Assembly (NCBI GenBank): GCA_963834415.1
Contig: CAWIBP010000004.1
Span: 7,077-71,076 of the forward strand
Length of the DNA: 64,000 nt
Direction of reading: 5' to 3'
From: an uncultured Actinomycetes bacterium
GTDB lineage: Bacteria; Actinomycetota; Thermoleophilia; Gaiellales; JALYLC01
Shown: positions 1 to 64,000 of the stretch, piece by piece
Position numbering within the stretch: position 1 is the first letter of the stretch
Layout: every line of letters starts with the position of its first letter
Notes under the pieces: model-generated
Database searches by the model: none
What the model was told of the DNA's origin: nothing
What the model saw: only the letters and a program-made list of their open reading frames with translations
Program-made: the position numbers and the translations under genes

Positions 1-54
1 GATCGTATCCGCGGAGTCTGCCGGAATCGGGTAAGGCTCCGCAGGAGCGGAGGA

Positions 55-3000
55 TCAGGCCGCAGCGGCGTCCGACAGCGCGCACAGCGTCGAGATCAGG
101 CGCATCTGGTCGAGCGTCTTCGGGTGCGTCTCGAGCAGCGTCGGGGCGCACACGAGATAGGCCAGGCAGCGCGCCCGGCTGATCGCCACGTTGAGCCGGT
201 TGCGGCTGAACAGGAAGGCGATGTCGCGCGGCACGTCCTCGCCGCTCGAGGTCGCCATCGAGAAGAAGACGACCGGCGCCTCCTGGCCCTGGAAGCCGTC
301 GACCGTGCCGATGCGCACGCCGTCGGGGAGCGCCTGCGCCGCAGCAGGCGCATCTGCGCGTTGTAGGGCGCGACGACCATGCAGTCGTCCGCGGCGCAGC
401 GGGCGCTCGCGGCCGTCCATGTCCACGTACGGCTGGCCGAGCAGGCGCTCGATCTCGGCGCGGATCGCCTCGGCCTCCTCGGGCGACGCCGAGCGTTGCC
501 GGCGTGCGCGACGACCAGCTGCCGGATCCCCGCCTCGCCGCCGACGCTCTGCCGGGCGCAGTCGGCGTGCGCGTGCAGACGCCCCTCGTAGACCTCGCTC
601 GGAGATGAACGTGCAGACGTCCGGGTGCATCCGCCAGCGTCTCGGTCGAGGAAGAGCCCGCGCTCGGGCGGCACCGTCGGATGCCCGTCGAGCAGGTGCT
701 CGAGCACGCTCGGCGCTGGTGCCGCCGGGGTGGATCGCCTGCGAGACGTGCGGCAGCTGCAGCGGGTCGCCGAGCAGGATCAGGTTGCGCGCCGACGTGC
801 CGGCCGCGAGCGCGTCGGCGAGCGAGAGCTGGCCGGCCTCGTCGATCACCAGGTAGTCGAGCTGCTCGTCGGCGAACTCGGGCGCGAACAGCCACGAGGT
901 GCCGGCGACGAGCTGGTGCTGCGGGTCGAAGCACGCGGCGCCGTTGCCGGAGACGGCCTTCGTGCGCCAGTGCTCGGGCATCGGTGCGCCGCCCGCGGCG
1001 CGCGCCGCGGAACTGCACGTCGTCCTCGTCGGCCGCGCGCTCGATCTCGCCCAGCAGGTTGTCGATCGCCTTGTGGCTCATCGCGGTGACGCCGACGCGC
1101 TTGCCGTCCGTCGATGAGGTCGACGATCAGGCGCGCGCCGAGCCACGTCTTGCCCGTGCCCGGTGGGCCCTGGACGACGAGCGTGCTCTCGTCGAGCGTG
1201 CGCGCCAGGTGGCGCGCCGTCTCGAGATCGGTGGTCTGGATCGCCGCGCCGGGCGTCCCGCCCGCAAACCTGGGCGGCTCGTGCGCGAGCACGTCCCGGA
1301 GCGCCCGGAAGCGGCTGCTGCCGTCGCGCACCGCGATCGCGAGCCGCAGCAGCGCGGCGCGCTGGGCGTCGGTCCTCAGCGGGCCTCCGGGGATCAGCGC
1401 GTGCGGCAACGGCTCGTCGACGCTCGCCTTTCCCCGCCGGACGACGATCAGCTTCCGATCCTCGTCGACCGCGCTGACGTTGACGCCCTTGCCGGTCGCC
1501 GGGTCGACCCACGACCCCGGCTCGATCTTGTGCTCCTGCTCGGGATACGTCAGGTCGTGCTCGTAGCTGCGGGTCGAGGCGTCGCGCGGGACGCCGACCG
1601 GACTCGAGCCCGGCCACCGTCTCGCTGTCCTGCATGAGCGCGCTCTCGTCCATCTCACGACAGGCGTAGTGCCGCCACCAGATCGGCCGAGCCTCGCGCC
1701 GGTGGTACTCGAGCAGCTGCCCGGCGAGCCAGCGCACGCGACCCCTGCGGCTCCCCGTCGGTGAGCTCCTGCCTCAGATGCTCCCGGGCCGTCGCCTCCT
1801 CGGCGTCGTCCTCGTCGGGCACCTTGTGCGCGATCGGCGCGGGCCCGGTGATCCCGCCCGGCCGCACCGCGAGCAGCCAGTTGCGCAGCGCGCCGGTCGC
1901 CCGGCAATCCTCGTCGTTGTAGGCGGCGATCGCGTCGAGCTCGCTCGGGTCGCGGCTCGTGCGCCAGCGCTCGTAGCCGAGCACGGCGTCCGATCCGGAG
2001 CCCATGTCGGCCTCGCGCACGAACCCGGCCAGCCGCTCGGTCTGCTTCAGCGAGTAGCTGCGCACGCCCGCGCGCAGCGCCTGCTTCGTGACGGTGAGGA
2101 GGTCGACGAAGACGTTGCGGCGGAGCAGGTCGTCCACCTCCGCCTCGCGTGTGGCGTGCTCGGCCATCAGCTGCTTGACCACGGACGGCTCGGCGGCGCT
2201 GTAGTGGTAGACGTGCATGTCGGGGAATGCCGCGAGGCGTGCGCCGAGGAGGTCGATGAGGCGCTCGAACGCGGCCTTCTCCTCGTGCCCGGTCGTGCGC
2301 CCAGATCGCCTCGTAGCGCCAGCCGTCGCCCTCGCGGAGGAGCAGGCCGACGAGGAACGTCAGGCCCTGCGCGGGCGTCCAGAACGGGTCGCCCTCGAAG
2401 TCGAACATGACATCGCCGAGCGACGGCTCGGGCAGGAGCGCGAAGCCGCGTTCCTCGACGGCCGGCAACAGCTCGTACGGCGGCGTGGCACCCGGGACGG
2501 CCTCGTGCTGAAGCCGTGCCTGCTGCATCAGTGCCGCGAGCAGCGTCGGCTGCATGCCCCTCACCGAGCTGCCCGGCGAGAGCGTCGCCAGCTGCGTGAG
2601 CGTGCGCACGCCCTCGGCCTCGAGCAGCGGGATGTGACTGCGCCGCAGACCCGCCACGCGCGTCAGATGATCGATCTCCTCCCAGTGCGCCTCGCACGTC
2701 GACTGGAACCGGCAGAACTGACAGTGGTCGCACGGGACGGGCTCGGTCGGCACGCGTGCCTCGACGGCGTGCTGCATGCCGAGCTTGGCGTGGCGCACGT
2801 ACGAGCCGATCTCGGGCACGCGGATCGACTCGCGCGTTCCCGAGCCGAGCTCGACGTGCACCCATGTGGGCCATTCGCCCTGGATGCGCGCGATGCCCGC
2901 GGCGTAGAAGCAGAGCTGCAGCGCGTGGTGCGGCAGCATCTCGTTGCGCGCGAGCTTCGTGTCGACGGCCTCGTAGGAGTAGGCACCGAGCGCCGACGGC

Positions 3001-3362
3001 GTGTCGATCCGTTCGAGGAAATCGGCGATGCCACGCCAGCCGTCGACGACGAACGGCGCCTGATAGATCACGTCGGCGCCCTCGCGCATGAGCTCCTCGG
3101 TGCGCGCGGCGCCGGCTGCCCAATCCCGGCTCTCGAATGCCACTTCGACGACATCGCGGCCCTGGGCGATCAGGCGGTCGCGATACTCGAGCTCGTGCTC
3201 ATTGCCCTTCGCGAAGATCATCTTCGTGTAGGCGGTCATGGTCGACGGTTTGGTACGCACTCCCTCGCTGACCTCGAGCGCGAGCGTCGTCAGATGTGCA
3301 CAGCTGAGATGCCCGCTGAGGTCGGTCGGCGAGAGCCAGAGTGTTCCGTCGCGTCGCTCCAT
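55..3362 (-). CDS. TM0106-family RecB-like nuclease / RNase H-like / SF1 (DNA2/NAM7-like) helicase fusion, frameshifted in this sequence
   Basis: N-term LSPTDLSGHLSC; PD-(D/E)xK-like GIADFL...EAVDTKLA; CDHCQFC; FDFEGDP and YNDEDC; Walker A QGPPGTGKT; Walker B VIDEAGQ; GTVDGFQGQE and RNRLNVAISRAR. Pieces lie in ORFs 846..3362, 1655..2218, 96..707 and 55..981. Confidence 0.88.
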
Positions 3363-3391
3363 GTGTCACACCGTAGGCGCACGGCGTTCGT

Positions 3392-3932
3392 ATGATCGAG
3401 CCGTGGACGCCACGCGGCGAGATCACGCCCGACCCCGGCAGCCGCGCTCGCGTGGGGCCGCGACGCTCCACGCGGGCAGCGCTACGGCGACCGAGCCCTA
3501 CGAGGTGCATCTCGATGCGGTCGCCGAGCGTGCTGCGGCGCTTCGGCCACGGCGACGACGCCGTGCTCATGAGCGCGGCCTACCTGCACGACACGATCGA
3601 GGATCAGGACGTGACGCGCGCAGCAGATCGCCGCGCGCTTCGGCGTGCGCGTCGCGGCATCGTCGACGCGGTCTCGGATCCGCCCGGCGCCGAGCGCGCA
3701 GCGACGCAGAAGGCCGCGGCCTACCCGCGCATCGCGCGCGCTCGACGACGCCGTGATCGTCAAGCTCGCCGACCGCATCGCGAACGTCGAGGCCGGCGGG
3801 CCGAAGGTCGCGATGTACGCGCGACGAGCAGGCCGTCGTTCCGCGGCGTCGTGCGCACCGGCCGGCGTCGCCGACGACATGTGGGCGCACCTCGACGCGC
3901 TGCTCAGTCCTTCGAGCGCCCCTGCGGGATGA
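3392..3932 (+). CDS. stand-alone RelA/SpoT-type HD hydrolase (Mesh1/small alarmone hydrolase-like), frameshifted
   Basis: Cross-frame reconstruction gives HAGQRYG..PYEVH, AAYLHDTIED, IVDAVSD and IVKLADRIAN, matching the RSH hydrolase motifs. Confidence 0.8.
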
Positions 3933-4100
3933 CGTACTCGCGGTAGAGCTGCTCGCAGGCGGTCGCCGCAGAAGCGCCGCTCCTCGCCCTCGACCTCGAC
4001 GCTGCCAGAGCCGCTTCGCGCACGACCTGGCCGCAGCAGTCGCACGGCGTGACGACGGTCTCCCAGACCTGCGTGATGTCAGCTCGACCCAGACGCCCAT
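3904..4100 (-). CDS. small Cys-rich putative metal-binding protein (TRASH/YHS-like), frameshifted
   Basis: Reconstructed about 62 aa: MGVWVE..ITQVWETVVTPCDCCGQVV.KRLWQ.EVEGEERRFCGD.CEQLYREYVIPQGRSKD. ATG lies 4 nt after the hydantoinase B stop. Confidence 0.6.
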
Positions 4101-4104
4101 GCAC

Positions 4105-5831
4105 TCAGCCCTCGTAGCCGTAGAGCTCGCGCGCGGCCTCGGCCGACACGAAGCCCTCGTCGACGTCGCGCGCGACGCGCGTCGCGGTCGCCGCTCGCGC
4201 GGGTCGCCGAAGCCGCCGCCGCCGGGCGAGTCGATCAGCACCTCGTCGCCGCCTGTCAGCCGGATGTTCGTGAACTTCGACGCCGACACCGTCCCGAAGA
4301 CCTCGCGTGAACGTGCGGAACTCGCTCGTCGCCGTTGCGCTTGACGCGGATCGCGCCGCGGCCGCCCTTGCCGCCGCCCTCGAGGCCCCAGCGCGCCGAA
4401 GCCCTCCTTCGTGCGGTCGAACAGGGCGTTGGCGGTGACCTCGGCGCCCTCGGCGACGCGCATGATGCGCCGCGTGCCCGAGCCCGCCGCGCATGCGCCC
4501 GGCGCCGCCCGAGTCGTGGATCAGGCGAGTACTCGACGACTCGCAGCGGGTAGCGCGTCTCGAAGATCTCGACCGGCGTGTTGCGGCAGTTGCCGTTCTT
4601 GACGATGATCGCGTCGTTGCCGTCGTCGTAGGCACTTCGCGCCCCAGCCGCCGCCCTCGAGGTGGTAGTTGGCGTAGTAGTCGCCGGTCTTCGGGTGGAC
4701 GCCGCCGAAGAGGAAGTTGCAGGCCGTGCCGCCCTCGGCCGCGGCCACGCGGTCGCGGCAGCGCCGGCGCCAGCGCGCGCGATGACCATGTCGGCGAGCT
4801 TCGGGTGCGTCTCGGTGTTGCCGCCGACCGACGGCCCCGGGTAGACGACGTTCACGACGGTGCCGGGCGGCGCGATGATGTGGATCGGCCGGTAGGCGCC
4901 GCGTGTTCTTCGGGATGTTCGCGTCGGTGACGTGGAAGATCGCGTTGTAGACCGCGCCCGCCGTCACGCCGTAGGTCGCGTTGATCGGCCCGCGCACCTG
5001 CGGCGTCGGTGCCCGTCCAGTCGACGATCAGCCGGTCGCCGTCGCACGGTCACCGTGACGTGGAAGGTGACCGGCGTCGTCGACCGACGCCGTCGTCCTC
5101 CATGTGTCTCGGTGAACTCGTAGACGCCGTCCGGGATGCGCCGCGATCTCGGCGCGCATCCAGCGCTCGGAGTAGTCCATCAGCTCGCTCGGAGGCCTGC
5201 GTCGACGAACGTCGCGGCCGTAGCGGTCGAGCAGCTCGGTCACGCTGCGCTCGGCGACGCGCAGCGAGCCGATCTGCGCGTTGAGGTCGCCCCAGGTGTT
5301 CCGCGGCGTGCGGTGGTTGGCCATGATCAGCCGCCACAGGTCCATGTCGTTCGACGTCGCGCTTGACGATCTTGACCGGCGGGATGCGCAGGCCCTCCTG
5401 GAAGACCTCGGTGGCGTCGGCCGCGAACGAGCCCGACCGCCTTGCCGCCGATCTCGGCCAGGTGGCCGACGTTGGCCACGAAGCCGAACAGCTCGCCCTC
5501 GTGGAAGACGGCGCGGATCACGCTGTGCTCGGGGATGTGCGCGCCGCCGCGGTAGGGGTCGTTGTGCAGGACGACGTCGCCGGGCTCGAAGGCGTCGACG
5601 CCGAGCTCCTCGATCGTCCAGCGCACGATGAACAGGCTCGCCGCGATCTGCGCGGGGCAGAACTCGGCCTGGCCGATCATGTCGCCGTCGCGGTCGAAGA
5701 GCACGCACGAGAAGTCGAGGCCCTCGTTGAAGATCGGCGAGAACGCGGTGCGCATCATCGTGATCCCCATCTCGCGGCAGATGTTGACGAAGTTGTTGTT
5801 GATGATGGTCAGGGTGACGGGATCGATCCAT
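4105..5831 (-). CDS. hydantoinase B / 5-oxoprolinase family protein, frameshifted
   Basis: DPVTLTIINNNFVNICREMGITMMRTAFSPIFNEGLDFSC; NDPYRGGAHIPE; GHLAEIGG; NTPVEIFETRYP; DSGGAGRMRGGLG; SPGGGGFGDP. Confidence 0.92.
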
Positions 5832-5834
5832 CGG

Positions 5835-7903
5835 CCGCGTCACGTCCAGGTCCCGCTCGCCGTCGGCGCCTCAGGCGACCACTCCGGCGGCACGACGACC
5901 GTCGAGTCCATCGACTCGACGATCAGCGGCCCGTCGCGCGCTCGCCCGCGCGCCAGGCCCTCGCGGCGGACGACCGGCGCGTCGCCACGAAGCCGTGCTC
6001 CGGGAAGTAGCACCTCGGCGGTCGCGCTCGGCGCCGCCCGCGCCCGCCGCTGCCGCGGGCTGCGAGCGCGACGGCTCGGCGGCGCCTCGGTGGCCACGAC
6101 CGAGAGCGCGGACGAGCTCGATCGGGATCGCCGTCCAGGCGGTAGCCGTAGAACTCCTCGTAGAGGCGGTCGTAGTCCGCGTAGCATCGCGGTCAGCGCG
6201 ACGCTCGTCGATGACGCCCGTCGGCACGATCACCTCCTGCTCGTAGTTCTGGCCCTGGTAGCGCATCGCGATCGCGCGCCGCACGTCGGGCTGCGCGTCG
6301 CTGCCGCCCTGGGCCGCGAAGTCGGCCCGGGCGCTCGCCTCGAGCTCGCCGAAGCAGCGCCGTCGAGTCGCCCGCCGAGCGTGCGCGCGGTCGGTCAGGA
6401 GACACGCTGCGCACCGCGTCGACGCGCACGCTCGCCGCGAGCGCGCCGAACGCCGAGCAGAGCCCGGGCGCGGCGGCACGAGCGACGCGCGCGCATGCCG
6501 ATCGCGTCGGCGATCTCGCAGGCGTGCGTCGGCGCCGGCGCCGCCGAACGCGATCAGCGCGAAGCCGCGCGGATCGATGCCCTCGCTCGACGGTCACGAT
6601 GCGGATCGGCGTTGGCCATGTTCTCGTTGGCGATGCGCACGATCGCCGAGGCGGCCTCGACTCGTCGAAGCCGAGGCGCTCGCCGAGCCGCGCGATGGCC
6701 GCGCGCGCGAGCTCCGGCGTCGAGCTGCAGGCGGCCGCCCAGGAAGAAGCCCGGGTCGAGGCGGCCGAGCACGATGTTGGCGTCGGTGATCGTCGCCTCG
6801 TCGCCGCCGCGGCCGTAGGCGGCGCGGGCCCGGGCTCGGCGCCCGCGCTCTGCGGGCCGACCTGCAGGAAGCCGCCGGGGTCGACCCAGCCGATCGAGCC
6901 GCCGCCGGCGCCGATCGTGCGCGTCGAGACGCTCTGCACGCTCACCGGCAGGCCGAACTCGATCTCGAAGTCGGAGCGAGTAGAGCGGCTCGCCGTCGAC
7001 GATCAGGCAGACGTCGCAGCTCGTGCCGCCCATGTCGAGCGCCACGGCCTGCTCGCCGCCGGCCGCGCGCGCCATGTGCGCGCCGCCGATCGCGCCGCCC
7101 GCGATGCCGGAGAGCAGCAGGTGCGCCGGGCGCTCGCGGGCCTCGTGCGCGAGCGCGTGCCCGCCGTTCGACTTCAGCAGCGACCAGCGGCCGGCCACGC
7201 CCTGCTCCGTCGAGCGCGGCCGCAGACGCCGTCCACGTAGCGCTCGAAGAGCGGCTTCGTGTACGCGTCGACCGCCGTCGTGGTGCCGCGCTCGTACTCG
7301 CGCCAGATCGGCGCGATCTCGTGCGAGAGCGAGACCGGCAGGTCGGGGAAGCGCTCGCGCAGCAGGTCGTCGGCGTCGCCCGCTCGTGCTCGGGGTTGAG
7401 GTAGGAGAAGAGCAGGCAGACGGCCACCGCGACCGGGCCCCCGCCGTTCGCCGAGAGGCGCGCCTCGACGAGCTCGGCGAGCGCCGTCGAGCGCGATCGG
7501 CTCGAGCACGCCGCCCTCCTCGTCGACCCGCTCGGCGACGCCGAGGCAGTCGGGGCGGCGCACTCAGCGGCGTGGGCTTGCGCCAGTGCGAAGTCGTAGT
7601 GGTGCTTGCGGTTGATGCGCTGGATGTACGGGACGTCCTCGAAGCCCTTGGTCGTGAGGTAGAGCGACGCGCGCGCCCTTGCGGGTGCAGCACGGCGTTG
7701 ATGCCGATCGTCGTGCCGACGACGACGAAGCTCGACGTCGGCCGGGTCGAAGCCCGCGGTCGCCGAGCGCCTGCGGCGATCGCCGCGACCGGGTTGCCCG
7801 GGTTCGACGGCACCTTCGCGACGTACCAGCGGCCCGTCGCGTCATCGACCGCGACGAGGTCGGTGAACGTGCCGCCGGTGTCGATTCCGACTCTGACTCC
7901 CAT
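5835..7903 (-). CDS. hydantoinase A / 5-oxoprolinase family protein, frameshifted (3' end approximate)
   Basis: MGVRVGIDTGGTFTD; GTTIGINA; REYERGTTTAVDAY; DMGGTSCDV; IGAGGGSIGWVD; ATITDANIVLGRL; MRYQGQNYE; GPLIVESMDSTVVVPP. Confidence 0.92.
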
Positions 7904-7957
7904 GCGGGCGACAGTACCGGCAACGAGGCCCGCGCTGCGGACCAAGCCGTCTGCCGA

Positions 7958-8158
7958 GCATTTGGGGCCTGGCCCCAATTGCACGCATCTGGGGCCTGGC
8001 TTAGTTGCACGGCGCGTGCATTTGGGGCCTGGCCCCAGTTGCACGGCGCGCAGCCGCCGCCGGGAAGCGTGTGCACGTGCGAGCCGCTCGGACGCGCGCG
8101 GCCGTGGACTTCGAACGGCCGGCGGCCGTGCAATCGGGGCCTGGCCCCGATTGCACGG
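7958..8158. repeat. cluster of four REP-like palindromes, consensus GTGCA(A/T)YNGGGGCC-T-GGCCCCNRTTGCAC
   Basis: Copies at 7958-7984, 7985-8010 (degenerate), 8016-8044 and 8126-8158. The last is a perfect 16-1-16 inverted repeat, CCGTGCAATCGGGGCC T GGCCCCGATTGCACGG. Confidence 0.85.
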
Positions 8159-8209
8159 TCGGTGCGGCGTGTAGCATCGGCGGCCCAGCACCCGGCCGAG
8201 GAGATACAG

Positions 8210-8530
8210 GTGGCAACTCGCGGAGTCGTTCCGTTCGGTGAGCAGTCGTGGGACGAGGAGGCCGAGGGCGTGCGGGCGCAGGTCTGCGACGTGGACGGGG
8301 CCCGCTGGGCGATCGTCGAGTACGCGCCGGGCGCGGGCCGGCCGGAGTTCTGCGAGGTCGGTCACGAGGGCTTCGTGATCTCGGGCGAGATCGAGTACGA
8401 GTTCTCTTCCGGCGGCACCATCACCGCCACGGCGGGCCAGGGCTTCCGCCTGCCGGGCGACGATCCGCACCGCGGCCTCAACCGCGGCTCGGTGCCCGCG
8501 CGCCTGCTCGTGATCGACGACGTGGAGTAG
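8210..8530 (+). CDS. cupin domain protein
   Basis: GAGGAG RBS before GTG; 106 aa; EFCEVGHEGFVISGEIEYEF...GQGFRLPGDDPHRG cupin-like motifs. Confidence 0.75.
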   Translation: MATRGVVPFGEQSWDEEAEGVRAQVCDVDGARWAIVEYAPGAGRPEFCEVGHEGFVISGEIEYEFSSGGTITATAGQGFRLPGDDPHRGLNRGSVPARLLVIDDVE

Positions 8531-8605
8531 CCCGCGCTCAGCCCGCCGCGGCCGCAGGCAGGCTGAGGGGTAATGCCGGCCGCGCGAACGGCCGATAGGA
8601 AGCGT

Positions 8606-10729
8606 GTGAGTCCGCCGCCAGCGAACCCCGGGCCAGCCCGACGGCCGGCCCGCCCCCGAGGCCGGCCTCCGCCACGTCGTGGACGGCATGCACGAGGGCG
8701 TGGTCGTACGCGACGCGGACGGCGTGATCGTGTACGTCAACGAGGCCGCCGAGCGCATCCTGCGGCGCACGCGCGCGCAGCTCGATCGGCGCCACGTCCG
8801 TCAACGAGCGCGGCGGCGTCCACGCCGACGGCATCGCCGTTCCCGCGGCAGCGAGTCGGCCACGAGCGTCGCGCTCGCGACCGGGCAGGACGTCGTCGAC
8901 GAGCTCGTCGGCCTGCACATGGAGCGACGGCGAGCTGCGCTGGTTCTGGGTCAATGCCCGCGCGCTGTGCGAGGGCGAGGTCATCACCGGCGTGCTCTCG
9001 ACCTTCGTCGACGTCACCGAGCACCAGGACATGGTCGCCGCGCTGGCCGAGTCGGAGCGGCGCTTCCGCCTGCTCGCCGAGAACGCCGGCGACCTGATCA
9101 CGAGCATCGACCCGGGCGGGATCCGCAGCTACGTCTCGCCGTCGTGCCGCGCGCTGCTCGGCTACGAGCCGGAGGAGCTGATCGGCCAGGTCGCCGTGGA
9201 GATCGTGCACCCGGACGACCGCGCCGTCATCGGCGGCTACCTGCAGGCGCTCGCGATCGAGGGCACCGGCTCCGCCGAGGGCCGCTTCATGCACAAGGAC
9301 GGCCGCGCGATCTGGTTCGAGACGCGCGGGCGCGCCGTGCTCGACGACGAGGGCCGCGTGATCGAGGTGCAGGTCGTCGCGCGCGACGTGACCGAGCGGC
9401 GCCGGGCCGAGGAGACGCTGCGCGCCAGCGAGGCCGCGGCCGTCGCCGCCCGCCACTCGCTCGAGGCCGTGCTCGACGCGACGACGGAGCACGCGATCAT
9501 CGGCACCGACACCTCGGGCCTGATCACCGTCTTCAACGGCGGCGCCGAGCGCATGCTCGGGTATCGCACGGAGGAGATCGTCGGGATCGCGCGAGCCGCG
9601 CTCTTCCACAAGCCGGAGGAGCTCGAGCGGCGCGCGCGTCGAGCTCGGCGTGCCGGCCGCCGACGTGCTCGGCCACGGCGCGCGCGAACAGGGCTCCGAG
9701 ACACGCGACTGGACGTTCGTGCGCCGCGACGGCAGCGAGCTCCCCGTCTCGCTGGCGGTCAGCGCGATCCGCGCGCCCGGCGGCGAGCTCGCCGGCTACC
9801 TCGGCATCGGGCTCGACATCACCAGCGAGCGCACCGCCGCGAGCGAGTTGCGCGACGCGGAGCAGCGCTTCCGCAGCACCTTCGACGAGGCGCCGATCGG
9901 CATGGCGATCGTCTCGCCCGAGGGGCGCTTCACGCGCGTCAACGCCACCCTCACGCGCATCACCGGGTACGCCGAGCACGATCTCCTGACACGCACGTTC
10001 CAGGACATCACGCATCCCGACGACCTCGAGCCTCGACCTCGAGCAGCTCGCCCGCCTCGTCTCGCGGCGAGATCGACTCGTACGAGATGGAGAAGCGCTA
10101 TCGCCACGCGGCCGGCCACTACGTCTGGGTTCTCCTGAGCGTCTCGCTCGTGCGCGACGAGGCCGGCAGGCCACGGCACTTCGTCTCGCACATCCAGGAC
10201 ATCGGCCAGCAGAAGCTGGCGGCCGAGCGGCTGACCGAGCTGACGCTCCACGATCCGCTGACGGCACTCCCGAACCGCGTGCTCTTCGCGGACCGCCTCG
10301 ACGCACGCGGTCGAGCGCGCGCGCGGCTCGCAGGAGCAGGTCGCGTTGCTGTTCATCGACCTCGACCGCTTCAAGGAGGTCAACGACAGCCTCGGCCACG
10401 TCGTCGGCGACGAGCTGCTGCGGCAGGCCGCGGAGCGCATGCGCGGCGCCGTGCGACCGTCCGACACGGTCGCGCGCTTCGGCGGCGACGAGTTCACCGT
10501 GCTGTGCGAGGACCTCAGCTCGGGCGACGAGGCGGTCGCCGTCGCCGACCGCCTGCGCATTGAGCTGGAGCGCCCGTTCCGGCTGTTCGGCCACACGACG
10601 AGCATCGGCGTGAGCATCGGCATCGCCGTCGCCGGCGCGTCCGCCACCGCCGACTCGTTGCTCGCCGAGGCCGATGCGGCGATGTATCGCGCGAAGAACG
10701 ACCGCCGCGACCTGAGAGGCGCCGCGTGA
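8606..10729 (+). CDS. multi-PAS/PAC diguanylate cyclase (GGDEF), frameshifted
   Basis: About four PAS domains (IVYVNEAAERIL; LAENAGDLI..VHPDD; VFNGGAERMLGY; ITHPDD); HDPLTALPNR; LFIDLDRFKEVNDSLGH; ARFGGDEF; ADAAMYRAK. Confidence 0.92.
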
Positions 10730-12717
10730 GGCTCGGCCGGTGGCTCGTCCCGCTCGCGCTCGTGCTCTCCCTCTGCTCGGCTCCCGCCGCCTCCGCTGCG
10801 ACCTGCAGCGCGCGTGCGAACGGCTCGTGGACGATGCCCTCGACCTGGAGCTGCGGCACCCCGGGCGCGCTCCCCTCCGCCGCGGACGCGGTCGTGATCC
10901 CGGCCGGGCGGACCGTCTCGGTGAACGACGGTGCGACGGTCGCGGCCGGCCCGCTGACGCTGAGCGGCGCGCTCGAGCTGGGCGATCAGTCCGAGGTCGA
11001 CGCGAGCGACCTGACGACCGGCGGAGGCCGGATCAGCGGCCCGCAGTACGCGATGCTCGTCGTGACGGTCGCGAGCGGCGACACGGCGGTCGTCGATGCG
11101 GCCGGCCTGACGATCGACGGCGCCTACCTGAACGTGACCGGCGCCGGCGTGCTCGCGATCGCCGGGCCGCTCGCGCTGAGCGACGGCGGCTGGGTCGAGA
11201 GCAACGTCGACGCCACCTGGACGGGCACCGCACCGTGGCGGGTCGGCGGCTCGCCCGCCTCGCCGAGCTCGGGCTTCCAGGTCTTCGGCGCCCAGCTCAC
11301 GATCTCGGGGGCGACAGCCGCGCAGCTGACGAGCGGCGGCGGCGACGGCGTGCTCCAGCTCGACGGCGGGGCCACGCTGCTCAAGGCGGACGCGACGACG
11401 TCGAGGCTCGACCTCGCCGTGCTGATCGACGGAGCCGAGGTGCGCGTCGGCGCCGGCACGCTCAGCGGCCGCTTCCAGGGCGCCGGCGCGCTCGCCGTCG
11501 AGCCGGGCGCGACGCTGGCGCTGGCGGGCACGGACATCCAGGTCGCTCCGCCTGCGATCGACATGGCCGGCGGGACGCTCGAGGTGGAGGCCGGCGCGAA
11601 CCTCGCGCTGGTGCTCCCCGGCGCTCCGCTCCTGCGGCGGCTCGCGCTCGCGGCCGGCGCGAGCGCCGACATCGGCATCGAGGACGGCAGCGCGGGCCCG
11701 GTGACCAGCGAGGTGGATCCGCCGGATGCGCTCGCCGACGAGATCGCGATCGCGGCCGGCGCGACGCTCGCGGTCGCGGGCGGCGGCGGGACGCTCGCGC
11801 TCGCCGATCGCGACGTGCTGAGCGGCGCGGGCACGCTCGACGCCTCGCTCGAGAACGGCGCGGGCACCGTCGCCCCGAGCGGGGCGCTGCAGGTGACCGG
11901 CGACTACAGCCAGGGCGCCGGTGGCACCCTGGCGCTCGACCTGCGCTCCGCCGACGACGGCGACAGACTGCGCGTCGACGGGCGCGCCGTGCTCGCGGGT
12001 GCGCTCGAGGTGCATACCCGCTACGCCCCGGCCGCCGCGGCCGCGCCGCTGGTGCTCAGCGCAGCGGCGAAGCCCGCGGGCGCGTTCGCGAAGACGACCG
12101 CGCCCGTCGGCACCGGCCACGCCTGGACGCCGTCCACCACCGCCGCGGGCGTGGTGCTCGCACTCACCGCGAGCGGCGGCGCGACCGTTCCCGCGGGCGG
12201 CCTCGCCCGCCCGCAGCTCGCACCGGCGATCCCCGTCGTCGGCGGCCGCACGCGCTGCGTGACCGCCGATCCCAAGGCCGTGACGTATCAGTGGCTGCGC
12301 GCCGGCAAGCCGGTCGTGGGCGCCACGAAGGCCCGCTATCGCGTGACCGCGGCCGACGCCGGGCGCGCGCTCGCGTGCCGCGTGACCGCCACCGCGGCCG
12401 GGCACGCCACGGCGACGAGCAAGCGCGCACGTGCGCGGCTCGGATTGCGGATCGGCACGCCGCGCGCGGCGTCGCGCGGCGGCGTCACGGTGCGCATACG
12501 CTGCAGCGGTGCCGAGCGGCGCTGCACCGGCACGCTGCGCGTGCTCGTCGCAGGCCGCCAGGTCGCGGGCGGCCGCTTCGCCCTGCGCGCGCCGGGCGGC
12601 GTCGTGCGGCTCGCCGGTGCGGAGCAGCTCGCAGGCGTGGTCGTCGTGCGCGCCAGCTACCGCAACGGCAAGGGCGCCGCGCGCGAGCTGACGCGCCGGC
12701 TCGCGCTACCCGTCTGA
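10726..12717 (+). CDS. secreted Gly/Ala-rich beta-strand-repeat surface protein with C-terminal Ig-like domain
   Basis: Signal peptide ending APAASA; NGSWTMPSTWSCG..PSAADAVVIPAG start; GTVAPSG.LQVTGDYSQGAGGTLALDL passenger-like repeats; YQWLRAGKPVVGATKARYRVTAADAGRALACRVTA. GTGA overlap with the GGDEF stop. Confidence 0.7.
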   Translation: MRLGRWLVPLALVLSLCSAPAASAATCSARANGSWTMPSTWSCGTPGALPSAADAVVIPAGRTVSVNDGATVAAGPLTLSGALELGDQSEVDASDLTTGGGRISGPQYAMLVVTVASGDTAVVDAAGLTIDGAYLNVTGAGVLAIAGPLALSDGGWVESNVDATWTGTAPWRVGGSPASPSSGFQVFGAQLTISGATAAQLTSGGGDGVLQLDGGATLLKADATTSRLDLAVLIDGAEVRVGAGTLSGRFQGAGALAVEPGATLALAGTDIQVAPPAIDMAGGTLEVEAGANLALVLPGAPLLRRLALAAGASADIGIEDGSAGPVTSEVDPPDALADEIAIAAGATLAVAGGGGTLALADRDVLSGAGTLDASLENGAGTVAPSGALQVTGDYSQGAGGTLALDLRSADDGDRLRVDGRAVLAGALEVHTRYAPAAAAAPLVLSAAAKPAGAFAKTTAPVGTGHAWTPSTTAAGVVLALTASGGATVPAGGLARPQLAPAIPVVGGRTRCVTADPKAVTYQWLRAGKPVVGATKARYRVTAADAGRALACRVTATAAGHATATSKRARARLGLRIGTPRAASRGGVTVRIRCSGAERRCTGTLRVLVAGRQVAGGRFALRAPGGVVRLAGAEQLAGVVVVRASYRNGKGAARELTRRLALPV

Positions 12718-13275
12718 GGCGGCCGCATCCGGCGCCGGCTGCCCGGCATCCGGACCCCACCACGGTCGCAGCGGCGGCAGATCGCGGTTGCGCTGGTCGA
12801 TGGGCATGGGCGTCTCGCCGTCATCGTCGGCGAAACGCCGCAGGTACTGGTCGGGCAGGATCCCCCAGCCGTCGTAGGCCGTCGGCTCCGCGGGCGCGTC
12901 GCCGAGCTCCTCGAGCGGATCGATTCGCCCCTCCGCCACGCGGCAGACGTGCAGCCAGGCGTCGCCGGGGTCGAACTGGTAGACGAAGACGTCGCCGACG
13001 GCGAGCCGGCTGAGCCGCGAGTTGCCGTTCAGCACCCGCTCGCTCTCGCCGCTCTCCCACTCCGGATCCTCGGGTGCGACGTAGACGTGGCCCGCGAGCT
13101 CGAACTGCCACAGATGCTGGAGGTCCCACCGCCCGAACGAGACGTCGATCGCGGTCGCGAGCTGAGCGAACGTGTGCGTGCGCGCAGCGGCGAGCACCCG
13201 TGCCGGACGCGGCCAGAAGCGGTAGCCGGCGCCCTCCACGAGCTCGACGGTCAGCGAGAGCCACGTCCTGGCCAC
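12706..13275 (-). CDS. plasmid pRiA4b ORF-3 family protein
   Basis: HTFAQLATAIDVSFGRWDLQHLWQF and FVYQFDPGDAWLHVC match the family's H-L-x-x-F and YxYDFGDxW-like motifs. Confidence 0.75.
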   Translation of the reverse strand: MARTWLSLTVELVEGAGYRFWPRPARVLAAARTHTFAQLATAIDVSFGRWDLQHLWQFELAGHVYVAPEDPEWESGESERVLNGNSRLSRLAVGDVFVYQFDPGDAWLHVCRVAEGRIDPLEELGDAPAEPTAYDGWGILPDQYLRRFADDDGETPMPIDQRNRDLPPLRPWWGPDAGQPAPDAAASDG

Positions 13276-13349
13276 GCGGCCACGGTACCCGCTCTCGCCG
13301 GTGCGTGCCAGAGCTGCGCGCGGCTGCCTCTGCTACCTCTACGAGTCTG

Positions 13350-14365
13350 ATGGGAGCACGGATACCGGCAGTCGAGGTCGCGAGCGTCGCCGTCTCGTTC
13401 GGCGCGACGCGCGCGCTCGACGGCGTCGACCTGGTCGTCCCCGCGGGCACGGTGCAGGGTCTGCTCGGGCCGAACGGCGCGGGCAAGACCACCCTCGTGC
13501 GCGTGCTCGCGACGCTGCTGCGCCCCGAGGCCGGCAGCGCGCGGGTGTTCGGCTGCGACGTCGTGCGCGACGCCACGCGCGTACGCGCGCTGATCGGCCT
13601 GGCCGGCCAGTTCGCCGCCGTCGACGGCACCCTCACCGGCCGCGAGAACCTCGAGCTGGTCGGCCGGCTCTACCGCCTCGGCCGCAAGGAGGCGAAGCTC
13701 CGCGCGAGCGAGACGCTCGAGCGCCTCGCCCTGACCGACGCGGCCGACCGCGTGGTGCGGGGCTACTCGGGCGGCATGCGCCGGCGCCTCGATCTCGGCG
13801 CCAGCCTCGTCGGCCGCCCGCGCCTGCTGATCCTCGACGAGCCGACGACCGGCCTCGACCCGCAGTCGCGCAACGACGTCTGGGCGTTCATCCGCGAGCT
13901 CGTCGAGGACGGCACCACCGTGCTGCTGACGACGCAGTATCTCGACGAGGCCGACAACCTCGCGGGGCACATCGTCGTGATCGACCACGGCAGGGTGATC
14001 GCCGACGGCACCCCGCGCGAGCTCAAGGCCCGGCTCGGCGGCGACGTCCTCGAGCTGCACCTCGAGGACGCGGACGCGCTCGCGCCGACCGCCGCGGCGC
14101 TCAGCGGCATCGGCAGCGGCGAGCCGAGCATCGACCGCGCCGACCTGCGCATCACGTTGCCCGTGCACCAGGGCGCGAGCGATCTGATGAGCGCCGTGCG
14201 CCGGCTCGACGAGCAGGGCATCGTGCCGAGCGACGTGAGCCTGCGCCGCCCGTCGCTCGATGACGTCTTCCTCGCGCTGACCGGCCGGGGACGACGCCCG
14301 ACGAGCCCGCGGCCGGACCCGCGCCGCCGCAGGGCCGGCGCGGCCGCGGCGGGGACGCGGCATGA
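13350..14365 (+). CDS. ABC transporter ATP-binding protein, DrrA family (3' end frameshifted)
   Basis: GPNGAGKTT; YSGGMRRRLDL; LILDEPTTGLD; LLTTQYLDEAD; RRPSLDDVFLALTG. Confidence 0.93.
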
Positions 14366-15162
14366 GCGCCGCCGGGAGCGACGACCTCCCGCCCGCACGG
14401 CTCCCGGCCTCGGCCGCGTTCACCGACGCGCTCGTGATCGCGCGCCGCAACCTGCTGACGATCATCCGCACGCCGCAGCTGCTCGTCTTCTCGACGATCC
14501 AGCCGGTCATGTTCGTGCTGCTCTTCCGCTTCGTCTTCGGCGGCTCGATCAGCGTGCCGACCGGCAACTACGCGAGCTTCCTGCTGCCCGGCGTGTTCGT
14601 GCAGACGGTCGTGTTCGGCAGCACCACGGCCGCGGTGGCGCTGGCCTACGACCTCAAGGGCGGCATCATCGACCGCTTCCGCTCGCTGCCGATGGCGCGC
14701 TCGGCGGTGCTCGCCGGTCGCACCGCGGCCGATGCGGTGCGCAACCTCTTCGTGATCGTGCTGATGGTGCTCGTGGGGTACGCGGTCGACTTCCGCTTCG
14801 AGGGCGGGGTGCTCGGCGCACTCGGCGCGATGGGCATCGCGCTGCTCTTCGGCTACGCGTTCTCGTGGTTCTTCGCGCTCGTCGGCATGCTCGTGCGCGA
14901 TCCCGAGACCGCGCAGGTGGCCGGCTTCGTGCCGCTCTTCCCGCTCGTCTTCGCGAGCTCGATCTTCGTCTCGCCGGCGACGATGCCGTCGTGGCTGCGG
15001 GCGTTCGCCGAGCACCAGCCGATCACGATCGTCGCCGACGCCGTGCGCGGGCTCTCGCTGGGCACGGCGACGACCTCGGACGTCGTCACGGCGCTGCTCT
15101 GGATCGCGGCCATGCTGCTCGTGTTCGCGCCGCTCGCGACGTGGCGCTACCGCAAGGGCTAG
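14362..15162 (+). CDS. ABC-2 type permease, DrrB family
   Basis: QPVMFVLLFRFVFGG; GIIDRFRSLPMARSAVLAGR; TMPSWLRAFAEHQP; about 6 TM segments. Confidence 0.93.
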   Translation: MSAAGSDDLPPARLPASAAFTDALVIARRNLLTIIRTPQLLVFSTIQPVMFVLLFRFVFGGSISVPTGNYASFLLPGVFVQTVVFGSTTAAVALAYDLKGGIIDRFRSLPMARSAVLAGRTAADAVRNLFVIVLMVLVGYAVDFRFEGGVLGALGAMGIALLFGYAFSWFFALVGMLVRDPETAQVAGFVPLFPLVFASSIFVSPATMPSWLRAFAEHQPITIVADAVRGLSLGTATTSDVVTALLWIAAMLLVFAPLATWRYRKG

Positions 15163-15187
15163 ACGATAGTGAGTCTCGGCTACCATC

Positions 15188-15646
15188 GTGGCCGTGAGCT
15201 CTCACGTGGATCCCGGCTGGCGCGCGCACGCGCAGGCGACGCTCGAGCGCGAGGGCTTCCGCGCCGGTGCGGCGCGCGGGCGCGTGGTCGACGCGCTGGC
15301 GCAGAAGGACTGCTGCGCGACGGCTCAGGAGATCGCCGACGAGCTGCGCGCCGACGACGCCCGCGTGGGCATCGCAAGCGTCTACCGCGCGCTCGAGGTG
15401 CTCGACCGGCTCGGCCTCGTGCACCGGCTCGACGTCGGCGACGGCACCGCGCGCTACGAGGCCGCGCATCCCGGCGGGGAGCACCACCATCACGTCGTCT
15501 GCAACAGCTGCGGGCGCGTCGAGCAGTTCTCCGACGACGGTCTCGAGCAGGCGATCGCGACGCTCTCGACGCGGCTCGAGTTCGCGATCGACCAGCACGA
15601 CGTCGTCATGCGCGGCACATGCCCGGCCTGCGCGGCGAGCGCGTGA
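15188..15646 (+). CDS. Fur family regulator, probably Zur
   Basis: VGIASVYRALEVL HTH; HHHHVVCNSCG; C-terminal GTCPAC; adjacent to a Zn/Mn ABC operon with a Zur-like box. Confidence 0.9.
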   Translation: MAVSSHVDPGWRAHAQATLEREGFRAGAARGRVVDALAQKDCCATAQEIADELRADDARVGIASVYRALEVLDRLGLVHRLDVGDGTARYEAAHPGGEHHHHVVCNSCGRVEQFSDDGLEQAIATLSTRLEFAIDQHDVVMRGTCPACAASA

Positions 15647-16017
15647 GCGACCATCCCCGCTACGTCGGCCGCGACGCCCGCTACGTGCCTTCGCCGTCGT
15701 CCGAGGCCCAGCCGCCGCTCGGGCCGGACGCCTTCTTCACGCTCGCGGAGTCGGCCGAGGCGCGCGACGCCGGAAGCGTGCCCCATGCGCGCTCGGCGAC
15801 GCAGATCACGCTCGATTGCGCCGTCGAGTGCGGCGCCGACCCGGCTGCGTACCTCGCCGCCTACGACGCGTGGACGCGCTATCCGAACCGGCTCGAGCGC
15901 ATGGTCACGCGCCCGGGGCTGCGACGCCGGCGCAGGGAGGATCTCGAGCAGCGCTTCGCCGCGGCGCTCGTGGAGCTCGGCCGCGAGATCCGCGAGCGGC
16001 GCGCCGCCGGCGCCTGA
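15643..16017 (+). CDS. hypothetical protein
   Basis: GTGA overlap with the Fur stop; 124 aa open frame with plausible codon use; no family recognised. Confidence 0.55.
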   Translation: MSDHPRYVGRDARYVPSPSSEAQPPLGPDAFFTLAESAEARDAGSVPHARSATQITLDCAVECGADPAAYLAAYDAWTRYPNRLERMVTRPGLRRRRREDLEQRFAAALVELGREIRERRAAGA

Positions 16018-16018
16018 T

Positions 16019-16852
16019 TCAGGCCGGCGCGCGGCGCCGCGTGAGATCGGCGCAGAGCGCCAGCAGGTAGCCCGCGACGAGGCACAGCGCGATCGACGCC
16101 CCGCCCGCCGTGCCCGCGTAGTAGGAGACGTACAGGCCGGCGGCCCCGCCGGCGATCGCGACGGCCACGCTCACGCGCACCATCGTCCCGAGGCGGTTCG
16201 TGAGCACGCGCGCGCAGGCCGCCGGTGCGACCAGCACCGCGACCACGAGCAGGCTGCCGAGCGCCTGGACGCTGACGACCACCGCGGCGGCCACGAGCAG
16301 CATCACGACCAGCTCGACGGGGCGCGGCGCGATGCCGATCGCGCGCGCCGTCGTGCGGTCGAAGCCGACCGCGAGCAGACGCTCGTGCAGCACCCACAGC
16401 AGCGCGAGCACGGGCAGCGCGATCAGCGCCGTGACGACGAGGTCGCGACGCGAGACCGCCAGCACGTCGCCGAACAGCAGCTCCTGGATGCCCGGAGGCG
16501 AATCGGGCATCAGCGCGAGCAGGGCGCCGAGCCCGAACGCGAACGTGACCACGACGCCCACGGAGGTGTCGCGATCGATGCCGCGCCGCTCGCCGACGGC
16601 GGCGATGCCGCTCGCGGCCGCCCCCGCGCCGACGGCGCCGCCCGCCACCAGCGGGAGCCCGAGCAGCGAGGCCCCCACGAGGCCGGGGAACATGCCGTGC
16701 GCGAGGCTCTCGGCGCTGTACGACACGCCGTACAGCAGCACCCAGCAGCCGAGCCAGCCGCCCACGACGCCGACGATCGCGATCTCGATCAACGCGTGCT
16801 GCATGAACGCCTGGCCCCAGGGCTCGCTGAGCCAGCCCCAGGGGTCAGACAT
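16019..16852 (-). CDS. Zn/Mn ABC transporter permease (ABC-3, ZnuB/MntB-like)
   Basis: AESLAHGMFPG; ELLFGDVL; VSVQALGSLLVVAVLVAPAA; strongly hydrophobic. Confidence 0.92.
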   Translation of the reverse strand: MSDPWGWLSEPWGQAFMQHALIEIAIVGVVGGWLGCWVLLYGVSYSAESLAHGMFPGLVGASLLGLPLVAGGAVGAGAAASGIAAVGERRGIDRDTSVGVVVTFAFGLGALLALMPDSPPGIQELLFGDVLAVSRRDLVVTALIALPVLALLWVLHERLLAVGFDRTTARAIGIAPRPVELVVMLLVAAAVVVSVQALGSLLVVAVLVAPAACARVLTNRLGTMVRVSVAVAIAGGAAGLYVSYYAGTAGGASIALCLVAGYLLALCADLTRRRAPA

Positions 16853-17621
16853 GGGCGTCGCCGTGATCGTGCTCGTGGTCGCAGTGGTGCGCGGGGAGGA
16901 TGCCGCGCGCCGGATGCCCGCCGGCTCCCGCCTCGACCTCGACGATCGCGCCGCCGTAGGTCGCCTCGAGGACCGGCGTCGTCAGCACCGCGGGCGGCCC
17001 GAAGGCGATCTGGCGACGATTGAGGCAGAGCACGCGATCGAAGCCGCGCGCCTGGTCGACGTCGTGCGTCGTCACGAGCACGCCGCGGCCCTCGGCGGCG
17101 AGCCGGTCGATCAGCGCGGCGAGCACCTCGGCGCTGGCGGCGTCCACGCCCGTGAACGGCTCGTCGAGCAGCACCAGCTCGGCATCCTGGACGAGCGCGC
17201 GGGCCACGAGCACGCGCTGGCGCTGGCCGCCCGAGAGCTCACCGAAGGCGCGCTCGGCGCGGTCGGCGAGACCGACCTCGGCGAGCGCCGCCGAGGCGAG
17301 CCGGCGCTCGGCACGCCCGGGCCGGCGCCACCAGGGCAGGCGCGAGACCGCACCCATCAGGGCCACGTCGAGCGCCGAGACCGGGTAGTCGAGCCGCGAG
17401 CGCTCGGTCTGCGGCACGACGCTGCAGCGACCGCCGAGCTCGAGCCGGCCGCCGAGCGGCGTCAGCTCGCCGAGCAGCGCGCGCAGCAGCGTCGACTTGC
17501 CGCCGCCGTTCGGGCCGAGCACGCCGAGGCGCTCGCCCGGCTCGACCGTGAATGCGAGCCCGTCGAGCACGGGCCGCCCGCCGTAGCCGACGGCCAGCTC
17601 GTGGGCGGCGACGAGCGTCAT
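16845..17621 (-). CDS. Zn/Mn ABC transporter ATP-binding protein with His-rich tail
   Basis: GPNGGGKST; LSGGQRQRVLVARAL; LLDEPFTGVD; C-term HHCDHEHDHGDAHV. Confidence 0.93.
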   Translation of the reverse strand: MTLVAAHELAVGYGGRPVLDGLAFTVEPGERLGVLGPNGGGKSTLLRALLGELTPLGGRLELGGRCSVVPQTERSRLDYPVSALDVALMGAVSRLPWWRRPGRAERRLASAALAEVGLADRAERAFGELSGGQRQRVLVARALVQDAELVLLDEPFTGVDAASAEVLAALIDRLAAEGRGVLVTTHDVDQARGFDRVLCLNRRQIAFGPPAVLTTPVLEATYGGAIVEVEAGAGGHPARGILPAHHCDHEHDHGDAHV

Positions 17622-19376
17622 CCGATGCCCGCGATCTCGCAGCCGCGCGCACCGCTCGTGAAGCCGCGCGTCATGGCGTCTGCATTCGCATGCTCCATCG
17701 CAAGATACGTCGCCCCGCTCGAGTCGCCCGGCCCGAGCGTGTCGCCGTAGAGCGTGTAGTCGGCGCGGGCACCCGTCTCGCGGGCGATCTGCTGCGCGAG
17801 CTTCTGGCTCAGCGAGCTCTCGGGGAAGACGGCGCGCACGCCCTCGCGCCGGACGAGCTTCACGAGCTCGGCGATCTCGCCGGCCGAGGACTGGGCCGCC
17901 GTCGTCTGCGACGGGATCACGGCGCCGATCACCTCGATGCCGTAGCGGCCGGCGAAGTAGCCGAACGCGTCGTGGTCGGAGACGAGCTTGCGCTGCGCCG
18001 CGGGCACGCGCGCGAGGCACGCCTCGATGCCCGCATCGAGCGCCTCGCAGCTTCGCCAGGTAGGCCGTCCGCATTCGCGCGGTAGGTCTCGGCGTGCGCG
18101 GCATCGGCGGCGATCAGGGCGTCGCGGATCGCCGCGACGGCGGCGATCGCGTTGCGCGGGTCGTGCCACCAGTGCGGGTCGTGGCGCGACGCCTCGTCGC
18201 CCTCGCTCTCGCCCGCGCGGTGCACGGGCACCTTCGCGCCCAGATCGACCACTGCGGGCGAGCCGCCCGCGTTCGCGATGACCGTGCCCATCCAGGCATC
18301 GAGACCGTCCCCGCTCGCGAGCACGACCGCCGCATCGGCGACCGCCTTGACGTCGGCCGGGCGCGGCTCGTACTCGTGCGGGTCGCTGTTGGGCTGCAGG
18401 ATCTGATGGACGTCGGCCGCATCGCCCGCCGACGGCGCGCGCCCAGTCGCCCAGCTGCGTCGTGGTGGCGACCACGTCGATGCCCGCGCTGCGTCGAGCC
18501 GCCGCCGCCACAGCCGCCGAGCGCGAGCGCGAGCAGGGCGGCCGCGCCGACGAGCGCCGCCCGTGTGCGCGCGACCGCGGCGATCTGGTGCCACGCGAGC
18601 GACACGACGAACGCCGCGCCGCCGAGCACTGCGATGGTCGGCCCGGGCGGGGTGTTGAGCTGGACGGAGAGCCACAGGCCGGCGATGCCGAGGACGGCCG
18701 CGAGCGCGACCGAGGCGAGCTGCCAGACGGGCAGGCGCTGCGTCCACAGGCGCACGGTCGCCGCCGGGACGATGAAGAGCGCGGCGGCGAGCAGCGCGCC
18801 GATCGCCGTCAGCGACGCGACGACCGCGAACGCGATCAGCACGAGCAGGACCGCGTCGGGCCACTGCGAGCGCAGCCCCATCGCACGCGCGGCGGCGGGA
18901 TCGAAGCCGCGCGCCAGCCAGCGCGGCCCGAGCGCGAGCGTGGCGGCGAGCGCGGCTGCGCTGGCGAGGCCCGCGAGCACGAGGTCGATCGTGTCGGTCA
19001 GCAGCAGGCTGCCGAAGAGCAGCGAGTCGACGTTGCCGCCCGACTGGTACACGTCGCTCGCGAGCACCACCCCGCCGGCCAGGGCCGCGACGAGCACGAG
19101 CGCGGTCAGACTGTCGTAGCCGGCACGCGGCCGGCGCGCCAGGCGCTCCACGCCGAATGCGAACACGAGCGCGGCGGCGAAGGCGCCGAGCGGCGCGGCG
19201 AAGCCGATGCCGTCGGCCAGCACGAGGCCGGGGAACGCCGCCGTGCCGACCGCGTGGGCGTAGAACGAGAGGCCGCGCATGACGATCCACGTGCCGAGCA
19301 GCCCGGCCGCACCGGAGAGCAGCAGCACCTCGAGCACGCCGCGCTGGACGAACTCCAGCTGAAAGGGGTCGAGCAC
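17618..19376 (-). CDS. apparent fusion of metal ABC permease and ZnuA/TroA-like substrate-binding protein, frameshifted in the SBP part
   Basis: Permease (YAHAVGTAAFPG, SLLFGSLL) runs in frame into LALALGGCGGGG. SBP motifs follow: VVATTTQLGDW, DPHEYEPRPAD, DPHWWHDP, HDAFGYFAGRYG. Confidence 0.8.
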
Positions 19377-19386
19377 GGGCAGAATC

Positions 19387-19408
19387 TAATCGATACTCAT
19401 TCCCATTA
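19387..19408. promoter_or_regulatory. Zur/Fur-like operator overlapping the -10 of the metal ABC operon
   Basis: AT-rich imperfect palindrome TAATGGGAATGAGTATCGATTA (minus strand) resembling actinobacterial Zur boxes. It overlaps TAGATT, which lies 6 nt before GTG 19376. Confidence 0.7.
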
Positions 19409-19470
19409 CAAGTGGGAACCACCACGCACCCTCTCCCCGACGGCGGCTCGGCCGGCCGGTATATTCCGGT

Positions 19471-19594
19471 GGCGCGGTGAGGGCCGCGCCCCGTCCGCGG
19501 GCAGGGCCGAGCCCACCCTCGTTCGCTCGGCGGTGCGCTGGATCCCTTCTTTCCAGCCCGATCGCGGACGACGGGCACGCAGGAGAGGAGGCCC
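19471..19594 (+). ncRNA. candidate structured cis-regulatory 5' leader RNA
   Basis: -10 TATATT at 19460-19465. Four perfect stems: 19471-77/19484-90, 19492-99/19563-70, 19506-12/19525-31 and 19537-42/19552-57. Loop complementarities are described under findings. Confidence 0.6.
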
Positions 19595-21000
19595 ATGACC
19601 ACGCCACTGCCCGCCAACCCGAGCATGGAGCAGCTGCGCAAGCAGGCCAAGGAGCTCGTGCGCGCGCGCGAGAAGCAGGCCCGGCCGCTGCGCCTGAGCG
19701 ACGCCCAGCGCGAGGTCGCGCGCGAGTACGGCTTCGCGAGCTGGCCGCGCCTGAAGGCGTACGTCGACCGCGTCTCGGCGCACGGCCCGCAGCTCGCGCA
19801 CGCCTTCGTCGACGACATCGGCTACTACGAGGAGCGCGCCGAGGGCCTGCGCAGCGTCGTCGCGAGCGGGCTCGCGAACGGCATCGCCGTCGTGCGCGCC
19901 CACCACCCCGCGCTCGCCGCCGCGCCCGAGGCCGAGGTGCGCGCGATCGGCGCCGCCGACGCCCGCCTCGTGCTCGCGCGCGAGCACGGATTCGAGAGCT
20001 GGCACGCCTTCCGCCGGCACGTCGGCGGCCTGAGCGAGAGCGGCGAGCCGTTCCGGCTCGCGTTCACGGCGATCGAGAGCCGCGATCGCGCGGCGCTCGC
20101 GACGCTGCTCGACCGCTTCCCGGGACTCGTCGCCGCGCGCGGCACCAACGGCAACGACCTGCTCGGCCTGGCCGCCGGAACGACGCGCGACCGCGCGATC
20201 GTGCGCGAGCTGCTCGCCCGCGGGGCGGATCCGAGCAGCGCCAACGACCGCGGCTGGACGGCGCTGCACCAGGCCGGCTACAGCAACGACGTCGCGCTCG
20301 CACGGCAGCTGCTCGAGGCGGGCGCGCGCACCGACGTCGACGGCCACGGCGAGGGCGGCACGCCGCTCGCCGCCGCGCTCTTCTGGGGCAACGTCGATGT
20401 CGCGACCGTGCTCGCCGAGCGCGGAGATCGCCCCGCGCAACCTGCGGATCGCCGCCGGCCTCGGCCGGCTCGACCTGATCGACGAGCTCGTGGGCGCCGA
20501 CGGGAGCCTCGGCGAGGCCGCCGGGCGCGGCGCGCGGCTTCTACCGGCCGCACACCGGCTTCCCGCTCTGGGCAGCCGTCCGGCGATCCGCAGGAGATCC
20601 TCGACGAGGCGCTCGTGTGGGCCGCCAAGAGCGATCGGGCGGACGTCATGGGCCGGCTCGTCGAGCTCGGCGCCGACGTCGACGGCGATCCCTACCGCGG
20701 CACGGCGCTGACCTGGGCCGCGGCGGAGCGGCCACGTCGAGTCGATCGAGCGCCTGCTCGCGCTCGGGGCCGACCCGAACCGGCGCGGCACGTTCGGCGG
20801 CCCCGAGCACGGCCAGGGCGTCACCGCGCTGCACCTGGCGGCGCAGAACGGCCGGATGAAGGCCGTGCGGGCGCTGCTCGCCGGCGGGCGCCGACCCGGC
20901 GATCGCCGACGATCTCTACGAGCGGGCCGCCCGCAGGCTGGGCCGAGCACGGCGGGCCACCACGCGGTCGCCGCTCTTCCTGCGCGCACGCGGTGGCTGA
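19595..21000 (+). CDS. ankyrin-repeat protein with duplicated N-terminal 'EQLRKQAK...ARE[YH]GFxSW' domain, frameshifted (3' end approximate)
   Basis: Strong SD AGGAGAGGAGG; LPANPSMEQLRKQAKEL..DAQREVAREYGFASW; second copy DARLVLAREHGFESW; ankyrin motifs GWTALHQAG, GGTPLAAA, GTALTWAA and GVTALHLAA. Confidence 0.85.
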
Positions 21001-21076
21001 CGCGGCCGCCCAAGCAGCGGGCGCGCGCCCGGCTTGGGGCTACGATGAATCGTCTGATGCGAAAGCCCAGAGCCTC

Positions 21077-22001
21077 TTGACCCCGCGCGTCGCCGCAGCA
21101 CCGTGTCTCCTACGGTGTCTTCGAGGTCACCGCCGGGCGCCCGGGCCTGCCCGAGGGCCCCGCGCTCGCCGAGGCGATCGCCGAGGGCGGGTACGCCGGC
21201 ACCGAGCTCGGCCCGCCCGGATACCTCGGCCGCGGCCGCGAGGTCGGCGAGCTGCTCGGCGATCACGAGCTCGAGCTCGTGGGCTCGTGCCTGCCGCTGC
21301 GCCTCGGCGCGCGAGGACGGCTTCGCGGAGGACCTGGGCGAGCTCGAGGGGGCGCTCGACCTGCTCGCCGAGGCCAGCGAGGGCCGCGAGCGGCCGGTCG
21401 TGCTGCTCTCGGACGCCGTCTGCGAGCCCGACCGCATGCGCCACGCGGGCGCGATCGAGGCCCACCGCGAGACCTGGCTCGGCGAGCGCGGCCGGCGCCT
21501 GCTCTTCGACAACGCGCACCGCGCGGCGGAGCAGTGCCGCGAGCGCGGGCTTCACGACGTCGTTCCATCCGCACGCGGGCAGCTACATCGAGAGCCCGCG
21601 CGAGGTCGACGCGCTGCTCGAGAACATGGACACCGGCCTGCTCGGCCTGTGCTTCGACGCGGGCCACTCGGCCTTCGGCGGCGGCGACCCGCTCGCGCTG
21701 CTGCGCGAGGCGGGCGAGCTCGTCAACCACGTGCACCTGAAGGACGTCGATCTCGACCGGCTCGCCCGCGTCCACAAGGAGCGCAAGGGGCTCGAGGACG
21801 CCCGGTCGTCGGGCGTCTTCTGCGAGCTCGGCACCGGCGGAGCGCGCGTCGGCGAGTGCCTGCAGCGAGCTGCTCGACGCCGGCTACGACGCCTGGATCG
21901 TGGTCGAGCAGGATCGCGTGCTCGCCTCCGGCGAGCCGTTCGACGACGTGCTCGAGTCGGCCGAGCGCAACCGCGAGTGGCTGCGGGAGCGCGGCCTGTG
22001 A
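21077..22001 (+). CDS. IolE-like sugar-phosphate isomerase/epimerase (myo-inosose-2 dehydratase-like TIM barrel), frameshifted
   Basis: AAAP.SYGVFE; GYAGTELGPPGYL; FHPHAGSYIE; LCFDAGH; HVHLKDV; FCELGTG; WIVVEQD. Confidence 0.8.
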
Positions 22002-22957
22002 GCGCGCGCGAGACGGCGGCGCGGCTCGGCCGCCTGCGCGGGCTCGACATGCTCAGCGACGCGCGCGGCATCTTCGCGCTCGCGGCCATCGACCACCGCG
22101 ACGCGCTCGGCGTCGCGTTCGAGCAGGCCGGCTTCCCGGCGCCGGCGCCCGAGCGGATCGCCGAGCTCAAGGTCACCATCGCGCGCGCGCTCGCACCGCA
22201 CGCGACCGGCCTCCTGATCGACGTCGAGCTGGGCGCTCCGGCGATCGCGCTACGGCGCGGCCGGCCCGTGCGGCGTCGTCGTGCCGCTCGAGGCGCAGGG
22301 CTACGAGGACGTCTCGGCCGGGCGCGTGACGACGTTCCTGCCCGGCTTCTCGCCCGCGCTCGCCCGCACGCTCGGCGCGACCGGCTGCAAGCTGCTGCTG
22401 CCCTATCGCCCCGACCACGAGGCCTCGGCCGCGCGCCAGGACGCGGTCGTGCTCGAGGCGCGTCGCGGGCTGCCACGCCGAGGGCCTGCCGCTGATCCTC
22501 GAGCCGATCCTCTACCAGCTGCCCGACGAGTCGGCCGACGACTTCGCCGCGGCGTTCCCGGCGCTCGTCGTCGCCACCGCGACGCGCCTGCAGCCGCTCG
22601 GGCCCGACATCCTCAAGGTGCAGTTCCCGCGCGACGACCGCGGCGACGAGGTCGGCCTGGTGCACGCAGCTCGACGAGGCCTGCGGCCGCACGCCGTGGG
22701 TGCTCCTGGGCGGCGGCGGCGCGCCCGAGGTGTTCGCGCGCGACCTGCGCATCGCCTGCCGCGCAGGCGCATCGGGCTTCATCGCCGGGCGCACGCTCTG
22801 GGCCGGCGTGATCGGCGACGACGACGACACCGAGACGTGGCTGCGCCGCGTCGGGGTGCCGCTGCTGCACTCGCTGCGCGACATCGCGCAGAGCGGGCGC
22901 TCGTGGCGCGAGCGGGCGGGCGCGGTCGACGCGCCGCCACGCGACTGGTTCAGCTAG
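21998..22957 (+). CDS. class I aldolase, tagatose-bisphosphate/sulfofructose-phosphate aldolase (LacD/YihT)-like, frameshifted
   Basis: FALAAIDHRDAL; ATGLLIDVELG; GCKLLLPYRPD; LILEPILY; DILKVQFP; PWVLLGGG; GASGFIAGRTLW. Confidence 0.85.
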
Positions 22958-23448
22958 CGGAAGCCCGGCGGCCCGAGGATCTCGATGCCGAAGCGCGCCG
23001 CGGCCGCGACCAGCGCGCCCATGTCGGGCGGGCCGTCCGGCGGAGGCGGCAGCGTCAGGGCCTCCGCCGGCACGCCGGCCTCCAGCACGAAGCCCTCGAA
23101 GCCGGCCGGGTCGGTGCCGAGCAGGAAGCGCGCCTGCGGCGTGACGACGTCGAACGTGTGCGGGATCCCGGCGCGGGCCGTAGACGAACGATCCGGCAGG
23201 CGCGGCGATCACGGTGCCGCCGACCCAGAACGCCATCTCGCCCTCGAGCACGTAGAACCACTCGTTGTCGTCGTGGTGGACGTGGAGCGGCGCGCCCGGC
23301 CCCTGCGGGCAGACGGCCTCGATCAGCGTGAGGCCCCCGCCGCTCGTCGCGGCCGAGGCCTTGATCGTGATGAGCTGGCCGAGGAACCAGAGCGACTCGC
23401 CCTCGCCCGGGCGCAGGGCGATGGGCTCGATGGCGCAGCGTCGGGCAT
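22954..23448 (-). CDS. cupin protein (quercetin 2,3-dioxygenase-like), frameshifted
   Basis: GESLWFLGQLITIKA; PLHVHHDDNEWFYVLEG; GIPHTF; RFGIEILGPP. Confidence 0.85.
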
Positions 23449-23509
23449 CTGAGCTTCCTGTCGAGTCGATGGCACGGCTGCTCCGAGCGCGCTGCTCGCG
23501 CCGCCGACG

Positions 23510-24511
23510 CTACACGTTTCGCGAGGGCCGACCGCGATGCCCGACTGCCGCGACTGCTGCAGCGCGAGCGTCGCGCGCAACGCCGCCGCGGCGTCCGAGG
23601 GGCGCGCCGCGTCCGGCACGGGGCCGCCGGCGATCGCGGCCGCGAGCGCGTCGATCTGGCGGGCGAGCGCGTCGAGCACCACGTCGTCGGTCGGCGGGAG
23701 CACCTCGCGGAAGCCGTCCTCCTGGCGCACGAGCAGCGCGCCGGCGCCGTGCGCCTCGCAGATCAGCGAGCCGCGCTCGCCGACGATCTCGCTGCGCACC
23801 AGGTCGGCGTGCACCGGGCTGCGGGCGAGGTCGAGCGAGACCGGCTGGCCGCCGGCCAGCATGAGCACGGCGGCGAGCGAGTCGACGTCGCCGACCGCGG
23901 CGATCTCGCTGCTGGTCGGCGCTCCGCGCGCGAATGCCTCGACGACGGGCGAGCCGCACAGCCAGGCCGCGAGGTCGCACTCGTGGATTCCGCAGTCGAC
24001 CTCGATGCCGCCGCTGACCGCGGGGTCGCCGAACCCCGGCGAGAGCGGCTCGGCGCCCCACTGCGCGAGCCGCAGCATGCGCGGCGGCGCCGATCGCGTC
24101 CTGCGCGAGCAGCCGGCGCGCCTCGCGGTAGGGCCAGGCGTGGCGGCGCCAGAAGCCGACGTGCAGGCGCGAGCCCGCGGCGGTCGGCCTCGGCGGCGAG
24201 CCGCATGTCGGTCTGCGGGTCGAACGTCAGCGGGCGCTCGCAGAGCACGTGCTTGCCCGCCCCGAGCGCGGCGGCGACGAGCGCCTCGTGCCGGAGCGTC
24301 GGCGCCGCGATCACGACGGCGTGCACGTCGTCGCGCCCCAGCGTCTGCTCGAGCTCGGCGTCGACCGGCACGCCGGCCGCGCGGCCAAGGGCGCGCGGCC
24401 GCGGGCGACGGGTCGCAGATCGCGACGCAGCTGCACGCGCCGGGCGCGCGGCAGCGCGCGCAGGTGCAGCGCACCCATGCGGCCCGCTCCGACGATCGCG
24501 AGGCCGGTCAC
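23510..24511 (-). CDS. Gfo/Idh/MocA oxidoreductase (IolG/inositol 2-dehydrogenase-like), frameshifted
   Basis: LAIVGAGRMGALH; AVVIAAPTLRHE; GKHVLCERP; SGGIEVDCGIHECD. Confidence 0.8.
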
Positions 24512-24588
24512 GGGCGCACCCCGTGGAGCCGCTCGATCGCGGCATGGCCTTCGTCGTCGCAGAGCACGGCGATGAGCTCCCTGCTCAT
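24508..24588 (-). CDS. 26-aa ORF coupled to both neighbours (small protein or deletion remnant)
   Basis: MSRELIAVLCDDEGHAAIERLHGVRP; ATGA overlap with the iolC stop and GTGA overlap with the oxidoreductase start. Confidence 0.4.
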   Translation of the reverse strand: MSRELIAVLCDDEGHAAIERLHGVRP

Positions 24589-25523
24589 GTGGCGAGCAGC
24601 GCCCGGACCTCGTGCTCCTCGGGCATCGCGTCCGCGCACAGCAGCCGCGAGGCGACGATCGCGCCCGCCGCATTGGCGAAGCGCACGCACTCGGCGGGCG
24701 GCCAGCCGGCCAGCAGCCCGTGGCAGAGCGCGCCGCCGAAGGCATCGCCGGCGCCGAGCCCGCACACCACCTGCACGCGCAGGCCCGTCACGACCTCGCG
24801 CTCGCCGCGGCGTCGCGACGAGCACGCCGTCGCCGCCCTGCTTGACGATCGCGAGCCCGCAGCCACGCGCGAGCAGGGCGTCGGCGGCGGCCTGCGGGTC
24901 GTCCGTGCCGACACTGATGCGGCACTCCTCGCGGTTGCCGACGGCGTTCCCGGCGAGCTCGAGCGCGGCGCCGATCACGGCGCTCGCCTCGGCCTCGTCG
25001 CGCCAGAACACCGGGCGGTAGTCGAGGTCGAGGATGGTCGTCGCGCGATCGCGGTCGCCCATGAGCGCGAGCGCGGTGCCGCGCGAGGGCTCCTGCCGAG
25101 AGCGCCGATGCGCTGATCCAGAGGATCGCGGCGTCGTGCACGGCCTGGCGGTCGATGTCGATCGAGCCTGATCTGCATGTCGGGCGCGGCGGGCTCGCGG
25201 TAGAAGAGGAGCTGCGGATCCTCCGGCGGGTCCATGGCCGCGAAGGCGAGCGGCGTGCGCAGCGTGGGGTGCGTGCCGACGAAGCGGACGTCGACGCCGA
25301 AGCGGTCGGCGAGCGCCTCGCGCACGTACTCGCCGAACGGGTCGTCGCCCACGGCGGTGATGACGGCCGCCCGGCGGCCGAGGCGTGCCGCGGCGACGGC
25401 GACGTTGGTCGGGCTGCCGCCGATCGACTTCGCGAACGTCTCGACCTGCGAGTAGCTCGCGTCCTGCTCGCGCGCGTAGAGGTCGACGCTGACGCGGCCG
25501 ACGGTTACCAGCTCGAGGCTCAC
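24585..25523 (-). CDS. iolC: 5-dehydro-2-deoxygluconokinase (PfkB family), frameshifted
   Basis: VGRVSVDLY; FAKSIGGSPTNVAVAAARLG; LFYREPAAPD; LDLDYRPVFW; GLGAGDAFGGALCHGLL; ANAAGAIVASRL. Confidence 0.9.
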
Positions 25524-25575
25524 GCTCCGGATCTTGGCGGATGGGCGGCGCACGCGCGCCCGCAGGCCGCGCCGA

Positions 25576-26483
25576 TCAGCCGAGGATGAAGGCGCCCGGG
25601 GGCGGCTCGACCCACGCCGAGGAGCGCAGCGCCGTGATCAGCGCGTCGGCCTGCGGCGAGAACTCGACGCGCGTGTAGGCACCGAGACGGCGGAAGATCG
25701 GCGGGTCGGCGACGCGGACGTGCTCGCGCAGCTCGGAGGGGACGATGTTGGCCGGCACGATCGCGACGCCGACGCCCGCCGCCGCGAGCCGCGCGGCGGC
25801 CTCGACCTGGGCCGTGCGCACCGCATCGCGCGGCGCGAACCCGGCGCTCGCGCAGATCGCGACGACGATTCCGTGCAGCCCGTGCGTGGGCGGGAAGAGG
25901 ATCCAGCCGTCGTCGGCCAGCGAGTCGAGCCGGATCGGCGCGGGCGAGGCGAACGCCCGGTGCCGCCGGCCGACGATCACGACGAACGACTCGTGGCCGA
26001 GGAAGACCGCGGGCCCGTGGCGGCCCGGCTGCGGCATCGGGCCCGATCGCGACGTCGGCGATGCCCGCGTCGAGCGCATCCTCGAGCACGTCGCGATGGG
26101 GGAACTCGTGCAGGCGCACCGACATGCCGGGGTGGGCCTCGCACATGCGCTGGATCGCGGGCGGGAGCAGGCCGACGGCGAGCGAGAGCACCGTCGCGAT
26201 CTCGATCTCGGCGAGCTCGAGGGTGAGCGCGGCGCGGCCGGCGCGCTGCGCCCGCTGGGCGGCGAGGAGGGCGCTGCGCGCCTCGGGCAGGAACGCGCGG
26301 CCGGCCGGGGTCAGGCGCGCGCCGCGCGGCAGGCGCTCGAGCAGCGGCCCGCCGACCTCGACGCTCGAGCAGCCGGATCTGCTGCGAGATCGACGGCGCC
26401 GCGACGTGCAGCCGGTGGGCCGCCGCGCGGAACGAGCCGTCCTCGGCGATCGCGAGCAGGTACTCGAGCTGCCGGAGGTTCAC
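25576..26483 (-). CDS. LysR family transcriptional regulator, frameshifted
   Basis: VNLRQLEYLLAIAEDGSFRAAAHRLHVAAPSISQQIRLLE; substrate-binding domain lies in ORF 25576..26079. Confidence 0.92.
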
Positions 26484-26497
26484 GTCTCGCGGAACGA

Positions 26498-26510
26498 TAG
26501 GCAATGCCTA
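26498..26510. promoter_or_regulatory. LysR T-N11-A operator
   Basis: Perfect palindrome TAGGCA-A-TGCCTA between divergent LysR and the Mo-hydroxylase operon. Confidence 0.7.
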
Positions 26511-26570
26511 ACGCAGCGGACGGGAATTGGTCATTGTTCTCTCGATGGCAGCGGCGTAGCATCGCCCGGG

Positions 26571-26999
26571 ATGACACGCACACCTGCTCCGAACGCCGAC
26601 GATGACGGGTTCGCGGACTGGTCGCCCGAGCTGCGCGACGAGCTCGCGTCGCACACGTCGAATCCGCTCGTCGGCACGCGCCTCCTGCGGGAGGACGCAC
26701 GCTCCCGGGTCTGGGAGATCCGCCTCGCGCCCGGCGAGCGCCTCGCCTTCCACCGCCACGTCCTCGACTACTTCTGGACGTGCGTGAGCGGCGGCGACGC
26801 GATCAGCCGCGACGGCGAGGGGAACACCCACGGCCGGCACTACGAGGTCTCCGAGACGCGCGCGCTCTCGTTCGGCGAGGGCGAGTCGATGATCCACGAC
26901 CTCGTCAACTCGGGCACGGAGGACATCGTGTTCACCACCGTCGAGTTCCTCGACAGCGCGAACGCGCCGCTCCCGCTCGCGGTCAGGGCGCGGGCATGA
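26571..26999 (+). CDS. cupin-fold protein
   Basis: VGTRLLRED.RSRVWEIRLAPGERLAFHRHVLDYFW; IHDLVNSG; ATGA overlap with the next gene. Confidence 0.8.
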   Translation: MTRTPAPNADDDGFADWSPELRDELASHTSNPLVGTRLLREDARSRVWEIRLAPGERLAFHRHVLDYFWTCVSGGDAISRDGEGNTHGRHYEVSETRALSFGEGESMIHDLVNSGTEDIVFTTVEFLDSANAPLPLAVRARA

Positions 27000-27871
27000 A
27001 GGCGGCGCCGTTCGCCTACCACGCGCCCGCGACGATCGACGAGGCGGTCGCCCTGCTCGAGCCGGGCGGCGACGTGCGGGTGCTGGCCGGCGGCCAGAGC
27101 CTGATGGCGCTGATGAAGATGCGCCGGCGCGAAGCCGCGCGCGCTCGTCGACATCAACGGCGTGGCCGGCCTCGACGCGATCGAGGAGCGCGACGGCGAG
27201 CTCGTCGTCGGCGCCCTCGTGCGCCAGCAGACGCTGCTCGACGACCCGCTCGTGGCGCGCTCGTGGCCGCTCATCCGCGAGGCGCTCGGCTACGTCGGCT
27301 ACCGCGCGACGCGCCACCGCGGCACCGTCGGCGGCTCGCTCGCGTTCGCCGCCGCCTGGGCCGAGCTGACCGCGGTCGCCGTCGCGCTCGACGCGAGCAT
27401 CGACGCGCCGCTCGCAGCGCGGCACGCGCACGATCGCAGCGCGCCGACTTCTTCCTCGGCCCGAACGAGACCGCGCTCGAGGCCGACGAGCTGCTCACCG
27501 CCGTGCGCTTCCCCGCGCCCGCGGCGCGCACGGGCTCGGCCTTCCACGAGGTCAGCGCGCGCTACCGCGACTACGCGCAGGTCGGCGCCGCAGCCGTCGT
27601 CGAGCTCGCCGCCGACGGCACGTGCAGCGCGGCGACGCTCGTGCTGCTGCGCGTCGCCGACACGCCCCACCGCGCCGAGATCGACGCGCTCGTGCGCGGC
27701 ACCGCGCTCGACGAGGCGACGCTCGCAGCCGTCGTGGCGAAGCTCGGCGAGCTCGATCCCCCGGACGACATCGAGGTCTCCGGCAGCTACCGGCGGCGCG
27801 TCGCCGGCGTCCTCGCGCGCCGCGCGCTGCTGGACGCCGCCGCGCGCGCGGCCGCGGAGGAGGCAGCGTGA
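26996..27871 (+). CDS. molybdenum hydroxylase FAD-binding subunit (CoxM-like), frameshifted
   Basis: MKAAPFAYHAPATIDEA; LAGGQSL; RHRGTVGGSLA; SGSYRRRVAGVL. Confidence 0.9.
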   Translation: MKAAPFAYHAPATIDEAVALLEPGGDVRVLAGGQSLMALMKMRRREAARARRHQRRGRPRRDRGARRRARRRRPRAPADAARRPARGALVAAHPRGARLRRLPRDAPPRHRRRLARVRRRLGRADRGRRRARREHRRAARSAARARSQRADFFLGPNETALEADELLTAVRFPAPAARTGSAFHEVSARYRDYAQVGAAAVVELAADGTCSAATLVLLRVADTPHRAEIDALVRGTALDEATLAAVVAKLGELDPPDDIEVSGSYRRRVAGVLARRALLDAAARAAAEEAA

Positions 27872-28376
27872 CGCACCCACCCCGTGCGCATCGAGGTCAA
27901 CGGCCGCTGGCACGAGGGCGACGTCGAGGCCCGGCGCACGCTCGCCGACTTCCTGCGCGAGGATCTCGACCTGACCGGCACGCACCTCGCGTGCGAGCAC
28001 GGCTTCTGCGGCAACTGCAACGTGCTGCTCGACGGCCAGAGCATCCGCTCGTGCCTGATGCTCGCCGTGCAGGCCGACGGCCACGCGGTCGAGACCGTCG
28101 AGGGGCTCGCCGAGCGCGACGGCACGCTGAGCGCGCTCCAGCAGTCGCGTTCACCGAGCACCACGGCCTGCAGTGCGGGTTCTGCACGCCGGCGATGCTG
28201 ATGACGGCGGTCGAGTTCATGCGCGCCAATCCGGAGGGCGGGAGCGCGGAGCGAGATCCGCGAGGCGATCAGCGGCGTCGACGTGCCGCTGCACCGGCTA
28301 CCAGCAGATCGTCGAGGCGATCCAGGCCGCGTCGCAGGCGGTCGTGCCCGGCGCGCTCGAGGGAGGCTCGCGATGA
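27868..28376 (+). CDS. molybdenum hydroxylase 2Fe-2S subunit (CoxS-like), frameshifted
   Basis: LTGTHLACEHGFCGNCNV; RSCLMLA; LQCGFCTP; CRCTGY. Confidence 0.92.
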
Positions 28377-30846
28377 TCATCGAGCAGGATCCGAACGCCG
28401 CGAAGGTCGCGCTCGACACCGCCGGCGAGGAGGGCGTGACGCGCCGCTGGCTCGGCAAGAGCATCAACCGCGTCGAGGATCCGCGCTTCCTGCGCGGCGA
28501 GGGCCGCTACATCGACGACATCAAGCTGCCCGGCATGGCGCACGCGGCGATCGTCCGCAGCCCGCACGCGCACGCGCGGATCGTCGCGATCCGCACCGAG
28601 GCGGCCGAGCAGCTGCCCGGCGTGATCGCCGTCGTGACCGGCAAGGACGTCGCCGAGCGCGCGAACCCGCTGCCCTCGTTCGGCGCCGGACCGATCATCC
28701 AGGACATGATCGCGGTCGAGAAGGTGCGCCACTACGGCGAGACCGTCGCGGCCGTGATCGCCGAGAACCGCTACGTCGCCGAGGACGCCTGCGACCTGAT
28801 CGAGGTCGACTACGAGCCGCTGCCGCCGGTGCTCGATCCCTTCGACGCGCGCAAGGACGGCGCGCCGCTCGTGCACGACAAGATGGGCACGAACGTCGCC
28901 TACGAGCGCACGTTCACGTTCGGCGAGGTCGACGGGGCCTTCGCGGACGCCGACCGCACGGTGCGCGCCGAGCTCTACTGGCCGCGCTCGACCGGCATGC
29001 CGATGGACACGAACGGCGCGATCGCCGACTACGACCGCGGCACGGGCGTGCTCACGATCTACGGCAACTCGATGAACTTCACGTACTTCCTGTGGCTGCT
29101 ACGCGGCGACGCTGAAGATCCCGGCGAGCAAGCTCAGGCTCGTGCCGGTCGCGGCCGGCGGCAGCTTCGGCTCGAAGTTCTTCATGCACAAGGTGCCGAT
29201 GCTTCACGGCGTTCCTCGCGATGGTCGCCGGGCTGCCCGGTGAAGTACGTCGAGGATCGCGTCGCGCACATCACCAACAACGACCACTGCGGCTCCGACC
29301 GCGCTCTACGACGCCGCGCTCGCGTTCGACGACGACGGCACGTTCCAGGCGCGTGCGCATCTCGTGCGTGGACGACTACGGCGCGTACCTGCAGTTCGGC
29401 ACCGGCACGCACGGCAACGCGCTCTCGCAGATCGTCGGGCCCGTACCGGATCCAGCACGTCGAGTACTCGCTCGCCGCGGTCCTGACGAACAAGAACCAG
29501 CAGGGCGCCTACCGCGGCTTCGGCGCCGAGGTCAGCAACTGGGTGATCGAGCGGCTCGTCGACCTCGCCGCGCAGGATCTCGGACCTCGACCGCGTCGAG
29601 ATCCGCCGCCGCAACCTGATCGCCGCCGACCAGTTCCCCTACCGCACGCCGACCGGCAACATCTACGACAGCGGCAACTACCAGGGCGTGCTCGAGAAGG
29701 TGCTCGCGGCGGTCGACTACGACCACTGGGTCGCCGAGCGCGATCGTGCCCGCGCCGAGGGGCGGCACGTCGGCATCGGCGTCGTCGCCTCCAACGAGCG
29801 CAGCGTGTTCAGCTCGACCGAGTTCTGGTTCTGGTTCGACAAGCCCGAGTTCACGCCGACCTCGAGCCCCGAGAGCGCGAGCCTGCAGATCGACCCGACC
29901 GGCAACATCGTCGTCACGCTGCACTCGCAGTCGCTCTGGGGCAACAGCCCCGAGACCGTCGTCTCGCAGGTCGTCGCCGAGGAGTTCGACGTCGATCCCG
30001 ACGCTCGATCACGGTGACCTACGCCGACTCGCAGCACGCGCTGCCGGGCACCGGCCCGGGCGGCTCGCGCTACACGGTGATGGTCTCGGGCGCGGTCGCC
30101 GGCGCGGCCGCCGAGCTGAAGGACAAGATCAAGCGGCTCGTGGCGCACAAGCTCGAGGTGGCCGAGGACGACCTCGAGTTCCGCGACGGCGCGCGTGGGC
30201 GTGCGCGGCGTGCCCGACCGCGCAGATGACGCTCGCCGAGATCGCGCTCACGGCGTACATGTTCCGGCTCGACCTGCCGGCCGACATGGAGAGCGGCCTG
30301 GCGTCGCAGTCGACCTACGACCATCCGCTGACGACGCTCCCGAACGCCGACCGCTCCGACCTCGGCATCTTCTACCCGTTCGTCGGCCACGCCTGGCACA
30401 TCGCGGTGATCGAGGTCGATCCCGAGACCGGGAAGCTGCAGTTCCTGCGCTATGCGGCCGTGCACGACGCCGGCACGATCGTCAACCCGAAGACGCTCGA
30501 CGGCCAGATCATCGGCGGCACCGTCCAGGGCCTCGGCACGGCGCTGCTCGAGGAGTACAAGTACGACGACCGAGGGCCGCGTGCTCAACTCCGACTTCGA
30601 GTACTACCACCTGCCGTCGTCGATGGACGTGCCGATCATGACGGTCGACCACCAGGAGACGCCGTCGCCGTACACGCCGTACGGCATCAAGGGCGCGGGC
30701 GAGGGCGGGCGCATGCTGACGCCCGCGATCATGAGCGCCGCGATCGAGGACGCGCTCTCGCCCTACGGCGTGCAGATCACGTCGCTGCCGATCACCGCGG
30801 AGCAGATCGTCGAGTGGGTCGCCGCGGCGAGGAAGGTCAAGTCTGA
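28373..30846 (+). CDS. xanthine dehydrogenase-family molybdopterin-binding large subunit, frameshifted
   Basis: RVEDPRFLRGEGRYIDD; GGSFGSK; QGAYRGFG; GPGGSR; DAGTIVNP..GQIIGG; GIKGAGEGG. Confidence 0.92.
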
Positions 30847-31311
30847 TGCGCGCGACCGGCTTCAACCACGTCAGCATCCACGCGCTCGATCTCGAGGCGT
30901 CGGTGCGCTTCTACACCGAGGTCTTCGGGATGGAGAGGATCCCGACGTACACGTTCGCGTTCCCGGTGCAGTACCTGCGCCTCGGCGACCTGCAGCTGCA
31001 CCTCTTCCAGCGCGAGGCCGACGCCCCGGCGTTCCACCACATCGGCATCGACGTGGACGACTTCGAGGCGCGCCTACGAGCGCGTGCAGGAGCTCGGGAT
31101 CGCCGAGCGGGACTCGTTCTTCGAGGACATGTACGAGCTGCCCGACGGCTCGGTGCAGATGTACCTGCGCGACCCCGCGGGCAACCTGATCGAGCTCGAC
31201 TGGCCCGACGTGACGACGATCGACCGCACGCGCGTGCCCGAGATCCGCAAGCTCGACGACAGCGTCCCGCAGACGGCCGAGGCCGCGGGCGCCACGCTCT
31301 ACCTGAAGTGA
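30846..31311 (+). CDS. VOC/glyoxalase family protein, frameshifted
   Basis: FNHVSIHALDLEASVRFYTEVFG; HHIGIDVDD; MYLRDPAGNLIEL. Confidence 0.88.
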
Positions 31312-31699
31312 GGCTCGTCGGCGAAGCCCGGTCCGGCGAGCGCCGCGATCAACTTCGTCGTCAGCTCGTCGAGCGCCGCGATCTGCACGTCGCCGGCGAG
31401 CCCCAGCGTGTACCGCGTCCCGTCGCTCGACCGCTTGGAACCAGAGCGTGACGGGTTCGCGGGCCGGCTCGTGGCGGTGGACGCCGGCCTGCGCGGCGAG
31501 CCCGGCGCCGTCGAGTGCGTCGCGTACCTCGGCGACGGTTGCAGCGTCGAGCTGCGCGGCGGCGACCCACGGCCCGCCGTCGCGGCACGACTCGTGGCGG
31601 CCGTCGTCCCACACGCGCCAGCCCGACTCCCCGCCCTCCTCCGGGACGTGGACGGACTGCACGAGCAGCCCGTGCAGGAAGCGGCGGCGGCGCGCTCAC
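31299..31699 (-). CDS. hypothetical protein coupled to the upstream OmpA/metalloprotease gene, frameshifted
   Basis: GTGA overlap at 31696-31699; reconstructed ..ESGWRVWDDGRHESCRDGGPW..LDAATVAEVRDALDGAGL..IAALDELTTKLIAAL. Confidence 0.55.
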
Positions 31700-33230
31700 G
31701 CCATCGCCGGCCCGTCGGGCTGACGTCGGGAGCCGGGTAATCGCCGGGACCGCGGGGCGCCGCCGCCGCGATGTCCCACTGGCCCGGCGTTTCGGTGACG
31801 GTGCCGAGCGCCTCGAGGAAGACGACGTAGTGGTGCGGGCGCACGACCTCGCCGTTCGACATCACGTTCTCGCTGTGGTGCGCCACGACCGGTTGCTGAC
31901 CTGGCATCAGCGCCTGCACGAGCGGCGCGTGCGTGGGAGGCGCGCCGACGGGCCGCTCGCCCGCCGGGTCGGTCGGACGTGCGGGATCGGCGGTCGGGTA
32001 CTCGTCGTCGAGGCCGAGCATGTGCCCGAACTCGTGCACGACCGTCCGCTGCTCGCTCTCGAACGTGCCGACGGCGATCTCGGCGCGCTGCCAGACGGGA
32101 TCCTCGGTCGCTCCCTCCGCGCCCTGCGAGTCGCTGGTCGGCTGTACCTGCGCGCCGCCCTTGACGATCTCGTTGGAGACGTTGCGCGCGCGGGCCTCCG
32201 AGAGCGACGCGTTGCGGTCGGCCGAGCCGTCGCGGCTCGCGCGTCCCGTCACGGTCACCGGGAACGGCGGCATGTCCGCCGCCCCGAGCGTGCGCCCGAA
32301 CGCCTGCAGCGCGGCCGCGTCACTCGCCGAGACCTCGGACTTCCCTTTCGCGAAGAGGATCTGGCCGGGATTGTCGGTGTCCACCTGCCCGTAGCGCTTC
32401 CTCGTGCGGGTGCTGCGGCTGCGGGTGTTGGAGTCGGGCTTCTCGACGCCGCCGGCATCTCGGTTGCTCTCCTGGAGCCTGCCCTTCGACTGGTTCTTCG
32501 AGCGATCCGACGGCCAGGTCATGGCCTCCTGGAGGTTCGCGTCATCGGGCCACTTGTTGACGGTGACGACCCACTGGGCCTTCTTGCCCTCGTCGCCGGT
32601 CGGCGGCGCGTCCGCGACCACGACTCGGACGTTCACGGGCGGCAGTCCCTCCCAGTGGGGCTTCTTGGTGAAGAACGTGTAGCGGTCGCTCCAGACGCTC
32701 TGGATGTCGGACACGGCCTGGGTGCGCCACTTCGCCTTTTCGTCCTCCTTCCAGAAGAAGTCGTCCGCCGTCCAGCCCGTGTTGGCCCAGCCGGCCAGGC
32801 CGCCGATCGCCGCGAACCACTTGGGGTCGAACGGGTTGCCGTTGGCGAAGTCGAACGCGATGCGCACGGTGATGACCATCTCGCCCGCGACCGGGTCGTA
32901 GGCCATGCCGAAGAGGCCGCCGCCGGTCGTGGGCTTGAAGTTGTCATTGCCCCAGTGCTGCGCCATGAAGAACGCGAGCTCGGCCTCCGCGCGCGCCTTC
33001 TCGACATCGGGGGCGGAAGCGCCGGCGACCTGCCTGCTCACGAGCGCGTTGCCGGCGCTGCGCTGCAGGGCCAGCAGCGGGTTGCCGGCCCCGCGGGCGG
33101 GCCGGCCGGGCTCCGCCTCGGGCCGAGGCGAGCCTGCTCGTGGACCGGCGGGGCCGGGTCGTCGAGTCGGCGAACGCGAGATTCGGTCGACACCGTCACC
33201 GATTGTGTCACCGTGGGCGGCGCGTGCCAT
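31696..33230 (-). CDS. OmpA-like domain plus zincin metalloprotease protein with 'LLALQRSAGN' N-terminal motif
   Basis: LLALQRSAGNALVSR; ILFAKGKSEV...VTGRASRDG..RNASLSEARARNV (OmpA-like); HEFGHMLGLDDEY with downstream NVMSNG Met-turn-like segment. Confidence 0.75.
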
Positions 33231-33279
33231 GCGCCGTGGTCGCCACCGCTGTTCAGCCGCGCGAGCGCCCTCGTGTCGC

Positions 33280-34089
33280 TCAGTCGGCCACAGCGGCGAG
33301 CGCCGCGCCGATCACGCCCGCGTCCTTGCCCAGCTCGGCCGGGACGACCGGCACGTCGCGCGTGTTGTCGGCGAAGATCATCGGCCGCAGCGCGGCCACG
33401 GCGAGCTCGCGGTAGCGGTCGACGAGGCCGAGGCCGCCGCCGATCACGACGACGCCGGGGTCGAGCGTGTTGACGAGCCCGGCGAGTCCCCCGCCGAGCT
33501 TGGCGGCGGCCTCCTCGACGACGTGGTCGAGCGACGGGTCGGCGAGCACGTCCTCGGCGCGCTCGCGGCCGCCCGCGCGCGCCAGCGCGAGGCCGCTCGC
33601 CACGTCCTCGAGCTGCGGCGCGCCCGTGCAGATCGCGTTGCCGCGCGCGCCCATGTAGGCGCGCCCGCCGATCACGAGGCAGTGGGCGATGCCGGTGCCG
33701 ACGGTCACGTAGAGCAGGTGCTCGACGCCGCGGCCGGCGCCGAAGCGCGCCTCGGCGACGGCCGCCGCGCGCACGTCGCTCTCGATCGTCGCACGGCCGA
33801 GCGGGCCGAAGGCTGCCGCCAGATCGACGTCGCGCCAGTCGATCGTGACCGCCGAGTGCGTGCGCCCGGCGGGGTCGACGAGCTCGCACACGCCCAGGCC
33901 GATCGGCAGGCCGCCGTGGCCCTCGCCGAGCTCGTCGGCGAGCTGGAGGCAGTCCTCGAGCACGGCCGCGGGACCGCGCCCGGGCTGCGTCGGCACCTCG
34001 AAGCGCTCCTCGACGACGCCCGTGCCGACATCGACGAGCCCGGCGGCGATCTTCGTGCCGCCGACGTCGATGCCGATCGCGAGCCTCAC
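33280..34089 (-). CDS. ROK family sugar kinase
   Basis: IGIDVGGTKIAAG; ESDVRAAAVAEARFGAG; YVTVGTGI; LDPGVVVIGGG; AGVIGAA. Confidence 0.9.
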   Translation of the reverse strand: MRLAIGIDVGGTKIAAGLVDVGTGVVEERFEVPTQPGRGPAAVLEDCLQLADELGEGHGGLPIGLGVCELVDPAGRTHSAVTIDWRDVDLAAAFGPLGRATIESDVRAAAVAEARFGAGRGVEHLLYVTVGTGIAHCLVIGGRAYMGARGNAICTGAPQLEDVASGLALARAGGRERAEDVLADPSLDHVVEEAAAKLGGGLAGLVNTLDPGVVVIGGGLGLVDRYRELAVAALRPMIFADNTRDVPVVPAELGKDAGVIGAALAAVAD

Positions 34090-34919
34090 GGCAGGTAGGC
34101 CGGCGCCACGCCGAAGAGCGCGCGCACCGGCGCCGAGCCGTAGCTGCGGTACTCGTGCTCGACGCCCTTCGGGATGTAGGCCGCGTCGCCCGGATTGAGC
34201 TCGAAGACGCTGTTGCCCGCCTCGCCGAAGGCGCGCACGTGGAGCACGCCCTCGAGCGCGTAGACGACCTCGTCGCCGCCGTGGGAGTGCGTCGCCGAGA
34301 TCTCGCCCGGGTTGAGCTCGAGCACGCCGGCCGTGAGGTGCTCGGTGCTGCAGTAGAGCCCCTCGAGCACGCCTAATGAGCGCCGCCAGGTGATCGGCGG
34401 CTCGAACAGCGTGCGCCGCGCGGGCTCGCCGCCGGGCAGCTTCCCGAGCAGCGCGTCGTCGCCGTAGCGCCAGTCGGCCTGCTCGAGGTAGGGCTTCGTG
34501 CGCGCGTACGCGCCCGACGAGCCGGAGGCCGGCGGCGGCGAGTAGAGCTCGAGCACCCGCAGCTCCTCGTTGCCGTGCGCGTGCACGTGGTGCCAGGTGT
34601 CGGCGCGGAAGAACACGTGCCCGCCGCGCGGCACGCGCAGCACCTCGCCCGTCTCGGGGTTCGCGATCACCATCGTGCCCTGCAGCACGTAGAGCAGCTC
34701 GTCGGCGCCGAAGATCGTGCGGAACTCCGGCGAGTGCCGGAACCACGCGCCCGGCGCGAGGCCGAAGAGCAGCGCGTGCACGTGCTCGGTCGAGGCGTAG
34801 ATCCAGTCGGCGACCTCGCCGGCCTCCGGGTCGCCCCAGACGTGGCGCGTGACGTCGGCGTACGTGATCAGCGCGGGGCCGTCGAAGGTCGGCCGGGGCG
34901 AGGGCTTGTAGGTCGTCAT
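34086..34919 (-). CDS. bicupin protein
   Basis: Two cupin units: FRHSPE..ADELLYVLQG..WHHVH and THSHGGDEVVYALEG..GVEHEY. Confidence 0.8.
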   Translation of the reverse strand: MTTYKPSPRPTFDGPALITYADVTRHVWGDPEAGEVADWIYASTEHVHALLFGLAPGAWFRHSPEFRTIFGADELLYVLQGTMVIANPETGEVLRVPRGGHVFFRADTWHHVHAHGNEELRVLELYSPPPASGSSGAYARTKPYLEQADWRYGDDALLGKLPGGEPARRTLFEPPITWRRSLGVLEGLYCSTEHLTAGVLELNPGEISATHSHGGDEVVYALEGVLHVRAFGEAGNSVFELNPGDAAYIPKGVEHEYRSYGSAPVRALFGVAPAYLP

Positions 34920-35533
34920 GCCTTGACGGCGACGGCGAGGCCGTCGCCGACCGGGATCGTGGTCGCGACGAGCGACGTGTCGGCGGCCAGCAGGTCGTGC
35001 ATGCCGCGCGTGCCCTCGAGGTTGGCGTCGCCGCCGGGCTCGGCGATGCGGCCGCGGCGGATCGCGTTGTCGGCGATCAGGATGCCGCCCGGGCGCAGCC
35101 GCTCGAGGCACAGCCGCACGTACTCGGGATAGGAGTCCTTGTCGGCGTCGATGAACGCGACGTCGTATGGCCCGGGCAGCGTCGCGAGCACGTCGACGCC
35201 CGCGCCGCGGTGCACGGTCACGCGATCGGCCAGGCCGGCGCGCTCGAACCAGTGCTCGGCGGCGTCGGCGTGCAGCTGCTCGATCTCGATCGTGTCGAGC
35301 TGACCACCGGCCGGGAGCTGGCGCGCCATCCAGATGCCGCTGTAGCCGAACAGCGTGCCGACCTCGAGCACGCGCGTGGCATCGGCGGCGCGCACGAACA
35401 GCGAGAGCAGACGACCCGCCTCGGCGCTGACCTGGATCTGCGGTCCGCGCTCCGCGATGTCCGCCTTGACCTCGCGCAGGAGGTCGTCCTCGCTCCAATA
35501 GCGCTGCGACAGGTACTGCTCGAGTGCATCCAT
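34916..35533 (-). CDS. O-methyltransferase (CCoAOMT/YrrM-like)
   Basis: VLEVGTLFGYSGIW; DVAFIDADKDSY; LRPGGILIADN; IPVGDGL. Confidence 0.92.
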   Translation of the reverse strand: MDALEQYLSQRYWSEDDLLREVKADIAERGPQIQVSAEAGRLLSLFVRAADATRVLEVGTLFGYSGIWMARQLPAGGQLDTIEIEQLHADAAEHWFERAGLADRVTVHRGAGVDVLATLPGPYDVAFIDADKDSYPEYVRLCLERLRPGGILIADNAIRRGRIAEPGGDANLEGTRGMHDLLAADTSLVATTIPVGDGLAVAVKA

Positions 35534-35543
35534 GCCCGGGAGG

Positions 35544-36383
35544 CTATCCAGGCCGGGTCACCGTCGCGCACGCGAGATAGTCGACGCCCTCCTGGAACGG
35601 CCAGCGCCAGAGCGCCGTCTCGATCGGCTCGAGACCTTGCTCGAGCGCGATCGCGCGGGGATCGCACGCGCTCGGCCCGTGCCCGCGGGCCACCAGCTCG
35701 AGCGCAGCCGCGACATCGCTCTCGGCCGCCGCGAGCACCTCGGCGAGCGTGATCGGCTGGAGGTGATCCTCCCACCACCCGAGCGGGTCGTGCACGTGCA
35801 CGACGACGCGCCCGGGCGCCGCGCTGGCGTGCAGGCGCCGCACGACGGAGGCGACGAGCGGCCGGTCGATGCGCGCGAGGATCACGCCGATGCGCTCGCG
35901 CGGCAGGGAGGTGTCGCGCATCGCCGGATACAGCAGCTGGCTGTAGAGCAGGTCGCCGACCACGAGGTCGTAGGCGCCCTTGCCGAGCGGGGTGGCCGGA
36001 GCCTCGCCGATCGCCGGGATGTCGCCGCGCGCAGCGGTCGCGACGAGGGCGTCGGCGACGCCGCCCGTGACGTCCTCGCGGATCACCTCGACCCGGCGGC
36101 GCAGGTCGCCCGGCAGGCGCCCGCGCGCGCTCCGCGCCGCGCGCGCGTCGAGGTCGATCAGATCGACGCGCAGCGCCCGCTCGGCCAGTCGCCGAAGCGG
36201 CACGTCGTGCCCGTTGCCGGCGCCGACGACCGCAACGCAGGCGCCGGGCGTGAGCTGGCGCTCGAGCACCGCCCAGAGCGCGTCGCGCGCGGGCTCCCAG
36301 CGCGCGAGCCGCTCGGGGCCGCCGCGCGCGTTGCGCGCGGAGTTGGCGCGCGAGGCCGGCCCACCGCGTGCGAGGAGCCTCAA
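35544..36383 (-). CDS. hypothetical protein with class I SAM-methyltransferase-like motif
   Basis: VAVVGAGNGHDVPL..VDLIDLD; YDLVVGDLLYSQL; TTG start overlaps the AKR stop. Confidence 0.6.
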   Translation of the reverse strand: MRLLARGGPASRANSARNARGGPERLARWEPARDALWAVLERQLTPGACVAVVGAGNGHDVPLRRLAERALRVDLIDLDARAARSARGRLPGDLRRRVEVIREDVTGGVADALVATAARGDIPAIGEAPATPLGKGAYDLVVGDLLYSQLLYPAMRDTSLPRERIGVILARIDRPLVASVVRRLHASAAPGRVVVHVHDPLGWWEDHLQPITLAEVLAAAESDVAAALELVARGHGPSACDPRAIALEQGLEPIETALWRWPFQEGVDYLACATVTRPG

Positions 36384-37357
36384 GGAGTCGGCGCCCTGGG
36401 CGGCAGCAGGCCGTCGTCCTTGAGCTCGGCCCACAGGTCCGCCGGGATCGTGCAGGCGAGCAGGCGCGCGTTCTCGGCGGCCTCCTCCGGCGAGCGCGCG
36501 CCGACCACGACCGACGCGACCGCCGGATGCGCGCTCGTGAACTGCAGCGCGGCAGCCCGCAGCGGGACGCCGTGGTTGCGGCAGACGGCGCCGACGCGGC
36601 GGGCGCGCTGCACCACATCCGGAGCCGCCGGCTGATAGTCGAAGCGCGGCTCGGCCGCTTCCGGGTCGGCCAGGATGCCGCTGTTGTAGACGCCGCCCGC
36701 GAGCACGGCGATGCCCTGCGCCGCGCACTCGGGCAGCAGCTCCGGCAGCGCCGACTGGTCGAGCAGCGTGTAGCGGCCCGCCAGCAGGAAGCAGTCGAAG
36801 TGCGCCTCGCGCGCGAGTGCGAGCAGCGCCTGCCAGCTGTTCATGCCGGCTCCGACCGCGCCGATCACGCCCTGGTCGCGCAGCTCGAGCAGCGCCCGGT
36901 GCGCGCCGCTGAGCGCCGCCTCGTGCGCGTCGTCGGGATCGTGCACGTGGACGATGTCGATGCGGTCGGCGCCGAGCCGCGCGAGGCTCTCCTCGAACGA
37001 GCGCAGAGCCCCGTCGTAGCTGAAGTCGAAGACCGGGGCGACGTCGAGCGGGACGCCCTGCCAGTTCGGGTCGGCGTCGCGCGGATCGGCCGGGCGCAGC
37101 AGCCGGCCCACCTTGGTCGCGAGCACGTACTCGTCGCGCGGCCGCTCGCGCAGCGCGCGCCCGAGGCGCAGCTCCGAGTCGCCCATGCCGTAGAGCGGCG
37201 CGGTGTCGAAGAGCCGCGCGCCGGACTCCCAGGCCGCGTCGACCGTGGCGATCGCGGCCTCCTCGGAGACGGCCTCGTAGAGACCGCCGAGCGGCGCGGT
37301 GCCGAGTCCGAGCCGCGTGACCGCGAGGCCGGTGTCGCGGATCGGAGAGGTCTCCAC
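36380..37357 (-). CDS. aldo/keto reductase (D-threo-aldose/L-fucose dehydrogenase-like)
   Basis: LGLGTAPLGGLY; FDTAPLYG; ATKVGRLL; FDFSYDG; IVHVHDPD; LLAGRYTLLDQ. Confidence 0.92.
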   Translation of the reverse strand: METSPIRDTGLAVTRLGLGTAPLGGLYEAVSEEAAIATVDAAWESGARLFDTAPLYGMGDSELRLGRALRERPRDEYVLATKVGRLLRPADPRDADPNWQGVPLDVAPVFDFSYDGALRSFEESLARLGADRIDIVHVHDPDDAHEAALSGAHRALLELRDQGVIGAVGAGMNSWQALLALAREAHFDCFLLAGRYTLLDQSALPELLPECAAQGIAVLAGGVYNSGILADPEAAEPRFDYQPAAPDVVQRARRVGAVCRNHGVPLRAAALQFTSAHPAVASVVVGARSPEEAAENARLLACTIPADLWAELKDDGLLPPRAPTP

Positions 37358-37474
37358 GGGGACAGGCTACCCCGCGTCGCCGCCCGATCGGCGACGACGC
37401 GCACGTCGATGCCCTGCTCGCGCGCGTGCGCCTGCGCCACGGCGAGACTCGCCGGCGCGCGCGGAGTCGACTGG

Positions 37475-37549
37475 ATCGAGGAGGATCCGCGCCACCCGGC
37501 GCTGGTCGTGACCGAGCCGGGCCTCGGCTACCGCTTCCCGTCTACCTGA
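37475..37549 (+). pseudogene. relic resembling the C-terminus of a KdpE/OmpR-type response regulator
   Basis: IEEDPRHPALVVTEPGLGYRFPST* resembles the KdpE winged-helix end. No receiver domain is present upstream. Confidence 0.5.
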
Positions 37550-38741
37550 TGACGTTGCTGGCGCAGGCGATGTTCGACAGCTTCTTCGTGCCGTCGGTCG
37601 CCTGTGCGCAGACGTAGCCGGTGAAGGCCTTCGCGCTGCTCCCGAGCCGGAACTGCACCCAGGTGTTGGTCGCGACGCTGCGGAAGGCGCGCGAGATCTT
37701 CCGGCCGCCGTTCGTGTAGAAGGTGATCCCGACGCGCGTGTTGCGGCTCTTGTCGTCGTCGACCCGCAGCGAGAGCACGCCGCGCTGGTTGAGGTGCCGG
37801 CGCACCGCCCTGACCCTGGCGGTGGGCGGGAGGTCGCGCAGCTTCGCCCAGTTGGCAGTCGGCGTGGCGAGCGCGCGGTCGATGAAGCCGCGCTCGCTCG
37901 AGACGAGCACGAGGTAGGACCGCGAGAACTCGCAGTCGCGCTCCGAGCCGTAGCTGATGATGCCCTCGACGACGAGATTGGAGGACGTGTTCTCGTAGGC
38001 GAAGGCCGGCCCGCCCGAGTCGCCATAGCACGATGTGCCGCCGGGCACGTCGGGATCGCTCGAGGCCGCGCCGCAGAACAGCCACGAGGGGTCGAACGAC
38101 TCCGAGACGAGCGTGCAGGAGGCGGGCGCGGCGGCCGAGATCAGCGCCGCCTTGAGGGCCGAGGGCTGCGTCTCGTCGTTCGTCGAGGTGGCGCCGTAGC
38201 CCGCGATCAGCAGCGACGTGCCCGCGCCGGGGCGCTGCTCGGCGAGCAGCGCCGGCGCCTGGGGCATTGCCCGGTCGAGCGCGAGCAGGGCGATGTCGTG
38301 GTTGTGGCGGCGGCCGTCCCAGCGGTAGAACGGCTGCGGCAACACGGCGGTGACGCCCGCGGACACGCCGAGCGACGGGTCGGAGACGTTGCGCGAGCCG
38401 ATGCGCACCGAGATGTCGGCCGGCCGTGCGACGCCGAGCAGGTTGCCTCGCTTGCTGGTGCCGTAGACGCAGTGCGCCGCGGTCATCACGACGCTCGGGG
38501 CGATCAGCGTGCCGGAGCACGAGCCGCTGCCGCCGCGCTCCTTGATGACGATGAACGCGAGCGGCGAGGCGAACGCGTCGGTGGTCTCGTCGGTGCCGCC
38601 GACGATGGCTCCGGCTGCCGGCGTGATGATCGTCAGGGCGAGCAGGGCGAGGAGGGGCGCGACGCGGCGGAGGTGGCAGCGCCGGGGACGTTGCAGGTCG
38701 CGCGGCGTGGCGGTGCGTGGCGGGTTGGTGCGAAGGGCCAT
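37542..38741 (-). CDS. secreted trypsin-like serine protease (S1)
   Basis: Signal ending AAGA then IVGG; triad motifs TAAHC, DIALL and GDSGGP; C-terminal beta-rich domain. Confidence 0.92.
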   Translation of the reverse strand: MALRTNPPRTATPRDLQRPRRCHLRRVAPLLALLALTIITPAAGAIVGGTDETTDAFASPLAFIVIKERGGSGSCSGTLIAPSVVMTAAHCVYGTSKRGNLLGVARPADISVRIGSRNVSDPSLGVSAGVTAVLPQPFYRWDGRRHNHDIALLALDRAMPQAPALLAEQRPGAGTSLLIAGYGATSTNDETQPSALKAALISAAAPASCTLVSESFDPSWLFCGAASSDPDVPGGTSCYGDSGGPAFAYENTSSNLVVEGIISYGSERDCEFSRSYLVLVSSERGFIDRALATPTANWAKLRDLPPTARVRAVRRHLNQRGVLSLRVDDDKSRNTRVGITFYTNGGRKISRAFRSVATNTWVQFRLGSSAKAFTGYVCAQATDGTKKLSNIACASNVIR

Positions 38742-38873
38742 CACGGGTGGGATCGGTCGGGCGGGCGCTGGGAATGAGGCGTTCGGCGCGATCTCACTCT
38801 TCCCGGGGCACCGTAGCCGTGGTCGCCGCGCCGGCTGGGGATGTTCTTGGCGGCTTAACCTGGCGGGGCGTTG

Positions 38874-38978
38874 CCGGTGAACGTCTGGGGTCTGACGCCG
38901 GCCGTGCACGCGCGACCTCCGGTGGCGAGGGGCGTCTGGGCGTGCGCGGTTGGGGTCTGACGCCGGGCGTTCCACCGG
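38874..38978. repeat. pair of REP-like TGGGGTCTGACGCCGG direct repeats within imperfect inverted flanks
   Basis: Identical 16-mers at 38886-38901 and 38951-38966; flanks CCGGTGAACG (38874) and CGTTCCACCGG (to 38978). Confidence 0.6.
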
Positions 38979-39171
38979 AGAGGTCTTTGCGCTTGTCGTG
39001 CCCGTGGACGCGGGGGCTTGGTGGTGGCGTTTCGTGCGTCGGCTGGGAGGGTGGTTTGGCGGGCGGTGCGGATGCTCCGCGTGATGGTCGCGCGCTCGGG
39101 TTGTTCTTAGGAAATACCTGCAATTCGGCACAATGTCGGCACACTTTTGAGGGTCACGATCGGGTAGTATA

Positions 39172-39185
39172 CGAACAGATGTTCG
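39172..39185. promoter_or_regulatory. LexA (SOS) box overlapping the start of the DUF222-HNH gene
   Basis: CGAAC-AGAT-GTTCG matches the actinobacterial/Gram-positive CGAAC-N4-GTTCG consensus; -10-like TAGTAT immediately upstream. Confidence 0.8.
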
Positions 39186-40303
39186 ATCAAACCTCTGAGT
39201 CGGCGAGCCTCGTGCTGGAGCGCGTCCGTGAGGCTTGCGTCTCGCGTTTGCGGGAGTTGTCGCTGCAGGAGGCGCTGATCCAAGCCGAGCGCATGGAACT
39301 CCAGCGCGCCGCCGACGCGCGCGGGGACTGGAAGGCCGCCGGGTGCTCCTCGAGCGCGCAGTGGCTGGCTGGGGCGTCGGGGAGCGAGTTCGGGACGGCC
39401 AGGCGAATTACGCGTACCAACGAGGCGCTGCGCAGCCTGCCGTGCCTCGACGAGGCGTTCACCTCCGGGACGCTGACGCTCGATCAGGTCTCCGCTGCGG
39501 CGCAGTTCGCGACCGCCGAGACCGACGACGAGCTCGCGCGCCTGGCCGTCGGCAAGCCGCCCTCGCAGATCCTGCTCGCAGCGCGCACGCTCGCGCCGCC
39601 CAAGGTCGCGGATGACGCCGAGCTGTATCGGCGGCGCGCGTTGAGCATGACCTGGACGAAGGGCAATCGCGAGCTCGCGATCAGCGGCCGCCTGCCGCTC
39701 GAGCAGGGGGTTGCGTTCAAGCAGACGATCTGGGACATCGCCAAGGCGCAACGCGCCAGCGACAAGCAGGATGGCGTCGTGCTCGAGTGGCAGCAGTCGG
39801 CCGCCGATGCGCTCGTCTGCCTCGCCCAGAACTCCGGCGGCAGCGCGGGTGGTGTGCGGCGGAGTGCGACGACGATGATCGTGCACCTCAGCCCCGACGA
39901 GCCGCCCGTGCTCGAGGGCGCCGGGCCGATCAGCCTCGAGACTGCCGAGTACCTGACCTGTGACGCGCGCCGCCTGTTCGTCAAGCCGCAGGGCCGCGAC
40001 CTCGTGCACTCGCGCATCGGGCGTTGCGCCTCGTATCCGCAGATGCGGGCGCTGCTGCACCGCTCGCAGCACTGCCAGCACCCGGGCTGCACCAGCACCG
40101 ACGAGTTGCAGGCCCATCACGTGCACTACGAGGAGCACGGCGGCAAGACCGAGCTCGCGAACCTCATCCTGCTCTGCTCCCGCCACCACCGGCACCTCCA
40201 TCACAACCACATCCGCATCAGCGGCACCGCCACGACGCCCGTCTTCACCGACGCGGCCGGACGCGCGATCACCGCCCACCAACCACACGCACCGCCCGGA
40301 TAG
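39179..40303 (+). CDS. DUF222 (13E12 repeat family) HNH endonuclease
   Basis: GDWKAAGCSSSAQWL; SAADAL; TMIVHL; LTCDA; CQHPGC..AHHVHYEEHGGKTELANLILLCSRHH. Confidence 0.9.
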   Translation: MFDQTSESASLVLERVREACVSRLRELSLQEALIQAERMELQRAADARGDWKAAGCSSSAQWLAGASGSEFGTARRITRTNEALRSLPCLDEAFTSGTLTLDQVSAAAQFATAETDDELARLAVGKPPSQILLAARTLAPPKVADDAELYRRRALSMTWTKGNRELAISGRLPLEQGVAFKQTIWDIAKAQRASDKQDGVVLEWQQSAADALVCLAQNSGGSAGGVRRSATTMIVHLSPDEPPVLEGAGPISLETAEYLTCDARRLFVKPQGRDLVHSRIGRCASYPQMRALLHRSQHCQHPGCTSTDELQAHHVHYEEHGGKTELANLILLCSRHHRHLHHNHIRISGTATTPVFTDAAGRAITAHQPHAPPG

Positions 40304-40318
40304 CCGGGCCTGGGAGGC

Positions 40319-41561
40319 TCAGGCTGGCGTCTCGGCCAGCCGCCGCGCCAGGAACTCGCGCTCACCGGGGTTGCCGGTGAGCTCGAGCGCTCGCTCGTAG
40401 GCTGCGCGCGCGGCGGCGGCGTTGCCGAGCGTGCGCTGGACGTCGGCGTGGGCGGCGTGGAAGGGCGCGTAGTCGCCGAGGCGCTCCGCGAGCTTTTCCA
40501 GCAACGGCAGGGCCGCTGCCGGCCCGTCGGCTCGCGAGACGGCTACTGCGTCGATTGAGTGCGATCACCGGCGAGGGGTCGGCCCGCGCGAGCAGACCGT
40601 AGAGCGACGCGACCTGCAGCCAGTCGGTCTCGGCAGAGGTGGGTGCGAGCGAGTGGAGGCACGCGATCGCGGCCTGCAGGGCATACGGGCCCGAGCCCTG
40701 CGCGAGCGTGCTGCGCACGAGGTCGTCGGCCTCGGCTGCAAGCGCCGCGTCATAGCGCGCGCGGTCGTGGTCCTCGAGCGCCACGTACGCGCCGGCCGCG
40801 TCGTAGCGGGCTCCCCTGCGCGCCTCCGTCGCGAGGCAGAGGGCGAGCAGACCGCGCGCCTCGCTCTCGTCGGGCATCAGCTTGACGAGCACGCGCGCGA
40901 GGCGGATCGCCTCGCTGCACAGGTCGGCTCGCACCGCCGCATCGCCGGCCGTGGCCGCATGGCCCTCATTGAAGACGAGATAGATGACGGCGAGCACCGC
41001 ACCGAGCCGTGCCGGCAGCTCGTGATCGGCCGGCGGATCCATGCTCACTCGTGCTTCGCGCAACGTCTTCTTGGCGCGCACGAGCCGCTGGGCGATCGCC
41101 GGCGAGGTGGTCAGCAAGGCACGCGCGATCTCCTCCGGCGTCAGACCCGCGACCAGGCGCAGCGTCAGCGCGATGCTCGCATCCGCCGTCAGCAACGGAC
41201 TGCAGCACGCGAACATCAGGCCCAGGCGCTCGTCGGGGATCGTGGAGTCGCGCTCGGGCTCGATCGCACGCCGGAGCGCCTCCAGCTCGGTCGCCTGACG
41301 CTCCCGCTCGGTCGCCATGCGCCGCCTGCGCAACACGTCGATCGCGCGATTGCGCGCCGTGCGGATGATCCAGGCACCGGGCTCGTCCGGCACGCCGTCG
41401 CGCGGCCAGCGCTCGAGCGCGGCCGCGAACGCGTCCTGCACGACCTCCTCCGCCAGATCGAGATCACCGACGCTGCGCGCGAGGACACCGACGGCCCGGC
41501 CGAACCATTCCCGGTAGAGCCAGCCGATGGCCTCGCGCTGCAGCGGGGGCGGCGTGCTCAC
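40319..41561 (-). CDS. ECF sigma-70 factor with DUF6596/TPR-like C-terminal extension, frameshifted near 40550
   Basis: DLAEEVVQDAF..WPRDGVP; IPDERLGLMFACC; AQRLVRAK; YLVFNEG; GPYALQAAIACLH; SPVIALNR. Confidence 0.92.
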
Positions 41562-41905
41562 ATCTGGGCGAGCGGCCGCACCTCGATGGCGCCGAAGCGC
41601 GCGCTCGGGATGCGGGCCGCGGCGTCGATCGCCTGCTCCTCCGTGGCGCAGTCGACAACGTAGTAGCCGCCGAGCAGCTCCTTCGTCTCGGCGAACGGGC
41701 CGTCGGCGACCACGCGCTCGCCATCGCGCACCCGCACGGTGTGGGCCGTCTCGCGGCCCTGCAGCGGGCTGCCCTCGACGTAGATCCCCTCCTCGCGGAT
41801 CGCGGCCGAATAGGCGAAGTACTCGCCCATGACGGCATTGACCTGCTCCTCGCTCATGCCTTGCCAGGCCGTCGGGTCGTCGTGGATCAGAAGCATGTAC
41901 TGCAC
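41558..41905 (-). CDS. YCII-related protein
   Basis: QYMLLIH; DGPFAETKELLGGYYVVDC; GAIEVRP. Confidence 0.92.
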   Translation of the reverse strand: MQYMLLIHDDPTAWQGMSEEQVNAVMGEYFAYSAAIREEGIYVEGSPLQGRETAHTVRVRDGERVVADGPFAETKELLGGYYVVDCATEEQAIDAAARIPSARFGAIEVRPLAQM

Positions 41906-41945
41906 GGTGGCGCTCCTCGTCTCGCTGTGGGTTGACAGTAGCGAG

Positions 41946-41972
41946 GACGAGCGGCGCGGGCCCGAATCGACA
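41946..41972 (-). promoter_or_regulatory. putative autoregulated ECF promoter TGTCGA-N17-CGTC
   Basis: Minus strand TGTCGA ttcgggcccgcgccgct CGTC upstream of the YCII-ECF operon, followed by an RBS (GAGGAG). Confidence 0.55.
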
Positions 41973-42008
41973 ATCGACTTCTAGACGCGCACGCGCTGGA
42001 GCATCAGC

Positions 42009-42425
42009 TTGGTGAGAACCGCCTCGTTCGGCCTTCGCCAAGCAGCAGCACAAGACGCCAGCGGAGATCAGGGAACGCGGCCTGACGCTCGCGGCCACGG
42101 CGCTCCTGAAGGGGCCCGGGCGCGGCCAGGGCTCTCGATCGCCGCGCGCCATGCGACCCCCGCCAAGGCGCGCGGCGAGGCGCTGCGCCTGCATGCGTCG
42201 AACCTCGACTCCGACCCCGGCACGACCGCACGGACGTTCACGGTCGCAGGGGTGCCGGGCGCGCTCGGCATCCGCATCGACGGCGAGGGCGCCCGCGCCT
42301 ATGCCGTGGCGTTCACCGATGGCGCCGACCTCGTCGAGCTCTTCGTGATCGCGAAGGCCGACGACGTGCGCAAGGAGCCATTCCTGAAGGCCGTTCGCGC
42401 CCTCTACGCGCGCTCACTGGCCTGA
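42009..42425 (+). CDS. hypothetical protein (possibly N-terminally truncated)
   Basis: C-terminal half FTVAGVPGALG..VAFTDGADLVELF..ALYAR looks protein-like; start uncertain. Confidence 0.4.
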   Translation: MVRTASFGLRQAAAQDASGDQGTRPDARGHGAPEGARARPGLSIAARHATPAKARGEALRLHASNLDSDPGTTARTFTVAGVPGALGIRIDGEGARAYAVAFTDGADLVELFVIAKADDVRKEPFLKAVRALYARSLA

Positions 42426-42829
42426 TGCCGCCGACGATCGAGGGCGAGCGGGCCGGCGCCCCACACGACGAGCGCGACGAGCGCCGCGACGAGGACGGGC
42501 GCGAGCCCGAGGTTGACGGCGCCTCCGTCGATCCGACCCGCGGTGGCGACGGCGACGATCAGATCGCCTGCCAGCGCGAGCGCCACGGGCCGCACGAGCA
42601 GTCCCAGCAGCAGCGCGATCCCGCCGGCGATCTCGAGCGTGCCGACGGCGTACACGGCAGCGTCGGTGAACGGGATGCCGTAGCGCTCGAACGCCGCAGC
42701 CTCGGCCTCGTGACGCAGGAACTTGCCCGGCCCGAAGCCGAGGAAGACGAGCCCGGCGACGACGCGCAGCACCCCCGCGAGCGGATGGGTCGTTCCGGGA
42801 TCGCGCGCCCACGCGAGTACGGCGATCAT
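42404..42829 (-). CDS. DoxX family membrane protein
   Basis: LRVVAGLVFLGFGPGKF; GTLEIAGGIALLLGLLVR; GAGPLALD. Confidence 0.88.
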   Translation of the reverse strand: MIAVLAWARDPGTTHPLAGVLRVVAGLVFLGFGPGKFLRHEAEAAAFERYGIPFTDAAVYAVGTLEIAGGIALLLGLLVRPVALALAGDLIVAVATAGRIDGGAVNLGLAPVLVAALVALVVWGAGPLALDRRRHQASERA

Positions 42830-42858
42830 GCCCCGCAGTCTCGGGACTCCCGTCGCCG

Positions 42859-43803
42859 TTACGGCAGGGCGGTGGCGAAGAGATCGGCCGGGAGCGCCGA
42901 GTCGTCGAGCTCGACGCGGGGAGCCCCGCCCTCCTCGAGCGCCGCGAGCAACGCGCCGTGGGCCGGCTCGCGCCGGGCGCGCCGCAGCTCGCAGCCGGGC
43001 AACGCGGCTGCGAGCGCATCGACGAGCAGCGCCGAGGGATGGCGCAGCACGCCGCCCGCGAGCGTGACGGGAGTCGGCTCGCCGAGGCCGCAGGCGCGGG
43101 CGCCGGCGCGCAGGTAGGCGGCGTTCTCGCGCGCGACCCAGCCGATGCGCTCGAGCGCCAGCTCGTCGCCCTCGGCCGCGCAGTCGAGCAGCACGCCGCC
43201 GAGCGATCTGCGCGGCGGCCGCGGCGCGCGGCCCGTCAGGAGCTCGAGCGCGCCCGCAGCGTCGCTCGTGCCGTAGGCCGCGGCCACCCGCTGTGGCAGC
43301 GAGCTCGCCGGTGCCATGCCGAGCTCGCTGCGCACGGCGGCATCGAGCGCGGTGCGCGTGAGATCGATCGTGAAGAACGGCGCGGCCAGCCAGCTCACGT
43401 GCCACAGTCGGCCGTCGGCCGCGCGCGCGCCGAGCGCCGTGCCGGTGCCGCACACGAAGGAACAGCCGACGCCGTCGTCGGCGCCGCAGCGGATCGCGCC
43501 GATCGCATCGTTGACGACGATCGTGCGCGCGGCCGGGACGCTGCGCGCGAGCTCGCTCTGCAGGTAGGCGATGTCGACCGGCCAGTCGGCGCCCGCGAGC
43601 GAGTAGTAGGCGCAGGCGACCTCGCCGCCGCCGGCCTCGGCGATCGCCGTGCGGGCTGCGCGCACGACCTCGGCGACCGCGAGCCCGGGCTCGATCTCGT
43701 AGATGTCGCCGCAGCCCGTGCGCGCGTGGCCGGCAATGCGGCCGTCCCGCCCGCAGGCCAGCGCGACCGTCTTGGTGTTGCCGCCGTCGACTCCCAGGAA
43801 CAT
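42859..43803 (-). CDS. BadF/BadG/BcrA/BcrD family (N-acetylglucosamine kinase-like) sugar kinase
   Basis: MFLGVDGGNTKT; LAGADWP; VVNDA; VCGTG; LAGGVL; EPAHGAL. Confidence 0.9.
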   Translation of the reverse strand: MFLGVDGGNTKTVALACGRDGRIAGHARTGCGDIYEIEPGLAVAEVVRAARTAIAEAGGGEVACAYYSLAGADWPVDIAYLQSELARSVPAARTIVVNDAIGAIRCGADDGVGCSFVCGTGTALGARAADGRLWHVSWLAAPFFTIDLTRTALDAAVRSELGMAPASSLPQRVAAAYGTSDAAGALELLTGRAPRPPRRSLGGVLLDCAAEGDELALERIGWVARENAAYLRAGARACGLGEPTPVTLAGGVLRHPSALLVDALAAALPGCELRRARREPAHGALLAALEEGGAPRVELDDSALPADLFATALP

Positions 43804-45117
43804 CAGGCCCGCAGCAGGCGCTCGGGCAGATGCTCGCGATGGGCCGTCGCGAGCTCGTCGTAGATGCGCTCGGTGCGGTCGAGATCGACCATCAGCGGGT
43901 GCGCGGCGAGCGCGTGGATGGCGTCGCGGCGGGTGCCCGACCAGGCCGCGTCGGCCGCCAGCGTCTGGTACTCGCCGAGCTCGTGCACGAGCCCGTAGAC
44001 GTCCTTCGGCAGCGCGGCGGGCGCGGGCAGCGGCTGGATCCAGCCGTCGGGGCCCGCCGCAGCGGCCGAGCAGCTCGACGACCAGGGACTCGTCGAAGCC
44101 CGGGAGCGCGCCGCCGGTGTTCGGCACGTTGACCGTGAGCTCCTCGTCCTTCTCGTTGAAGACCGCGTCCATGGCGTCGATCGCGAGCTCGAGCTCGTGG
44201 ATGCCGCCGCGCGAGAACTGCGGATCGAGCTCCGGATCGTCGCGCTCGGCCTGCTCGGCGTAGTGCTCCCAGTAGCCGGTCGACCAGCCGAGGATGTCCT
44301 CGGCGCGCGTCGTGGGCTTCGCCCTGAGCTCGGCCAGCACCTCGTCCTGGCAGTAGTAGTACTGGAAGTAGTCGGCTGGGATCGCGCCCATCTCGGCGGC
44401 GATGCGCAGCTGGCGGCGGAGCACGCCGGTGAGCTCGGGGTCGTCCTTGCGCCGCTCCCAGGCCTCGGCGATCAGCGGCATCGCGTCGGCGCCCCTGTAC
44501 TCGTGCGTGACGCTCCAGCAGGCGTGGTTGAGGCCGACCATCACGGTGTCCAGCTGCTCGCGGTCGAGGTCGGCCGCCTTCGCGATCTGGTCGCTGAAGT
44601 AGATCGGGCCCTCGCAGAGCGAGACGAACGGCACGTCGGAGTGCGACGTGACGGCCTGGGCGAGGATGTTGACGGGGTTCGTGTAGTTGAAGATCCTGAC
44701 GCCCGGGCAGACGTCTTCGGCATCGGCGAGGATCCCCTGCATCGCGTGGATCGCGCGCAGCGCCATGAAGAACCCGCCCGGTCCCTGCGTCTCCTGGCCG
44801 ATCACGCCGTGCTTGAGCGGGATCTTCTCGTCGAGCACGCGCGCCGCGAAGCCGCCCGGGCGGTAGCTCGAGAGGATCGCGTCGCAGCCGGCGAGACCCG
44901 CGCGGCGATCGGTCGTGGCCTCGACCGTGATGTCGAGTCCCCGGGCCTTCACCATGCGCTCGGCGAGCCGGCGGATGAGGTCGAGGCGATCCGCGTCGAG
45001 GTCGATCAGCACGACCTCGGAGCCGTCGAAGTTCTGGCCCTGGTGGATGAAGCTCGCCATCGTGCCGGCGCCGCGGGTGGAGCCACCACCGATGTACGCC
45101 ATGCGGATACGTGCCAT
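43803..45117 (-). CDS. family 4 glycoside hydrolase (NAD-dependent), frameshifted near 44050
   Basis: YIGGGSTR; DEKIPLKHGVIGQETQGPGG; NYTNP; SLCEGP; GLNH; ALAAHPL. Confidence 0.92.
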
Positions 45118-45128
45118 CGGGGTGCCTC

Positions 45129-46235
45129 CTAGATCAGCGCCGAGCGCGGGTCGTGGACGCGGCGGCCGTCTTCGGAGGCCGCCGGCGCTGCAAGGTCGGG
45201 ACGCGGGAAGCCGCTCGTGATCTCGCGCGCGCGGCCATCGGCGGCCGCCGCCTGCGCGGCCAGCATGACCTCGAGCGCGTGGAACGCATGCTCGGGCCGG
45301 GTCACCGGCTCGCGGCCGCTCTCGATGCAGTCGACGAGGTGGCGCAGCCCCTCGGTCCACTGCCACTCCGGATCGCTCTCGGGGAACAGCTCCCACGAGC
45401 CGCGCGCGTTGCGCCACAGCTCGTAGCCCTCGGGCGCCCAGTCGTCGCCGAGCAGCTGCAGCACGCCGTCCGAGCCGTACAGCTCGATCGCCGGCGAGCG
45501 GTACTTCTGCATCGTGAAGCCGGTCGTGACCGAGGCGAAGCGCGCATCGCCGAAGTCGATCAGCACGTGTGCGTTGTCCTCGGCCTCGACGCGCATGCTC
45601 TCGCCCTCGACCACGCGCTCGGGGATCGCGACGCCCGCCATCGCCGTCACGCGGCGCGCCGGGCCGAAGAGGCCGCACAGCGCGGTCACGTTGTAGACGC
45701 CGAGGTCGAACAGCGCCCCGCCGCCGCGCTCGTAGAACCAGCGGCCCCAGTCGGGGCCCGACCAGCCGTAGCGGGCGCGCGCGAGCAGCAGCTTGCCGAT
45801 GTCGCCGGCGTCGACGTGCGCCTGGATCGCGGCGTAGGTCGGCGAGAGCAGGATGTGCGGGGCGCAGATCAGGTGCCCGGGCGACTCCGCGGCAAGCTGC
45901 ATGAGCGCGGCCGCCTCGTCGAGCGAGGTCGCCATCGGCTTCTCGACGAGCACGTGCTTGCCCGCGCGCAGGGCCGCGCTCGCGAGCGCGCCGTGCAGGG
46001 GCATGCTCGTGAGCACGAGCACCACGTCGACGTCGTCGCTCCGGATGACCGCCTCGGCGTCGAGTCCCGGGTCGAGGCCGAGCCGCAGGCCGGCCGCCCG
46101 GCACTTGCCCTCGTCGGTGTCGTAGATCGCCGTCACACGCGCGCGACCGAGAAGGCGCTCGATCATGCCCATGTACGGGCCGTAGAAGACACTGCCCAGG
46201 CCGAGCACGCCGATCCGGATGGCAGCCTCGCTCAC
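45129..46235 (-). CDS. Gfo/Idh/MocA family oxidoreductase
   Basis: IGVLGLG; GKHVLVEKPMA; GGGALFDLGVY. Confidence 0.92.
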   Translation of the reverse strand: MSEAAIRIGVLGLGSVFYGPYMGMIERLLGRARVTAIYDTDEGKCRAAGLRLGLDPGLDAEAVIRSDDVDVVLVLTSMPLHGALASAALRAGKHVLVEKPMATSLDEAAALMQLAAESPGHLICAPHILLSPTYAAIQAHVDAGDIGKLLLARARYGWSGPDWGRWFYERGGGALFDLGVYNVTALCGLFGPARRVTAMAGVAIPERVVEGESMRVEAEDNAHVLIDFGDARFASVTTGFTMQKYRSPAIELYGSDGVLQLLGDDWAPEGYELWRNARGSWELFPESDPEWQWTEGLRHLVDCIESGREPVTRPEHAFHALEVMLAAQAAAADGRAREITSGFPRPDLAAPAASEDGRRVHDPRSALI

Positions 46236-46389
46236 CGGCTCGACGCTAGCACAGCACCGGAATGCGGCCCGCTCACCCGGGCTAACCGGCGAGCGCCCCC
46301 GTCGTCTGAGTCTTGGCCGGGTCGGCCAGCCCGCGCGTTCGGCATATACTCGCCGACTCAGGCACCGGCCCCGAACAGCAGGGAGCAGC

Positions 46390-47775
46390 ATGGAGAACCG
46401 TGGAAGAGGACGCCTGAGCGGCGTCGCCGCCCTCGCAGCGCTCACGGCGATCGCCGTGACGGCGGCAGTCTGGACGGGGAGCTCGGCGGCGGGCGTCACG
46501 AAGGCCTCCGCGACCAATCCGTTCGCGAAGTACGGCGACATCACGCTCAACGTCTGGACGGCGGACAACCAGGATCCAGGGCCCAAGCCGGTCATCGAGC
46601 AGCTCGCCAAGAACTTCGAGAAGAAGTACCCGAACGTCACGATCAAGCTCAAGTTCTACGACTTCACGAGCTACATGAAGGTGCTCAAGCTGTCGCTCAA
46701 CAGCTCGAACGCGCCTGATGTGGCCGAGGGCAACCAGGGCTACGGCATGGACGCCCTGCTCGTCAAGGCCAAGCTGATCAAGCCGCTGGACAGCTACGCG
46801 AAGAAGTACGGCTGGAGCAAGTACTACCCGCCGGGCACCGCGCAGCAGTTCCGCTGGAGCGCCGATGGCAAGACCTTCGGCAAGGGCCCGCTCTGGGGCG
46901 TCGGCCAGTTCGGCCAGTCGGTCGGCGTGTTCTACAACAAGGCGCTCGTCAAGAAGTACGGCGGCGACCCGAACAGCATGCCCAAGACGTTCGCCGAGTT
47001 CGAGAAGCTGGCGGCGACGCTGCGCTCCAACGCGCCCGACGACGTGCCGGTCATCAACCTCGGCAACAAGGACGGCTACGAGGCGCTGCACGCGTTCGGC
47101 ATGGTGCAGGGCGCGTACGTCACGGGCCAGTACATGCGCAACTGGATCTTCCACGCCCCCAACAGCACGTATGAGTCGCCCGCCAACATCAAGGCGCTGA
47201 CCACGTTCCAGAAGTGGTTCAAGGACGGCATCTTCGGCAGCGACTACAACGCCGTCGGCGAGAACGACGCCTCGGCGGCGTTCGCCAAGGGCAAGGGGAT
47301 CTTCTATCTCGGCGGCAACTGGCAGGCCCAGGTCATCCAAGCCGGCCTCAAGACCAACGCCGGGTTCATGAACATGCCCCCGGGGCCGAGCGGAAAGTAC
47401 GTCTCGATCGGGGCCACCAGCCTCCCGTGGCACATCTCGTCGAAGACGAAGTACGCCGACGTCGGCGCGGCCTTCATCAACGACCTGATCTCGGCCAAGG
47501 GCTCGGCCCAGCTGATGTACGACCAGAACCAGGTGCCGGCGATCACGGGCGCGCCCGCCGCGAAGGGCAACCCGTACCTGACCTCGCTGGCCACCGGCTG
47601 GCAGCAGCTCGTCAAGAGCAACGGCCTGACGCTCTATCCCGACTGGGCGTCCGACACGATGCTGACGACGATGGGCGCCGAGTTCCAGAAGATGATCGCC
47701 GGCCGGCAGTCGCCGGAGGCCACCGCCAAGATCATCCAGGCCGACTGGGCGAAGTTCGACAAGACGATCAAGTGA
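46390..47775 (+). CDS. carbohydrate ABC transporter substrate-binding protein
   Basis: Signal peptide; FEKKYPNVTIK; APDVAEGNQG; VFYNK; FAKGKG; followed by two permeases. Confidence 0.9.
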   Translation: MENRGRGRLSGVAALAALTAIAVTAAVWTGSSAAGVTKASATNPFAKYGDITLNVWTADNQDPGPKPVIEQLAKNFEKKYPNVTIKLKFYDFTSYMKVLKLSLNSSNAPDVAEGNQGYGMDALLVKAKLIKPLDSYAKKYGWSKYYPPGTAQQFRWSADGKTFGKGPLWGVGQFGQSVGVFYNKALVKKYGGDPNSMPKTFAEFEKLAATLRSNAPDDVPVINLGNKDGYEALHAFGMVQGAYVTGQYMRNWIFHAPNSTYESPANIKALTTFQKWFKDGIFGSDYNAVGENDASAAFAKGKGIFYLGGNWQAQVIQAGLKTNAGFMNMPPGPSGKYVSIGATSLPWHISSKTKYADVGAAFINDLISAKGSAQLMYDQNQVPAITGAPAAKGNPYLTSLATGWQQLVKSNGLTLYPDWASDTMLTTMGAEFQKMIAGRQSPEATAKIIQADWAKFDKTIK

Positions 47776-48743
47776 GCGATGCCTCTCCGGAGAGAGAGGC
47801 ACCAGCGACCGCAGGACGCGCCCGGGGGGAGACTCCCGGGCGCGCGGCGGCTCCTCGCCGCAAGCCCACCGGGCGCGCACCGGGAGAGCCGCGCCACGTC
47901 GCCTACCTGTACATCCTCCCCGGGCTCGCGGCCTATCTGATCTTCACGTTCTTCCCGCTTCTGCAGACGGTGCGGCTGTCGTTCTACGAGTGGGACGGCA
48001 TCACGCCGAAGTCGTGGATCGGGCTCGACAACTACCGCGAGCTGTATGGCACGCCCGAAGTGCGCGGGGCGTTCCAGCACTCCGTGACCCTGATCCTCTT
48101 CTACGCGATCCTCTCGATCGCGATCGGGCTCTTCCTGACGGCCGTGCTGACCCGCTTCAAGGTGCGCGGGTTCATGTTCTTCCGCACCGTGCTGTTCATG
48201 CCGCAGACGATCGCGACGGTCGTCGTGGCGCAGGCATTCGTGTGGATCTACGACCCGTCGGGCCCGCTCAACGAGTTCCTGCGCACGATCGGCCTGGGCT
48301 CCGTCGCGAAGTCGTGGCTCGGCGACTTCGAGTGGGCGCTCCCGGCGGTCGGGCTGATCGGCACGTGGATCACGTTCGGCCTCTGCCTCGTGCTTTTCCT
48401 CGCGGGTGCGCAGCGCATCCCACAGGAGCTCTACGAGGCCGCCCGCGTCGACGGCGCCGGCTTCTTCCGCGAGTTCTTCGCCGTCACGCTGCCGGGCCTG
48501 CGCAACGAGGTCGTCGTCGCGGCGACGCTGACGACGATCACGGCGCTGCGCAACTTCGACATCATCTACAACACGACCGCGGGCGGGCCCGGAGGTGAGA
48601 CGTCCGTGCCGTCGTGGCTGATGTTCCACAACGCCTTCGACCTCAGCCGCGTGGGCTTCGCGGCGTCCATCGCCGTCGTGCTGACGATCATCATCACCTG
48701 CATCGCGCTCGTCATCGGCCGGCTCTCGAGGCCCGTCGCGTGA
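47772..48743 (+). CDS. carbohydrate ABC transporter permease
   Basis: YLYILPG; GLDNY; FRTVLFMP; IPQELYEAARVDGA. Confidence 0.92.
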   Translation: MSDASPEREAPATAGRARGETPGRAAAPRRKPTGRAPGEPRHVAYLYILPGLAAYLIFTFFPLLQTVRLSFYEWDGITPKSWIGLDNYRELYGTPEVRGAFQHSVTLILFYAILSIAIGLFLTAVLTRFKVRGFMFFRTVLFMPQTIATVVVAQAFVWIYDPSGPLNEFLRTIGLGSVAKSWLGDFEWALPAVGLIGTWITFGLCLVLFLAGAQRIPQELYEAARVDGAGFFREFFAVTLPGLRNEVVVAATLTTITALRNFDIIYNTTAGGPGGETSVPSWLMFHNAFDLSRVGFAASIAVVLTIIITCIALVIGRLSRPVA

Positions 48744-49579
48744 CGGGGCGCCTCGACCGCTACACGACGTACGTCGTCCTGATCGGGTTCTCGCTGCTCG
48801 CGCTCTACCCGATGATCTCGATCCTCTTCCTCGCGTTCCACCGCAAGACGGATCTCGTGACCGGCTTCTCGCTGCCGACGACGTTCAGCCTCGAGACGTT
48901 CACGTCGGCCTGGACGGAGGGCGACTTCGCGAAGGGCATGTGGGGCAGCGTGCTCGTGGCCACGACGGTGACGGTCGTCTCGGCCGTGCTCTCGCTGTTC
49001 ACGGGCTACGCGTTCGGGACGATGCGCTTCCGCGGCTCGGCGCTGCTCTTCAACCTGATCGTGGTCGGGCTGATCTTCCCGTACGAGGCGACGGTCATCC
49101 CGCTCTACTACGACTTCCTCAACTACCACCCGCTGGGCGTCGACCTCGCGGGCTCGTACTGGGCGCTGATCCTGCCGCAGATCGGGCAGTCGGTCACGCT
49201 CGGCACGTTCTGGATGCGCGCCTTCTTCCTGAGCACGCCGAAGGCGCTGGTCGAGGCCGGCCGCATCGACGGCGCCGGGACGTTCCGGATCCTGCGCAGC
49301 ATCCTGCTGCCCCAGGCGCGGCCCGCGCTGCTCACGCTCTGCCTGCTCGTCTTCATGTACACGTGGAACGAGTTCCTGCTCGCGCTCGTGCTGCTGGCGG
49401 GCTCCGACAACACGACCGCGCCGCTCGGGCTGTCGTTCTTCGCCGGCGTCTCGCGCGCGTCCGATCCGACCAAGGTCGCGGCCGCCTCGGTGATCGTGGC
49501 CGCGCCGGTCGTGATCGTCTACCTCTTCCTCCAGCGCCACTTCATCCGCGGCGTGCTGGCGGGCGCGATCAAGGAGTAG
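48740..49579 (+). CDS. carbohydrate ABC transporter permease
   Basis: GYAFGTMRFRG; LVEAGRIDGA; WNEFLLAL; QRHFIRGVLAGAIKE. Confidence 0.92.
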   Translation: MTGRLDRYTTYVVLIGFSLLALYPMISILFLAFHRKTDLVTGFSLPTTFSLETFTSAWTEGDFAKGMWGSVLVATTVTVVSAVLSLFTGYAFGTMRFRGSALLFNLIVVGLIFPYEATVIPLYYDFLNYHPLGVDLAGSYWALILPQIGQSVTLGTFWMRAFFLSTPKALVEAGRIDGAGTFRILRSILLPQARPALLTLCLLVFMYTWNEFLLALVLLAGSDNTTAPLGLSFFAGVSRASDPTKVAAASVIVAAPVVIVYLFLQRHFIRGVLAGAIKE

Positions 49580-50307
49580 GGCAGGCGTCGTGGTCGGCGA
49601 GCACGACGACGTCGCCGCGCGGCCTGCTGCAGCCAGGAGGCCGGCACGTCGGCCGTCGGCGGCGCCGTCAGCGTGCGGCGCAGGATCTCGCGCTTGTGCG
49701 GGCCGGAGACGACGAGCAGGACCTGCCGCGCCGCGAGGATCGACGCCAGGCCGCAGGTCAGCGCCTCGCGCGGCACGTCGTCCTCGTCGCCCCAGTAGCG
49801 CGCGTTGCTGCGGATGCTCTCGGGCGTCAGCGGGACGAGGCGGGTGGGCGCGTCGCGCTCGATCGGCGGCTCGTTGAAGCCGAGGTGCCCGTTCGGCCCG
49901 AGGCCGAGGATGGCGAGCTCGAAGCCGCCGGCGGCCGCCACCGCCGCGTCGTACTCGCGGCACACCACGTCGGGCGCGGCCGCGCCGTGCGTCGAGCCGG
50001 ATCGTGCGCTCCTCGGGCACGTCGAGCGGCTCGAGGAACGAGCGCTGCATCCAGCCGTAGAGCGAGCGGCGGTCGTTCTCGCGCGAGGCCGGCGTACTCG
50101 TCGAGCTGCGCCGCGCGCAGCTGCGAGGTGTCGAGCTCGCCAGCGCGCGCGGCGCTCGGCCAGCTCGCGGTAGGCGCCCATCGGCGTGTCGCCGGTCGCG
50201 AGCAGGAGCAGCGCGTCGGGCTTGCGCGCGAGCGTCGCCGCGATCGCATCGGCCGCCGCATGGCTGAGCGCCTCGTAGTCGTCGACGACGACGACGCGGA
50301 TCGTCAA
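49576..50307 (-). CDS. nagB: glucosamine-6-phosphate deaminase, frameshifted (3' end approximate)
   Basis: LATGDTP; QLDEY; LGLGPNGHLGFNEP; VPREALTCG; VPASWLQ. Confidence 0.88.
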
Positions 50308-51060
50308 CGCTCGTAGCCGGGATTGACGCGATCGAGCTCGCGTCGCACCGCGGCGAACAGCTCGGCCTGACCGCCGAAGCGCCGGAACTGGTCGGCGGTG
50401 TGCTGCGGCGACCGCCTCGGCACGCGTGCAGGAGCGGCGAGCCGGTCGACTGCGCCAGCATCTGCACCTGCGCCGCGCGCTCGAGGAAGTAGAGCTGGTG
50501 CCACGCGTCGGCCACCGACTCGCCCACGACAGCACGCCGTGGTTGTCCATGAGGATCACCGTGATGCCGTCGCCGAGCGCGGTCGCGATGCGCGCGCCCT
50601 CCTCCTCGGCGTCGGCAGAGCCCCCGTAGGGCAGGCGCGCGATGCGGCCGTGGAAGTACATGGCGTTCTGGCTCAGCGCGCGTGTCGAGGCCGCCCTCGG
50701 TCATGCGAGAGCGCGGTGGCGTACGGCATGTGCGTGTGCAGGACGCAGGCGGCGTCGGGCCGCGCGCGGTGCGCGCCGAGGTGGATCGTGAAGGCGGTCG
50801 TGTCGAGCTGCCCCCTCGCCCGGCGAGGCGCTCGCCGCCGAGACCGATCGTGAGCAGGTCGCTCGCGCGCATCTCCGACCAGTGCGGGCCGTATGGATTG
50901 AGCAGGAAGCGGTCGTCGCGGCCGGGCACGACGAGGCTGAAGTGGTTGTCGATGCCCTCGTTGAAGCCGTGAGGGCGGCGGCGCGCAGCGCGGCGGCGAG
51001 TTCGACGCGGGCGACCCGCAGGCCGGCGGCGTCGGGGGCGATATCGATCGATGCGGACAC
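50304..51060 (-). CDS. class II aldolase/adducin family protein, frameshifted
   Basis: EGIDNHFS; FLLNPYG..SEMRASDL; CVLHTHMPYATAL; MDNHG; LYFLERAAQVQ. Confidence 0.88.
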
Positions 51061-51089
51061 CGCGCCATCGTACGCGCTGAGATCGGGGC

Positions 51090-51430
51090 TCGCTCAGGCC
51101 TCGCGCAGGCGCGCGCCGCGCGCCGAGGACGAGCGGCGACGATCTGCGTCGCGAGCGCGAGCGCGAGCAGCGTCCGTCGATCAGCCGGTCGCCGCCCGCG
51201 GTCTGCGTGAAGGCGAAACCGATCACGACGAGCAGCAGGCCGTCGGCGATCAGGTCGGCGCGCACCAGATCGACGAGGTCGACGGCCAGCTTGGCCGCCC
51301 GAGCAGGAACGCGACGCAGCATGACGAGCATGCGCGATCAGCAGCGCCGCGATCTCGGGCACGGCGATCAGGCCGAGCACGCAGGCCGCGAGGGTCAGCA
51401 GGACGATCAGGCACGCCTCGCACGCGCTCA
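51090..51430 (-). CDS. hypothetical membrane protein, frameshifted (boundaries approximate)
   Basis: Hydrophobic segments in successive frames between the phosphoesterase and aldolase genes. Confidence 0.4.
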
Positions 51431-52539
51431 GATCACGACGTGGTCGAGGACGCTGCCGCTGCTGGTCGAGGTACGTGTAGCCGACGCCGTCGGCCCGCAC
51501 GTCGACCATCAGCGCGCCGATGTCGAGCAGGCTGACGTCGCGAGCCGGGCGTCTCCTTCGTGTGCTCGAGCGAGCCCGGGCCCCTTGCCGCTCGGTGCCG
51601 ACCGTGAACGTCTGGACGCCCTCGACGGTGCGGCGCTCGTAGCGGTGCAGGTGCCCCGAGAAGACGATCGCGCCGGTCTCGCGCAGCAGCGGGAGGATCG
51701 GGTCGCCGATCTGCAGCGGGCGGTGGCAGGCGACGAAGCGCACCGCCGGGCCCGGCTCGTGCAGCTCCGTGCGCGCGAACTCGATGCGCCGCCGGATCGT
51801 TGGGCTCGTCGCCGAGCACGACGACCTGGACCGGGCCGTGGTGCACCGTGAAGCGGCCGCCCTCGGGCAGGTCGAACGCCTTGCTGAGGGCGCCCGGCCC
51901 GGGGAAGAACGTTGTCGTGGTCGCCGAGGCAGACGTACATCGGCGCGTTGCGCCATGAGGTCGGCCAGCGGGCGGAAGATGTTGCGGTCGAGCAGCACCT
52001 CGGCCGCGACGAGGTAGGAGTTGTCGCCCGGCGGTGACGACGAAGTCGGGCCGCTGCGCGGCGAGCATCCGGCCGACCGCCCACTCGTTGTCGTTGCCCG
52101 AGCCGTAGTCGCCGAGCACGGCGAAGCGCACCGGGCGGTCGAGCGCCGCGGGCGGCGTGACGAACGAGCCGCCCGCCTCGGCGGTGCCCTCGACGCTCGC
52201 GACCCACGAGTAGCGGGTGTCCGGCTGCAGGCCGCGCAGGACGCCGCCGGCGACCTCGACGGCCTTGCCGTCCGGGGCCGAGCGCCGTGAGCTCGACGGC
52301 CTTGCCGCCGCGCACGCTCCAGCGCAGCGCGGCCTCGCTGCCGCTCACGCGCAGCAGGTACGGCCCGCGCGCGAACGGCGTCGTCCGACGGGCCGCGCAG
52401 GTACGAGAGCCAGTACCAGATCGTCAGCGCCCACGCCGATCGCGCAGACGGCGACGAGCATGCCGAGCGCCCCGAGCGCGACCCGCGCGCGGGTGAGGCG
52501 CGCTGCAGGAGCTGCTCGGCGGGGATCGCAGCTCTCCAT
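51428..52539 (-). CDS. membrane-anchored metallophosphoesterase (purple acid phosphatase-like), frameshifted
   Basis: N-terminal TM; RGPYLL; GLQPDTRY; FAVLGDYG; GDNSY; LGDHD; CHRP; FSGHLHRYER. Confidence 0.8.
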
Positions 52540-52614
52540 CTCCGCAAGGTAGACAAGGTGAACCGCGCTCGCTAGACTCGGCGGCCTGTCCGCAGACACC
52601 CTCGCAACGAGCCC

Positions 52615-53979
52615 GTGCGCGACGCGGTCGTGGTCGGCGCCGGCATCGCCGGCCTCGCGGCGGCGTGGGATCTGCGCAATCGCGACGTCGTCGTGCTCGA
52701 GGGCACCGACCGGATCGGCGGGCGCATCCGCAGCGAGCCGCGCGCGCCCTACTGGCTGAACCTCGGCGCGCACGTCTTCAGCGGCCCCGGCTCGGCGACC
52801 GGCCGGCTCGTCGCCGACGTCGGCGTGGAGTCGCTGCCCGTGCCCGGCCACCTCGTCGCGCTCGAGCTCAACGGCAAGCTGCTCGTCGGCGGCCGGCCCG
52901 AGCTGTATCCGCTGCGCCTGCCGCTGCGTCCCGCCGAGCGCGTCGCGCTCGCGCGCGCGGGCGCGCGGCTGCGCCTCGCCGTCGCCCGCTACGAGCGCGC
53001 GGCCAGGCCGCGCCCCGGCGAGTCGCCCACCGAGACGCGCCGGCGGATCGTCGCGCACGGCGACGACCAGACGTTCGCCGAGTGGCTCGGGCCGCTGCCG
53101 GGCGATGCCGACCTGATGTTCCGGGCGACGGTCACGCGCTCGACGGCCGAGCCCGAGGAGATCACGGCGGGCGCGGGCGCCGGCTACTTCGCGCTCGTCT
53201 GGAGCTCGGGCGGCGGGCCTCTCGCGCAACATCGTCGGCGGGGCCGGCGTGCTCATCGAGGGCGATCGCGACCGAGCTCGGCGAGCGCGTCGTCACCGCG
53301 ACGCCGAGGTGCTCGAGGTCGATCCCCGAGGGCGAGCTCGTGCGCGTGCGCTACCGCCAGGCCGGCGAGGAGCGCGAGCTGCGCGCGCGCCACGCGATCG
53401 TCGACCGCGAAGGCCTTCGACGCCGCGCGCATGATCCGCGACCTGCCGGCCGAGACGAGCAGCGCGCTGAGCGCGATCCCGTACGGCCCGACCGTCGTCA
53501 TGGCGATGCTCACGAACGAGACGCGGCCGATGCCGTGGGACGACCTCTACGCGCTCGCGACGCCCAAGCGCTCGTTCAACATGCTCTTCAACACGGTCAA
53601 CGTCCTGCGCCCGCGCAGCCGCGTGCGCGCCCCGGGCGGCAGCCTCATGGTCTACCGCGCGGCGCATGCGGCCGCAGAGATGCTGGAGCAGCCCGACGCC
53701 GTCGATCGAGCAGGCCTTCCTCGACGACCTCTACGCGATCTACCCCGACGCGCGCGGGATCGTGAGCGAGACGATCCTGCTCAAGATGCCGCGCATGCTG
53801 CCCTACGCCGCGCCCGGCCGCTCGGCGCTCCAGCCCGCGCTCGAGCGCTCGCTCGGGCGCGTCCACCTGGCCGGCGACTATCTCGGCGGCGTCTACACGG
53901 ACACCGCGATCTCGAGCGGGCAGGAGGCGGCGCTGGCGGTGCGGGCCGGCGCTGCAGGCCGCCGTGCCGCAGGCGCTGA
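52615..53979 (+). CDS. FAD-dependent oxidoreductase (protoporphyrinogen oxidase / flavin amine oxidase family), frameshifted
   Basis: VVVGAGIAGLAAA; RIGGRIRS; NLGAH; HLAGDY..DTAISSG. Confidence 0.82.
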   Translation: MRDAVVVGAGIAGLAAAWDLRNRDVVVLEGTDRIGGRIRSEPRAPYWLNLGAHVFSGPGSATGRLVADVGVESLPVPGHLVALELNGKLLVGGRPELYPLRLPLRPAERVALARAGARLRLAVARYERAARPRPGESPTETRRRIVAHGDDQTFAEWLGPLPGDADLMFRATVTRSTAEPEEITAGAGAGYFALVWSSGGGPLAQHRRRGRRAHRGRSRPSSASASSPRRRGARGRSPRASSCACATARPARSASCARATRSSTAKAFDAARMIRDLPAETSSALSAIPYGPTVVMAMLTNETRPMPWDDLYALATPKRSFNMLFNTVNVLRPRSRVRAPGGSLMVYRAAHAAAEMLEQPDAVDRAGLPRRPLRDLPRRARDRERDDPAQDAAHAALRRARPLGAPARARALARARPPGRRLSRRRLHGHRDLERAGGGAGGAGRRCRPPCRRR

Positions 53980-53992
53980 CGACGCCGGGCGA

Positions 53993-54685
53993 TCACAGCG
54001 GGTAGGGCAGCGACGGCAGCCAGCAGCGCCAGGCGGAGGCGAGGTCGGCCTGCTCGATGCCGTCGTCGAGCAGCTCCTTGAGCTCGCTCGTCGCCCAGCC
54101 GCAGCGCACAGCCCCAGGGGTTGCGCGTGGCGACGGAGAAGGCCACGCGGATGCCCGGCCACGTGCGCTCGATGCCGATGAACGCCACGTCGTCGTCGAC
54201 GACCGCGTCGACCTCGCCGGCCTGCAGCGCGCGCAGCATGTCGCCGAGGACGTCGTCGGTGACGCCGTCGAACGGCACGCACTCGGCCCCGGGGAACGTC
54301 TCGGCGAGCGCCATGTTGGTGCTGCCCGCGATCGCGCCGACGCGGCGGCCGCGCAGGTCGCCCGCGGACGTCCACCGAGTCGCCCGCGCGCACGACGACC
54401 GCCTCGTCGAAGACGGCGTAGGGCCGCGTGTAGAGGAAGCGCCGCTCGCGCTCGGGCGTGATCGCCGAGCCGCACCAGATGCCGTCGCACTCGCCGTCGG
54501 CCAGCGTGCGGCGCGAAGTCGGCCCACTGGCGGAAGACCCAGCGCAGCTCGAGCCCGAGCGCATCGGCGACCCGCTGGGCCGCCGCGGGCTCGTAGCCGC
54601 GGCGCACGCCGCCGGCCTCGGTCCAGAACAGCGGCGGGGCCGCCATGTCGGAGCAGCAGAGCGTCAGCGCCCCCGCCGTGACCAC
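53993..54685 (-). CDS. family 3 (amino-acid) SBP-fold protein lacking a signal peptide, frameshifted
   Basis: GYEPAAAQRVADALGLE; WCGSAITPER; YTRPY; LRGRRVGAIAGST; GEVDAVVDD. Starts 2 nt after the PhyH stop. Confidence 0.75.
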   Translation of the reverse strand: MVTAGALTLCCSDMAAPPLFWTEAGGVRRGYEPAAAQRVADALGLELRWVFRQWADFAPHAGRRRVRRHLVRLGDHARARAALPLHAALRRLRRGGRRARGRLGGRPRATCAAAASARSRAAPTWRSPRRSPGPSACRSTASPTTSSATCCARCRPARSTRSSTTTWRSSASSARGRASAWPSPSPRATPGAVRCGWATSELKELLDDGIEQADLASAWRCWLPSLPYPL

Positions 54686-54686
54686 G

Positions 54687-55544
54687 TCAGGCGGCGATGG
54701 CGAAGTGGCTCTCGATGAAGGGCGTGCGGCGGCCGTCCTCGCTCCACATGATCGGGAAGTAGACCTCGTCCAGCTCGCTCACCCCGGGGCGCATGTAGCG
54801 CGAGTAGAGCGGGTGGCGGTGCGTCGGGTGCCAGCGCGTCTCCGTCGAGATCATGTGGCTGATGATCGCGCGCCGCTCGGCGTCGGGACGCTCGTTCGGC
54901 GGCGAGCCGTGGAAGCAGAGGCCGTGGTGGAAGGCCGCGCCGCCGGGCGGCACCTCGATCGGCACCATGTCGATCTCGACGCCCTCGGGCTTGACCTCGC
55001 GCATCCAGCCGAGCCAGTCCTCGGGCGCGTGGAACGTGTCGCCGGTCGGCAGCGAGCCCCAGGCCTGCGAGCCGCGCGCGTAGTAGATGGTGCCGGTGTC
55101 GGCGGCCGTCTCGTCGAGCGCCATCCAGCAGGTCGTCATGTTCGGCGGCTCGAGGAACGGCACGTAGGCCGCGTCCTGGTGGGCGAGCAGCGCCTTGCCC
55201 GACGGCGGCTTCCAGATCATGTTGTCCTGCAGCAGCCGCATGCCCGGCGCGCCCGCCAGCTTGGCCGCGAAGCGCGCGTTGCGCTCGGCCAGCGTGACGT
55301 GCGCGAGCCAGCGGTCGGCCTTCCAGACGTTGCACAGCTGCCGCGTGCGGTCGGGCGGCGTGACGCCGGGCGTGTAGTTGACCTCGTCGGGCGCGAGGCC
55401 CGTCTCCCACTCGTGCTCGAAGCAGGCGTGGAAGCGCTCGCGCGTGCGCTCGACCTCGTCCTCCGAGAGCCAGCTCTCCACGATCAGGAAGCCGTCGCGC
55501 TCGTACTGCCGGATCTGCTCTGCGGTCGGGTCGGTCGGCGTCAT
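54687..55544 (-). CDS. phytanoyl-CoA dioxygenase (PhyH) family Fe(II)/2OG enzyme
   Basis: QYERDGFL; WKPP; AHQD (HxD); TCWMALD; FHHGLCFHGSPPN; RRAI. Confidence 0.92.
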   Translation of the reverse strand: MTPTDPTAEQIRQYERDGFLIVESWLSEDEVERTRERFHACFEHEWETGLAPDEVNYTPGVTPPDRTRQLCNVWKADRWLAHVTLAERNARFAAKLAGAPGMRLLQDNMIWKPPSGKALLAHQDAAYVPFLEPPNMTTCWMALDETAADTGTIYYARGSQAWGSLPTGDTFHAPEDWLGWMREVKPEGVEIDMVPIEVPPGGAAFHHGLCFHGSPPNERPDAERRAIISHMISTETRWHPTHRHPLYSRYMRPGVSELDEVYFPIMWSEDGRRTPFIESHFAIAA

Positions 55545-55553
55545 GCGCAAAGT

Positions 55554-55566
55554 TCTATCATCTAGA
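55554..55566. promoter_or_regulatory. candidate GntR operator in the divergent PhyH/GntR promoter
   Basis: TCTA-TCATC-TAGA inverted repeat in a 37-bp AT-rich gap. Confidence 0.45.
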
Positions 55567-55581
55567 GGTAATGGTGTTCAA

Positions 55582-56304
55582 GTGAGTCCATCCGCCCGCG
55601 ACGTCGCGCTCGCTCCGCTGCAGGCCGCGGGCGCCGTGGAGCAGATCGTGCGCCGGCTCGGCGAGGCGATCGGCGCGGGCGTGCTGGCGCCCGGCGAGCG
55701 GCTGCCGAGCGAGCTCGAGCTCGCGGCGCAGCTGGGCGTCGCGCCGATGACGCTGCGCCAGGCGCTGCAGATCCTGCGCGACGCCGGCTTCGTCGAGACG
55801 CGGCGCGGGCGCACGGGCGGGTCGTTCGTGCGCGACGATCCGCCCGCCGCGCTCGTGATCGGCGGCGAGCTCCCGACGCGGACCGCCCTGCGCGAGCTGA
55901 CCGACTGGCGGCGCGCGATCTCGGGCGCGGCCGCGGCGCTGGCCGCCGAGCGCGCGAACCCCGCGGAGCGCCGCGCGATCACCGAGGCCGCCGCGGCCTG
56001 CGAGCGCGCGGTCGGCAAGTTCGCGGCCTTCCGGCTCGCGGACGCGCGCTTCCACATCGCCGTCGCCGAGGCCTCGCACTCGCACCGGCTGATCGCGGCC
56101 GAGACGCAGATCCAGGTCGAGACCGCCGAGCTGCTGCGCCTCGTGCCCGGCCCGCGGCTCGCGCGCGCGGTCTCGCAGGCGAGCCACGATCCCATCATCG
56201 CGGCGCTCGCCGAGGGCGACGCGGAGGCCGCCCAGCGAGCCGTCGAGCGCCACGTCGAGGGCACCCACGACTGGATCGTGGGGCTGCGTCTGGGCTTGCG
56301 CTAG
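55582..56304 (+). CDS. GntR/FadR family transcriptional regulator
   Basis: PGERLPSELELAAQLGVAPMTLRQAL; RRGRTGGSFV; DARFHIAVAEASH (FCD domain). Confidence 0.92.
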   Translation: MSPSARDVALAPLQAAGAVEQIVRRLGEAIGAGVLAPGERLPSELELAAQLGVAPMTLRQALQILRDAGFVETRRGRTGGSFVRDDPPAALVIGGELPTRTALRELTDWRRAISGAAAALAAERANPAERRAITEAAAACERAVGKFAAFRLADARFHIAVAEASHSHRLIAAETQIQVETAELLRLVPGPRLARAVSQASHDPIIAALAEGDAEAAQRAVERHVEGTHDWIVGLRLGLR

Positions 56305-56491
56305 CTGGAGTGCTTGCGCGGGTACGGGGGTGTGTCGGGGTGGCTGGAGCGAGCGCGCCTGCGTCGCGGCCGGCGCGCCGGCAGGGCTCGCGGAGGCGAC
56401 GATCGAAGCCCTCCGGCATTCGCTCCTAGAGTGCGGCTGGGCGACGCGCCGCCGGCCCGGCCAGCGCGCGCTCCGACCCAGAGAGGCGTTC

Positions 56492-57082
56492 ATGCGCAAG
56501 CCATCCGCAGCGCTCGTCGTCGCGACCGCGGCCCTCGTCATGGCCGCGATCGGAACATCCGTCGCGGCCACGGGCTACACGATCACGTCGTCGAAGCAGA
56601 TCAAGCCGGGGTCGATCTCGCTCGCCTCGCTCAGCAAGGGCGCGCGCAAGGCGCTCACCGGCGCCAAGGGGCCGGCGGGAATTCAGGGCGAGGACGGCGT
56701 GGATGGCGAGGACGGCTTCGATGGCGACGACGGCGAGGACGGCCGCGACGCGGTGACCGCGTGGGCGCAGATCCGGGGCGACGGCACCATCGGCGACTCG
56801 AGCGACGGCGTCACGGCGGCGCATCCCTCGACCGGCGTCTACTACGTCAGCTTCGGCGCGAGCATCACCGAGTGCGCGGTCGTGGCGGCGCAGGGCTCGA
56901 TTCCCGACGCCGCGCCCGGCAGCAGCACGACTGGCATCCCGGGACCCGCGTACGTCGTTCAGAGCAGCCCCGGCGCCGATCTCGCGGCGGGTTTTCCGAG
57001 CGCCAGCTCGGTCGCAGTGCAGACGCGGCGCGCGAACGGCTCGGCCGTGGCGACGAGCTTCACGATCGCCGCGTTCTGCTGA
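56492..57082 (+). CDS. secreted protein with short acidic collagen-like segment
   Basis: GAGAGG RBS; signal peptide; [12 protein letters not shown]; 10 G-X-Y triplets; STGVYYVSF. Confidence 0.8.
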
Positions 57083-57125
57083 GATGCTGCCGCCCGCAGC
57101 GGGCAAGTCGCGGACACTGCAGGTC

Positions 57126-58973
<1,848 letters not shown>

Positions 58974-58976
<3 letters not shown>

Positions 58977-59138
58977 TGGCCTGAGTCGGAAGTTCCTTGG
59001 CATGAGCGCGCCGGGTGGGCGTTCTGGGGGCGGCGCGGCGTCGCCGCTCATGCGGGTCAGCATTTGCAAGGCGCCGGGTCGCTCCCAGGGCGTCCAGACG
59101 GTGTGATCGTGACGAGGAACTTCCGACTCAGGACACTA
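58974..59138. mobile_element. 165-bp MITE with 24-bp terminal inverted repeats and TA ends
   Basis: Left TAATGGCCTGAGTCGGAAGTTCCT (58974-58997) vs reverse complement of right TAGTGTCCTGAGTCGGAAGTTCCT (59115-59138), 22/24 identical; no transposase. Confidence 0.8.
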
Positions 59139-60002
59139 GGCAGCGAGCAGCACGAGCGCGTTGCCCGAAGGGTCGCGCGCCAGCGGGCCGTCCGCGTGCT
59201 CCTCGACGGCGACGCCGCCCGCGGCGATGCGCTCGGCGAGACGGTCGCGCTCGGCGGCATCCGGCAGCACGATCTCGAACTGGCGCAGCGCGGCCGCTCC
59301 CGCCGCTGGCGGCCCTGCTCCGCCGCTGCGCCAGGTGTTCGCGCCGACGCGGTGGTGATAGCCGCCGGCCGAGAGGAATGCGGCCTGCCCGCCGTACTCC
59401 GCCATCAGGTCGAAGCCGAGCAGGTCGCGGTAGAACGCGACGCTCGCCGGGAGGTCCGAGACCTGCAGGTGCACGTGCCCCATCGTCGTGCCGGCGGGCT
59501 GCCGCTCGAACGCCACATCCGCGTCGCCGAGCTCGCCGAGCAGGCCGTCGAGGTCGAGCGGATCGGTGCCCATGCGCTCGGCGACCTGTCCCTCCCAGGC
59601 CTCGCGTGGCCGATCCTGGTAGATCTCGATGCCGTGGCCGTCCGGGTCGCGGAGGTAGATCGCCTCGCTCACGAAGTGGTCCGAGGCTCCCTCCAGGCGC
59701 ACCTGCTCGCGCACCGCGTGCGCGACCCAGAGCGCGAGGCTGCGGCGGTCGGGGAGCAGCAGCGCGAAGTGGAAGAGCCCCGTGTGACCCGGGGCGGGCA
59801 GCGCTCCGGGCACCTCGACGAGCTCTAGGAGGCGCGTCGAGCCCGCGCCGAGCGTCGCGCGCCCATCGCCCTCGGCGCGTACGTCGAGGCCGATGGCGTG
59901 GCGGTAGTACGCGAGGGAGCGCGCGAGGCTCGCCACGGTCAGGTGCACCGCGCCCATGCGCGTCGTCGCTGCGATCTGCTCGCTCATCGGACGTTCTGTC
60001 AT
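59136..60002 (-). CDS. VOC family protein, catechol 2,3-dioxygenase (CatE)-like
   Basis: MGAVHLTV; GLFHFALL; SDHFVSEAIYLRDPDGHGIEIYQDRP; MGHVHLQV; AGGYHHRVGANTW. Confidence 0.9.
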   Translation of the reverse strand: MTERPMSEQIAATTRMGAVHLTVASLARSLAYYRHAIGLDVRAEGDGRATLGAGSTRLLELVEVPGALPAPGHTGLFHFALLLPDRRSLALWVAHAVREQVRLEGASDHFVSEAIYLRDPDGHGIEIYQDRPREAWEGQVAERMGTDPLDLDGLLGELGDADVAFERQPAGTTMGHVHLQVSDLPASVAFYRDLLGFDLMAEYGGQAAFLSAGGYHHRVGANTWRSGGAGPPAAGAAALRQFEIVLPDAAERDRLAERIAAGGVAVEEHADGPLARDPSGNALVLLAA

Positions 60003-60625
60003 TCGCCGGCCCGCTCGCCCACCCACGCTGCGAGCGCGTCGAGGTCGCCCTGCACGAGTCCGTGGCCCGTCGGCTGCCGCACGAGCTCGACCTCGGCACC
60101 GCCTGCGGCGAGCACCTCCGCGAGCTCGGCGATCTGCCCGGCCGAGCTGTAGGGGTCGTCGTCGCCGGCGGCGATCAGCACGTCCGTGCCGCTCAGCGCG
60201 AGCGGCTCCTCGGGCCGGTAGATCAGCATCGGGCGCAGCAGCGCCGCGCCGCGCAGCGTGCCCGCATGGCGGAAGAGCAGCTCGACGGCGATGTTGGCGC
60301 CGTTCGAGTAGCCCACCGCGAGCACGCGCGCGGGATCACGGCCGTACGCGGCACAGGCGTCGCCGACCCAGGCCGCGAGGCCATCTCCGCGGGCGCGCAG
60401 GTCGTCGAGATCGAGATCCCCCATGCCGCGCCGAGCGAAGAAGCGCGCGGCCACGCCGCCCTCGAGCACCTGGCCGAGCGGGCTCAGGAGCGCGGCTTCC
60501 GGGGCGAGCTGGTGCCCGAGATCGATCAGCTGGTGCTCGTCGCCGCCGGTGCCGTGCAGCAACAGCAGCGTGGTCGCGCTCGAGCCCTGCTCGTAGCGGT
60601 GGGCGAACGCCTGGGCGCCGCTCAC
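59999..60625 (-). CDS. alpha/beta hydrolase (MhqD-like carboxylesterase)
   Basis: LLLHGTGGDE; RFFARRG; GYSNGANIA; GDDDP; GHGL. Confidence 0.9.
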   Translation of the reverse strand: MSGAQAFAHRYEQGSSATTLLLLHGTGGDEHQLIDLGHQLAPEAALLSPLGQVLEGGVAARFFARRGMGDLDLDDLRARGDGLAAWVGDACAAYGRDPARVLAVGYSNGANIAVELLFRHAGTLRGAALLRPMLIYRPEEPLALSGTDVLIAAGDDDPYSSAGQIAELAEVLAAGGAEVELVRQPTGHGLVQGDLDALAAWVGERAGE

Positions 60626-61551
60626 GACGCGTCCGGACGCCACGCCCGCACGTCCGGGAGCGGCGTCAGCGCCGGCTCGATGCGCGCACGCAGGTGCTCG
60701 TAGTCGGGCGGCAGCGAGAGCGCCTCGCCGAGCGAGACGAGCGGCTCGTCCGACGTGAAGCCGGGCCCGAGCGTCGCGATCTCTATCAGCACGCCGCCCG
60801 GCTCGCGGAAGTAGATCGAGCGGAAGTAGAAGCGGTCGATCACCGGCGTCGGGTTGAGGCCGAGCGCGCGCACGCGCTCCCCCCAGGCCTCGTGATCCTC
60901 GTAGGTCGAGGAGAAGGCGACGTGATGGACCGTGCCGGCGCCCGGGATGCCGCGCCCCTCGGGCACCGGGTCGAGTACGTAGAGGCCACCGCGCAGCTCG
61001 CCGCGCGCCTCCCATGCGGAGTCGCCCGCAGAGGTCAGGTCGAGCCCTTCCTCGAGGATGCGGCGGGTCGCGTCGGGCCGCATGCTCGAGGCGCGCACGG
61101 CTTCGAAGCCCTGCAGCGCGAACTCGGCCGGCACCTCGCGGTGGCGCGCGCTGAGCGGCGCGTCGGGGCCGCCGGACACGACGAGCTCGTGCTCGATGCC
61201 CTCCGGATCGGCGAAGACGAGGCTGTCGCCGTCGCGCTCGCCGGCGACGCCCTCGCCGTCCAGCCGCTCGACCCAGAAGTCGAGCGCCTCGCCCGAGGCG
61301 ACGCGCGTGACGATGCGGTGCACCATTCCCGGCCCGGGCCTGCCCGGGATCGCGCCGGGGTACTCGAAGAACGTCAGATCCGCGCCGGCGCTGCCGAGCT
61401 CGTCCGCGTAGAACAGGTGGTAGACGCTCGGGTCGTCCTGATTGACGGTCTTCTTGACCATCCGCATGCCCAGGACGCGGGCGTAGAAGTCGACGTTGCG
61501 GGGCGCATCGCCCGTGATCGCCGTGATGTGGTGGATCCCCTCGAGCTGCAT
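60622..61551 (-). CDS. ring-cleaving dioxygenase (MhqA/MhqO-like VOC)
   Basis: GIHHITAI; VKKTVNQDDPSVYHLFY; GAGTVHHVAF; DRFYFRSIYFREPGGVLIEIAT. Confidence 0.93.
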   Translation of the reverse strand: MQLEGIHHITAITGDAPRNVDFYARVLGMRMVKKTVNQDDPSVYHLFYADELGSAGADLTFFEYPGAIPGRPGPGMVHRIVTRVASGEALDFWVERLDGEGVAGERDGDSLVFADPEGIEHELVVSGGPDAPLSARHREVPAEFALQGFEAVRASSMRPDATRRILEEGLDLTSAGDSAWEARGELRGGLYVLDPVPEGRGIPGAGTVHHVAFSSTYEDHEAWGERVRALGLNPTPVIDRFYFRSIYFREPGGVLIEIATLGPGFTSDEPLVSLGEALSLPPDYEHLRARIEPALTPLPDVRAWRPDAS

Positions 61552-61640
61552 GAGGCCCCCAGTATTGCAACCGGGCGGAGCTCCCCCGCACCGCGCGCCC
61601 GTTCGGCCGAATGACACTCGCCGCGAGTGTCATTTGGGCG

Positions 61641-63111
61641 TCAGGCGGCGCCGGGCAGCGGGAACGGGTCGTCGCCGAGCTCGCGGGTGCGGCGCGTGAC
61701 GAACTCGTTCAGCTCGGCCAGGACGCCCTCGTCGAGCGGCGGCTGCTCAGAGCGCGCGAGCGAGGCGCGCCAGAGCTTCCCGGCACGCGCGGCGCTGTCG
61801 TTCGAGCCGTTCTTGACCCAGCGCTCGAAGTTCTCGGTGGAGGCGAGCGCCGGCCGCCAGAAGCACTCGCGGAAGTGCTCGATCGTGTGCTCGGCGCCGA
61901 GAAAGTAGCCGCCCGGGGCCGATCTCGGCATGCGCGGAGAAGGCGAGCGAGTCCTCGTCGAAGGTCACGGGCGTGAACTGGCGGCGGAGCAGCTGCAGCA
62001 GCTCGACGTCGAGCACGAACTTCTCGAAGCAGGTCACGAGCCCGCCCTCGAGCCAGCCGGCCGCCTGCCAGACGACGTTGGCGCCGGCCATGAAGGCGGC
62101 GAGCAGCGTGTTGAGCGACTCGTAGGCCGCCTGGGCGTCGACCGTCTGGCTGGCGGTGAGCGTGCCGCCGCCCGCGCGCCAGGGCACGCCGTAGCGGCGC
62201 GCCATCTGCCCCGAGGCGTACAGCCCGAAGGCCGATTCGGGCCCGCCGAAGCTCGGCGAGCCGTTCTGCATGTCGACGGTCGAGAGGAAGGAGCCCATGA
62301 TGCAAGGCGTGCCCGGCCGCACGAGCTGCAGCAGCGCGATGCCGGTGAGCACCTCGGCGGCCTGCTGGGCGAGCGCCGAGGGGATGGTCACCGGCGACAT
62401 CGCCCCCATCAGGAGGAACGGCGTCACGAGCACGGGCTGACCGGCGGCACCGTAGGTCAGCATCGCCTCGATCATGCGCACGTCGTAGTGCAGCGGCGAG
62501 TTCACGTTGACGTTCGCGAACATCACCGGGCGCTCCTCGATCGCGGCCCGCCCGCCGAACAGGATCTCGCCCATGCGCAGCGAGTCGAGACTCGCGAGCT
62601 CGCCGAACGGCACGCCCTCGAAGACCTTGTCGGAGTGCGTGATCAGCGCGAGGTTCTGGACGAGGTGCCGCGAGTCGAGCGGGACGTCGTCGGGCTCGCA
62701 GATGTTGCCGCCCGGCGTGTCCAGCTCGGGCTGCATCTGCGTCAGCTTGATGAAGTCGACGAGGTCGGCGAGCGTGCCGTCGCGGCGCACGTCGCCGATG
62801 CGCACGAACGGCGGGCCCTGCGCGGGCGCGAAGAGCATGCGGTCGCCGCCGACGTGGAGATCGTGCGCCGGATTGCGCGCGTGCACCGTGAACTCGGATG
62901 GCGCCTTCGCGACCTGCTCGAGCACCCACTCGGGGTCGAACTTCACGAGCTCGCCCTCGACCGACTGTCCCGCGCGGCGGAAGAGCTCGAGCGCGCGCGG
63001 CTCGTCGAAGAGCACGCCGATCTCGGAGACCAGCCGCTTCCAGCCCCGCTCGACGAGCTCGAGGGCCTCGGAGGCGAGCGGCTCGAAACGCGGCATGCGG
63101 TTGGTGAACAT
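61641..63111 (-). CDS. non-pyrrolysine trimethylamine methyltransferase (MttB) superfamily protein, frameshifted near 61915
   Basis: CEPDDVPLDSRHL; NVNSPL; PFLLMGAMSPVT; GSPSFGGPE; DAQAAYES; AGWLEGGL; GPGGYFLG. Confidence 0.92.
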
Positions 63112-63121
63112 CTCCTGATCA

Positions 63122-63137
63122 TACAACTCCAGTTGTA
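63122..63137. promoter_or_regulatory. putative IclR operator
   Basis: Perfect palindrome TACAACT-CC-AGTTGTA between divergent mttB-like and IclR genes, overlapping the minus-strand -10 TATGAT. Confidence 0.72.
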
Positions 63138-63158
63138 ACTTGCGCTAGCCTCTCGGCC

Positions 63159-63893
63159 ATGAACCCCGGCACCTCTGGCCTGGAGCGCGGCCTCGCCGTG
63201 CTGCAGGCGCTCGGCAGCGCCGAGGCCGCCGGCCGCGGCGGGCTCGGAGTCGTGCGCGTGGCCGAGCTGATCGGCAGCGACAAGAGCCAGGCCTCGCGCG
63301 CGCTCGTGACGCTCGCCGAGCACGGCCTCGCGGAGCGCGACCCGGACACCCTCGCCTACCGCATCGGCTGGCAGGTCTTCGCGCTGGCCGCGCAGGCCGG
63401 CGAGCCACGTCTGCTGGCGGCCGCCCCGCGGCTGCTGCGCGCCCTCGTGCGCGAGCTCGGCGAGAGCGCGCACCTCTCGGTGCGCCGGGGCGCGAGCGTG
63501 CTGACGATCCTCTCGGAGGCCCCGGCGAGCGCGATCCACGCCCCCGCACCCGTGGGATCGCTGACGCCGCTCGCGACCACCTCGGCCGGCCGCGCGCTGG
63601 CGGTCGACCTCGAGCCGGCCGAGCTCGGCGAGCTGGAGCTCGGCGCAGCCGCCGCGCGCATCGCCGAGGCGCGCGCGCTCGGCTACGCGATCGTGCGCGA
63701 GGAGTTCGAGCCCGGCCTCGTCGCCGCCGCCGCGCCGGTGCGCGACAGCGGCGGGCACGTCGTCGCCGCCGTCAACGTCTCGGCCCCCGCCTTCCGCTTC
63801 GGCGAGCGGCTGGAGGAGGCCGCCGCGGCCGTGATGGCCGCGGCGGCCGAGCTCTCGGCCGAGCTGGGTGCGCCGCGCGCGAGCGCGGCCTAG
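63159..63893 (+). CDS. IclR family transcriptional regulator
   Basis: LERGLAVLQAL; DKSQASRALVTL; LGESAHL; TSAGRAL; GYAIVREEFEPG; AAVNVSAP. Confidence 0.93.
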   Translation: MNPGTSGLERGLAVLQALGSAEAAGRGGLGVVRVAELIGSDKSQASRALVTLAEHGLAERDPDTLAYRIGWQVFALAAQAGEPRLLAAAPRLLRALVRELGESAHLSVRRGASVLTILSEAPASAIHAPAPVGSLTPLATTSAGRALAVDLEPAELGELELGAAAARIAEARALGYAIVREEFEPGLVAAAAPVRDSGGHVVAAVNVSAPAFRFGERLEEAAAAVMAAAAELSAELGAPRASAA

Positions 63894-64000
63894 ACGACCG
63901 GCGCCTGGGCGGTCGGCGCCTGAGCGGCGAGCTCCTCGGGCTTGCCGCCCTTGATCAGCACGATCGTCGCGACGAGCGCGAGGATGGCCATGCCACCGCC
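63890..64000 (-). CDS. C-terminal end of a membrane protein (MFS-like), truncated by the window edge
   Basis: GGMAILALVATIVLIKGGKPEELAAQAPTAQAPVV*: a final TM helix plus tail. Confidence 0.5.
   Translation of the reverse strand, partial: GGGMAILALVATIVLIKGGKPEELAAQAPTAQAPVV

Follow-up and report, generated by a model that had tools for sequence, protein, structure and literature searches.

The leader upstream of an ankyrin-repeat gene in the window (the whole 64,000-nucleotide stretch of DNA analysed here) was described in the initial annotation as a four-stem translational switch, either a riboswitch or the target of autoregulation by the encoded protein. This raises two questions: whether the structure is real, and what it responds to. 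We found that the leader is a conserved, covarying 5' RNA present in several bacterial phyla; it resembles a protein-responsive translational leader, yet it belongs to no family tested. Judging from sequence comparisons, the RNA and the small domain encoded at the start of the downstream gene are likely to form an uncatalogued portable control unit, and a protein-RNA module of either sign appears probable. Our main reading, with a probability of roughly 0.4, is that the domain binds the core of its own leader and activates translation. The elements of the locus are given in Table 1.

Table 1. Elements of the leader and of the gene that follows it, numbered along the window.
Element	Position	Strand	Basis or remark
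-10-like hexamer TATATT	19460..19465	+	sequence; putative start site near 19471-19472
P1 hairpin GGCGCGG/CCGCGCC, loop UGAGGG (19478-83)	19471..19490 (arms 19471-77/19484-90)	+	pair probability 0.99-1.0
Conserved P2, 2-bp helix 19490-91/19499-500, loop exposing GUCCGC (19493-98)	19490..19500	+	
Conserved P3, triloop hairpin GGGC-cga-GCCC, preceded by a 3-base purine-rich linker	19504..19514	+	
Pseudoknot strand CCCUC, partner P1-loop GAGGG (19479-83)	19516..19520	+	
Variable linker, 14-32 nt across homologues	19521..19543	+	no conserved sequence
Anti-SD strand, partner 19582-19591	19544..19554	+	
Conserved P4, hairpin GCCCG/CGGGC, loop with GCGGAC (19564-69), the GUCCGC partner	19556..19576	+	
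SD GGAGAGGAGG and AUG (19595-97)	19582..19597	+	sequence
N-terminal three-helix domain, copy 1, Glyoxalase_8-like, candidate RNA-binding	19595..19774	+	PF20066 match
Second domain copy, diverged, without the N-terminal LP-P-L part	19832..20029	+	profile E 8.8e-9, positions 17-74 of 75
Ankyrin repeats, frame broken repeatedly past ~20430	20105..21000	+	Pfam Ank families

Conserved fold of the leader

All motifs named in the initial annotation, including TATATT, stems P1 to P4, CCCUC and the SD at 19581-89, were found in place. The fold that was drawn from them (P2 at 19492-99/19563-70, P3 at 19506-12/19525-31 and P4 at 19537-42/19552-57) is the MFE structure as long as the SD is excluded, with pair probabilities of at least 0.97 up to 19572. 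It does not survive inclusion of the SD: the probabilities of the original P2 and P4 are then 0.24, and a competing hairpin that conceals the SD is favoured by ~1 kcal/mol. The suggested pairing of the P4 loop with the SD holds at 8 of 9 positions, with two G-U pairs, and is adjoined by a register in which 9 of 9 positions pair (19546-54 with 19582-90). Stability relative to shuffled sequences, a check proposed at the outset, was not decisive for one sequence, with z between -1.2 and -2.9 depending on the span: -1.23 for 19470-19600 (22 of 200 shuffles were equally good), -2.9 for 19471-19571 and -1.5 for 19471-19597. Because stability does not clearly set the window leader apart from shuffled sequences, the case depends on homologues.

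A pattern derived from the two most constant helices was found at no fewer than 121 metagenome loci; five chance matches, two edge-cut loci and three duplicates were removed before 128 loci were parsed. The conserved order consists of P1, a 2-bp P2 with GUCCGC, three mostly purine bases, the triloop hairpin P3, one base and the knot strand, followed by the linker, the anti-SD strand, P4 with GCGGAC in its loop, the SD and the AUG. In alignment A3 (63 hand-picked leaders, aligned by sequence only), 88.6% of cells are paired, compared to 38-52% in slid registers, and there are 197 double-change cells, compared to 74.9 after shuffling. Since relatives inflate such counts, independent Watson-Crick double changes were counted on a tree. 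The observed and expected numbers were 18 and 1.3 for the knot between the P1 loop and CCCUC, 17 and 2.1 for the anti-SD helix, 11 and 0.1 for the P3 triloop hairpin, 2 and 0.1 for the conserved P4, and 1 and 0 for the conserved P2. The first two results bear out the loop-loop pair and the anti-SD helix that had been proposed from the sequence of the window.

Individual elements are conserved to different extents. The P1 hairpin is present in 126 of 127 parsed loci and the P3 triloop hairpin has 98.8% of its cells paired; for the conserved P4 the figure is 98.4%, a value partly fixed by the search pattern. All five pairs of the P1-loop knot vary on both sides, and its energy is -5.3 kcal/mol with its own partner versus -3.3 with swapped partners. 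The corresponding values for anti-SD and SD are -14.5 and -10.3 kcal/mol, the own partner being better in 115 of 118 leaders. The outer pair of P2 is C-G in 111 and A-U in 12 of 127 loci, with more variants in domain-first loci. As the GUCCGC/GCGGAC helix is fixed by the search pattern, its variants were sought in the domain-first loci, where compensatory changes, picked by eye, occur in five (one subfamily contributes two of these). Near-invariant positions are numerous in the core. Of 125 homologues, 111 have a TAnnnT hexamer no more than 22 nt upstream of P1 (at 4-8 nt in 99), compared to 8 of 123 control windows; the position of this -10-like hexamer just upstream of P1 suggests that transcription starts at P1. 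A strict scan for promoters and terminators found none at the window leader, and a search for RNA sequencing runs likewise found none.

Comparison with homologues changes parts of the original drawing. P1, the P1-loop/CCCUC pair and the GUCCGC/GCGGAC core of P2 are kept, whereas the 7-bp P3 helix is found in 2 of 127 loci, the conserved element at its site being the triloop hairpin. The original P2 stem is a nested drawing of the second loop-loop helix. P4 had been taken for the main carrier of the anti-SD; the anti-SD strand instead extends a different hairpin, GCCCG/CGGGC, and the original P4 is one of the weak, patchy, lineage-level linker hairpins that compete for the anti-SD. The linker contains the 3' arm of the original P3 and the 5' arm of the original P4. 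The leader is conserved across at least five phyla, and its conserved, covarying 5' structure covers the ribosome-binding site (RBS), as in protein-responsive autoregulatory leaders.

Several further observations concern the surroundings and the variants of the leader. A divergent metal ABC transporter cluster with a Fur-family gene at its end occupies 15188-19376, and ahead of it lies a sequence (19389-19408) that we take to be Zur/Fur-box-like. The latter is ~50 nt from the -10 of the leader; it is identical in L001, L023 and L025 and absent from L002, L003 and L021. A diverged domain subfamily (L179:1330-1472 and L209) has a diverged leader with an altered loop-loop pair. A full cassette and a truncated leader occur in viral contigs (L018:182-270, minus strand, and L019:1471-1612), and genome G061 contains a deletion-fused leader (L183:427-522), the deletion having joined the leader to the middle of its gene.

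The leader and the N-terminal domain

The two helical-domain copies ahead of the ankyrin repeats were confirmed by profile matches. The domain, called uncharacterised in the initial annotation, is catalogued: its residues 8-59 align with the N-terminal third of the Pfam family Glyoxalase_8 (PF20066; E 6.5e-7, 29.9 bits versus a curated cut-off of 23.7), the match covering only model positions 5-56 of 143. Matches to this model at E<=0.1 were obtained for 36 of 84 domain members. Alignment A2, which includes 84 of 88 domains selected with a pattern in which G46 and W50 are fixed, has K or R at position 15 in 84/84 members, at position 19 in 83/84, at position 43 in 93% and at position 54 in 83%. 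The AlphaFold2 model (pLDDT 86) contains helices at 11-25, 34-44 and 50-61. Its best structural match, DUF1244 (3fyb), is weak (Z 5.3, rmsd 2.7, 57 aligned; Foldseek E 1.4); comparison with solved structures, by fold and by sequence, yielded nothing clear, and a protein atlas search yielded only unnamed clusters, under 0.9. The profile matches 10,523 protein clusters (50% identity), and the domain is N-terminal in 147 of the 149 top matches. The link between RNA and domain described below, together with the conserved basic residues, suggests that the domain binds RNA.

Homologues of the window protein have 465 aa, and compared to one of them, P0003, the window gene has at least five frame changes past ~20430. 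Many genes at 14000-27000 are split by single-base indels, resembling an unpolished long-read assembly. Since the neighbouring genes are also fragmented, the frameshifts are probably assembly errors.

The association between leader and domain was assessed from both sides. Starting from the RNA, we considered those pattern matches, among the matches listed, that have at least 150 nt downstream: the domain lies within 45 codons downstream in 109 of 119, compared to 0 of 113 control frames. The 10 misses among the matches listed, inspected by eye, comprise 5 chance matches without P1/P3 and 5 real RNAs followed by broken or short frames. Starting from the protein, a GTDB search gave 16 loci. The leader is present at all 12 that have a complete N-terminal copy, which come from Actinomycetota, Acidobacteriota and Planctomycetota; a Lentzea locus with an internal-type copy only has no leader, and the matches L014-L016 proved spurious. 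Whole genomes were also searched independently, once with the protein profile and once with the RNA model, and the results coincided at individual sites. In four genomes, 18 of 20 domain genes have the long form, as found in the window, directly upstream, one has a short form (see below), and one is a coupled second gene in an RNA-led operon; three of these loci overlap with the 12 GTDB loci. Among 251 Actinomycetota genomes, 13 have any domain match, with the leader at 10 of 11 full domains (two by weak model matches) and at none of three partial or internal ones. The leader precedes 6 of 7 genes (one by eye) in an additional 60 genomes from the phylum of G061, and it precedes 10 of the 11 plasmid or chromid loci fetched, out of 13 matches, 3 of these in the short form.

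With 109 of 119 among the matches listed, the leader stands only before genes or operons that encode this domain, the exceptions being L175 and L208, which have full domains and no leader, and L184. There (L184:4319-4466, minus strand, and L165, G062:C84), the RNA heads a two-gene operon in which gene 1 begins exactly at the would-be end of the domain, and gene 2, overlapping the stop of gene 1, has the domain and no leader. The genome of the window itself (73% GC, 51% complete) contains a second domain gene with the same leader, and cultured carriers include Gemmatirosa, Azospirillum, Methylosinus, Variovorax, Burkholderia, Nonomuraea and Pseudomonas. Genome G062 (contigs C10, C37 and C52) has 11 domain genes, including three tandem pairs; every gene is preceded by a separate promoter-like sequence and by a leader variant that differs from the others. 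The C-terminal parts of 59 proteins are ankyrin (43), DUF1835 (2), WD40, beta-lactamase, Clp_N, FliG_C and LRR (one each) or unassigned (9), and further domain proteins have VOC C-terminal parts; these functions share no pathway. The near one-to-one link between RNA and domain favours autoregulation over a riboswitch, the two options that the initial annotation had left side by side.

A search of four plasmid records with PF20066, for canonical Glyoxalase_8 genes, gave no match, and a weak RNA-model match in G337 was rejected as it falls in coding sequence. A more distant domain (18 bits) was observed at L190:1486-2346 and in H25-H28, on plasmids of Shewanella, Alteromonas and Pseudomonas; no leader was detected at L190.

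The short form, found in VOC genes and their rhizobial relatives, keeps P1, the P1-loop knot and P3; its P2 is an ordinary 4-5-bp hairpin, and it is devoid of P4 and the anti-SD. The core is thus what stays constant between the two forms, and the 3' part serves as a platform that can be exchanged. The VOC genes provide a natural control within one family of one order (30 of 65 matches were fetched): the short core is present at 22 of 22 genes with the domain and at 0 of 8 without it. Strict parsing identified 17 of the 22 cores (with a background of 1 in 693 windows) and a relaxed pattern the other 5; all are directly behind a sigma-70-type promoter. An example is the VOC gene RL_RS31485 on pRL11 of the laboratory symbiont Rhizobium johnstonii 3841 (L267:300-403); among the short forms of cultured rhizobia (L267, L194, L196, L197 and L268), several have no clear SD.

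Predicted control of the ribosome-binding site

For the RBS window (14 bases before the AUG), pairing with the core strands exceeds that of shuffled tails in 17 of 19 distinct short forms (8.7 versus 4.6 nt). According to the pairing model, the core knot and RBS sequestration are mutually exclusive in the short form; because both use the same strands, the RBS would be released by anything that stabilises the core. For the long form, the predicted default state is OFF, with the SD buried by a helix of ~12 bp. The predicted cost of opening the SD has a median of 10.3 kcal/mol for 119 leaders, compared to 6.5 for 137 SD-led genes of the window's own genome; for the window it is 11.1 kcal/mol, a value reached by 11% of the 137 control genes. 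When the SD is forced open in a nested model, 71 of 118 long forms contain the GUCCGC/GCGGAC helix, compared to 23 in the MFE structures; as the folding model cannot hold pseudoknots, this exclusion is partly built in and only suggestive.

These results suggest the following mechanism. The SD helix of the long form would hide the RBS by default; the three-helix domain would bind the pseudoknotted core of its own leader; and binding would free the RBS, such that the protein switches on its own translation. The 2-bp P2 of the long form would depend on the loop-loop helix with the P4 loop, and clamping of this helix might strain or delay the SD helix. The C-terminal domain could gate the module as a sensor. 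Given that the short-form core excludes RBS sequestration and that the long form is predicted to be OFF by default, activation appears somewhat likelier than repression.

Several results weigh against activation. A universal anti-anti-SD was sought in the purine run after GUCCGC, the P1 loop and the linker, and none was found. The purine run (own partner -5.64, swapped -5.75) and the P1 loop (-4.03 and -4.12) were rejected as candidates, and pairing between linker and anti-SD is weakly partner-specific (-2.9 versus -2.3; own better in 63 of 118). The notion that the linkers are tuned to fold was also rejected, their stability being no greater than that of shuffles. The linker is never shorter than 14 nt, although the search pattern allowed shorter spacings, and this floor would allow all helices to form together. 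The loop-loop helix and the SD helix may therefore coexist, which would fit repression, and the precedents described below repress. A module of either sign also faces the objection that RNA and domain are adjacent on the DNA, and that joint inheritance of a cassette comprising promoter, leader and 5' end would produce co-occurrence as well.

The strongest alternative, although we consider it unlikely, is the same module with the opposite sign: the domain would bind the fully folded leader, with both knots and the SD helix, and a ligand or partner of the C-terminal part would titrate the protein away. The co-occurrence and covariation evidence is identical for this alternative, and the 14-nt linker floor is expected if the loop-loop and SD helices form together. 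Titration, as by rRNA for ribosomal proteins, requires no allostery and might suit a portable module. Precedents exist in uS4, uS15 and bL20, which act on pseudoknots (available text of PMC10931766), and in ANTAR proteins, which repress translation in mycobacteria (available text of 10.1101/660928). Conversely, the SD helix is predicted to be strong without protein, leaving little for a repressor to add, and the core knot of the short form occupies strands that RBS sequestration uses as well.

A second alternative, which we regard as improbable, is a riboswitch for a small molecule or ion, or a leader for an unlinked protein: the core would be the aptamer, its ligand would turn expression ON, and the domain would ride along. 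The constant core with many near-invariant positions, the exchangeable 3' platforms, the two knots and RBS sequestration agree with this alternative, and exchangeable platforms, knots and RBS sequestration are typical riboswitch anatomy. Yet the downstream functions have no common pathway, no Rfam riboswitch matches, and the VOC family loses the RNA exactly where the domain is lost (0 of 8).

Slightly less probable still is a third alternative, in which the complex of RNA and domain serves a non-switching purpose, such as holding the new protein on its mRNA so that it is assembled or located there, or in which a stress-sensing leader and an unrelated N-terminal cap are simply co-inherited. Physical linkage alone yields co-occurrence, and up to 11 paralogues per genome each have a promoter and a leader; on the other hand, domain loss is accompanied by RNA loss, and the partner specificity of both the anti-SD helix and the RBS pairing in the short form suggests that initiation is controlled. 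Stems arising by chance in 73% GC DNA, an option left by whole-leader folding z values of only -1.2 to -1.5, have a negligible probability, as the structure is kept in at least five phyla with compensatory changes far above controls, and the shuffled and tree-aware covariation counts refute them.

If activation by the domain holds, any sensor, scavenger or repeat protein fused behind it would gain self-amplifying, signal-gated or bistable expression, and the system would be a rare self-activating translation loop; a module of either sign would assign a function to a large and misnamed domain family. We are rather doubtful of the more specific claim of an undescribed one-component translational activator, in which a 55-residue domain binds the knotted leader, paralogues are possibly orthogonal and the COG3860 RNA (see below) is possibly a distant form. 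With a protein of 60 residues, a leader of 80-130 nt and many natural variants, the system is readily tested and might provide synthetic control parts.

Comparison with known systems

The leader is a multi-phylum structured RNA absent from Rfam 15. The initial annotation had recognised no Rfam family, and indeed positions 19200-19800 gave 0 matches at E<=10. At E<=1, searches of 20 loci detected only a group II intron piece elsewhere (L189:229-346, minus strand, D1-D4, 105 bits, 1 kb upstream of the Methylosinus cassette), and the short form gave only a chance miRNA match (E 8.4). A hairpin loop that pairs with a downstream strand is also found in the Pistol ribozyme and in the ZTP, SAM-II and preQ1-II riboswitches; none of these has an Rfam match to the leader, and their gene contexts are unlike that of the leader.

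The cis-regulatory COG3860 RNA (RF02940, 54 positions) is similar in one respect: in its consensus, the GCAG loop of the 5' hairpin has a possible partner in an ACCUGC further downstream, an arrangement comparable to the P1-loop knot and ACCUG strand of the leader. The RF02940 covariance model gave no score on the window leader, 20 other loci and one short form, and no match at leader sites in four genomes (top 150 candidates per genome). COG3860 RNA members that pass the cut-off were sought without success in 41 genomes belonging to the phylum of G062 and in 8 plasmid records, and a pattern search of viral contigs yielded none either.

With regard to the protein, only the first third of the Glyoxalase_8 model fits the domain, and the family owes its name to C-terminal parts fused to it; the Pfam entry line mentions no RNA role, and none was found in the literature. 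A published description of the leader-domain pair was not found in the literature, mostly without subscription papers, and a term search of the main text of PMC5737381 gave no match. The available text on COMPASS cluster #630,527 (10.64898/2026.10.21.760802) describes a covarying leader that precedes glyoxalase genes among others. That cluster, compared here by description only, also precedes flavin monooxygenases and NmrA-like proteins, which are absent here, and the part of the text available does not mention ankyrin; the cluster tables may contain the leader motif.

The CAT domain gave no match to the domain in Pfam scans, and homology to ANTAR (PF03861) was rejected at the level of profiles (hhalign probability 0.54%, E 0.11 versus 22 ANTAR domains; absent among Pfam matches). 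In both ANTAR and CAT (BglG/LicT), a small RNA-binding domain is joined to varied sensor domains. ANTAR is a three-helix domain, like the domain analysed here, and according to the available text acts on translation in actinobacteria; its target RNA consists of two hairpins, whereas the leader is knotted and the domain N-terminal.

Parallels are also found in leaders of ribosomal protein genes (E. coli uS4/alpha, uS15/rpsO and bL20/rpmI, and mycobacterial uS15), in which the product of the downstream gene acts at initiation on a leader with a pseudoknot. To our knowledge, autoregulatory leaders respond to ribosomal proteins or to dedicated regulators, whereas the RNA-binding part here resembles a portable tag. 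The available text of PMC10931766 describes the encoded protein as acting on such leaders at initiation, with repression in all pseudoknotted cases covered. A leader found only before one protein is taken to have that protein as its ligand, and ribosomal protein leaders rarely span phyla (available text of PMC7247131), as the present leader does. In contrast to the ribosomal protein leaders, the present leader has as its candidate ligand a small domain that is joined to proteins of unrelated kinds, and regulation may have the opposite sign.
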